A stretch of 63,956 nucleotides of DNA, counting the filler, from Hyphochytrium catenoides (Eukaryota > Protista > Hyphochytriomycota), in assembly GCA_900088475.1 (NCBI GenBank). It is 11 parts of 11 records of this genome, joined end to end, with 100 filler letters (N's around TTAATTAATTAA, not from the genome) between each part and the next. Parts side by side here need not be neighbours in the genome. Positions count along the whole stretch, not along the records: positions 17,607 to 44,883 come from FLMG01000107.1; 10 more parts are not named here. The stretch is one strand, 5' to 3'. The first letter of the stretch is position 1; every line of letters begins with the position of its first letter. Below the pieces are notes generated by a model that was not told the origin of the DNA, ran no database searches, and saw only the letters and a list, made by a program, of their open reading frames with translations. Shown here piece after piece: positions 1 through 63,956 of the stretch. Made by a program: the position numbers and the translations under genes.

Positions 1-984
1 ACTTTTCACCGTATAAATTCCCTCTAATAAGGTTATTTTTCGGAATATCGTCGCAGCAGCAGCAGCGGAGGAAGCTTAGTTAATCCCAACAACCGCAGAC
101 GAAGGCAGCCACAAGTGACAAGGCCTGCAAGCAGCAGCAAGCCGCTGACACCACACAACAAAAAGCAATAGTAACAGAACAACAAAATGGCTCTATCAAG
201 AAACAGCAACAAGCACCAAGAAGAGAGTTCGCGCCGACATACAAATAGAACTAAAGGCCTTTGGTAGTTCCTCTACGGCATTGAGTGCCCAACTCCTCTC
301 TCTGATCATGCTGTCCACTACTAACTACGGCCGTTCCAAGTACAATAGCATGAGGTAATGGCAAGTCCAGTTATGCAGCAAAGACAGAGCTTGGGATGGC
401 ATACAAAAAGCAGTACCTCTTGGCTGTGAGAAGTGGTACTGCAGGCAATTTATGTGAAAAAGAGGAGGGACAAGAGAGAGCGCCGGGTGGGGGCGAGAGT
501 GGGCCCGGCCATAAAAAGTAACGGGACCCAAAGACAGCGTAAGTCTGACATCATCACCTGTATAGCTCAAGAACTACCAGGCCCTTTTCGCTTGGGCAAA
601 ACGCGTCAAAGTTAGGTTTGTCCTAGTCTTGACTCTCCTGTGTCTAGTCAGTCGAAGGAGCAAGAAGAAAATATAACGACGATATTTGGTAGCCAAGAAC
701 TGGCAGATGAAAATCGATGGGACCTTACGCCCACCCTCCAGTCCCACCCGCCTTCTGATCTGTTCTGGCTCGCAATGTCTGTGTATTCCTCTAGTTCCTT
801 GCTTCCTTAGTGGTAGATTATTCCTTGTTTTTGCCTTGCCTCTTCATCAGTATCCAGTCCAGCGCGACAGATTACAAAAACAATCCACCACCCACCCAAC
901 CATAGAAATAGAGGTGGGTGGGAGACGTCAGGTCTTCCCTTACTCCGCCCAAGTGCTGCCTTTTCCTAGTTAGGCATTGCCTAG

Positions 985-1314
985 CTAATCGTAAATCTGA
1001 ACCATGATTTTCTTAGTAGTTTGGACAACAACATTACGGAGTTCCCAGAACCCACAAACTTCAGCATGGTGTGTACAAGGTACAAGGACCGTGTGTGCCG
1101 CTCTTTCCTGGAATCTTTCAACAGAATGCCTTCTACCTATATTACAATGGATAACAGGGTGGTACCTGTTGAAAGCTTTCGAAAACGGGAATTTTCCGAT
1201 GTCACAGGTCATTCCTGAGGCACATTCTCTCTTGCGAACAGCTAACCCCAGTCTTCTATGGTAGACCTCCACCCCCTGTTTTGGCTCCTCTCTGTGCCTT
1301 CCTGGCCAAATTAC
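985..1314 (-). CDS. Possible 3'-terminal exon of an unidentified gene
   Basis: About 110 open codons (VIWPGRHREEP...VQIYD*) follow a pyrimidine-rich acceptor ending ttgtcag on the minus strand. No recognisable motif; the contig ends at 1494. Confidence 0.2.
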   Translation of the reverse strand, partial: VIWPGRHREEPKQGVEVYHRRLGLAVRKRECASGMTCDIGKFPFSKAFNRYHPVIHCNIGRRHSVERFQERAAHTVLVPCTHHAEVCGFWELRNVVVQTTKKIMVQIYD

Positions 1315-1494
1315 CTGACAACTGAAGTGAGACAGATAACAGCGCTGACAGACAGAGTGTGAAAGCAATATGAAATAGCAGTTGAAAGACTATCATTGTC
1401 CTCGATACAGAGTGATTTAGAGAAGGAGAGTGTAGCGAGGTAGAGCAGGAGACGAGAGGTTATCACTATTATTGTCAGGAAACGGAGCAAAGAT

Positions 1495-1594
1495 NNNNNN
1501 NNNNNNNNNNNNNNNNNNNNNNNNNNNNNNNNNNNNNNTTAATTAATTAANNNNNNNNNNNNNNNNNNNNNNNNNNNNNNNNNNNNNNNNNNNN
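1495..1594. other. Artificial contig linker (44N-TTAATTAATTAA-44N)
   Basis: The same 100-bp linker with stops in all six frames also occurs at 17507-17606, 44884-44983, 47797-47896, 51708-51807, 54713-54812, 55963-56062, 57096-57195, 60081-60180 and 62482-62581. Plain N gaps at 15967-16015 and 31640-31692. Confidence 0.98.
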
Positions 1595-1719
1595 ACTCGT
1601 TCGGTCAGCCCTCAGCAGTGACTAGAAGAAACAGTACGTCCAGATAATAGAGATGCGCAGATCGGGGATGGGGGCTAGTGCTTTATAGTTAAGAGGTAGG
1701 AGGCAATGGCATCATTTAC

Positions 1720-4700
1720 CTTGCTATAGGTCTCCCACTCCCCTCCAGTCATTTTGATATCTTTCAGCCGCTTTTGAAGAGCTTCTTCTGCCATCTTCCT
1801 GGCTCTTTCCTTCGCTTCCTCTGAGACTTGATCCTTGTAAGCCTACAGGAGGTGTTAGGAGATCATGATTGAGCGGGGAAAGAGAGTCAGTTCATACGAT
1901 GTTCTTCAGCCCGCGGTTTCCTGCGTAGTGAAGCGAAGAGCTAGGCTAGTATTGGCCACCCTTGGGGGAAGGGAGCCCGAACACTCTAGTACCTGTGATA
2001 CTTGGTGGACCTTGTGTCCCTTGTCCAGCCTGTACGGGCCTCCTCGACCGCCAAGGCCTGGGAACACAAAGTGAAAAAGAGAGCAAAGACATCAGCAGCG
2101 GCGGCTGGGCTGCCTTCTTCACGCGCTTCTGACAGATCCCATCTATCTAACCTGCGGTGTCAGAACCTCCCGTCCCTCCTGCCCAGGTGTTCCCTCCAAC
2201 GTGCGGCTCGTTCTTTTCGTCCTCTTTGCCATGCTTCGGAGCATCCAGTCCCGTGCGGGGAATGGATGATGAAGACGCACCATCTCCTTTGGCGATGAGA
2301 GTAGGCAAGGGTGGTGTGAGTCAAATAGTTCAGGTAAAGACTCTTTGGAGAGGTAAAAGCGACTATCTCGTACCAAGGATCTTACAGGGTAAAGCCCACA
2401 CAGAGGACAAGATGAACACCAGAAGACAAGATGAACACCTCCCGAGAAGGAGAAGTTTGTATGAATCCGCTTAAGAGTTGCTGGAGAAGGGGCAAGGAGC
2501 CAACCCGCTAGCGGAGAATGTGCTCTGTCTCGTACCTGAAAAAGTAAGACTCAAGCTGTCTTCACTACGTGCCAGCCCAAACATCTCACGCCAGGTCGCC
2601 AGTTCCGTATCCAGCGCAGCAGAATCCAGCTACGGTATACACGGTTGCGAGAGGCCGGTCACTTCTTTATCTCAACTGGCGCAGCCTACCCTATCTCGTC
2701 TTTTAAGCGGACTCTGTCCTCCGCACTGTCCTTCCGACGCGATCCACCGACTAAGCGCTACGAAAAGCCTCACCTGCCAGAAAGAGAGTAGTCCATTCTC
2801 TTGCAGAGTGACCAAAGAGCCGTCATTCAGCTCTGCGACACCCACGAGTGCATCAGTCGGCCTGCGTGACAAGAGTTATACTTTGATCTAACTGTGTGAT
2901 CGGCGTTTTGCAAGGTCAACTTTTACGCCGGTAATGAGTTGAAGTCTCAGTAGGATGATCTGCCTCCCTCTTTCGTAGTGTCTCTCCTTCTGTAAAAATA
3001 CGAGTGCATTCTCTTCTTCAACCCTTTCCCACTGGAGAGCCAGGTTGCTATGCGTGCAGGGACTTCTCCAGTTCCGCCAACCCCCATTAGTTCCTGTGGA
3101 CGTACCGGCTCCCTTTTCTATAGCGGGAAGTATCACCATCCTCTCCAGTGACGCTGGGTAAGGGAATCTCTCGTTTTGTTCTCTCAGCGGGAGAAATAAC
3201 CTCAAGACGGTATCTATCCGCACGTAGCTTGCCTTGCTGACCCCTGTGCTTGTCATCTTGCGTCTTTTCAGTTTCTCTCTTTCCCACGGGCAAGGCACAG
3301 GCATTAACGAGGAAAGGCGTCTCTTCAAGGTTTCTTGACAGCAGGAGTCTCTCGTCGTCTTCCAGGTTCGCCATTGAGCCTGACAGACAGGATTCAGTGG
3401 GATAAACAACGCAAGAATTGACGACCCGAAGTGTTTTTTTGTTGAGGCAGAAGTTGATGGAGCAGCAGTCAGTTAGGCAAGCATAAAGATATGCGAGGTT
3501 TATAACGCGATCAGTGGACCTTGTCTTCTAGAGAGAAAAATATCCATCCCCTTCCGTCTTGTGTGTTCCCAGTTCTCTGTTGCGCTGCTGGTGCGGCCGA
3601 CAGGATAGGAAAGGCCCACGGCGAAGTAGGAGGTGGGAAGCGAGAAACATCGTGCCTCGGAGTCCTCTCTAAGGTGGGGAGGAGATAGAACTCTCCCAGA
3701 TGGCGTTGGCACGACGGAGAGCGCTGTCGACACCACGAGCGAGAGGAGGAGGCGATCACAAAGCAGGAGTAAAAGAGCGAAGGAGAAAATCAAACGGGAT
3801 CACTTAATCAGCGAGGAGGAAATGCACTGTTGGGAGGGTCAACGAAAGAGCGCACGTGTAAGCGAAGCACTAATGAACAAACAGAAACTTTCAAAGCCTA
3901 GCATTTCAGAGGTATGGAGACCCCAAGGGAAGGGAAACTCTATTCCTGAAAGAAAACAGCTCCACAACTTCCAAATAGGTAGCGTGATCACATCAGATAG
4001 AGCAATAGCAGCGAGGACGAACCAGAGGGTTGACAGTGAGGCTGCCCGGGAGCTGCTTCAGCTGTCATTGGCGTTAGAAACGCAGTGTGATGGAGGAAGT
4101 CCCCTCTATCTCTCTTGTCCCCTTCCCAAGTCATCCAGAAAGACGTGGAGGGATCTGAGGTATGCAGAAGCCTGGTAGACGTTCCGAAGCATTGAGCAAA
4201 ATAATAAGCATGACATTAGGTAAAACGCAAACTCTCTTCTGATGGATGGGCAGATAGGTTGAAAAGTAACGAAAGACGAGAGCCAGGTGATCATTACCAA
4301 GTCTTCTCTGAACCGATCTCTATTCTCTCTAAGTGCATCCCCGAAGGAAGGGAAAAGGTTCGGGCCTCTCCTCTCTGAATATTCAGGATATCGAATGTCC
4401 GTCCACCTTCTCTGTACCGAAGTAGGACGTTCTCGTTTGCCTCTGAAATGAGCTGTAGTCTCCAGGGTCCTTTGGCGTCCTCATCGGTCTCTACCCCTAG
4501 ATATGGTTATAGCACAGAATATTAGGGGACGAAAATTGACGAAAGATGGTCAGCCTTTCGTCAACTTCTGGCCCTGGGGCTGACAGATTGGAGAGACTAT
4601 ACACAGCAGACTTCTAGGAATCGCAAGAAATGAATACCTTCATTCCAAGGAAAGAAGCCTCCGAAGCCTCTTCTCTTCCCTCCGGAGAGACTTCGCAGGT

Positions 4701-7700
4701 CCAGCGCCTTCGTAACTCCATCACCTGAGCAGAGATTTTGATGAGACGTACCAAAGTATAGTCTACTATATGAAAGGACGGATGACGCGAACGAACAACA
4801 TGAGAGAATCAGCAGATTAAAGGCAGACCACCTCGAACAGATGACATGAGGGATCTCCGTTAACGGAGTCAAACTCCCACATACTTACAGTTGAGTGGAT
4901 CGAGTAAAAGGAGAAAGTGTGAGTCCGCAAAATAGAGCGCTAGCTCCTTTCGCTTTTGCAGGGGCAGGCACACCACCTGTGGGGAAGAATACGAAGGGTC
5001 GAACTCTATGTAAGAGTGCCGCCTCTCTCCTTGATCCGTCTCCTTCAATGAGATTGAGTGAAGGCCTATATACAGAGAGGGGACCGTGAGCCAAATAAGG
5101 GGCAGCGACATCTTCTAATAAAGGACGAATGGCTTGCAGAGTTTCACGACGTAGGCTTAGAAAGGTCACCGAGCAAGAGAGGAGGCTTGAATAGGAGCTT
5201 ACCCAGAGGGGAGTTCGTCAAAATGTGTAGCGAGTCATCGTCCTTGAGATGAAGCAAAGCGCGGGCTTTCGCCCTGTCTGATCGCAGAGGTAGCGAGAAG
5301 GTAGCTGTCTGCTCTGAGAACTCTCTCAAGCGAGACGACTGGATAGAGATTGGAAGAGAGGTGGGTGGATCGAACCACAGCCTAAAGAGTAATGATGTCA
5401 GCAAGGATTTGGGAGAATGAGGCAGAAAGGGGAGGGCACAAGGAAGAGGCAACAAGAGGGGACAGAAGTGAGAGGGCAACACGACGAGTAGTAGCTGTAA
5501 CAAGTGTACAGGGGTGAGCAGACGATGGCCACATCTTCACTCAGAGCACGCAGCATATTCAGACAAAGAGCGCAGTTGATGTGCCAGGGATAGAGCATAT
5601 CTATTAACTTGTTTAAGAGAGCTTCCTACCGCGTGAACTTGAGGCTCTGTTTCTCTCCCTCGAGGTGAAGGGAAGAAGGGGCCGACGATGAGGAGCTGCT
5701 ACTTCTACCCTTCTTGCTCCCCCGTGCGCTTATAGCACCCGCGCTACCCCCTCCTTCCCCATCGTCTCCATCTCTTCCCGTCCTCCACGTTACAGCCAGC
5801 TCTGGCTCTGGAATTGCCTCCACTTTGGCGAGCTTTACTGTAGGCTTGCTCTGCATATCGAGAGTCGAGAAGCGCAAAGACAAGATAAGGTATAGGGAAT
5901 CAAGTAGTCTTCCGGTCCGCAAGGCATGGATGGAACCGCTCAGGAACCGTTAAAAGGTCTAACTCTCTCAGGGACGATGAGGCACAAATAGGGTAGCAGT
6001 AGAGGTACTCACATGTTCCTCAAAGGAGAGAGGTATCTCGTGCTTATGAAAGACCTCCTCAATTCTCTTGCGGAGCCCAAAGTCAAAGAAGTCAAAGGCC
6101 AAAACATTTGACAGAGCCCCCACAACGCCGTCAGCAGGAAAGCTTTGAAGGTGACGGCACACGGCCACCGCCTCCCGAACGGAGAACGGATAGGACAGAG
6201 CACCCTCTTCGACCAGTGCACGAAGCTCTGAGACAACGGTACAACCAATACAGGCAACGACACATCCATGTGGTCCACGGCATGCAACGCGAACCCGGGG
6301 CAAGGACAGGATTGAAGATCAGTGGAGTAGGAAAGAAGACGTCCCAGCCAAGAAAGACATCACTGAGGGAGACGGCCACGAATGGTAGAGAACGTGCAAA
6401 GCAGACTATCGGAAAAGGGCAAAGAAGGCAACGATGACATGGGCTATGAAGTGATGCGCCAGAGGTATTTGACGGAGGGAAGAGACGAGCGGGAGCAGTG
6501 GGCGCAAGATAGAACGGGATCTGGGTGCGTGGAAAGAAAGAAAAATTACCTCTGAAGGCGTCGCAGATCTTATCTATGAGCTTTTGTTTCACATCTGGGG
6601 CATAACTTCGTAACAACTGTCTTTCACTCTCTCTGTCGGGATTGTCTATTGTGTGGCTGCAGAAGATGTCTCCGATCTCACGGAAGAAGTTATTTCCCAG
6701 AAAAGGAAAGCCTATTTAGCAAAACGATTGAGATGAGAAGACACCCTATCAACTTCGGGTAGTGTAGAAGAAAGGGGCAAAGTGCGAGACGACAGGCACC
6801 CGATGCTAGAATCAACTTGTTTGCGCCGCATTTCCATACGACAGGAAGCTAGCAATGGGGTGAGCTACTAGAGCAGTTGAACAAAATGCTTGCCAAAAGT
6901 AGTGGATGTCGGAAGGCACCATTATACCTGGTCGGTTGGCGAGTACTATCATTTTGAAGTTCGGATGTATGAGTATTCGCTGGGACTGGTCATCCAGAGG
7001 TTCGTGCGCGGCTCGGGAAGGGTGAAGGATGCGCCTGAATATTACGTTAAGCCCAGTTGCTTCTTTAAGTAGTCTCTTTCCAGTTTGGTCTCACTGTTCC
7101 GTCACTTTTCCAGTGCTGTAACTACGTCTCTTTCCTATTTTACTGCTACGTCTCTTTCCTATTCAGTTGCCACGACTCATGCGTTAATTGACTCACCTTC
7201 CGTCGCCAAGAAGCATCTCTCCGTCCTCTACCAAGCTCTTTAGCACACAAACAACCTCCAATGGAGCTTTATCTGGACATGGAACGGATAAGAAATCAGC
7301 GCTCACCTTGTTCCACCTGGCATTAGACCTTATTCTCACTCCAAAACGCCCCCTCTTTGGGTCCTCAATGAAAAGAGGCTTCTATCCCTACCCATCATAC
7401 TACGACTCGGGACAGCCTCGGTCCTCATCGTTCCCTGCAGTAGACAATTGTACGCCCCCTTCACGGTATGCATAAAACGCCATCCTTTCCCCAAACCCAG
7501 TCCGTAGAGTGCCCTGTACTTCTCAGCCCAAGGCCGTTTCTCTCTAGATACGTGTCAACTGTAAGGCTAGATTTCCTTTACCTGCTTCATCTACCACAAG
7601 AGTCCTGCCCTCGCTGACAGCTCTAACCAGAGGGGAGTCCTCCCAGCTGATCCTCCCATCCTTTAGGTTCGGGACTAAGGTCAAGCTCTGAAGGGTCGTA

Positions 7701-10700
7701 TCACTAGGAGTATTCCAGTCCACAAGCAAAATGGGTGGGAGACAGTAAGGGACTGCTTTCTGAACAAAAAGGACTAGCTACGTCCGTCTGAGTATGAAAT
7801 GACAGGCGAAGAAGAAGAGAAGAACTGCAGGCAGCCCTGGAATACCAGGAAAGACTAAAGCTGAATATCGCCCACATGCGACCCGTTTTACCCTGCAAGA
7901 CAATTCCAAATGCTGCGTAATGTTTATAAATCTCTTCTCGCTTTCGCCCGTTCCTCCACCTGTGGTTCCGTAGTCTTACCGATGCAGCTGAATATACTCT
8001 CTCTCGGCCTTGAGAAGAGCGAGTAGCCTGTCTGCAAGCTTATTCTTGCCCACACCCTGGTTCCCGATCAAGAGTAAATGCCTTTCCCCAGAGTTCAGAT
8101 CTTGCAGCATAGACCTGCCCAAAAAGGTGTAGACCGGTACTGTTTAGATACAGCATCCGAGGCAAAATATTGGCCAACATGCTTCTTAAACAAGACAAGA
8201 GTACACGTGCAAAGAAAGAATGGGTTGGAGTAAGCATCGGTTGTAAGGAAAGTTGGTGCCCAAGCAATCTCCAGGGCAGAGCGAGCAAGGAGAGGTGGAG
8301 CGCCTGACCTTAAGATGCTTATGTGTTGTGGGATATCAAAAAACACAGGGTCTGGTACTAGCTCTGGTCTCGTAGGAGTCTCTAAAGGACGAGTAACTCC
8401 ACCAATGTCCAGGATGCCATCCGCCACCGACACCGAGAAGGGGTCGCGAGCTAAGTGTGTGCAGGTTCGTGACACAGAGGAATTAGAAATGAGGCGGTGT
8501 GTTCGGCATTGCTAAAGACAGATGAGACTGCTCAAATAGGAGGTGAGGACACGGCAGGGTGAAAGGAATAACTCTAGGTGAGAGGCTGCAATAATAGCGG
8601 CTGATAGGACGTCACGGCCACTTATCTCTCTAGCCCAGAGAGTACTTAACCTCCTCGTTGTTCCGAAGCAGGCTTTACTTCTCACCTACTGTATCCTTTT
8701 TCTTCCTTAGTGTCTGTACTGGTACACCAGCTCTCTCTAAAAGGTTGCGGAGAGCGATTTGGGAGGAAGATGGTAGGAAGCGGCTCATCATGGCGTCTCC
8801 CACAAGGTTTGGAAGCTCAGGGAGAGCTGCCTCTGGGTAGGCAGAGAGATGCCGGCATATCCTTAAAAGCTGACGAGGAGAGAGAGGAGTGAGCCCTTCT
8901 CCGGCGCTACTTTGTGAGCGAATGTTCTGTGGCACCCTTTTGTGACCTTTCTGTGCTTGCTCCTCACCTGTAGCCAGAATGACGTTTCAGAATAAAGGTG
9001 CAGGGAACATTTAGAGAGCCGAACAGGTGAGAGGACGGATCTCTTAGAGGGACAGAAAGCACTATGGCAAAAGTGTTGACTAAACTGGTAGGCGCAACGA
9101 ATCCACACTAGGTCCACTACGTAAGGGACAAGGCAGAGTGACTGCTCGATTAGGGGTTGGAAGAAGAGTGACTCACCAAGAGCTTCATACACATTCATCA
9201 CCACCTTTCGAACGTTCTCTGGAATACGAGGGAACAGTTTAGCCACCATCTCTTCTGCGGCTTCCCTTCTTAGAGGTGGGAGATAGTGGAATGAGAAGAG
9301 AGCCAAGGTCTCGGACGTTAGCCAACGGCTATCGGCAGCAGGAGGATTGGCCAGCGCGATAATCCTGAATGACGGATGGACCGGATAGGCCTGTCGAGCG
9401 GTTAGCGATATAAACGGGTAAGTTAAGGGGCCCAAGGGCTTGTCACCTTGGCCTTATGAGTGCAAGCTTTCGTCGTTTCGATCTAATGAATCGGCAGCAC
9501 GGTGAAGCAAGGGCGAGAAGGACAGCCATCCACGGCATAAAGGAGGATGGGAGAAAGTACTTGTTAGCCAGACCCTAGGACAAATAACGTGTAGCAAATT
9601 GAAACGAGAAGAACGGAACCGCATTAGAAGTCGGTAAATAGCTCCCTCACCTCTCCGGTTTCCAACGTCATCTGCTGGTGTTGGTCGTACGGCCGAAGGG
9701 TGGATCCATCATAGAGGTCTAATTCTCGTTCCTGAACCAGCCTCTGGAGGACAGATAGGGTGTCAGGGGAGAGACGGTGAATTCCATCTAGCACCACGAT
9801 TTTCCCCTCTTTTGCTGCTGTAACGAGAGGACTGTCCTCCCATCTGTATAGCGGATTAGAGCGAAGACAAAAGGGATAAGATCTCATGACAGGGGAACAT
9901 TGCACTTATGGGCATCTGAGAAACAAGGGAGAAACGCAGCTAATCAGAGCCAACATAAATAAAGAATAAGAGGCAAGCAGCAAGTCCTAGGCCCGTGAGC
10001 GTCATCGGTTTGCGCTAGATGGAGGAGCAAATGGCACAGGAAAGAGACAAACGTGATGGACACAACAGACAAGATTAGAGTCGTCTGCTAAGAGGAGAAG
10101 GGAGAAGGTAGATAAGGAGAGGGAAGACCTACATAGTATCACCCTTTTCGTTGGTGCTTCTTCTCTGTAACAAGTCCCTTGCTGTCATATCCTTATACAA
10201 CGGGAACAGTTCCAGAGCATATCCAAGGCGAGTAGCAAACTCTCGAGCCAAAAGCGATTTGCCACTCCCTTTCCCTCCCACTAGACAGAAGTCACGACCA
10301 ACTGCGTGATCCTGGGGTCGAAATATGAAGAGAGATAAGAGCGTTTATAACCGGTCCATAAACACGGAAACCCTTGGGAAGCCAGGGCTGCTGGAGCCAG
10401 TAAGATATGCACGCAGAGAGAGGAGATGGAGCACAGGAAGGAGAGACAAGTACGACAGCCCTTAGGACGGACGGCAGACGAGCGGGAGCTACCAAGAGAC
10501 GCGGCGAGCTAATTGACAATATTGAGCCCGTCCCGACTCCGGACAAGAGATGCAAAGCAGCGAGCTATCGGAAAGATAACGCAGACAGCCAAACTGAGAG
10601 GAGAGAACACTTCAGGCAAAGCAAGTCAAACAGCAAGCTTGATCTCATACTATCTTACTAACCTGCATCATAGCAGTCAGGAGGTGAGCATGGACTTCCG

Positions 10701-13700
10701 TCTCCACAAACCCCTTGGTTGCCTCTAATGTGGTACTTAGCCCTCCGGTGGGGAGTGTAATTGGTTCTGTCTGCTTTCCAGGAAGGCTGGAGAACCTCAC
10801 AGAAACGCCGGGCAACGACACATCTGGCGCAGTCCAAACAACACATAGGAGCGTAAAGTTGAGAGGGCAGATCAGTGCAGCAAGGGGATAAAAAGAAGCT
10901 TTGGAGAGCCTCAGATGGGCACCTTGAAAGAATGAGAAGGTACACGAATCTAAAAGCAGCGTTTGAATGGTAATACAAGACAGGTGAAAGGGAGAGTTTA
11001 CCCAGTCCGTCTTGGCTGGTCGGCTTGTATATACCGCTAAGCCCCCTTTTCAAGTTGAACCTCTGGAGGACCAGTTGAGACGTCTCTTGGTGACTGGCTT
11101 CCGTCGGGGGAAGTGGAATTGAGGAGAAGTAAGGATAAGCTCTTGCGAGCAGCTCTGCACGTCAAAGGAAATGTCAGTTGCTTTCATAGGAGTTGGAGAA
11201 AAAGATGTGGCAGCTGAGTACGCTTAGAGCTCGTCTGGTCGAATGGAGCTAAGACTTTCCCTGGATTGCATGGCAAACCTCTCTGACCAGATTGAAGACA
11301 AAGGCTCTTCTAGAACCGCAGTAACAAGCATGATAACACGCTGAAGAACGAGAAAAAGAGAAGTTTTTGGACGGGCAAGCTCCAGCTGACGAACAAGAAA
11401 GAGTGGAAGATATGGGCGAAAATGCACGCACCGTGAACTGGCTCCTCAGGAAAGAGAGAGGCCACTCTAGCCAAGTGAGATAGAGAAGCAAAAGGAAAAT
11501 GAGGTATCCTTCCAGTCCCACTTTCGCTTCCTTCTTCTAAAACTCTGAGGGTCTCTGCGACACTCACTAGCTGTTCGAGAGAGGACGATGGAGCCCCAGG
11601 GGCTTCCTCCGATAGCCGACCCAAGAGGGCACCTGGGCCAAGTGCGGGACGCGGTTAGAGAGAGGATGGCGTGACCTTGCGTCTCGACAGGGAGGATAAA
11701 TCATCATCTTGGCCAGAGCAGGGGTATGGGAAGGATAATCATCGTCTTGGCCAGACCAGGGTAAAAAATGGCTGCCAAGGCAGGAAAGGAATGGACAGAT
11801 CGTCTCTACAAGGAAAAGCGTAATACCTGGAGCCGGAGGAGTAATTGAACGAGCCTGGAAGCGGCTCCTAAGAGGTGGATCCAAAGTTCGTCCGGGATAA
11901 GGAGGAACCTAAGGGTTTTGATGACTCTGAGCATTTATGCTGTTGACGCTATCTTTGTTCTCTTTCATCGCCTCTCCACCCTGTGCCCATCTGATAGCGC
12001 TATAACTCTCTCTTTCTGTTATAGATCTTGAGGGCACGCTCAAAAAAAGAGCTCAAAGGATAGTGACTTTCTTGACTTGCACTGCTACTGTCTACCCCTT
12101 ACCGGTATTCCTAATGCTATGACTCTAAAGGCCGGGTGAACCCTGACAATTCTGCGCGCAGAAAGCTCCTCTTCGGTGTGTCCTTCTTTCATAAGCGCAT
12201 CGTATCTGCCCAGTTAAGTGAGATTTGAGCGGAGATACAAGAGGTGTTCAGTCCAATTTGGACCCAATGCAGAAGACAGTGGTTTGAGCTCACCTCGCAG
12301 GCGACATGAGGAAGCGTCCATCGTCCAAGGACATTTCCCTTAAGAGACAGGAGCACTTAGACGGCCGCATAAAAAAGAATAACAACGCGACTTCAGGAAG
12401 TGCGGGAGGCTTCTCCGTCACATTACCGGTTTTCCAGTAGATTATTAAGGGTGGGAAGGACGTTTCTTTCTGCTTTTTCCAGTCCTGAAAGAAGCATGTT
12501 GAGTATTATACGTGGGTTCAGAGGAAGATAGAAGATCTGATAGTTAGCCGGTGAAGTCCAGAGTAGAATAGACCTATGGACGAGACGTAGAAAGGAACGA
12601 GCGACTAGATGACTAACGAGGGGAAGGGTTAACTGGGTGAGGTGACGGAGACTTAGATGACTGGAACTCACCATCTAGAACCAAGACCCTGCCGTGTATC
12701 GCCGCTCTCACTGGCGCTTGGTCAACAAAAACGGCAGTGCCCCCAACTATTTCCCTCCTCTTCGAAATGAATCATGTGAGAGGGGAGAGGTTACCACTTG
12801 ACAGACCCTCTGATCTTGACTCACGTGCCAATGGTGTGATTTCCTGCATCCGATAATCTTCCTAGCTTATTTACCTGCTTAATATCAGCTTCAGTGGTGT
12901 CTCTAGAGAGGGGAACATACTCCATCTCTTTGCCCGTCAGCTCGCAGAATTGTAGGGCTAACCAACGGCGTTCGGGCCCTGGAGGTCTAAAGTTGTCATA
13001 GGGAGTAATCGAGAGGCCCCACACGAGGGAAGCACGTTGTCAGTTTCAGCGTTTAGAATTCTCATGCAGAGAAAGACCCGTAGACGTTCATATCGGCGAC
13101 AACGGGAACTTCCACAAGTGCTCTTTCCATGGAGAGGAAGAGTGACGCACGCAAAAGACTGAGTAGCAGCAATTGGCGGCAACAAGAGCCGCCAAGACAT
13201 GGCAGCGACGACCAAGCGACAGCAGCAGCGTTTCTCTCACCCAAGAAGGAACATATCCTGCTTCAGCAAGTCTTTCTGCATCATCCACCGCAGATGTCTC
13301 AGCAAGTCCTGACGGTCAGGATATTAGCAAAGAAATCGTGAAGGGAGGCAGAGCACCCAGATTAGAGCACGCTGCGGAGGTGTGCAGCGCCATTGACTAA
13401 CCTTCGCCTCTGCTACGTCAGGTACCAGGTGGCCCCGCGGCACGAGTTGAGGGTTCTACACCGGGGGGAGCGGTCACCGCGAAGCGTAAGGAAGCGCACA
13501 GCCATCAGTAGTAGGGGACAAGATAAATACTATAAAGCGGCTAAGGCAAAGCAATAAAATGGGACCATCTGGCAAACCCCCTATATAAAGGTGCGATGAT
13601 GCACGAAGCTCCCTCAGACAGAAATTAGTCTTTCGTAGAGACAGGGCCCGGACAGGTAAGGGATCAATAAGCGGGGCAATTCAGAGGACACGACAAATAC

Positions 13701-14004
13701 TAAGATGGGAGGTGATAACCTTAGCTGGGTGGATCGCAACCGTAACATCGCCTATCGTGACGTGCTGGGGAAGCAAGACGTTGCACATGTCAGCGGATCA
13801 GAAGGTAAAGGTAGCCTTTACGGCTCCATAATCTCTTTCAATGTCTGGCTGTCGTACCTTATCTGCCTGCTCTAGAGAGAGACGGCTGACACGAAAATGT
13901 CGCAACCAGATACCACTCCGAGCGACAGTGGCTCGAGAAAGCGGAGTTGGGGACCTCCAGGCCCTCAGGAGAGCTGATCGGCGACAGACCTGAAAGGCTT
14001 GCAT
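1720..14004 (-). CDS. VWA8: VWA8 (KIAA0564-like) triple AAA+ ATPase, multi-exon, 3' end (VWA domain) truncated at contig edge
   Basis: Spliced exons give an Arg/Ser-rich presequence MQAFQVCRRSALLRAWRS..., then HLRWMMQKDLLKQDMFLLG|PPGPERRWLALQFCELTGKEMEYVPLSRDTTEADIKQ, LEKAERNVLPTLNNLLENR, LDPPLRSRFQAR. Second AAA: FCLVGGKGSGKS...DMTARDLLQRR...WEDSPLVTAAKEGKIVVLDGIHRL. Third AAA: LLLIGNQGVGKNKLADR...DEA|DKAPLEV, YPFSVREAVAVCRHL. C-terminal GLGGRGGPYRLDKGHKVHQVS (~1995-2060). Last visible exon is ~1720-1842. Confidence 0.93.
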
Positions 14005-14718
14005 CTTTACCTGCCTCTGAACGGTGTACCCTTCCCGTTGTCCACTCCCAGCTTCCCTTTAACCTTTCCTCAATAAACCGTCCTGCTTTCTTACTGATCC
14101 ACACGCATCATTCAAGAAGTCTCTGGTCTCAGCCCACGACCCTTGGCATCTGGAGAGAAGTGGCCGTGCTTCATACCAGTAGAAGCTGGTGAAGCTCTTG
14201 AGAAGATTGAGAAGACCGCGGTCATTGCCATCAATTGACGAGATCTGGTGATGGCGAGACAGACAGAGTTGCACCTGTTCCTCCTGATTCGCAGGAGCCG
14301 GTAACGTTACCTCGTTTGTCTAGTCAGTAACGGCTTTGTCTGTTCTATATCAAAATTGATCACGGAGACAGAGACAGAGGAGATAAAGAGTGGATTGAGA
14401 CTGCCAGACAGAGTAAGAGATAGGAAGGGTGAAAGACAGGCTACCAAGACGGAGAGAGAGAACGCGCGAGAGAGAAGAGAAATGAAAGAGATGAAAGAGA
14501 TTTGTCTTCCAGAGTGTTGCTTTCTGCGGAGATCATCGTGAAGTCTTGCTCTTCTCCCTGTGAAAAGATTCTCTCCCTACTCTCCAGACGGACGATCTGG
14601 CTCGATATAAAGGTGCGTACATCTCCAGTGCGGGTGAGCACTCTCTCCACTCCTACGAGCGAGGGGAAGCGCGGCATAGATATCTGGCTACTAGGATAGA
14701 AGGAGGAACTGCAGAAGG

Positions 14719-17506
14719 ATGGCAAGCAACCAGAAGCTGCGGCAACGCAAGGGACACAAAGGCGAAGCTTGGCAAGTGAAGCTTGAAGGAGATGTCACAC
14801 ATGCCACTGCGAACAAATCTAGGTAGGGTCATTACCTTTACTTCTCCGGCTCCTTTCTGTTTCTGTGAAGCCTTCTTGTCTTTCCCGTCTAGAATCTTTC
14901 TCCTAACCCTCCGTTTGCACGTTGCATTTTCCGTTTGCTAGCTGCTACCTGAATGATCATCGTTATGACGCGCCCGCTTTACTACCTTGTTGTCCTCCCT
15001 GGCCTCTCCTCTTCTCGATATCCGCTGCCGCTTCCATGCTCTCTCTCTCTCTCTTCCTTTCTCCTGTCCCGCGAGTCTCTATTCTCGGTCTCTTCTAGAT
15101 CTTATGTGACGTTCTCTCATTCTCTCTCTCCCTCTCTCTTTCTCTTCTTTTTTTTATTTTTATTTTTCATTCTCTGACGAACGTACCTTTGCTATTCTGT
15201 TATGGTCCAGTGCCCTAGTGGACAGCTCTTACGCGCCGGGCCTGAGGCCTGTCGTGCTGATGTTCTGCGCTCTGCGACTGCTGTCTGCAATAGTAAATAT
15301 CATTTCTGACTGCGATGAGACTTTTAACTATTGGGAGCCTTTACATTATCTTCTGTATGGCTTTGGACTGCAGACCTGGGAGTACAGGTGAGACTAACTT
15401 GCCAGAAAAAGAGACCTAATTGTCTGCAGGAAGAAGAGAGAGAGAGTGGGGGCCAGAGTGCTTCTAAAAAAACAAGAGACTTCATGTAAAAGCATCGCTA
15501 ATCTATCTCTGTCTAGCCCAACATATGCGTTACGGTCCTACACTTACCTCAGCCTCATGGCCGCGGTAGGAAAGGCCGCAGAGCTGGTCAATGGGGGCAA
15601 CAAGGTTCACTAGTTCTCATCATATCGCTACCTTTCACCGCTTCTTTCCAACTTCCATCTCACTTTTCTAACTTTCGGTCAATTTTGGTGACTCTATCTG
15701 TCGATGAAATGACTCCTTTCATCCAACGCTTTGTCTCGTAGGTGGCGGTGTTCTTCTTCCTTCGTGGACTCTTGGGCATACTCTGCGCATTAGGCGAGGG
15801 ACTCTTTTATCGGGCGGTGCTGCACAGATTTGGAAAGTCAGTGGCTCGGTACACTCTGGCTTTTCTAGCTGTAAATGCAGGAATGTTTCTTGCCAGCACA
15901 GGTAAGAACATTGTTAGAGGGAATTGGTGAGAGTTACCGTTGTCATATTGATGTACGAACAAAGCCNNNNNNNNNNNNNNNNNNNNNNNNNNNNNNNNNN
16001 NNNNNNNNNNNNNNNATTGGGGCGTTATGTAGGTGCTCCATTGTTACTGCTGATCTATAAGCTGCTAACACTCTCGCCCATTTGCAGCTTTTCTCCCAAG
16101 TTCATTTTGCATGTACCTCACCATGTTTGTGTACTACTTCTGGCTCCGGAGCCAGTATCACACGGCGGTAAGGGTTTCCTCCATATCATTCTCTAACTTG
16201 ACTGGTCCAAACCCCTTCTCCCTTTCGCCGTTTAACTTCCCCTTGTACCAGTCAACTCATTTACATCGCAACAGCATACGCACTTGGTAGCATTGCCTCA
16301 CTAAACTCTGACGCTGTCCTCCCAGGTATTCCTCGGAGTGCTGGCTGTTCTTCTAGGCTGGCCATTCGTAGGCCTTCTATTCCTTCCTCTCGCCATCGAT
16401 TGCTTCACCCATCGTGGCATCATTCTCTCGCTCTATTATGGAATCTCATCAGTTCTAATAATATTGGTTAGTAATTCCTGCCATTGTGGCCATGTCTGCT
16501 CTGCCATCGATTGCTTCATTCATTGTGGCATCATGCTGGCTCCGTTATCAGTCTCCTCACTCCGAAATAATTGTGGCAGTAGCTTTGGATTGTGGCCCAT
16601 GTCCCTCTTGTTCCTTTCTCTAGCACTCTCGCCGTCCCTCTCCTATTAGAGCGGCCTTGGCTCATCTTTGGCATCGCAAAACTGTCCCTATTGCCTGACC
16701 TCATCTATATTGTCCGTTGGCAGGCTCCTTCAACAGCAATCGAGTACTATTTTTATGGAAAGCCTGTAGTTCCAGCCCTTAATATTGTGCTATACAATGT
16801 CTTTGGAGGAGGCGGAGGAGCAGGTAGCGCTCATTCAGTTATGCTGCAACCACTCCGTTGAGTTAGTTTCACTGGCCTATACCTCCTTCCTTGTCATCAC
16901 TTCCTTGTTCTCCATATCTTCTGGTCTAGTGGGTGCGACTGTAAACTGCCTCTTGTCGTTCACCGCATTTTCTTTCCTGCCACTCAATTTGTCAGGATCG
17001 ACTCTTTACGGCGTTGAACCTGCCTCGTTCTACCTGAAAAACCTGCTCTTGAATCATAACCTCAGCTTGATACTTGCACTTGGGGCTGTGGCGGTATGAT
17101 AATCATCCCTTGGCTTTTGCACTTCAGGCATAGTTCATCTCCTCTAAGTCTTACAGGCTATGTGTTTAGGAAGTCCGGCTGTATGTGGGACTCCTTCTCA
17201 TTCACTTCCCTTTGTCAGGCCATGTGCATCGACTTCTTGCTCCGGAGCAATAAGCCACAGGCTTTCCACGTCTTCCGGTTCCTTCTCTTCCTTTCGCCAA
17301 TGTAAGGCATCAAAAGACTATGGAAATGCGAGGGTGGGGAGGTCTACCTGATTGTGATACATCTTTCCATCTTCAACCATTGTTTTTAGGTACCTCTGGT
17401 TCATCTTTATGATGGCACAGCCCCACAAAGAGGAGCGGTTCATGTATCCCATATACCCTCTCTTTTGTCTCGCAGCGGCCATTTCTTTGAGGGTGGTGGT
17501 TCACTG
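14719..17506 (+). CDS. ALG9: ALG9 alpha-1,2-mannosyltransferase (GT22), multi-exon, 3' truncated by linker
   Basis: Exons encode MASNQKLRQRK..., IISDCDETFNYWEPLHYLLYGFGLQTWEYSPTYALRSY, FLPSSFCMY, LGWPF, NIVLYNVFGGGGG, LYGVEPASFYLKNLLLNHN and QPHKEERFMYPIYP, all hallmark ALG9 motifs. Head-to-head with VWA8 (starts ~715 bp apart). Confidence 0.93.
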
Positions 17507-17926
17507 NNNNNNNNNNNNNNNNNNNNNNNNNNNNNNNNNNNNNNNNNNNNTTAATTAATTAANNNNNNNNNNNNNNNNNNNNNNNNNNNNNNNNNNNNNN
17601 NNNNNNCATACGCTCTGGTCCATTTGTTCAAAGGCAACCTCGGGCGCATCCACAAGCACTGTTCCTAAAATTATTGCCTCGCCCTGCAGATTTTGAAGAC
17701 TCATTACGTGGTGTAAGACTGGACGTAAGACTGCAGCCCAACCGTTGCGCATTCCCTCTTCGGCCTTTGCGCCTTTACAAAGATCCTAACCTGACACGAG
17801 GTCTTTCTGCATCTATTGATCCCTCCTGCTGATTAAGGCATCCACAGATGCCCCAGCCGGTTGGGCTAAAAAGGCTAGGTTTGGCGGTCCATAAAGCATC
17901 TCCGTGAGAAACCTCGTAAAAGGAAA

Positions 17927-20900
17927 ATGGATCAGGAAAATCTGCCGGTGCAGATTAGTCAATCCTCTACCGCAGATGGCTGGGAGCTTAGTAAGGAGAA
18001 TGTAAAACCACTTAAAAGAGGTCGAAACGTTCAAAAGCTAAATGAGACTGTATCTGAAACAATGCAGTCCAGACAAGAGCGACTCGAGGATCAGAAGAGG
18101 TATACCCGTTTGTGGTCAAGGCCCATCAAGTAATAACTCACCAACACTGTATACCCCTTCAGAGCCTTCGAGGACTCTTTGCTTCAAGCAACCCACTCGC
18201 CCGACCCGCTCCAAATCTGGATAAGGTACTGAGACTTTGCTTTGCCATACGCCATAACGAACTTAGACCCAATACCTCGCAGGTACATCAAATGGGCACA
18301 GGCCGAGTATGTCACTGACAAATCGCAGGAAGTGCTACATCTTCTGGAGAGGTGTACTTCCAAGTTTAAGGCCGAGGAGCGATACAAAAATGATCCTCGA
18401 TTTATCAAGCTATGGATAGCCTATGTAGGCCTCTAGAAACTTACGCTTTGCTCACTTTGGTGAGTGCCCCTCTGACGCACTCCTCATGACCTGGCAGGCG
18501 GACATAATTCCAGACCCCTCAGAAGTCTTTAAGTTTATGTATAAAAACGGCATTGGTAAAGAGTTAGCCCTATTCTACATTGCTTGGGCTTGGGCCGCAG
18601 AGTCAGCCGGCAGTTACGCGAAGGCTGACAAGATCTACACCACCGGACTAGACAGGTAAGGGAACCTCGTGCAGCAACAACGACCCGAGTTCACTCTGTC
18701 ATCTGCTACTAGAGGTGCTTGCCCTCTAGAAGCACTCCAAAAACGACACAAAGAGTTCCAAAGGCGAATGAGCCGGATGTGGCTCCAGAAGTCTGAGGAA
18801 CACGAAGCTTCGAATCCCATTGAAGCAGAAGGTGCTTCAGCACGAGCCTTTGGCCAGGATCTATCGAGTAGTCGAAGCCAGCAATTTAAACCAAGAGGAA
18901 ACCTGCTTGTTCCTGCTAGCGAGGCTGCTAATCGTGCAAGAGTTTCGAATGCGGAAGTCAGCATCTTTTGTGATGAAAACTTGCCCTCTACGGTGCAAAC
19001 TCCCGTATTGGAGGGCTCCAATTCAGTCATCTGGAACAAGCTTGGAACCGAGAGGCAAAGGAGGAAAGAGAACACAGGTACATTCGCTATTTCAGTTAGT
19101 CTGCTCCCTTTCTCAGTTGTAATCTAAGTTGCTCGATGCTCAACAGTCAGTGCGACGAGTTGGAACAATCCTATAGCACATACGGAGAGCGTTAGCGATT
19201 CGAGAACTGTGGTACCGCAAGCTAGCTTTGCAATATTCACCGACGAAGGTTGCGCAACGTCAGAGAGCAAGAAAAAGGAGCCTCTCCCGTCGGCGAGACG
19301 AGGACTCACAATCCGTCAAAATCTTGAGGGTCCGAGTGGCGCTAATCAAGTATTGAAAAGTGGTGAAACGAAGCCTGCACTTGCCGAGAGAAAGGCACCT
19401 AAATCAAAGCAGGTCAAAAGGCCTTCGTCCTCCGCTTCCGCAGCTCAAATAGTGGGGCACGTGTCTGGAGAGGAAGAAGTCAGCTTTGAAGAACGACGCG
19501 CACTAAAATGGCTGAAGAAGAACTCTCTCGCCCGGACAGTGACGCTGAACCGAAACTCTCCGGCCGAGACTCTTGATGCTAGGTAAGTCATCAGCTAGCA
19601 GCGCATAGGTTACCTGGCCCAAGACTAAGCAATGTGCAGTGTCGCCTCAGCGGCAGTGCTTCGGAGACTATCCTTTCGCGACGACCCTGCACCAGGTTAG
19701 TGCATCTGCTTCCACCTCTTGGCACTTTCTTACGCTGACAGAGGACTATACAGCAGAATCTCAAGAAACGGTTGTGCTGTCCCAGCTGTCCGGAACAGCA
19801 AAAGGGCAAATACCAAACACTACGGGCCCACAGGCCGAAGAAAGTGAAGACATGACGATCAACACAAAATTCGCGATCAAGGACCTACAAGACATGTTCT
19901 CAAGCCCGTCCCCGCACAAAGCAGATAGTTCTGATATAGCAGCTGTAAAAACGCCAGTCGTGGTTCAGGATACTGCACCACCCACGTTCCAAATTTTCAG
20001 CGATATAAAGACTGAAACCGAACCAAACTCCAAGCCAGGATTTTTGAGCGAGCCTGGACAATCTGCCTCAGGGACAGGTGGATCTCTAGGCTTCGAGATA
20101 TTCTCAGACTCTTCGGCAGAAAATGAGGCAAGAGGACCCCGGCCAAGGCCCCGACCAGGACTGAGAGCCTATGGCCATAGCACAGTTGATACCGAGAACG
20201 TTAGAGCTCCGAGGAATCTAGCCAGGTAGTGCCTTTCAAATAAAAACTATGGAATAAAGAGTCAAAAGTGAAGTCTATGGCTAGTTTCAACAATCCCACA
20301 CTTGAGAATGAAAGGGATATCGACCAAACTAGCAAGAAACGCCAGCGCTTTGTGAGGTATGGACAATTCCACCATCCTACCTGGCTGTCTAACCTACTTC
20401 ACTAGGGAAGCGCTTGATACCTATGTAGTGACACGACCTAAGAAAGCCTCAAGGCTCCTTGTTGACCCATACAATGCTGACCATCGCAAGAAACTGATTG
20501 AAGATAAGAGAGTCCAAGACGACGTCCTTGCTGCTGAGACCACATTCCATTTTCCAAGTGTCAGTCTCGACTTCGGCTGCACTGGATCAAGGGCTGAGTC
20601 CATCTTTCTTGGGTCTACAAACTACGCTATTCTGGGCTTTTTAGGAAGAGGATCGTATGGGAATGTGTATGCCATACGCTCCACCAAAGGTCCCGCCCCT
20701 GTAACTTGCGCACTGAAGGTAACCTCCCAACCTAAAATTTAGGACGACTAGATTCAGTGAAACATCTTCGTACAGATTGAAAAGAAGTCAAAGTATCTGA
20801 TATGGGAGCTTCACATCCTTCATATGCTTCAAGAAAGAAGTAGCTCGAAAAACGAGTTTCTACCTCGAATGTATGGTTTGTACGTATACAGGGTAAGTCC

Positions 20901-21952
20901 CTAAGAACAGATGACTGCGATCTGTGCTGCTCCGTCACAAGAGAACTCTATAACCAAGCGCAGAATATGAGCGCACTTGCAATGGAGCTTGGACAGTGTT
21001 CGCTACACGATTTGATCAATATGAAGCTAAAGGTCTGTTAGCCTTGAAGCTACCATAGGATGAACCTATTGTCAACAAAAGCTCCTATCCCTCAGAATGG
21101 CATCAAGGTTGATGAGTTACTTGTGGTGCACTTCACGATCCAAATGCTCGAAGCCGTCCATGAACTCCATCGCTGCCGCATTATCCATGGAGACGTTAAG
21201 GTGCGATGCGCATCAACTAACTCCCAGATACTAGACTAACATATACGAAATTTGGCTGCCCAACTTCCAGCCAAACAACTGGATCCTAGTCACAAGATTA
21301 GCCAGTAATCGGGCCAAAACAATCCAACTGAAGCTTATTGACTTTGGAAGAGCTATAGATCTGAACTGCTACCCGAGAGGCACCTTTTTCAAAGGAGACT
21401 GCCATGCTTCTGCCTTCAAGTGTGTCGAAATGCTGCAGAAGAAGCCTTGGAAGTATCATGTGAGTTACTTCTTGGTAGTCAAAATATCCTCAGCTCAAAG
21501 CACTCAGTGCCTGACACTTCGCATAACAGATTGATGTTTTCGGAATTGCTGCCACGACTCATTGTCTGTTGTTTGGTGATTACATCGAACTTGAGCAGAA
21601 AAATGGTCTATGGTCAACCAAGAGCATTTTTAAACGGTCTGTGGAGCTCCGATCCTGGGTCCTTTGGAGGAAATATAACATCTCTTGGTCAAGGTACTGG
21701 AACAGACCATTGTGGTCTACCTTCTTCAACAAAATGCTGAACCTACCCCGAGAGTTTGACTCCCAAGCCCTTCTCGGCAAGATGACCAGCTTGCTTACCC
21801 ACCATCTGGAAGGTTCTGACGCAGTCAAGGTAGAGAACACCTAATGCTGTAACTTTCGTCGCATTCGCTCACTGCCTACTCCATAGGCGCTGGAAGAGGC
21901 AATGGCTATGGAGGTTCATAGAGTTAAGGGTCTGAAAGTGGGTGCGTTCTAG
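17927..21952 (+). CDS. BUB1: Spindle assembly checkpoint protein MadBub (BUB1/BUBR1-MAD3 family) with C-terminal kinase
   Basis: WELSKENVKPLKRGR (KEN1), TPR region (YIKWAQ...RYKNDPRFIKLWIAY...GIGKELALFYIAWA), SIFCDE/RRKENT/FAIFTDE, GLEBS-like EEVSFEERRA, TINTKFAIKDLQDMF (CD1), kinase GRGSYGNVY...ALK...HGDVK|PNNW...LIDFG. About 16 short GT-AG introns; stop TAG at 21950-21952. Confidence 0.93.
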
Positions 21953-22309
21953 CGGTAACAGATTTGTCACAGAGGTTTAAGCTTTCTCAGTGGATGACGG
22001 TGAGGCTTAACGCATTTACAAAACTTTATCGACCCGATATCGGTGCTGTAGAGCAGCCTCTAAGGGGCCAAGCTGTTAAGCTAGCTGACCTACCTCATCA
22101 GATAACAGTGCCCTGGTTAGGTTTAAAGCGTTTAGCCTGTTGAGTCCACGGACAGCAAAATGATGCTTGTTGGGTTTGTTTTCTTGTATTACCTCGTAGC
22201 CTTCTGAGCGTAGGATGAGAACCTATTCCGAGACGGTGGCAACCCAATGAGCGCGAGAGCTTGTCCAGATGGCACCCTTACCACCCCAAACTCATCAGGA
22301 GTTGCGACG

Positions 22310-24606
22310 CTATAGGCACTTGAGATGGTCTGCAGCATGTATGATGTCTCTCAGCACTGCGGCGGCCGTGGGAATCACGGTGGGCTCATCAATTTTCATG
22401 CTGAGAACCTCAAAGAGATCGGAGGTGAAGACTATCCCCATCTCCCAGGAACTCACGGAGCCCAAAAATGAGCCTGTCAGAAGGGAGGGTATACATCTTC
22501 ATAAGACAGAGAAGACTAAGAGAGAATGAGAAAGGCCAACTTCTACGCACTTTTGCTAATCTCCTTTGGAGCCACATTAAAGCTGTAGTTCCCGTCTGCC
22601 TGTCTCTCTGCGCATGCAAGCTAAGGATACCAACTATCAGATGATGAACAACCATGGCAACAATGGGATAACGACATCTTACAAGTTTAATAACATTTCC
22701 CCGCGCCTTGGCCTCTGCCAGGTCCTTGTGAGAGAGATCTGTGATACCTAGCAATTCAGTCAAGTCATGAGATCTATAAGTTTAGCCGACGGCAAGACAA
22801 AGATCTATAGACGGCCCAGTAACAGCTAGAAGCGTTGGCATCCTCAGAGCGACAGCGGAGCCATAACCAGGCGAGTTATATAACCATAAGGGCACGAATG
22901 ACCAAGGAAAAGAGGTGGACGAGAACGAAAGAGTTTGAGAAAAGCAGACAAGTGACATAGCACTGTCGGTTTACCTTGTACCCGAACATCCGAGAGCTTT
23001 GCTACCTTCGAAGGACGCAATACGCTGTTAGCGATTATGACTAGTTTGTTCGCTGTATCCCAGCCACCAACATCTAGTGATGGGTCCGCCTCCGCTATGC
23101 CAAGTCGCTGGGCTTCTTGTAAGGAGGATTCATAGTCCTTTCCGCCTAGGGATCGAAGGGGGAGAATAACGTCAGAGGTAACACATTGTTGATTGGATGC
23201 GATCATGAATGAATGCAGATTGTACAACATGGTGACAAAGTGCGTAGGTGGTGCTATCTCTCGATACCTTCCATTGCACTAAGAATGAAGTTGGAGGTTG
23301 AGTTGAAGATGCCTTCTACTTTGTGAATGACTGCCGCCGTCATGTCCCTTACTCCAACATTCAAAACGGGCAAGCCCCCGCACACTGTTGCACTTGCCAG
23401 CAGTGGACAACGTCTCTCTTTGGCTAAGCTGAGGTGAACGAAAAAGACCATCAGCGGATCACGGAGAACGTTAGCCAAGAGCGAACTTGTGATGACGAGA
23501 TGCCGTGTTATAATAAGAAAAGACTATAATTAGAAAGGACCCGCAAGGGAAGCAGGGGAACAGAGAGTTTCGACCTAATCTGAGGAGAGTAACGTCTTCA
23601 TCACGAGAGTTAGTGGAAAGAAGAGGCTAGACAATCGCTATAGGAGGAAAAGACCGCAACCTTTATGGGTGGACGAAGCACCAGTTTGGGGGTCAACAGC
23701 GGACTCCTGCCGTGTTTGGACGTACCTGGTAAGTTCTTCGTAGTACAAGACCTAGAGAGAGCATAAGGAGGAGAACGGAGAGAGTTGTGTTGGCAGGAAG
23801 GGGAAAGACGAGACGTTTGAGACAAGAACGTTGAAGAGGACGGGCGGGATGGTGAGCCCTGGCCGCTGTCTTCCTATCTCATCGTAAGCCTCTTCCTTCC
23901 TTTGTCCTCACTACTCCCTATTTCATGTCCGCCATACACTTCCTCCCGTAGCCCCGTTTCCTCTTTGCAGCCTATCTATCTTCGCATCTGTAAGAGATCT
24001 CTCTCCTGGGACGGCTCTATACTCCTCGTCCTAACCCCTCTCCAGTATCTTTGTTCGCTTGCAGGACCAATGAGCCATACCTACCAGTGGTGACTTGTTG
24101 GCTAGAACTACGGCCTTCCCACGGCTTAGGGCAGTCCTAATGCAGGACACGGCGGGTTCCCCATCTGTCAGGTTTACCGTTGTAGCCTCCACAAGAATCT
24201 CGTACTCAACTTGTGCCGAGACCTCAAGGCCATTGGAGAAGCGTTGAGAGGCCTGGGGATGATCTGCCACGGACAATTTTTTGTTCTTGTGGTCGAGGAG
24301 AGACCTAGGAATGACAAGAGAACAAAGTGAGGACAGTGGAAGACTTGGTACAGTGCCTCCGCCAAGGGGTGGCGGAAGTGACGTGTGAGGTCTGTAAGGC
24401 GAAAGTGTTCCCTACTTCAGATCGAAGCCATCGGAGGCGTAAGCTCCGCCTCCCGAATCTGCAACTCCAACCACCTTTATTATGACTCCGTAGGTGCTTT
24501 GCAGCACTGCTGCCTTCTCAAGCAAGATTTGACAAAGATGGCGATTCACAGCTCCATAGCCAAGAAGGACGAGGCGGATTACCCGTTGTTTGCCCTGCTC
24601 CTGCAT
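22310..24606 (-). CDS. hom: Monofunctional homoserine dehydrogenase (short type, no aspartokinase or ACT domain), multi-exon
   Basis: Rossmann motif RLVLLGYGAVN, ILVEATTVNLTDGEPA...VVLANKSPLV, SATVCGGLPVL, EGIFNSTSNFILSAME, AQRLGIAEADPSLDVGGWDTANKLVIIAN, and C-terminal WEMGIVFTSDLF...PTAAAVLRDII...CL*. Exons join in frame at GT-AG sites. Confidence 0.9.
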
Positions 24607-25361
24607 GGCAGCACCGCTGGTTCCACTAATCATGCTGCTGATCAACGATGACGCCCTCTTATCCAATAGATAGACAGGCCGTGTCTCGAAGATCCAGCGC
24701 CTTTTAGCTCTATGCAAGTGCCTCACCTGCCGTGGCCCAGCCTGGCTCCAGATTATCAACAACAGGATCTGCACCTGACCCAGATCTGCAACCACCTTCA
24801 TCAGAATCTCTCTTCTGTGCCATCTAGGATTCCTATAGTGGCTCGCTAACGGCTAGAATTTTGTCCGTTTTGGATGTGATGATGGCGAAAGGTTACGAGG
24901 CCGAAGGAAAGAGCATGCCTGGCATCTTCCGACAGCTGCAGAGATAGGAGGAGGATATCGCGAGGGCTGACCAGCTCTTGTCACCCTTTAGGTTAAATAG
25001 AGGCAGAGGATAGCTTATGATAAATACACCGCATACACAGTCCTTCGCCAACACCCTGGTCCGCTGAGGACAACTCTAAGAGGAGGAGAGAGGCGCAGCT
25101 GCAGAGGTAGGAGGTGGACTAGACCTAAGGTAAAGATGGCTACCCCCAGCCTTTGCGTCTTTCCCTTTGTTTGTTAAGAGATATGTGATGTGTCGCGTTA
25201 TTCCACGTGAGGAGAACGTGGCCTGATCTCTAAACCTTAAGAACCCTTCTGTCCCTACGTTCTCCACCCAGTGGCCCCCTGAACTTGTCGAAGGCTTCTG
25301 AACTCTTCATAGCTCGGTCGCCTCACGGATCGCTATCTTTATGACAACAGTCACACAGTTC

Positions 25362-28300
25362 TCATAGCTTCTGTTGCAGCTGTTCGATCTGCTTGTGAAG
25401 CAGGTACCAGCCCGCACTAGAGCCGTGACTTAAGTACCACTCACCAGTACTAATGAGGGGAAGAAACGTTGACGAGATGAAGTTCACATTGATTTTGACT
25501 GCAGCTACCTGCCGCGGCAGAGAAATCGTCAGCAGGGAGGAAGACATGTTGAAAGTGGGGATGGAAGCAGCCTTCCCATAGCATTGTATTCCCCTTTGTC
25601 TGCTCCTGCCATCGATTTACCTGCTCTGATGAGAGCTTGCCTCCCTCGAGCTGGTCGCTAACTTCCTTCAGAACTTTCCTAAGTCCGTTTGATATTCCCG
25701 CAATAACAGCCGGAAGAAGTCCGCTGACAATCGAACAGTGAGGGCCGTGTGAGATGCCAGAAGCCCACCGAGACTAGAGCATTGAGCGAAGGAAGACTAA
25801 TGAATGGAGAACTAATGAAACAGTACGTCCGTACCTAGCAATTGAGACCTTGAAAGAGATTTCCGCCTGCATCTGCAGTACTGCGACATAAATACTTTGC
25901 AGAATGACGCGGATGGAAGGCGACAGCCTGCTAGGACCTCCTCCTCCATTCTCATCACTACCAATCCAACTGTCGTTCAGCACCCATTTTTCTTGCTTAA
26001 GTTGTCCCAAGAAGAAGGCCTAACGTGAAAGGGAAACGGAGTCAAAGATGATCCATACCCCTTCCATAGCGCGTTGTCGGCGTTCCCCCGCCTCTCTCTC
26101 CACTATCTGTTCGTCTTTTGAAGAGGACTTCTCGTGTGTGTCACTCTCTGCTTACAGTCTAGCTTTCTCCAATCATACGCAGTCCTCAAACCTTATATCT
26201 CGCTTTTTAGAGGCATCTGACCGCCACCACAAGTCTGTTCCAGGAACCCCTCTCCGCTGTGTCCGCTCCTCCGGCCAGATCAAACCCCCTGTCTCTTCTA
26301 AAGACTTTGCCTTCAGCCATGTGGAAAAGCCCTCTCTTTCTCGGTTTTACTTACTGTCAACTGGTCAAAGAAGAAGTCCACCTGCCGACCCACGTCCCGA
26401 GCTAGAATTCGACGAAGAAGTTGGGAGCAGGGGAGGACATCATCTTCCAGCCCTTTGCCTTCTGCATAGAGCGCTGCTATACATTGGACATATTCTCGAA
26501 ATGAACCCTCTAAGCGCTGGGATGCAGCGGATGAAGTCGATCCTGGTGCTTTAGATGCAGCAAGAGAGATGGAAGGCTTCTCTACTTCTCGTATGATGGA
26601 CGAAGTGTCGCTGAGGGTTAATTGCTTGACCAACATGGACATTATGTCGCTGAGATTCTCCGTCATCCACACCACGAAAGAGGTTGTCATTGACGGATTT
26701 TGAAATGAGAATCTACAGGAGCACGATGAAACTGATCAGCAGATGAACAAGTTTGGCGTTTAAGTAGGCACAAGGTATCTATCTTGAAGAAAGGAGGATG
26801 AAACAGGCAGGGTGAACCCAGAGCGGAGGAGGTGTAGCCGCCCCAATTTTGGGCCATAGTGCCTCCATGGCCACAGCAGCAAGAAATGGAGAAAGGAGGT
26901 CTGGGTAGAGAAGGCATCACAACAGAAAGTCAAGAGTGTCATACAAATAAGCAAATTCCTCTGCCACACTCTTCAAAAGGCCGAAAACTGTTCTGGATGT
27001 CTGACGAGTGTGCTCGAGCAGGTCTGTTCCCACTCTGACGGTTCGCAGAGCTTCACGCAACAGGGCCGACTATCAACCAACCCATGGGAGAGGATCCAGG
27101 GAGAGATGGAAGAATTAGGAAGGACATCAAAGAAAGCATTGTTAGTAAGGGCACCAAAATGGCAGTTTCGTAGGTCGGGAGAGCGACATTGAACTGCCCG
27201 GACTTGGTCTCTTTCCCTCTACATTGTTAAAATGGGCATGTACCTGATTGTGCAGGTAGAGGTCACAAGCAGTCCTCGCCATACCCAGACGGGACAGTAA
27301 AAGAAAAAGTCGGCGTTGATAAGAACGGCACTGCAAAGCCCGCACTCCTGAACTCAATTCCTCAACGATACGTCTCCGAAACTGAAGCTTGTGCAGTCGG
27401 AGCTGACCAGAAAGAGGAAGAATGACAGCGTTAGCAGTTTATAAGCGAGGCAGGAAGCAGGTGAAGTAAACGAAGGTACAGCCGAAACGAAATGAAGAAG
27501 AAGATTGGACTAAATCCAATAAGTGAACGGCTCAAAACCTCGCCATTCTATCTTAAGAAGGTAGGCAAGAGAAATTTGAAGCAATATAGAGTACGATAAG
27601 GAGCCTCAGAAGGAGAAATGAGCATCAGAATGGCAGGGTAAAGAGAGGAGAGACGATAGGACACACAACGGTCCAGCGTTAGGATCATTTTACATATTGA
27701 TTACCTGCTGCAGAACGTGTCCCATAGGATCTGCTTCTGACCCCAATTTCAAGCCATTCCCTTTGTCCGAATGGGCTGCGGCAGAACTGCTGAAGGAAGA
27801 GGAAGTAGAAGATATATATCCCTCGATTTTCTCTATAAGCTCAGCACTCTGCTTATAGTTTCTCTCGAAAACAAGCAGCTCTAGCTCTGAAAGCGCTTCC
27901 TCTACCCATTCTGGTAACTGCCGGTTGTTCTCCTCGTATGAGGGCCGCCGTGATACGGGTTCAGAGGCTTTGATACCTGCAAGCACATAGAAGACAGCAA
28001 GAGCCATAAATTTAGCTGAACCATTGACACGGCTCTTTCAAGAAGCAGACCCTTTGAAAGACGATGAGTGCTCAGCTTAAGCTTATACTTTGCGCTTGAG
28101 GTTATTGAAAAACTTCCTGATACAAGACGATGAGGGACCAAAGGGTGAAGACGTCGCAGTTGCTCCTACCATAACCGTCAATCAAAGTGACCCCTTTGAG
28201 CTCCTGTATGTGCTGTTGAAAGTCTTGCACTAGTCTCTTCAGGCGGCCCACATCCGCCTCCATGCTACGGATCTGTTCTGACGCCGATATGAAGGACTGG

Positions 28301-30863
28301 TACTTTTGGCAGACCTCGCGCTTGAGCTCTGTTTCTGTTAGACTCTGGGAGAGGATAGAATAGCCAAAGGTCCCAGCAGTTAAGCGGATAGCCCGACAAG
28401 TACGCAGCCCATGCATAGTTAGTACAACGTAGTCTGACATGATGGTGTCTTCAAGAGCACATAGCGGCCGTCAAGTAAGGACCCAGACAGTAGGGAGAAA
28501 AAGACATAGAAGACGTCCTATTGACGAAAGAAGAAAGACAGAGTCATCCAATGGTCCGAGAAAAGAGGTATGGAATAAAGACGGACGTGAATGTGAACGT
28601 TAAAGCAAGCGAGAGGGTCTATATATCCCATCTATGTTCCAAGGGTTGAGAGAAAGATAGAGCATAGACAGAAGTTGAGATGAAAGCAACCTTTGAGTTG
28701 AGGAGATCGAGGCAGTGAGCTTCTGCCTCTTGTTCTGTGTGTTCTTGCAGGTATTGCAGAGCATATTGTTGGGCATTGAACTCTCCAGAGCCAAAGGCCT
28801 GGGAGATATCGCCAACATGGCTTAAGCTCTCTAGGATATTGTCTTCCACAAACCTATAGAAGGTGCCTTGCTCATTCAGAAGGAGTCCAATGAGTTAGTT
28901 GGAGGCACAGGAGACAAGTAAAGAATTGTATTGGTTAGAGCGTAAGATAGAAGGAGGGTACGTCTCAAAGCCAGAAGGAGGAAGTTATTGTGGGGAGCTG
29001 CCATGAGTGAGATAAGGACTTAATGATTATGACACTGGCCCGCGAGCGATGCATCCTTCTCTAGTTGTCCTCTGCGCTGCAGCTCTTCCATCCTCGCAAA
29101 CTTCCACCTTTTAACTTCCTCCAGTCTTTACCTGAATCCTCGAAGTCCTTCCCTCGGACAGACTCGATAAAGTTCAGCTTCATCATCATCCGGCCCTGTT
29201 CCAGCGCCATTTCCCTAGTAATCTGAAGGCTAGACATCAGCCACTGAACAGCGTCTTTGCCTACCATTTGTCAAAAAGACACAGTCGAAGAGACGAAGAG
29301 GGGCCACATAAGTTAAGTTTGAGCCCGGGGAGACAGAGAAAGCGACAAATATAGAGTTAGTAACAGGCGTGGGTACAATCAAAGAGACCCGAATAGATTA
29401 GAGCATGCACAGCTTTGATGAACCAAAGACGAAGGGATAGTCTTAGAGACACTAAAGTCTAGCTCTTCTCCTCTCACCTACAAAGCAGTCAGCGAAGGAC
29501 TGTGCTAGATGTTTGTGATCTGATAAACTTATCTCTGAGGCCATCTGGCTAGCTAGCTTGGCATAGCGGAGCTCTGGCATACAAATAGGGCAAATTATGT
29601 GTTTCGGTCAGACGGGGATGACAGAGAGAGAGAGGGGAGAAACTGAGAGATGCAAAATCGTTAGGTTCAAAAAGATAAAGAAACTAGGGGCTATCCTCCT
29701 GGAGCGACGGCTATGTGAATCATTTATCCCGCTGTCTGGGTGCTTTCGCTCTGCGTCCCTGTTCCTTTGATATCCTCCATGTACTTCAAGCTAACATTCC
29801 GCCCTTCCTATGTCGTGTCGCTTCCTCCTTTCAGTACAGAGGCCCTCCATTGCCTCTTCTTTCTTACTGTCGCTGTTCTTCTGAAGCATGGACCCAACAT
29901 TGGTGCATTTCGTTAATGCTTCGACCCAGTCATCCCTTTCCTTTGAGGCTTGGCAGCGGTAGGTAAAGTTCTTCCTTTTGGTTGAGATCTGGAAGGCATT
30001 GGACGCCTGTACGTTAAGCAGAAGATCAAATGAGAGACCTCGAGTAATCTGCTTTTATCTCCGTCTCCTCCCTTTGTCGCCATCTCTTCTCTCTTCCCTT
30101 CATTCTTTTGAATACTTTGAGTGGAACCTCCCATACGTTATCTTAGACCCCCGTATTGCCTCTCCTCCGGGTTGGATTTTGTCAGGCCCATGCACCGGTC
30201 TTCGGATTCTCGGGGGTCACGCTACCTATAATAAGGATCTCTTTATCCATTCATCAGTTTCTCACGTATCTCATACATCGTCCTCGCTCATCCTCTTCTC
30301 TCCGCGAACTCGGTTCTTTGCCGACTTCTCTTCTGTCTTACCATGCTTGCGGGGAGTGCATTGAGCGTTGTTACATCTGAGAGAGGAACAGCATAGATTG
30401 GACTGGCCGTGGTGCTACCTTCGTAGACAAGAAACTTGTTCGCAGTGATTTGGATCAAACGGTCTTTCCATTGAGTGGAGCCCACCTGCAATGAATGCGA
30501 TTAGAACAGAATGCAATGTCAGAGAAAGATAGTGACCTTCCAGAGCCCAACGAACTGAAGGTCAGGGGACACATTGATGGAGATCGAGGAGATAGGGAGA
30601 GATGTGGGGAGGGCTCAAGGTTGGGACTATGGCTAAGGTGGAGCAGAGGGCAGCCAAAAGTAGATAAGTCCATGGATAGACAAGCCAGAGGTACCGAGCC
30701 CAGCAGGTTGCTCGCTCTCCGAGAGGGAGTTTAGGACTAAGAAGTAGGACAACTAGCTAACAGTACGATAAAAGGAGAGAGCGGTCTGAAAGCACTCTGA
30801 GGAACAAATTTCAACCTTCTCGCTCGCCTTGCCAGACTTCAGTACATCCTTGCCAACCGCCAT
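25362..30863 (-). CDS. EXO84: Exocyst subunit Exo84/EXOC8-like protein with N-terminal PH and DEP domains
   Basis: In-frame exons: MAVGKDVLKSGKASEK|VGSTQWKDRLIQITANKFLVYE...|ASNAFQISTKRKNFTYRCQASKERDDWVEAL (PH); DHKHLAQSFADCFVG|KDAVQWLM...TREMALEQGRMMMKLNFIESVRGKDFEDSG|TFYRF (DEP); FNAQQYALQYL...ELKREVCQKYQSFISASEQIRSME (Vps51-like N-terminal coiled coil); LPEWVEEALSELELLVFERNY, LLSRLGMARTACDLYL, TTSFVVWM (Exo84 C-terminal helical region). Confidence 0.8.
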
Positions 30864-31554
30864 GGTGACAGAAGGTAAAGTCTCCTGTCACTTGACGGGG
30901 CCTTTTGGTGAACGTAGAGCAGGATGCGTGGGACAGAAGCCAGGGACTAGGTCTTGTGGCTTCAGGAGGCGTGATCTGTACGGACAGGTGATGCCAGATA
31001 GGCGTTCAACTAGGGGTATCCGTGGGTGCCAGACTGCCAGATGAGTTGGTCGACGTTGAAAGATGGAAGAGGCCAATACTGTATCTGCCTCTGTTTCCCC
31101 ATCTTCAGCCTCTAGTTACTCTAGAAGAAGCCACGTAAGCTAAGAATGGGGCTGAGAGCCGGCTATCGGTATCCAAGTAGTACGTGTTAACCAGCGTGTC
31201 AACACTCTCGCGGCCTTGTGTCCTCCCGAACTCTTGAGCGCAGCTGAAGGGAACTCTCTCTCCCTCCCTAGTACGTTTCGCCTCTAAGCCTTCATCGCCT
31301 CTAACAAGGTTGTCCCCTATGAGATCTATGAACTCTCCGCCTCCGTCTTTCCTCTGCCTGTCGTTCAGCCTTTCTCTCGTCCCTCAGCTGCCTCTCATCA
31401 CTTGGCTCCCCGTTGACTTCTGCCTCTTGGCTGTGCCAAGGCTTCAAGGAGCTCTCCTAGAATGAATCGGCGCTGCCAGTAGCCGCTAACGCCGTGTTGA
31501 GGCAAAAACGGATAGATTCATTAGCCCTAGGATATCTCCACCCTCTGTCGCTTT

Positions 31555-31592
<38 letters not shown>

Positions 31593-31692
31593 GCTCTCTC
31601 TCTTCTCTCCCTCTCTCTCTCTCTCTCCCTCTCTCTCTCNNNNNNNNNNNNNNNNNNNNNNNNNNNNNNNNNNNNNNNNNNNNNNNNNNNNN

Positions 31693-31731
<39 letters not shown>

Positions 31732-31832
31732 TTCTCTCTCTCCCTCTCCCTCTCGCTCTCGCTTTCGCTCTCGCTCTCGCTGCTCTCTCTCTCGCTCTTC
31801 CTCTCGCTCTCGCTCTCTCGCTCCCTCTCTCT
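31555..31832. repeat. (CT)n/(CTCG) microsatellite with internal N gap, between Exo84 and the phosphatase
   Basis: Long imperfect CT dinucleotide run; it produces the spurious RE/SL ORFs in the ORF track. Confidence 0.95.
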
Positions 31833-32077
31833 CGCTGCCACCGTCTTCCATCTCCCTCTGGCATTCATCCCTTCTGTTGCTCTTCAGATCTGTCTCTCTC
31901 CGTCTCATCAGACCTGCTGGACGATACAAGGGCTACACCAGGGCTTTCACGGGGAAGAGAATCACGCACAGAGGCGCGTCCATCTCTCTGCTTTGTCACG
32001 AGAGACTGGCTCTTGCTTCTTCTCACCCTCTTCTCCTTGTCTTTGAGCTGCGCTCATCTCGTCGTTTCCTCAGCGCC

Positions 32078-33893
32078 ATGTCCTCTTCGAGGCCTCGGAC
32101 CCTGGTCGTGTTCGACTTTGACTGGTCGCTCGTGGACGATAATACTGATGTTTTCATTATTAAGCAGCTCCGGCCAGAGCTCATACAGACAATGGAAGAT
32201 TTGAGACGGCAGGTCCTCCACTACTTTCTCTTCCGCTTGCCTCCTGACACTTACTATTAAGTCTTTTCTTGACCGATTGACACTTCGTATCGCCTAGGAT
32301 TCTCATGGTACCGCCTGCTGATAGCCCTTCCCATCGCTCTTCGTCCTAGGTGCCTTCCTTCCATTCAGTCCTTTGGTAGCTCTATGGTCGCTCTCTTCTC
32401 TGTCTGACCTCTCTCGTCCCATTGTCCTCTCTAGGCCGTCCAATGGACTCAAATAGTAGACACAATGCTGCAGCTTCTGCACCAAGACGGAGTTACGAGA
32501 GAGGAGCTTGTCCGCGCATTAGTGCAAATTCCTATGCAGGAAGGTAGGAGGAACGCGAGAGAACAGCCAAGACTGACAGAGACAGAGAGAGAAGCGGGCC
32601 TAAGGATTAGAGAGCGAGGAATAGAGGGCCGAGAGAGAGAACAAAGACGCATAAAGGCAGAGAAAGAGGACTCCTATCTCGTATCCGCTGCCATGCAGTC
32701 TTACAGGCCGTACGATGTAGTTTCCGGCTTTAGGTTTTGCCTTTCATCCCATCAAGTTCCTCTTCTTGTTCTGACCTGAGCCCTTGGTGATCCAGGCTGA
32801 CCTTAAGCAACGCCTGTGTCTACTCTCTAAGTGTTACTTCTGGGCATGCGTGATAAGCCTCTCCTCCTTGTTCCTCTACTCTTCTAAGACTTTAACTTGT
32901 TCCCCACAATTCTACGCCTTTGCTATTGATTGTTCTCTCTAGGTATGACTGAGGCCATACGCCATGCTCACTCTCAGGGATGCGGGCTGCACATCATAAG
33001 TGATGCAAATACTGTCTTTATCTCGGAGATACTAAGAGAGAGGGAGCTCTCGTCCCTCTTCGAGAACATAGTAACAAATCCTGCATCCTTTGATGAGCGC
33101 GGAAGGCTGAGTGTGAGGACGTACCAATCCTCGCTCCCCTCAGGGCCCCACGATTGCAAGCTCTGTCCGGTTCAAATGTGCAAAGGTTAGCAGAAGGTGG
33201 AGTGACACATAGGCAGCCTCCTACTTGCCACTGAGAATGCTCCTCCACGCTGTCACTCCCTGCCTCCGCCTCTCACCCTTTTAAAGCTAGAGACTGACGA
33301 CTCCTTTTGCTTTGTCATGACCTCGTCAAACCTCTCTTTCTGCTTGCCATTACCTTTGCTTTATCAATGTCAGATGTGAATTTTTAACATGTGCACGGCT
33401 ACTCGTGTTAACGTCACCTCCTTGCTCTCCTGTACTTGCGCCTTCTTCCTTAACAGGAGACATTCTTCGCAGTTTGCGTCAGGGTTTCGACAGGGTTCTT
33501 TATGTGGGAGATGGGACAGGAGACTACTGCGCGGCAACGAGGATGACTGAGTAAAGTGCCCTTTAGCTCATTCACTTTCTTACCCTTAGGGCCCGTGTGC
33601 CTCTTGCCTACACCTAAAACGCGCCGCGCTGTCCTCGACTTCCAACCCGCCTCCATGCTACATAATCTATTGCCGCGATCTGCTTTACCTCTTCCGGTGT
33701 CTCACTTTGTGTCTCTCTTCATCCTCTTCAAAACGTATATAGCGGGGATGTCCTCCTAGCTCGCGCCGACTCGGTGGCAATGAAGTTCGGGCTTTTGAGA
33801 AAAATCCGGTCGAATCCTGAGTCAGTCAGTGCCAAGGTTATTGAGTGGTCCACAGGCTTAGATGTCCTGAGAGCCATCAAGGAACATGTCTAG
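32078..33893 (+). CDS. HAD-superfamily phosphatase, PHOSPHO1/PHOSPHO2 (pyridoxal-phosphate / phosphoethanolamine / pyrophosphatase-like) family
   Basis: MSSSRPRTLVVFDFDWSLVDDNTD (motif I), LHIISDANTVFISEIL (motif II), IVTNPASFDERGRL, HDCKLCPVQMCKG, VLYVGDGTGDYC (motif IV), DVLLAR; stop TAG at 33891-33893. Exact substrate cannot be read from sequence. Confidence 0.88.
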
Positions 33894-34170
33894 TGTTGAC
33901 TTCCTATCGCCACTACTCTTGCCCTTTCTCCCTATTGGAACTATGTACTTCTGTGCCTGTAGTGGCTAGTTGCACTTCTCCACTTGTCTTAAACTTACGC
34001 GCATCTGTCATACTTCTGACCTTGTGAGCCAGAAAATTGCTCGTCTAAGGAGTCAGTTGTGAGATTGTGCGGCACTAGGTAGGCAGAAAGGGATGAGAAG
34101 TAGCTGACCTTAGAGACAGCACAGAGAAAGACATGGAGAGGAATTGAGGACACATTATATTTATGCATTA

Positions 34171-37100
34171 CTATCGCAATTCAGCAGCTATTTCTTCAAA
34201 ATGTGTAAGGCTTTCTGGGTTTCTCAAGGCGCTCTTGTTCTTTACTGGCCGCCCGTTCATGATATCTCGGACGGCCAGCTCTACCTTCTTACCACTAACC
34301 GTATGAGGGATATCGGGCACCTGGACAGAGATGGGAGGAGAGGTAAGATAAAGGTAGATGACCAGAGTACACCGGAGGTGAGATATCGACAGATTTACTA
34401 AGCTGTCATATCCCTGTCTCTCCTCTCTTTCCTCTCTCCACCTTCCATACCGTGAATATTTTCCATGGCACGTGTCGTGGGGAGCACTCATCCCTAATGG
34501 CCTTCTTGATCTTCGACTCCAATGCCTTATCCAGCTGTACGCCATCCGCCATTTGCAAAAATAACAGCACTCTTACGTCGGGAGTGCCGTCTGGAAGGGC
34601 ATAGTCTTGTCCGACCACAACGCTGTCCTTCACCTCGTCCATCTGCTCCTCTCTGTAACAATGTATAGTTAGTCTCAATGCCTCATGACTGAACAGGGGG
34701 GAGATGGCGCCCACGCAGTCAGGGGGTAGACAATAGCTTCTTTCAAAAGATGGATTAGCAGGAGAGAGAGATAACACCATAAGGAGGCCAGGACTAGTAC
34801 GCGGAGCATCTAAATGTGAAGGTTGAGGAAGAGGTGGGGGACCAGAGCAGTACTTACAATAGCCTGTACAAGTCGGCCGTCCCGATGCGCACTCCTCCTG
34901 GATTCAGCGTGGCATCCGATCGACCATAGATGATCAGACCTGAGGAAAGGGAAGGTCGGTTACCGCCTAAGTCATAAGCAGCTCGGGACAAGATGGCTTG
35001 ATGGGCAACAAGAAAGGAAAGAGACATGGTCAGAAGGAAGAACTAACTACCATGATGACTTGTCTTCTCTGCATAGTCCCCGTGCCTCCACACATTCTTG
35101 AACACGTCGAAGTAAGCAGAGTGATACTTGCTGCCGCCCTCATCATCCCAGAAGCAGATAGGCATGGACGGAAAGGGCTTTAAACAGACCAGCTCCCCCT
35201 TCTGCCCGACAACCTCCTTCGCTTCTTCGTCGAACACAGCGACGTGAAGGCCTGAAGCAAGGGTGGAGAGGATAACAGAATTTTTAGAGAGAGAAAGGGA
35301 GTGGCGTCTTAGGGGGAACCACTTTTTCGTAGAGATTAAAGAGGACCGAGGGGTAGAGGGCTGCATGTGGCCAAACGAGAGAAAAGAAGAGATCATTCGC
35401 CGTACCTAAGCCAAGGCACTGAAGCTCGCCATCAAACACAGGCTTCAGAGGACATCCTAGCGCAAAGCATCCATTCAAGTCTGTTCCGCCGCTAATTGAT
35501 GCAAACTGAGGGAAAGAGACACACGATGCAGTAGTCAGCAAATACGCCTATAATAATCTGGACCAGTAAGTAATAGAATCCGAAGGGTGTTCACTCTCAA
35601 CAAGGTACTACTAAATAGCAAAAAGTCATAATAAGAAATAACCTAGTCAACGGAGGCGAAGGAAGAGGACCTGGACGTCATCCTTGATTTGGGAATAGAC
35701 AAAGTTGAAGACCGACGTCGTCGCAGGAGAGCCTGTGGAGCAGATTGTGCGCAGGGAAGATAAATCAAACTCCTCCTTCGGCTTCAGACCAGACTGCAGC
35801 ACTGCCCCTAGGTACCGCGCACTGTCAAGCAGCAAAAAAAGAGCAAGAAGAACTCGGTAAGGTTGATGGCACCATGGACAAGCACAATCCGGTAAGAGGA
35901 GGATAAACGCTGGCCAACGGCCCTTGTAGAGCCAAAGGTTGACGTAGAAAAAACTAGCAAATCTACAGGAAAGATTGCATATGGGGGCCGAACGGCGATA
36001 GCAGGACAGCTTCCAAGGGGAAGAAGAAAAATGCGACGAAAGGAAAGCAGCGCTTGTAGGTAGACACAGCGAGACACAGCAGAAGTAGAATAGAGGAGCC
36101 TTGACTGACGTTAGCAGTTAACGCCCGCCGTTGAGCAAAAATGAGTGCGAATTTTGAGATGTCCCTTCCATTGCCCTTCCATGCCCTTACCTCGTTCCAA
36201 AGACGTTAATCTTTAGCTGTTCGACATACTTCCATAGCACTGAGGCGTCGGGATGTAAAGGATTACCATCAAAGAGAACAACAGCTGCCCCGACTCCTAG
36301 CGCCGAGGTCAGCCAGTTCCACATCATCCAACCCGTCGTTGTATAATAGAACACTCTGTCTCCCTTCTTGACATTGGTATGTAGCCTTAGCTCTTTAAGA
36401 TGGTTGAGAAGGATGCCACAGCCCTGCACAATGCACTTCGGCAGTCCAGTGGTACCAGAAGAGTACATGATGACGCAAGGATGAGAGAATGGGAGCTGCT
36501 CAAACTGAATCTTTTCTCCTTCCTTTACGATCTCTCTCTCTTTTTGGACAAACTCTTCATAGCCCACGGCCTTTGGGACAATGCCTGCAAACGAGACGCG
36601 ATAGCGAGGATTCAACGTATAGTTGAAAACGACAACATGCTCTACGGAAGGAAGATCTGCAGCAATCTGGGCCAGCTTATCCATCGTCTCAACGCGTTTG
36701 CCTTTGAAGAAGTAGCCATCAGCGGCAAATAATATCCGCGGCCGAATCTGTGAGAAGCGATCTAATACGCCCTGGTGGCCAAAGTCAGGAGAGCAGGAAG
36801 ACCATACTCCTCCGACGGCAGTTGTAGCCAACATGGCAATGCCTGCCTCTGGAATGTTTGGTATGTACGCAGCCACGCGGTCCCCAGGTCTGACGCCGAT
36901 GTCTCTTAGCTTTTTCGCAAGCACAGCTACCTCGTGATACAGTTTCTTATACGTGATTGTAACAGGCTCCGTGCTGTTGTCGCTCACGAAGATATAGGCA
37001 GGTTTGTTGTCACGATATCGCAGCAAGTTCTCGGCGAAGTTTAGCTTTGCTCCAGGAAAGAACTTCGCCTTCTCTATATCCTCGAAGTTCTCAACCACGG

Positions 37101-37374
37101 CGCTATAGGGCGATGAATGTTTGATGTCCAGAAACTCCCAGAGAAGTGCCCAGAAGTCCCCGGGATTGGCAACTGACCACTGCCAGAGGGATTCATAGTC
37201 GTGGTCACGGATGTTAGCGTCAGGAAAGCGCTCTTGAGCCTCTGTCAGGAACTTTGTCATCTCACAAGAATCGAGAAGCTCTTTTGATGGCTTCCATAAC
37301 GGAGACATCTTTGACTTCTTGGTGTCAGCATGCTCGGCACCAGACCCATCATCTCTGCTCAGCTTCTGAACCAT
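34171..37374 (-). CDS. AACS: Acetoacetyl-CoA synthetase (acetoacetate-CoA ligase)
   Basis: PLWKPS...YESLWQWSV...[129 protein letters not shown]. The start is taken at MVQKLS (ATG 37374); the next Met is MSPLW (~37308). Confidence 0.95.
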
Positions 37375-37722
37375 TATAAGATCTCCCGCGATCTTTTCGC
37401 TCTTAGCTTCAGGGTTATCCTTTCTGCCAACCGCAGACCGAGACGCAGACTTCTCTCTTGGGCACCTGCTGACTCTTTGGAGTTCAAGCTGCGGAGTGCG
37501 CGCCAAGTTCCAGACTTCTTCGTCTCTGTTGAAGCTCTTGTTGAGCTTGTTGAAGTGCCAAGGGAGCCGCGAAAAAGTTGATGGGAATCGTTTCGTGGGA
37601 GACAGAGTCATCTAACGGATACCGACAGAGCAGAGTCAAACATATAAACCTCCCTAGACATTACAATAATGTGCTCGTGAGACAGAAAGGGGAAGGAGCT
37701 AGAACCTAGGAAGGCAGAGAGG

Positions 37723-37786
37723 CATGACCTCATGTCAGCAGTACGGATTCGCAGTATAACTTCCCGTCTTCCTGATCAGGAATCCG
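37723..37786. promoter_or_regulatory. Palindromic elements in the AACS/thiolase divergent intergenic region
   Basis: Perfect 14-bp palindrome TTCCTGATCAGGAA (37769-37782), CATGA-cc-TCATG (37723-37734), and inverted pair CGGATTC (37744-37750)/GAATCCG (37780-37786). Regulatory function is inferred only from position. Confidence 0.25.
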
Positions 37787-38333
37787 ATAAGAACGAACGA
37801 CAAGGTTGAAGCACCTCTCCTCACACGACGAGGCATGGGTGAGCTATACCTAGGATAATGTTTGAGGAACGCTCACTCCGTACTTCACTCTTTTTCTCAC
37901 CCTATCAAATCTTAATAGTAGAGGCTTTTAGATTTCTTCATCTCGAGGGCTATACCTAGAATTAGGGGAGACAGAGCGACGTGGTAATGCTCATAACTGT
38001 GGTTCTCATTAATCCCCAATCAGCGGCTATTCTGAATATGCTGGTCGGATTGCTGATGGGGTAGTGGAAGATATCTGTTGGGCGACGGAGTTGAAGCTGT
38101 TGGTCTGTCCCTTCTTCCTTCCTCCCTGTCAGGCGGCTCTGACGCCTCATCTGGCAGTTTGTTGATGAGCTTCATCTGCGTCTCTTTCTCTGTATGCAGA
38201 TTCCGTGTCAAACGAGCGGGGCGGTTAAATGGCCTCCGGTTGATAGCAAGGTACAGTGCCGATTGTCACAGCTGCAGGGAGACTAGCCAGGTAAAGTAGT
38301 GCCGCACCGTGAAAGCGTGACAAGACGGTCAAG

Positions 38334-41612
<3,279 letters not shown>

Positions 41613-42077
41613 GAACAAGGAAAGATAAAAGAGGAAGAGCTGAAAGGAAGAGCTATTGTGACTAAGATAACTTTGATGAGATGTACCCCTCTGAGTAAAC
41701 AGACGAGAACTCGAGAGACTGAGGAAAGAAGAAGGATCTAGAAGAGCAGGCGAAGTGTAAGCGAGGCTTCATGTATCGCTGCTAGCACCATTTCTTATAC
41801 TTAAGCGTCTGCAGTGGCAAGAGAGAAAAGAAATGCAATTACACTTAAGTAGAGCCACTTGTGGCTGGCGTCGAAGTGAGGGCGTAGCAGGAGTGACTGA
41901 AAAGTGAGCCAACAGGAGCCTTGGCGGACAGTTATTTCCTAATCTAAGGAATCGTGAGGTCGTCTACATTAGCCGCACAGTGAAAACGTGCCGCCATTTT
42001 AGAAGCTAGTTTAAGCTGTGCAGAGACAAGAGTGACGAGTCTACTGAGAGAGCTGGAGCGGTGACAATTTTGCTCAA

Positions 42078-44722
42078 TTAGCAACTGTCTCCAGGAGAGC
42101 GGAGCCAAAAAGCCTTACTGATGTTGGGAGCAGCTGTCTTGGTCCTGTCATCTTCCGCCGTACTTTCTGTCTCGCGGGGTGCTGTAGGTCTCCCGCGCGT
42201 TTCCCTATCAAGCAGCTTTGACCATTGACAGCACTCTTGGCCATAAGTAGGTTCCACTGGTATATTCGCCACGTGCCCTCTGCAACAAGGGATAGAAGGG
42301 AGCCAAGTGAGGATGGCAAGATGGAGCAGAGAAAGAGGCAGAAGCACGCATAGGACGATTAAAGGACAGACAGGAGAGGTCATAGGACACGGCAGCAGGA
42401 AACAGCGGCAAGATTCAGGGACAGGGGGGATGAAGAAAAAGAGGAGAGGCATAAAAGCAACGACTAGTGCAAGAAACAAAAAGGAAAGTAAGGGGTAAGT
42501 GGCGTGAAAGGTTAAGCGGCACACAGCTCACCATTGTAGGAAGACAAAGCCCGGTGCATAGCCTCCACGGCTTCCTCCGATTGCTTAGGATCACAAGAAT
42601 CTGGGATGATTATTAGATGCTCAGTCTCATTCGACACATCCGTTTCTTCTTTCTTCAACGACAAAGAGGTTTCTTTCGTTGGCAGCGGCTTGTCATGTGG
42701 CAGCCCTCCTGCAAGGTTCGCACCATTTTGTTCCATCTTCTCCGTCAAGTCATACTGCATTGCTAAGCAAAGAAGACGTGATCACAAGAGGCAGCAGCAA
42801 AACACAGCAACAAAGTCCAATTGAGCCAAACGGGTGACAGCTAACGCCAAACACCGACGTCAACAAGCATACCATTTTCCTTATCATCTGCAACATCAGG
42901 ATTGGCCCGTGCGCTGTCATGCTTGCGCTTGCCTTTTGTGGGCCTTTCGTTCTCTTGCCGAAACTCTAAGACGTGTGGGTCAGCAGCACCACATTCGCGA
43001 GCAAGCCGTACAACTACAAGGTAGCAGGCGTTAGGAGATCACTGTCATATCTTAGCTCTTGTCCGCACTTTCGCTTCGAACAATTTCGCTAAAGGTCCAT
43101 TCTTCCGCAGCTTCTACATCCCGCGGTTTATTTCTCAGTTTGTTCCTTCCCTTCGCTTACCGACCGCTTGGACTTCTCCCTCATAAGCGCTGCACGAATG
43201 CAGTTACCTACCTTTGTCTGAAGGCAATGTCCCCTTCTCGAATGCTAGTGGGATGCTGGGGGCGTCCATCGATTTGGCGAAGGCAACTGCCTTCCGGAAA
43301 GAAGAAGTCCTGTGGCTAATGCCCAGACGCTTATAGTTGTCACTGAACGAGCACACTTTTGAGCAGTCCACCCAGGTCCTAAGAGCCGGAGTAACTGTCA
43401 GAGTGTGCTAACAAAGAATACTATGTCCAAGAAGCAGCACTGAAGAAGTAGAGCTTGTACGGAGAGATAAAGACCAACAAGGAGGTCTTCGTTGGCCAGG
43501 AAAGGCCGTTTCGAGGTGAGAACGGACACTACACCGCGACAAGTATATCACGAGCTACGCAAAGCCGATACTAAGAGACAAAGAGAAGGCAGGGTAAAGA
43601 CTGTTAGTGTGCACTATAGTTGCTTACTGGCTGATCTTGAGCTTGCCACTCATAGCTTGGTCAATAAACTTTACGAACAGGCGTCTCTCCTCAGCTAAAC
43701 TAGCAGCTCCCCGCTCATCTTCGGGAAGGCGAAGGGTTACCTGTGTTATATCATAGTTCCGAGTTTTGGTTAAAGAGATCGCGAAGAGGAAGACAAAGCT
43801 AGACGATGACGAACGAGGACTTAGAGAAAGAAGTCTGGAAATGCCAACGGAGAGAAAGGAGGAGGAACAGAGAGGGGAGGAGAGTGGGGGCGCGAGAGAG
43901 AGAGATGGGAGGTGGGGAGAGAGAGAATAGGATTGAAGGGAGAGAGACACGAGGGAGAGAGAGAAGAGGGAGAAAAGGGCATCGGGGCTTTCTTCTCAGT
44001 TGTAATAAGTGGGTAGACTGGAGTGGGTAGACTGAGTGGGATCACCGAATGGAACATACGAGAATGTAAGATGGAGGAAAGTGTAAGTGAGAGGGAAAGA
44101 CCTGTCACTCACCAGGCCTGGCCACCAGGGGAACCTCTCAAGCTTCGCCCAGCATTTGACGAAAATGGTGTGGGAGTTAAGTGGTGCGATGCGATTGGAG
44201 CCGCGGTCTAGCCATTCATTCCACTTCTCGTCCCATCCATCGTAAGCAATGTACACCTGAGCATGGTGACAAACGTTACATAAGCAGAGGCACGAACACG
44301 GAAGTTGAGAACACTCCCAGACGTAAGGATTCTTCTTGAGCTTTTACTGACAAGGTTCGTCTTTTCTCTTTCTCGGGTTCATTGCCTTCTGATGGACTCT
44401 TCCCAACACTTCATCTCTCGTTTCCGGCGATCGCCTTGCTCACATCGTGTTTGGACTTCTGCGCTCTCACTCTTCCTCGCTCTCCGCACCCTCTCCTCTT
44501 TGCATTTAAGAGGCAGCTCTTCATAGCGTTACCTATTTCTTTCCTCTACTGTTCTCTGCTTTTCGATATTTAATGGCTTTCCTCATCTCTTTGTTGCTCC
44601 CATCTTGCTGAGAGATTCCCCACTCCGCTTCCCACCTTCTCTTTCGTAGCTTTGAGTATCTTAGCGGTGTTCCATATCCCGTCTGTATCCAAAGCATCCA
44701 CCCGCGACCCCACAGTGAACAT
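42078..44722 (-). CDS. Chromatin-reader protein with Tudor/chromo-barrel-like domain plus PWWP domain; 5' end may lie in the gap
   Basis: MFTVGSRVDALDTDGIWNTAKILKATKEK|VYIAYDGWDEKWNEWLDRGSNRIAPLNSHT (Royal-family aromatic cage), then CWAKLERFPWWPGL|V...LFVKFID...|RTWVDCSKVCSF...FRKAVAFA (PWWP). Low-complexity C-terminal exons; the stop at 42078 is less certain. Confidence 0.75.
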
Positions 44723-45983
44723 TTTGACTAATAAGAGGTCAATGAACGACGAGGGAGATATGATATGGCAGTAGAGTTAGTATGAGGAGAGATGGAGAAG
44801 AGGAAAGAGTTAGATGCATAAGGAGAGGAAGCAACTAGGATAACAGATTAACAAGCAGAGGAGTTGAGCGTTCCTTAAGAGTTNNNNNNNNNNNNNNNNN
44901 NNNNNNNNNNNNNNNNNNNNNNNNNNNTTAATTAATTAANNNNNNNNNNNNNNNNNNNNNNNNNNNNNNNNNNNNNNNNNNNNTCGTCCCCGGGAACAGA
45001 GAAGGAGATCTTATCTTCAGCGAAGGACTAGGATCCTCCTTTACGAGTAGGAACAATCAGTGAACTTCTCTAACCCCTTGCCATGTAGAGCAAGCAGGAA
45101 AGAGAAGATGTCCTGATCGGTAGAAGAACAGGATCGAAGAGGCTCTAGGATAACACTTTTTACTTCTCGTTTTTATGAGATGTCGCACTCGTTGCTTGTT
45201 GGTGACGAACGTTTATGAGTAGCTTAGGTTCTTTCGTCTCTATTATTTATCAACAACGACGTTGCTCATCTTCCATAATCCTCTGACCGCGGGAATCATC
45301 AGGGGCGAAGCTAGGTTCAGATTCAGATCGTGTCTGCACCAGAGCGTGGACGAAGAGTATGGGAGCACCAACAGCGGAGAAAGTGAGACTCACTAACGAT
45401 GAAGGGCATTGTTACTGAAAAGAGTGAGGGAAGAGGCTTAACAACCACGAAGACCGAGCCGGTCGGACTTCCTTGCCGTTGAATACCTCAGCGCTGCACC
45501 CTGGCACTAAAGCCCAGCAGATTCTCTCCTTTCCTTCCTTCCTCCTCCTGCAGCCTTTTTATTCCCCTCTTTCTCACATCAGCTGGTGGCTAGCCCTTTC
45601 TGCTGCCTGGCCCCGTCTTCTTTCTGTCCCTCTCCGTCCTCCCCCGTCGCTGGCCCGTAGGTCTTCATAGCGTAGCCTAGATAGCTGGCCCCTTCTCTCC
45701 AGCAGGGCTTATGGGCGGTAGCGTTTCTGTGGTCATCCTCTTCGTCACTGTCATTTGCTCGACCTGAGCTCTGAGGTTCAGATGGGCTGGTATTTTTTCC
45801 TCTCTGTCACAGTGACGCTCCTTGGACCCTTGCCCTTTGCAACCGTCATTTGAGCTTGTGCCATCTACGGCCACCAGGCCTACGTTCACGCCTTACCACC
45901 GCTAGAGCCTCAGCCCTACTGTTATCTCGCCGCGACCATCAAGACCTTACAAGCCTGCAGTCACGTGCACCTGAGTTTCTCCT

Positions 45984-46598
45984 GAAGACGCTGCAGGCTC
46001 GGATCATCGAAGACGCTGCAGGCTCTGACCACGTGAAGACGCTGCAGGCTCTGACCATGTGAAGAAGCTGCAGGCTCTGACCATGTGAAGACGGTGCAGG
46101 CTCTGGCCATCTGAAGACACTGGCTGCAGCTCTGACCATCTAAAGACGCTGCAGGCTCTGACCATCTGAAGACACTGGCTGCAGCTCGGACCATCTAAAG
46201 ACGCTGTAGGCTCTGACCATCTGAAGGCGTTGGCTGCAGCTCTGACCATCTAAAGACGCTGCAGGCTCTGATCATCTAAAGACGCTGCAGGCTCTGACCA
46301 TCTGAAGACACTGGCTGCAGCTCGGACCATCTAAAGACGCTGCAGGCTCTGACCATCTGAAGGCGCTGGCTGCAGCTCGGACCACCTAAAGACGCTGCAG
46401 GCTCTGACCATCTGAAGACACTGGCTGCAGCTCGGACCATCTAAAGACGCTGCAGGCTCTGACCATCTAAAGACGCTGCAGGCTCTGACCATCTGAAGAC
46501 ACTGGCTGCAGCTCGGACCATCTAAAGACGCTGCAGGCTCTGACCATCTGAAGGCGCTGGCTGCAGCTCTGTGAAGACGCTGCAGGCTCGGATCATCT
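45984..46598. repeat. Minisatellite of about 23 units: 26-bp A and 29-bp B variants in higher-order AB arrangement
   Basis: A = (g/a)aagacgctgcaggctctgaccatct; B = gaagacactggctgcagctc(t/g)gaccatct. First and last units are the same variant gaagacgctgcaggctcggatcatc. No spacers; unit lengths are not multiples of 3. Confidence 0.95.
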
Positions 46599-47190
46599 GC
46601 TGTGAAGAAGGCGGGGTGACTGCCCAGGAAATGTGGTCTCATCATTGAGTATGTTTTGGATGCTATTTTTGGAAATAAGAAGATTTGCGCTTGAGGAGCT
46701 TCAGATGTCTTGGCGGCGGCGATGTACGTGTTATCACCTCCAACCCTTCTGATATTAGCGTAGTGTGTATGTTACCCGTAGCGGCTGAGCAGGCTGGACA
46801 CGGGGGAGATCTGGGATGAATCAACAACAAGGACGGGAAGCTCTAGGGGAAGGTCTGGAGCAGAGAAGCAGTGACTTGTAACGCCACGAACTGTGCAATG
46901 GAACTGCGATGAACAGACAGAGAATACTAGACGTACGCACAATCACCCCATTTATCGGTACAACTAGAGTACTTACACGGTGTAGAAGTTGCTAACGGCA
47001 TTCTGTACAGCTGGCCCGTAGCGGCTATGTAGAATACCAGAACGCAACATCCTTTATTCTGGATAAGCTTTAATGTTTATGGTATGATGTGTCTATATTT
47101 AGAACCAGCACCAGGTTTTACAACAGCATGAACTGGTCTTTGTTGAATTTCTTCGGCTGCCATCATGTCGGTTCGCGCCACCTCCGCTCC

Positions 47191-47192
<2 letters not shown>

Positions 47193-47236
<44 letters not shown>

Positions 47237-47500
47237 GAGACAGAGAGAGACAGAGAGAGAGAGACAGAGAGAGAGAGAAGAAAGAGAAAAGAGTTACAAT
47301 GCACAGAAGCTCCAAGCGCGAGCCAGAGAGCGGAGGGGAAGTGAACAGAGAGAGAGAGAGAGAGAGAGAGAAAGAAAGAGAGAGAGAGAGAGAGAAGAAA
47401 GAGTTACATGCACAGAAGCTCCAAGCGCGAGCCAGAGAGTGGAGGGGAAGAGAAACGAGAGAAACGAGAGAGAGAGAAAGAGTGAGAGAGAGAGGCGAGA
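47193..47500. repeat. (AG)n microsatellite interleaved with a ~55-bp direct repeat
   Basis: AG runs, plus aaagagttaca(a)tgcacagaagctccaagcgcgagccagagag(c/t)ggaggggaag present twice (~47288-47341 and ~47398-47450). Confidence 0.9.
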
Positions 47501-50500
47501 GAAAGGAATAAAGGAGAGAGGATTTCGCCGTGTGGCGAGGTGATGGCGACAGAGCTGTGACTTGGAAGGAAGAATGACAGAAGAGAGGAGACAGAAGTGA
47601 GGAAGGGAAAAGGCATAAGCGGAGAGAGAGAGAAAAAGAGAGAGAGAGAATAGAGGGAGAAAGAGGGAGAGAGAGAGAAAAGCGGCAGACTGTTCGCCTC
47701 GCTAGAGCGGCTCCAAAGTGCAAGAGCGGAGACGAAACGGGACGTTTCCCTCTGTGGAAGCAAAAAGCAATCTTTACAGAGAGAGAGAGAGAGAGANNNN
47801 NNNNNNNNNNNNNNNNNNNNNNNNNNNNNNNNNNNNNNNNTTAATTAATTAANNNNNNNNNNNNNNNNNNNNNNNNNNNNNNNNNNNNNNNNNNNNCTCT
47901 CCATGTGCTCAGAAGACATGTCCGCAACTGCTCGCAGCACTAACAGTATTGTTGACCTCTGCTTGGGTAAGGAGCGGCCGAACGATCTTAGCACTTGCTA
48001 CCTAAGGAAATTGGACATATTCTTTTCTAGCTCAAGATCAGGAACAAATGTTAGTTGGGCAGGCTTGGGCAGCAAATATTGACCCAACTTCAACAACAAC
48101 AATCGAAGAGTTTCCACGATACACTTCAGCATAACGGGCTGGAGCGGCCAAGCGTGACTCATCTTCTTAGGCTCCATCATGGGCGGACTGCTTGATTATT
48201 GGAGGTCTACGACCGACATGATGGAGGTTGTTCCCGACAGCAATAGAGCTGAAGAGAGAGACAGAGGACAAATATTAAGTAGGGGCAACATGGGCACTCA
48301 TCATATGCAGCAGCTACCTGAAGGTGTTGTGAGAGGAGTGAATGTTGCGCCGAACACCGTCGTGTGCTGAAGTTATTGGCAGCAGCATCTGTTGAAGATC
48401 TGTGGCGGCAAGCTGCAAGCATTCTGTCCTCCACCTCTCCTCGTCTTCAATCCCTCACTTTGTGGGAAGGCTCTCATCCATAGACTCAGAGGGAGTTTAT
48501 GCACTAAGCTGAATACTGTACCCGAAGATACTTCAACAGGTGTCTCTTCTCACAAACAACAGAGACCGGCCAGTCATGTTCCCAAGAGAAGTCCTCTTAG
48601 ACTGTCCAAGAGAGCAGAGACCGAATGACGGCTCATCACATGGAATTGTTGTCGTAACCGGAAGGAACAAGTTCCCTTGGAACAAGAGCTTAGGGTTACG
48701 ACAATACTTTAGGGGAAGGAGGGGTTCCTAACATTTGGTAGGAAACGAGGGATGTCGATGACTGAGCTCCATCATCATCCCCCATCTTAAGGCGGAAGGA
48801 GTATGTATCGGCTCGTGATATGGAAGATGAGAAACTATACCAGGAGAGAGCAAGATGGGAAAGTCATTCATGTCCTCAAAAACGGTCATGCAGGCTCAGC
48901 ATTCGGCAATTAGATGGTGTGCGTCGTACGGAGGGCTATAAGAGGCAAAGAGAAGATTGATGATCATGGTGAAAACAGGTACATATAGTAGAAACAAGAC
49001 CAAAGAGAGCAGAGACGCACCAGCTTAACCAAATAAAGATGGAGGGCAGAGTACGTTTAGAAACAAAGACAGTCCATTCAGAGCTATACAAGGGGGTCGG
49101 GAAGTTTAAGATAACAGGAGGAGTCTGCAGGAGATGCGGAAGCAATGCAGTCCGGCGAGGAGAGTAGTGTCCTTCTTGACTTGACACCAGCAAAGGAGGC
49201 TCGCAAGGAGCTTCTTTGAGAGATGAAAGATAATGGTCTAGGAGAGCTTGCAGCCTTTTGGTCACAGGTAATGGAAAGAATCTTTGATAGTCGTACTGCC
49301 TCGCTCCAAAGAAGATGAGGGAGTCACAAGGAGGATGACGAGTGATCTGACAAAGACCGATGATGACGACGCAGTCAGGAGTATTAAACTTGTAGCAGAA
49401 GCGATGATAGTGACGCGCAGCAGCGACGGTACGGCTATGCTGCGGCGATGAAGATTCCTAGTAGGAAGTGAATGGTGATGATGAGAATAACTGATGGTCG
49501 CAAGAAGAGGAGGTGACGAGCTCTTAAGGTGACAGACGGATGATATAAGCTTCCATACTGTGCCGCTGTGCCCAGTTTGACTATCAAGACGATGATATAA
49601 ATTCACATGGGACCAGAATGACAGTATTAGCAGCCGTGACATTGATACTTCATCTGCTCCTCTTCTTTATTATCGCAGCTGTTGCTACGTAGCCACGATT
49701 AGGGTCTACAAAATCGTCTTCTTAACATTGGGTTAGACAGGTGCTATCAGATGAAGTAAGAAAGCTGGCAAAGCCATTGTCTAGAATGATGGGCATAACA
49801 CTATATTGATCTTAGGCCCAAGGATGTTGTGCTTGGCACACTAAATAGTATTTTTCCTGCAGTGATCAGTGCTTCCGTGGCTCAGACAGTGCTCTCCATC
49901 ATCAGGCGGCCAAAGAACTGGATTTGGCGCTCCCTGGTACACTTGATGTACCATCATCCCATCATCCGCGACGAGCCTAATAGTCAGTCTACTTCTTTCT
50001 CTTCCTCCTGTGTCAATCAGTTGGGGTAGGAGGTTTGACTGAGCTCCAAAAGTTGGCCGTCTTTTTGAAAGAACGAACACGTCCTCTCTGAAATAGCTTT
50101 GGGCAAAAAAGTGCTGGCTAATAAGTAAAAGATTGCTTAGGAGCGGTCTCCTTGTACGAAGCAAATGATGATGATGATGGGGTTATTCCTAGTTGCCTCT
50201 CGCTGCGGCTTTCGCTTCTCCTCTCCTGATCTTCACTATCTTGTCCTGGTCTCTCTGATCTCTGAATAGAGGTTCTATTTATCCGTTCTCAAAATCATCC
50301 TGCCCTATGCTCCTCTCCCATTCCCCCCCCCTGCACCTTCCTTGCTTTGTTGCTGCTATGCTCAGTCCTCAAACAGCAATGATTGGTGGGACGACCACGA
50401 CATAGTACGCCTGTCCTGCTCTCTTCCTTTGGTCCCCTCCCTCCCTTGCTCTTTGGCAGGCTCTCTCGTTCTATCTGTCCAGCAGAGACTCTCTTCTTCT

Positions 50501-51807
50501 GCACCTGTTCTCTGTCTTCTCACTCTCCTTCATAGAGTTCTAAAGGCTCCGTTCTTCTTCTGCTTCTCTCTCTCCCACTCCCATCTCTCCCAGAAGCGCC
50601 CTCTTTGGTTATTAGGGGCAAAGGCAGAACCAACGTCAGAGAGAATTCATTTCTAGGGAAAGTCGGTGCGGATTTGGCCTTTGGGATATTTTTAGTTTGG
50701 TTAGAGAGCATTACAAGGTCATAGAGGAGCAATGCGTGCACGATAGGCGTCATAGAAATACAGAATACGAGGTCGGATCTTCGTTCTTTGTTGTAGAGGG
50801 ACTGGCAAGAAGGAGACCAAATGTTGAGGAATTTAGAAGCAAGAGTGACGAGCACGCAGGAGTTGGCTGCGGATCAATGGCACGCAGCGGCGGACTCCTG
50901 AGTGAATGTTGATGAGGAGGACATCTGATGATGATGATGACGACGATCGCTGCTGCCAAGGAGGCTGCTTGTAGGCCAAGGCTGGAGCCCTCACACATCA
51001 TGGTGGATCTTCAGAGAGGACTATGGGGCTGGGCCACAGCTGGGTGCATGGTCTCACAATGGAACTGCGTCCTCCATCACTGCCCACGGACGACAATGGG
51101 CGTGGGTGACTCTGATTACCTAATGTGCATCCCTTCCTATCATTGTTGGCTGCAAAATTAGCCACCCATAATAGCTTGAGCGCTCTTTTCAGCTGCCCCA
51201 AGATAGTCGCTTATGCCCATGGCAGAGGAAACCGTTAAGTCGAACAAAGGGGGCGGAGTGCCTGCAGTAGCGCTCAATGTCGGCAGAAACGCATCGACGA
51301 TCGAGGAGCTTCAGGTGTCTGCTGCAAGATTCGCTGCAGTCCAGAACAGCTCTCAGCTCTCAACTCAGACCTCTCTCCCTCACTGGCCGCTGCTGCCCTG
51401 GCATGTTCGTGTCATTTCCTCCTCCTCCTCCTTCTAGGGTGCGCTGCTGTTTCCTGTCGGCCGCCGCTCCTCGTTGGGCCAGAAGAAGCGCTCAAGCCTC
51501 TCTCCTAATAATCTTCCAATAATAAAGTACACAATGAAGCTTGTCCAACGCACGGGTACTGTCGAAGTTGCTCCTATTTATTACGAGCTAAATGCCTACC
51601 AAAGCTGTTGGTGACCACGGCAATCCACAAGCGGCCATTAGGCTCCTCACTTCTGAGTAGCATCAAAGAAAGAGGCGTTCTCCCGCTGCTGCTCTGAGTT
51701 TTTCATCNNNNNNNNNNNNNNNNNNNNNNNNNNNNNNNNNNNNNNNNNNNNTTAATTAATTAANNNNNNNNNNNNNNNNNNNNNNNNNNNNNNNNNNNNN
51801 NNNNNNN

Positions 51808-54192
51808 GAGAGAGTTGCTGCTCCCATTTCCTCGGAGACCTTCTCCCCCACCTTCACTAGGAGAGAGTGATGAAGAGAGAGAGAGAGAGGTGTCCGCCAC
51901 TATTCTGATGAAGCGCTGCGTCATAGCAATGTCACTGAGGGAACCAAACCTATATATTTGTTGGAAAGACGCGGTGATGTAGGCCCAAGTCGAGTCCATG
52001 CCGTCATCCTGGAGGGAGAAGAGGGAAAGAGAGTCCCCAGAAGAAAGAAGAGTTAATTGTAAGAGAGAGAGAGAGAGAGAAAGACAAGACACCTCTGAAG
52101 ACCCACAAAGACAGATATTAGCAAAGAAGAGACAATGTCTGCACTCATTAAAGAGTGTTGAACGCAACGGAGAGTCTTAACGGAGTTACAGGAGAGGTGA
52201 CAGCCGAAGAAGGGAGAGAGACATAAGCAGAACAGGAAGAGAAAGAACCATCCGTTCGCGATGGGGAAGTGAAAAAGACCGGACGTTGCATTCTCTAAGA
52301 GAGACCGGAAGAGAGAGAGAGAGAGCTCACCTGAGGATCAATAGGGCAGACTTTATAGGACGTCAACGCCTGCGCGGACACCTGGATCTGCAACTCTTTC
52401 TTGGGGCGAGAAGGGAGAAGCTCTGCCTCTCCTCCTCCTCCTGCTCCGCCAGGAAGATGGAAACTCTTTAGATTCGACGATGAATCGGAAGAGAAACGTC
52501 CGTTCATCCCTTCGGAGAAGACAGGATCTTGTTGACCGAGACTCCTATAGTTTTTAGGGAGCAAGAAGGGCTAGGTCAGGTCCCATAGCTACACGTGACA
52601 GGTGAGCTGACAGGAGAAAGCAGGAGATCGAACCTGCCCAAGAATATCTAAAGCTAGGGACTCAGAGAGAAAGAGTGGCCAACGACAGAGAGTGAAACGA
52701 TTGAAGGGCAGCAAAAGAGAGACCTAACAGAGAGAGGCGGATGGGGCGCTAGATCAGAAGATGGAAGCATTGACAGACTGCTGGCATCAAGAACCGCGAG
52801 AAGGCACAGAGAGAGAGAAAGACAGTGTGAGAAAGACAGAGGCGTAGAGAAAGAGGAGTGAAGTATATAAAAAGTTCTACCTGGATCTTCTGTGTCTCCT
52901 GGGCCCTTCCCTGGCTCCTGGGTTCCCTCTATGGAGATGGAAGCTAGAGGTTCGACTTCCTCCAACCTCTTCCTCTGTGGGCATTTCAGAGATTGAGATC
53001 TCAATCTTCAGCGGTGCCGCCTCGCTGCCAGTAGGGCATAGGACCACCTGGAAGACAGACAATACAAGGTCAACATGTACCGGCGGTGCGTTGACTGTCC
53101 TTTGCTTCTCTGTGATTCTCTCTCTTACTCTCGCTCTATGTCCTTCCCCCTTTTAATCCTCCCACATCCCACTGACGGCTGAGCCCAGCCCGCTCTTTCT
53201 TCATACATTGGTCACTCCTACCCACCCTCTTGCTCTATAAAGGTCTACATCTTCAAGACAAGCACTCTTCATCCATCCTTGTACTTCAATTTCTTTGGCC
53301 TTCCCTGTGAAAGCTTACCAAGTCCATGTTTCTGCACAGGAGATCCACAGCGTCATAAGCGTCTCCGCCTGACTGCGTCCGATTGCTGTTTGAGGAAAGA
53401 GGCAGCCGAAGTGAGACAACACATGGAGAGGAGAAGAAAGAGGAAATTTAGAAGAGAAAGAGACTTTTGGGAAAGCAAATGTTCAAGGGGCAATCAGTGG
53501 CCTACAAGGGGGAACAACAATGATCTAGAGGAGAGAGACGCCATCGCGGCGAGACAAGAGCGCTAACTCGTCGTAAGGAGATAAAATAACATTGATATTG
53601 TGATAAGGAAGAGAAAGCAGATCGGCTGACAGAGAGAGGAGCTGAGACTCAGAGGGAGTGAGAGAAAGCAGGCTTTACCAAGCCAAGAGAATCTCTCTGG
53701 CAAATCCCAGAGCTTTGCCCTCGGACAAGGGACGATGAGATGCGAACCGCTGTCCAGCTCCTCCCTCTCCTCCTGAAGCGCTCCCGGTGATCTTCTGAAT
53801 CTTCCTATCGTACTCTAGAAGCGAACGGGTGAGAGCACCAACGATGAACTCTACGCCCTCTGCCCCGTTGTAGCGCACTGCATTGATCTCTATACTGTCC
53901 CGCTTCATGTCCTAAGAGAGGACAAGCGAGAGACAAATCCGCGGCTAAGTGGACGCAAGAGAAGAGTTGAGGAGAGAGAGAAGGCTATTCAAACACAGGA
54001 CAAGAGAGAGAAAACTTTGTAACTGAGACTTAGAGGGTGAAAAGTAAGAGGAAGTTGAGAAAAATCGTGGGTCGTGCAAAGCGTTTGCTGTTTCGAGTGC
54101 TCACCTTAAATAGCTGAGCCATGTCACTGGCCTCAGTGCCAACAGACGCTGACTGCTCATGCACCCAGTCCACCGGAATGCAGAGGCCAGAC
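51808..54192 (-). CDS. Fragment of a multi-exon hypothetical protein with a conserved-looking globular domain
   Basis: Exons bounded by GT-AG: GLCIPVDWVHEQ...AQLFK|DMKRDSIEINAVRYNGAEGVEFIVGALTRSLL...GFAREILLAC|NRTQSGGDAYDAVDLLCRNMDL|VVLCPTGSEAAPLKIEISI...|...ELQIQVSAQALTSYKVCPIDPQ|DDGMDSTWAYITASFQQIYRFG. Both ends are cut by linkers. Confidence 0.7.
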
Positions 54193-54812
54193 CTATCAGA
54201 GAAAAGCCAGCGGGGCGAGAAGAGAACGACGGGTCAGTGATTCGTTACCAAGGGAAGCAGAAGGTTGTGGAGTGAAGGAGAGAAGAGCTGTTCTTGAAAC
54301 AAGAGGGGACGAGGAAAGAGAGGCATCATGCCAGAGGTCGCCTGCCCGAAGATTAGAAGAATAGACGGGAAGAGGGGCAGAGCGGGGTAGAGAGCGAGAC
54401 GAGACAAGAATGGGAAGTAGTAACACTGAGGAAGAGAGAAGAGAACAGAGGGTTAAGGAAGAGAGAGATAACCGGGGAAAAGAGGGAGAACGTAGACTCA
54501 GATATTGGAGATTCGAGAGAAAGAAGAGGGCCTGGCTCGCTACACTGAGATAAGCGAGATGACCGGGATCAAGACGGATCAACAAGAGAGAACTATTGGG
54601 ACTAGAGAGAGAGAGGATGGGACCTTAGTCCAGCTAGGGCCTGAGTGTACTCGATCCTGTTCTCTGCCGCTCTTACGGCTGCCTGAGTCTCAAGGAAAAT
54701 CTTGACATCTACNNNNNNNNNNNNNNNNNNNNNNNNNNNNNNNNNNNNNNNNNNNNTTAATTAATTAANNNNNNNNNNNNNNNNNNNNNNNNNNNNNNNN
54801 NNNNNNNNNNNN

Positions 54813-63956: not shown

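What the first reader, a model, noticed from the sequence alone, without database searches (positions are those of the whole stretch)
25362..30863. PH-DEP-Exo84 fusion: exocyst subunit with an N-terminal signalling module
Seen: the PH exons (30863-~29868), DEP exons (~29575-29130) and Exo84 body splice in frame at GT-AG sites. The end of the DEP domain (GTFYRF) shares one exon (28866-~28691) with the start of the Vps51-like coiled coil, so this is not two merged gene models. Established: yeast and animal Exo84 carry their PH domain after the N-terminal coiled coil, plant Exo84 lacks it, and DEP domains (Dishevelled, RGS, pleckstrin, P-Rex) target membranes and GPCRs. Here the coiled coil runs almost directly into the C-terminal helical region, and a pleckstrin-like PH-DEP sits in front. 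Inference: independent gain of a lipid/receptor-sensing module that could link G-protein or phosphoinositide signalling to exocytic tethering. I know of no described Exo84 with DEP.
Basis: partly seen in the sequence, partly recalled or inferred. Interest (0 to 1): 0.72.

Follow-up and report, generated by a model that had tools for sequence, protein, structure and literature searches.

The report
Exocyst Exo84 gene with PH-DEP head
An intron-rich eukaryotic gene appears to encode the vesicle-tethering subunit Exo84 with a membrane- and receptor-sensing PH-DEP module at its front end, an arrangement I found described nowhere; it rests on one gene model without transcript evidence or relatives.

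Summary
On the minus strand, 30863..25362, fourteen exons join at GT-AG sites with the frame kept, giving 2250 nt or about 749 aa.

Scanned exon by exon, Pfam gives collinear hits:
- PH in two halves, each below the cut-off.
- DEP on one exon, 33.2 bits, above the cut-off.
- VPS51_Exo84_N on one exon, 38.2 bits, above the cut-off.
- Exo84_C on two successive exons, profile 1-44 then 57-102, both below the cut-off.

Exon 6 (28866..28691) carries both the last DEP strand (GTFYRF) and the start of the Exo84 coiled coil. It has no in-frame Met, and intron 5 offers no usable start. A stand-alone Exo84 transcript is therefore unlikely. Only about 27-29 residues separate the coiled coil from Exo84_C, so there is no internal PH. 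The body resembles the PH-less Arabidopsis Exo84 (PMC11555703).

Not shown:
- Relatives: none turned up in any search.
- The taxonomic spread of the architecture: the joined protein was not searched or folded.

Literature searches found no paper linking Exo84 or the exocyst to a DEP fusion.

Verdict: probably a real PH-DEP-Exo84 fusion, a new variant of a known kind, of moderate interest.

The parts
30816..30863 (-). Exon 1: start codon and first PH strand (MAVGKDVLKSGKASEK)
   Evidence: First start codon after an in-frame stop 8 codons upstream; GT donor at 30815.
30342..30485 (-). Exon 2: PH domain, N-terminal half, containing the W-K-D-R motif
   Evidence: Pfam PH profile 17-54, E 0.061, 14.3 bits; AG/GT borders, phase 0.
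29868..30006 (-). Exon 3: PH domain, C-terminal half with the closing helix
   Evidence: Pfam PH profile 68-104 (E 0.018, 16.0 bits), PH_RASGAP E 0.0016, PH_6, PH_11.
29478..29573 (-). Exon 4: PH-DEP linker and start of DEP
   Evidence: In frame, phase 1 to 1, AG/GT borders. No Pfam hit of its own at 31 aa. Placed by position in front of DEP profile position 21.
29132..29260 (-). Exon 5: core of the DEP domain
   Evidence: Pfam DEP PF00610, 33.2 bits against a cut-off of 32.7, E 4.9e-08, profile 21-65 of 72.
28691..28866 (-). Exon 6: junction exon with the last DEP strand (G)TFYRF, a roughly 20-aa linker and the first half of the Vps51/Exo84 N-terminal coiled coil
   Evidence: Seven residues (GTFYRFV) fill the seven missing DEP profile positions 66-72. 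The exon has no Met, and a stop lies 10 codons upstream in its frame.
28176..28344 (-). Exon 7: second half of the Vps51/Exo84 N-terminal (CorEx) coiled coil; an alternative in-frame donor lies 6 nt downstream (exon end 28170)
   Evidence: Pfam VPS51_Exo84_N, 38.2 bits against a cut-off of 24.2, profile 39-84 of 87.
27705..27976 (-). Exon 8: short linker, start of Exo84_C, and a Ser-rich insert
   Evidence: Pfam Exo84_C profile 1-44, E 0.027, 14.7 bits. The protein-atlas leads are all CATCHR tether families.
27244..27402 (-). Exon 9: Exo84_C continued
   Evidence: Pfam Exo84_C profile 57-102, E 0.0036, 17.6 bits.
26945..27069 (-). Exon 10: helical body
   Evidence: In-frame GT-AG exon; no family hit.
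26355..26712 (-). Exon 11: helical body, the largest exon (119 aa)
   Evidence: In-frame GT-AG exon. No family hit and no relative found.
25835..26019 (-). Exon 12: helical body; an alternative donor exists after ...EISFK
   Evidence: In frame. The boundary was chosen by frame and intron length and has not been tested.
25621..25723 (-). Exon 13: helical body
   Evidence: In frame.
25362..25508 (-). Exon 14: C-terminus and stop codon; the end is uncertain because a consensus donor GTGAGT lies at 25444

Best explanation
One 14-exon gene on the minus strand (30863..25362) encodes a protein of about 749 aa. From the N-terminus it has a PH domain (aa ~5-100), a DEP domain (~124-192) and a linker of about 20 aa. 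Then come the Vps51/Exo84-type N-terminal coiled coil (~210-296), 27-29 residues, and an Exo84-type helical (CATCHR) body (~323 to the end). The body is the PH-less kind of Exo84 known from Arabidopsis. The membrane-binding function that opisthokont Exo84 carries as an internal PH is here supplied in front of the assembly helix, together with a DEP domain. Inferred mechanism: the coiled coil pairs the protein into exocyst subcomplex II (Sec10, Sec15, Exo70, Exo84) as usual. The N-terminal PH-DEP head projects from the complex, much as the long disordered N-terminus of yeast Exo84 is tolerated there. It binds acidic lipids or phosphoinositides; the PH has the K...W-K-x-R basic pattern in strands 1-2. 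It may also bind a receptor tail or G-protein partner, and so bias where or when vesicles are tethered. Shown: exon structure, frame, domain identity and order, the shared junction exon, and the lack of an internal PH. Inferred: that the exons are spliced as modelled, that the protein is a true exocyst subunit, and all lipid or receptor binding.
For: All junctions are GT-AG with the frame kept over 2250 nt. Collinear Pfam hits fall on six exons, with DEP and VPS51_Exo84_N above their curated cut-offs on single exons and Exo84_C hit twice in order. Exon 6 holds both the DEP end and the coiled-coil start. It has no Met, the first Met of exon 7 lies inside the domain match, and the four ATGs of intron 5 open only 14-42-codon ORFs. 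Intron 5 (265 nt) lies within the range of the other introns (111-346 nt). By contrast, the distance from this gene's stop to my estimate of the next same-strand gene's start codon (homoserine dehydrogenase), read off the ORF list, is about 700 nt. The model frame has the best codon-usage score in 13 of 14 exons, and retained introns would stop translation in 12 of 13 cases. Among the tether-complex families, only Exo84_C hits exons 8-9. Exo84 without an internal PH is documented for Arabidopsis and T. brucei (PMC11555703).
Against: No homologue was found, so there is no conservation or covariation of the exon structure. Both Exo84_C hits are below the family cut-off taken singly, and exons 10-14 hit nothing. 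There is no sequence-level match to solved Exo84 chains. Several donors are weak (GTTGAA, GTTGCT, GTTATG, GTACAT, GTACGG). Only this piece of the genome is on hand, so a second, canonical Exo84 elsewhere in it would make this a paralogue of unknown role.
Confidence: 0.7

Rival explanations
1. Two genes or two transcripts: a small PH-DEP protein and a separate Exo84, merged only in the model.
For: No transcript data could be obtained. Retaining intron 5 would end a PH-DEP protein after 23 more codons. Gene fusions in models of compact genomes are a common artefact.
Against: The DEP domain would lose its last strand. That strand (GTFYRFV) sits in exon 6 in the right frame and is exactly as long as the 7 missing profile positions. 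Exon 6 has no Met and a stop lies 10 codons upstream. The first in-frame Met is in the middle of the coiled-coil domain, and the intron-5 ATGs give ORFs of only 14-42 codons. The 265-nt gap is intron-sized, against roughly 700 nt (my estimate from the ORF list) between this gene and the next one on the same strand.
Confidence: 0.1
2. A single gene whose helical body is not the exocyst's Exo84. It would be another Vps51/COG1/Exo84-fold tether subunit, or a lineage-specific paralogue working outside the exocyst.
For: The N-terminal Pfam family is shared by Vps51, Exo84 and COG1. The Exo84_C hits are sub-threshold (14.7 and 17.6 bits against a cut-off of 32). The atlas ranks Dor1-, COG4- and Sec5-like clusters as high as or higher than Exo84_C, all below the trust level. 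There are no matches to solved Exo84 chains.
Against: Two successive exons hit the same family, Exo84_C, at collinear profile positions (1-44, then 57-102), starting at the expected distance after the coiled coil. No other tether family's C-terminal model hits. The summed score (32.3 bits) reaches the family cut-off.
Confidence: 0.15
3. The gene is as described, but the architecture is not new. PH-DEP-Exo84 proteins may already sit unremarked in annotated proteomes of the same large lineage, for example stramenopiles or other protists.
For: I could not query domain-architecture databases or search the joined protein. DEP domains take part in unusual domain combinations in oomycetes (papers listed). 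The neighbouring AACS gene groups with oomycete sequences and one EukProt protist sequence.
Against: None of about 8.4 million full texts links Exo84 or the exocyst with a DEP fusion. Reviews of Exo84 evolution list only the PH as an extra domain (PMC6784791, PMC11555703). An exhaustive HMMER search with the coiled-coil exon found no relative among 1.84 billion representatives.
Confidence: 0.35

Closest known systems
Exo84 / EXOC8 of opisthokonts (yeast Exo84p, human EXOC8)
   Same: An N-terminal Vps51/Exo84-type coiled coil followed by an Exo84_C helical body, with one PH domain in the protein (PMC11555703).
   Different: There the PH lies between the coiled coil and the helical body. Here only 27-29 residues lie there, the PH is at the extreme N-terminus, and a DEP domain follows it. 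No sequence-level similarity to solved Exo84 chains was detectable exon by exon.
Plant EXO84 (Arabidopsis thaliana)
   Same: The coiled coil runs directly into the CATCHR helical region with no internal PH (PMC11555703).
   Different: Plant EXO84 has no PH or DEP at all and a longer helical region (aa 140-752). Here about 430 residues follow the coiled coil, and a PH-DEP head of about 200 aa precedes it.
Pleckstrin (PH-DEP-PH) and other PH/DEP signalling proteins (P-Rex, RGS7/EGL-10 family, Dishevelled)
   Same: A PH immediately followed by a DEP. From my memory, not tested here, the DEP ends in G-T-F-Y-R-F as in RGS7-type DEP domains.
   Different: There is no second PH, no RGS, DH or PDZ domain. 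The module is fused to a vesicle-tethering subunit instead.
Sec3 / EXOC1, the other PH-bearing exocyst subunit
   Same: An N-terminal PH-type lipid-binding domain placed in front of the CorEx helix and helical rods (PMC6784791). This is the same layout as found here.
   Different: Sec3 belongs to subcomplex I, its PH is of a different type and it has no DEP. The helical body here hits Exo84_C, not the Sec3 models.

Membership tests
Exo84 (exocyst subunit) | N-terminal Vps51/Exo84/COG1-type coiled coil (CorEx helix) | tested here: met
   Exon 7: PF08700, 38.2 bits against a cut-off of 24.2, profile 39-84 of 87. Exon 6 supplies the preceding half by position.
Exo84 (exocyst subunit) | Exo84_C helical (CATCHR) region after the coiled coil | tested here: inconclusive
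   Exons 8 and 9 hit PF16528 at profile 1-44 (14.7 bits) and 57-102 (17.6 bits). The hits are collinear, but each is below the 32-bit cut-off. Profile positions 103-205 are unmatched. The joined protein was not scanned.
Exo84 (exocyst subunit) | PH domain between the coiled coil and the helical region (opisthokont form only; absent in Arabidopsis and T. brucei) | tested here: not met
   Only 27-29 residues lie between VPS51_Exo84_N profile position 84 and Exo84_C profile position 1. The feature is not universal (PMC11555703).
Exo84 (exocyst subunit) | Detectable sequence similarity to characterised Exo84 proteins | tested here: not met
   Exons 7, 8 and 9 were searched against all PDB chains and gave no Exo84 chain at E up to 1-10. 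The exhaustive search with exon 7 gave only spurious coiled-coil hits.
Exo84 (exocyst subunit) | Assembly with Sec10, Sec15 and Exo70 into the octameric exocyst | not testable with these tools
   Needs co-purification, or complex modelling of the joined protein with this genome's other subunits, which are not in the window.
DEP domain (PF00610) | Match to the family profile at or above the curated cut-off | tested here: met
   Exon 5 alone: 33.2 bits against a cut-off of 32.7, E 4.9e-08, profile 21-65 of 72. Exons 4 and 6 supply the flanking residues in frame.
PH domain (PF00169 and clan) | Match to the family profile | tested here: inconclusive
   There are two collinear halves: exon 2 at profile 17-54 (14.3 bits) and exon 3 at 68-104 (16.0 bits; PH_RASGAP 19.2 bits). 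Each is below the 25.1-bit cut-off, though their rough sum exceeds it.
Pleckstrin-type PH-DEP-PH | A second PH domain after the DEP | tested here: not met
   The coiled coil begins about 20 residues after the DEP, and no PH hit occurs in exons 6-14.
Vps51 (GARP/EARP) or COG1 | Shared N-terminal domain together with a C-terminal region of that family rather than Exo84 | tested here: inconclusive
   The N-terminal domain is shared by all three families. The only C-terminal family hit is Exo84_C. No Vps51- or COG1-specific test was possible without homologues.

The most novel reading that the evidence does not exclude
A lineage with a PH-less (plant-type) Exo84 body has independently re-acquired membrane binding by fusing a PH-DEP signalling head in front of the assembly helix. 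That would wire receptor, G-protein or acidic-lipid signals directly into the exocyst. Such an architecture has not been described for any exocyst subunit. It might also help explain why Exo84 is often reported 'absent' in some protist groups, where it may simply be too divergent to detect.
Probability: 0.3. Interest if true: 0.6.

Novelty: new variant of a known kind. Interest (0 to 1): 0.45.

Why it matters
Exo84 and Sec3 are the only exocyst subunits known to carry an extra domain, a PH, and whether Exo84 has that PH differs between eukaryotic supergroups. An Exo84 with a PH at the other end plus a DEP would be a natural experiment. It would show that membrane or signal input to subcomplex II can be attached at the N-terminus of the CorEx helix, and it would link a classical receptor/G-protein adaptor domain physically to vesicle tethering. 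It would also show how divergent Exo84 can be, which bears on reports that the subunit is lost in several protist lineages. The weight of all this is limited: it is one gene model in an unidentified, unsampled organism, without transcript or comparative support.

Tried and rejected
With no run ids, read laying could not be used.
3. Exhaustive HMMER search of 1.84 billion representatives with exon 7 gave four hits. All are coiled-coil, TPR or LRR proteins of unrelated families.
4. Word search with exon 11 gave no hit. The tool's length window excludes full-length relatives of exon-sized queries anyway.
6. PDB sequence searches with exons 5, 7, 8 and 9 gave no DEP or Exo84 chain.
7. The protein atlas gave only sub-threshold CATCHR leads for exon 8 and nothing for exon 11.
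8. Organism identification: the exact AACS ORF is not on record. Its relatives are 53-58% identical: oomycetes, one EukProt protist and many bacteria. One clade member is bacterial. The 'probably stramenopile-related' reading is therefore weak.
9. Synteny through AACS relatives showed no tether gene nearby.
10. It has no reference, so only exon-wise references were used.
11. The third word search was left unused, because exon-sized queries cannot reach full-length relatives.
Full report
**What is there.** The piece (17607-44883) is eukaryotic DNA of about 49% G+C with many short introns. It has fourteen exons:

- 30863-30816
- 30485-30342
- 30006-29868
- 29573-29478
- 29260-29132
- 28866-28691
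- 28344-28176
- 27976-27705
- 27402-27244
- 27069-26945
- 26712-26355
- 26019-25835
- 25723-25621
- 25508-25362

Every intron begins with GT and ends with AG. Intron lengths are 111-346 nt, the codon phase carries correctly across all thirteen junctions, and the sum is 2250 nt, or 749 codons plus the stop.

**Start codon.** The ATG at 30863 is the first start codon after an in-frame stop eight codons upstream. The PH domain begins immediately after it, so this is a credible start.

**Coding support.** I trained a codon-usage score on the conserved part of the neighbouring acetoacetyl-CoA synthetase ORF. It is highest in the model frame in 13 of 14 exons, and exons generally score above the best frame of the introns. 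Twelve of the thirteen introns would bring an in-frame stop within 4-33 codons if retained.

**Domain identity, exon by exon.** Each exon was given to the tools by reference in its own frame. Pfam gave the following:

| Exon | Family | Profile positions | Score |
|---|---|---|---|
| 2 | PH | 17-54 | E 0.061 |
| 3 | PH (also PH_RASGAP, E 0.0016) | 68-104 | E 0.018 |
| 5 | DEP | 21-65 of 72 | 33.2 bits, cut-off 32.7 |
| 7 | VPS51_Exo84_N | 39-84 of 87 | 38.2 bits, cut-off 24.2 |
| 8 | Exo84_C | 1-44 | E 0.027 |
| 9 | Exo84_C | 57-102 | E 0.0036 |

- Exons 4, 6 and 10-14 gave nothing useful.
- The hits sit on one strand, in the order PH, DEP, coiled coil, Exo84_C, and at collinear profile positions, which cannot be chance.
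- Two consecutive exons hitting the same one of 24,736 families in the right order is by itself an event of about 1e-7.
- In model residues: PH is about 5-100, DEP about 124-192, the coiled coil about 210-296, and Exo84_C starts at 323.

- Exon 5 ends at DEP profile position 65. The split codon plus the first residues of exon 6 read G-T-F-Y-R-F-V, exactly the seven residues needed for positions 66-72.
- The same exon then runs through about 20 residues into the first half of the Vps51/Exo84 coiled coil.
- Exon 6 has no methionine, and in its frame a stop lies ten codons upstream of the acceptor.
- The first in-frame Met downstream is residue 28 of exon 7, inside the domain match.
- The four ATGs within intron 5 open ORFs of only 14-42 codons. 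An Exo84-only mRNA starting in intron 5 could therefore not encode the assembly helix, and a PH-DEP-only product would lack the last DEP strand.
- Intron 5 (265 nt) is of ordinary intron size. By my estimate of its start codon from the ORF list, the next gene on the same strand (homoserine dehydrogenase) starts about 700 nt after this gene's stop.

This is good structural evidence but not transcript evidence.

**Is the body Exo84?**
- For: among the tether-complex families, only Exo84_C hits exons 8-9, it does so twice and collinearly, the two scores sum to the family cut-off, and it begins where expected after the coiled coil.
- Against: each hit is sub-threshold. The rest of the body matches nothing. 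Exon-wise searches of all PDB chains found no Exo84. The protein-atlas leads for exon 8 are a mixture of tether families (Dor1, COG4, Exo84_C, Sec5, Vps53), all below the trust level.
- I put Exo84 family membership at about 0.85 and true exocyst membership somewhat lower. I cannot see whether the genome has another Exo84.

**Layout compared with known Exo84.** Only 27-29 residues separate the end of the coiled coil from the start of Exo84_C, so there is no internal PH. A 2024 review states that animal and yeast Exo84 are coiled coil, PH, then CATCHR. Arabidopsis Exo84 lacks the PH and runs from the coiled coil straight into the helical region, and no PH is predicted in T. brucei (PMC11555703). 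A 2019 survey says that only Sec3 and Exo84 carry an additional domain, a PH (PMC6784791). The body here is thus of the PH-less kind, with a PH-DEP head in front. That layout is reminiscent of Sec3, whose PH also precedes the CorEx helix.

**Relatives and novelty.** No relative could be retrieved.
- An exhaustive HMMER search of 1.84 billion representatives with exon 7 gave four hits, all unrelated coiled-coil or repeat proteins.
- A word search with exon 11 gave nothing.
- Two metagenome scans gave nothing.
- The organism itself is not in the collections. Its AACS ORF is not on record, and its best relatives are only 53-58% identical.
- In a quick tree the AACS falls with oomycetes and one EukProt protist (support 0.99). 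Bacterial sequences are close by, and one clade member sits on a bacterial contig. 'Stramenopile-related' is therefore only a weak guess.
- Full-text searches found no paper that connects Exo84 or the exocyst with a DEP fusion, and nothing relevant on oomycete exocysts.
The joined sequence has no reference and was left out. Novelty therefore rests on the literature and on my own knowledge. I rate the chance that similar proteins already sit unremarked in databases at about one in three.

**Mechanism (inferred).**
- The coiled coil would assemble the protein into subcomplex II as in other Exo84s.
- The PH-DEP head, joined by a short linker, would project from the complex.
- The PH has the basic pattern K9, K12, K16, W22-K23-D24-R25 in its first two strands, the kind associated with phosphoinositide binding.
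- DEP domains bind acidic membranes and receptor tails in Dishevelled, RGS and Epac proteins (general knowledge).
- The head would then add or replace membrane and signal input for tethering. None of this was tested.

**Open details of the model.**
- Exon 7 has two tandem donors six bases apart (28176 and 28170), both in frame.
- The exon 12/13 junction has an alternative in-frame pair that would give a shorter intron.
- Intron 13 has no in-frame stop.
- The last exon may end at a consensus donor at 25445 instead of running to the stop at 25362.
- Five donors are weak.

**Verdict.** Most likely this is a real PH-DEP-Exo84 fusion gene: a new variant of a known kind, of moderate interest, awaiting transcript evidence and an architecture survey.

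Noticed in passing
window 34171-37611 (-) and 39990-41612 (+): An acetoacetyl-CoA synthetase gene (a 474-aa first-exon ORF with ACAS_N and AMP-binding domains) and an acetoacetyl-CoA thiolase gene (Thiolase_C exons) lie next to each other and are transcribed divergently. They catalyse successive steps of acetoacetate use. The synthetase is as close to deltaproteobacterial enzymes (55-57% identity) as to oomycete ones, which hints at an old bacterial origin.
   Followed up: partly
window 31555-31727: CT/GA dinucleotide repeats flank an assembly gap (N run, 31640-31692). They lie in the roughly 1.2-kb region between the Exo84-like gene and the divergently transcribed phosphatase gene.
   Followed up: no
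window 31877-33190 (+): A PHOSPHO1/2-type phosphatase gene (Pfam Put_Phosphatase, E 2e-25 on one exon; DxDxS/T motif 'VVFDFDWSLVDDN' in the first exon). It is oriented head to head with the Exo84-like gene.
   Followed up: partly
window 22410-24801 (-): A homoserine dehydrogenase gene lies downstream on the same strand (Pfam Homoserine_dh on the exon at 22844-23230). By my reading of the ORF list, its probable start lies about 700 nt after the Exo84-like stop codon.
   Followed up: partly
window 19209-20742 (+): Exon-like ORFs with the repeated motifs 'FQIFSD' and 'FEIFSD', followed by a kinase-type glycine loop (GRGSYGNVY). This may be a Bub1/Mad3-like checkpoint kinase, but there was no Pfam hit on the pieces tried.
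   Followed up: partly
window 43996-44256 (-): An exon with a PWWP motif (Pfam PWWP, E 7.6e-05), at the edge of the piece.
   Followed up: no
window 28170-28176 (-): Tandem 5' splice sites six bases apart (GTTATG then GTAGGA), both in frame. Using the second would add two residues (Gly-Tyr) to the linker after the coiled coil.
   Followed up: no
L002 (Logan SRR7796775 contig, 5350 nt): An intronless 685-aa AACS groups with the window's enzyme and the EukProt protist sequence in the quick tree (54% identity, support 0.82). Next to it is an unannotated 967-aa gene. The organism is unknown.
   Followed up: no
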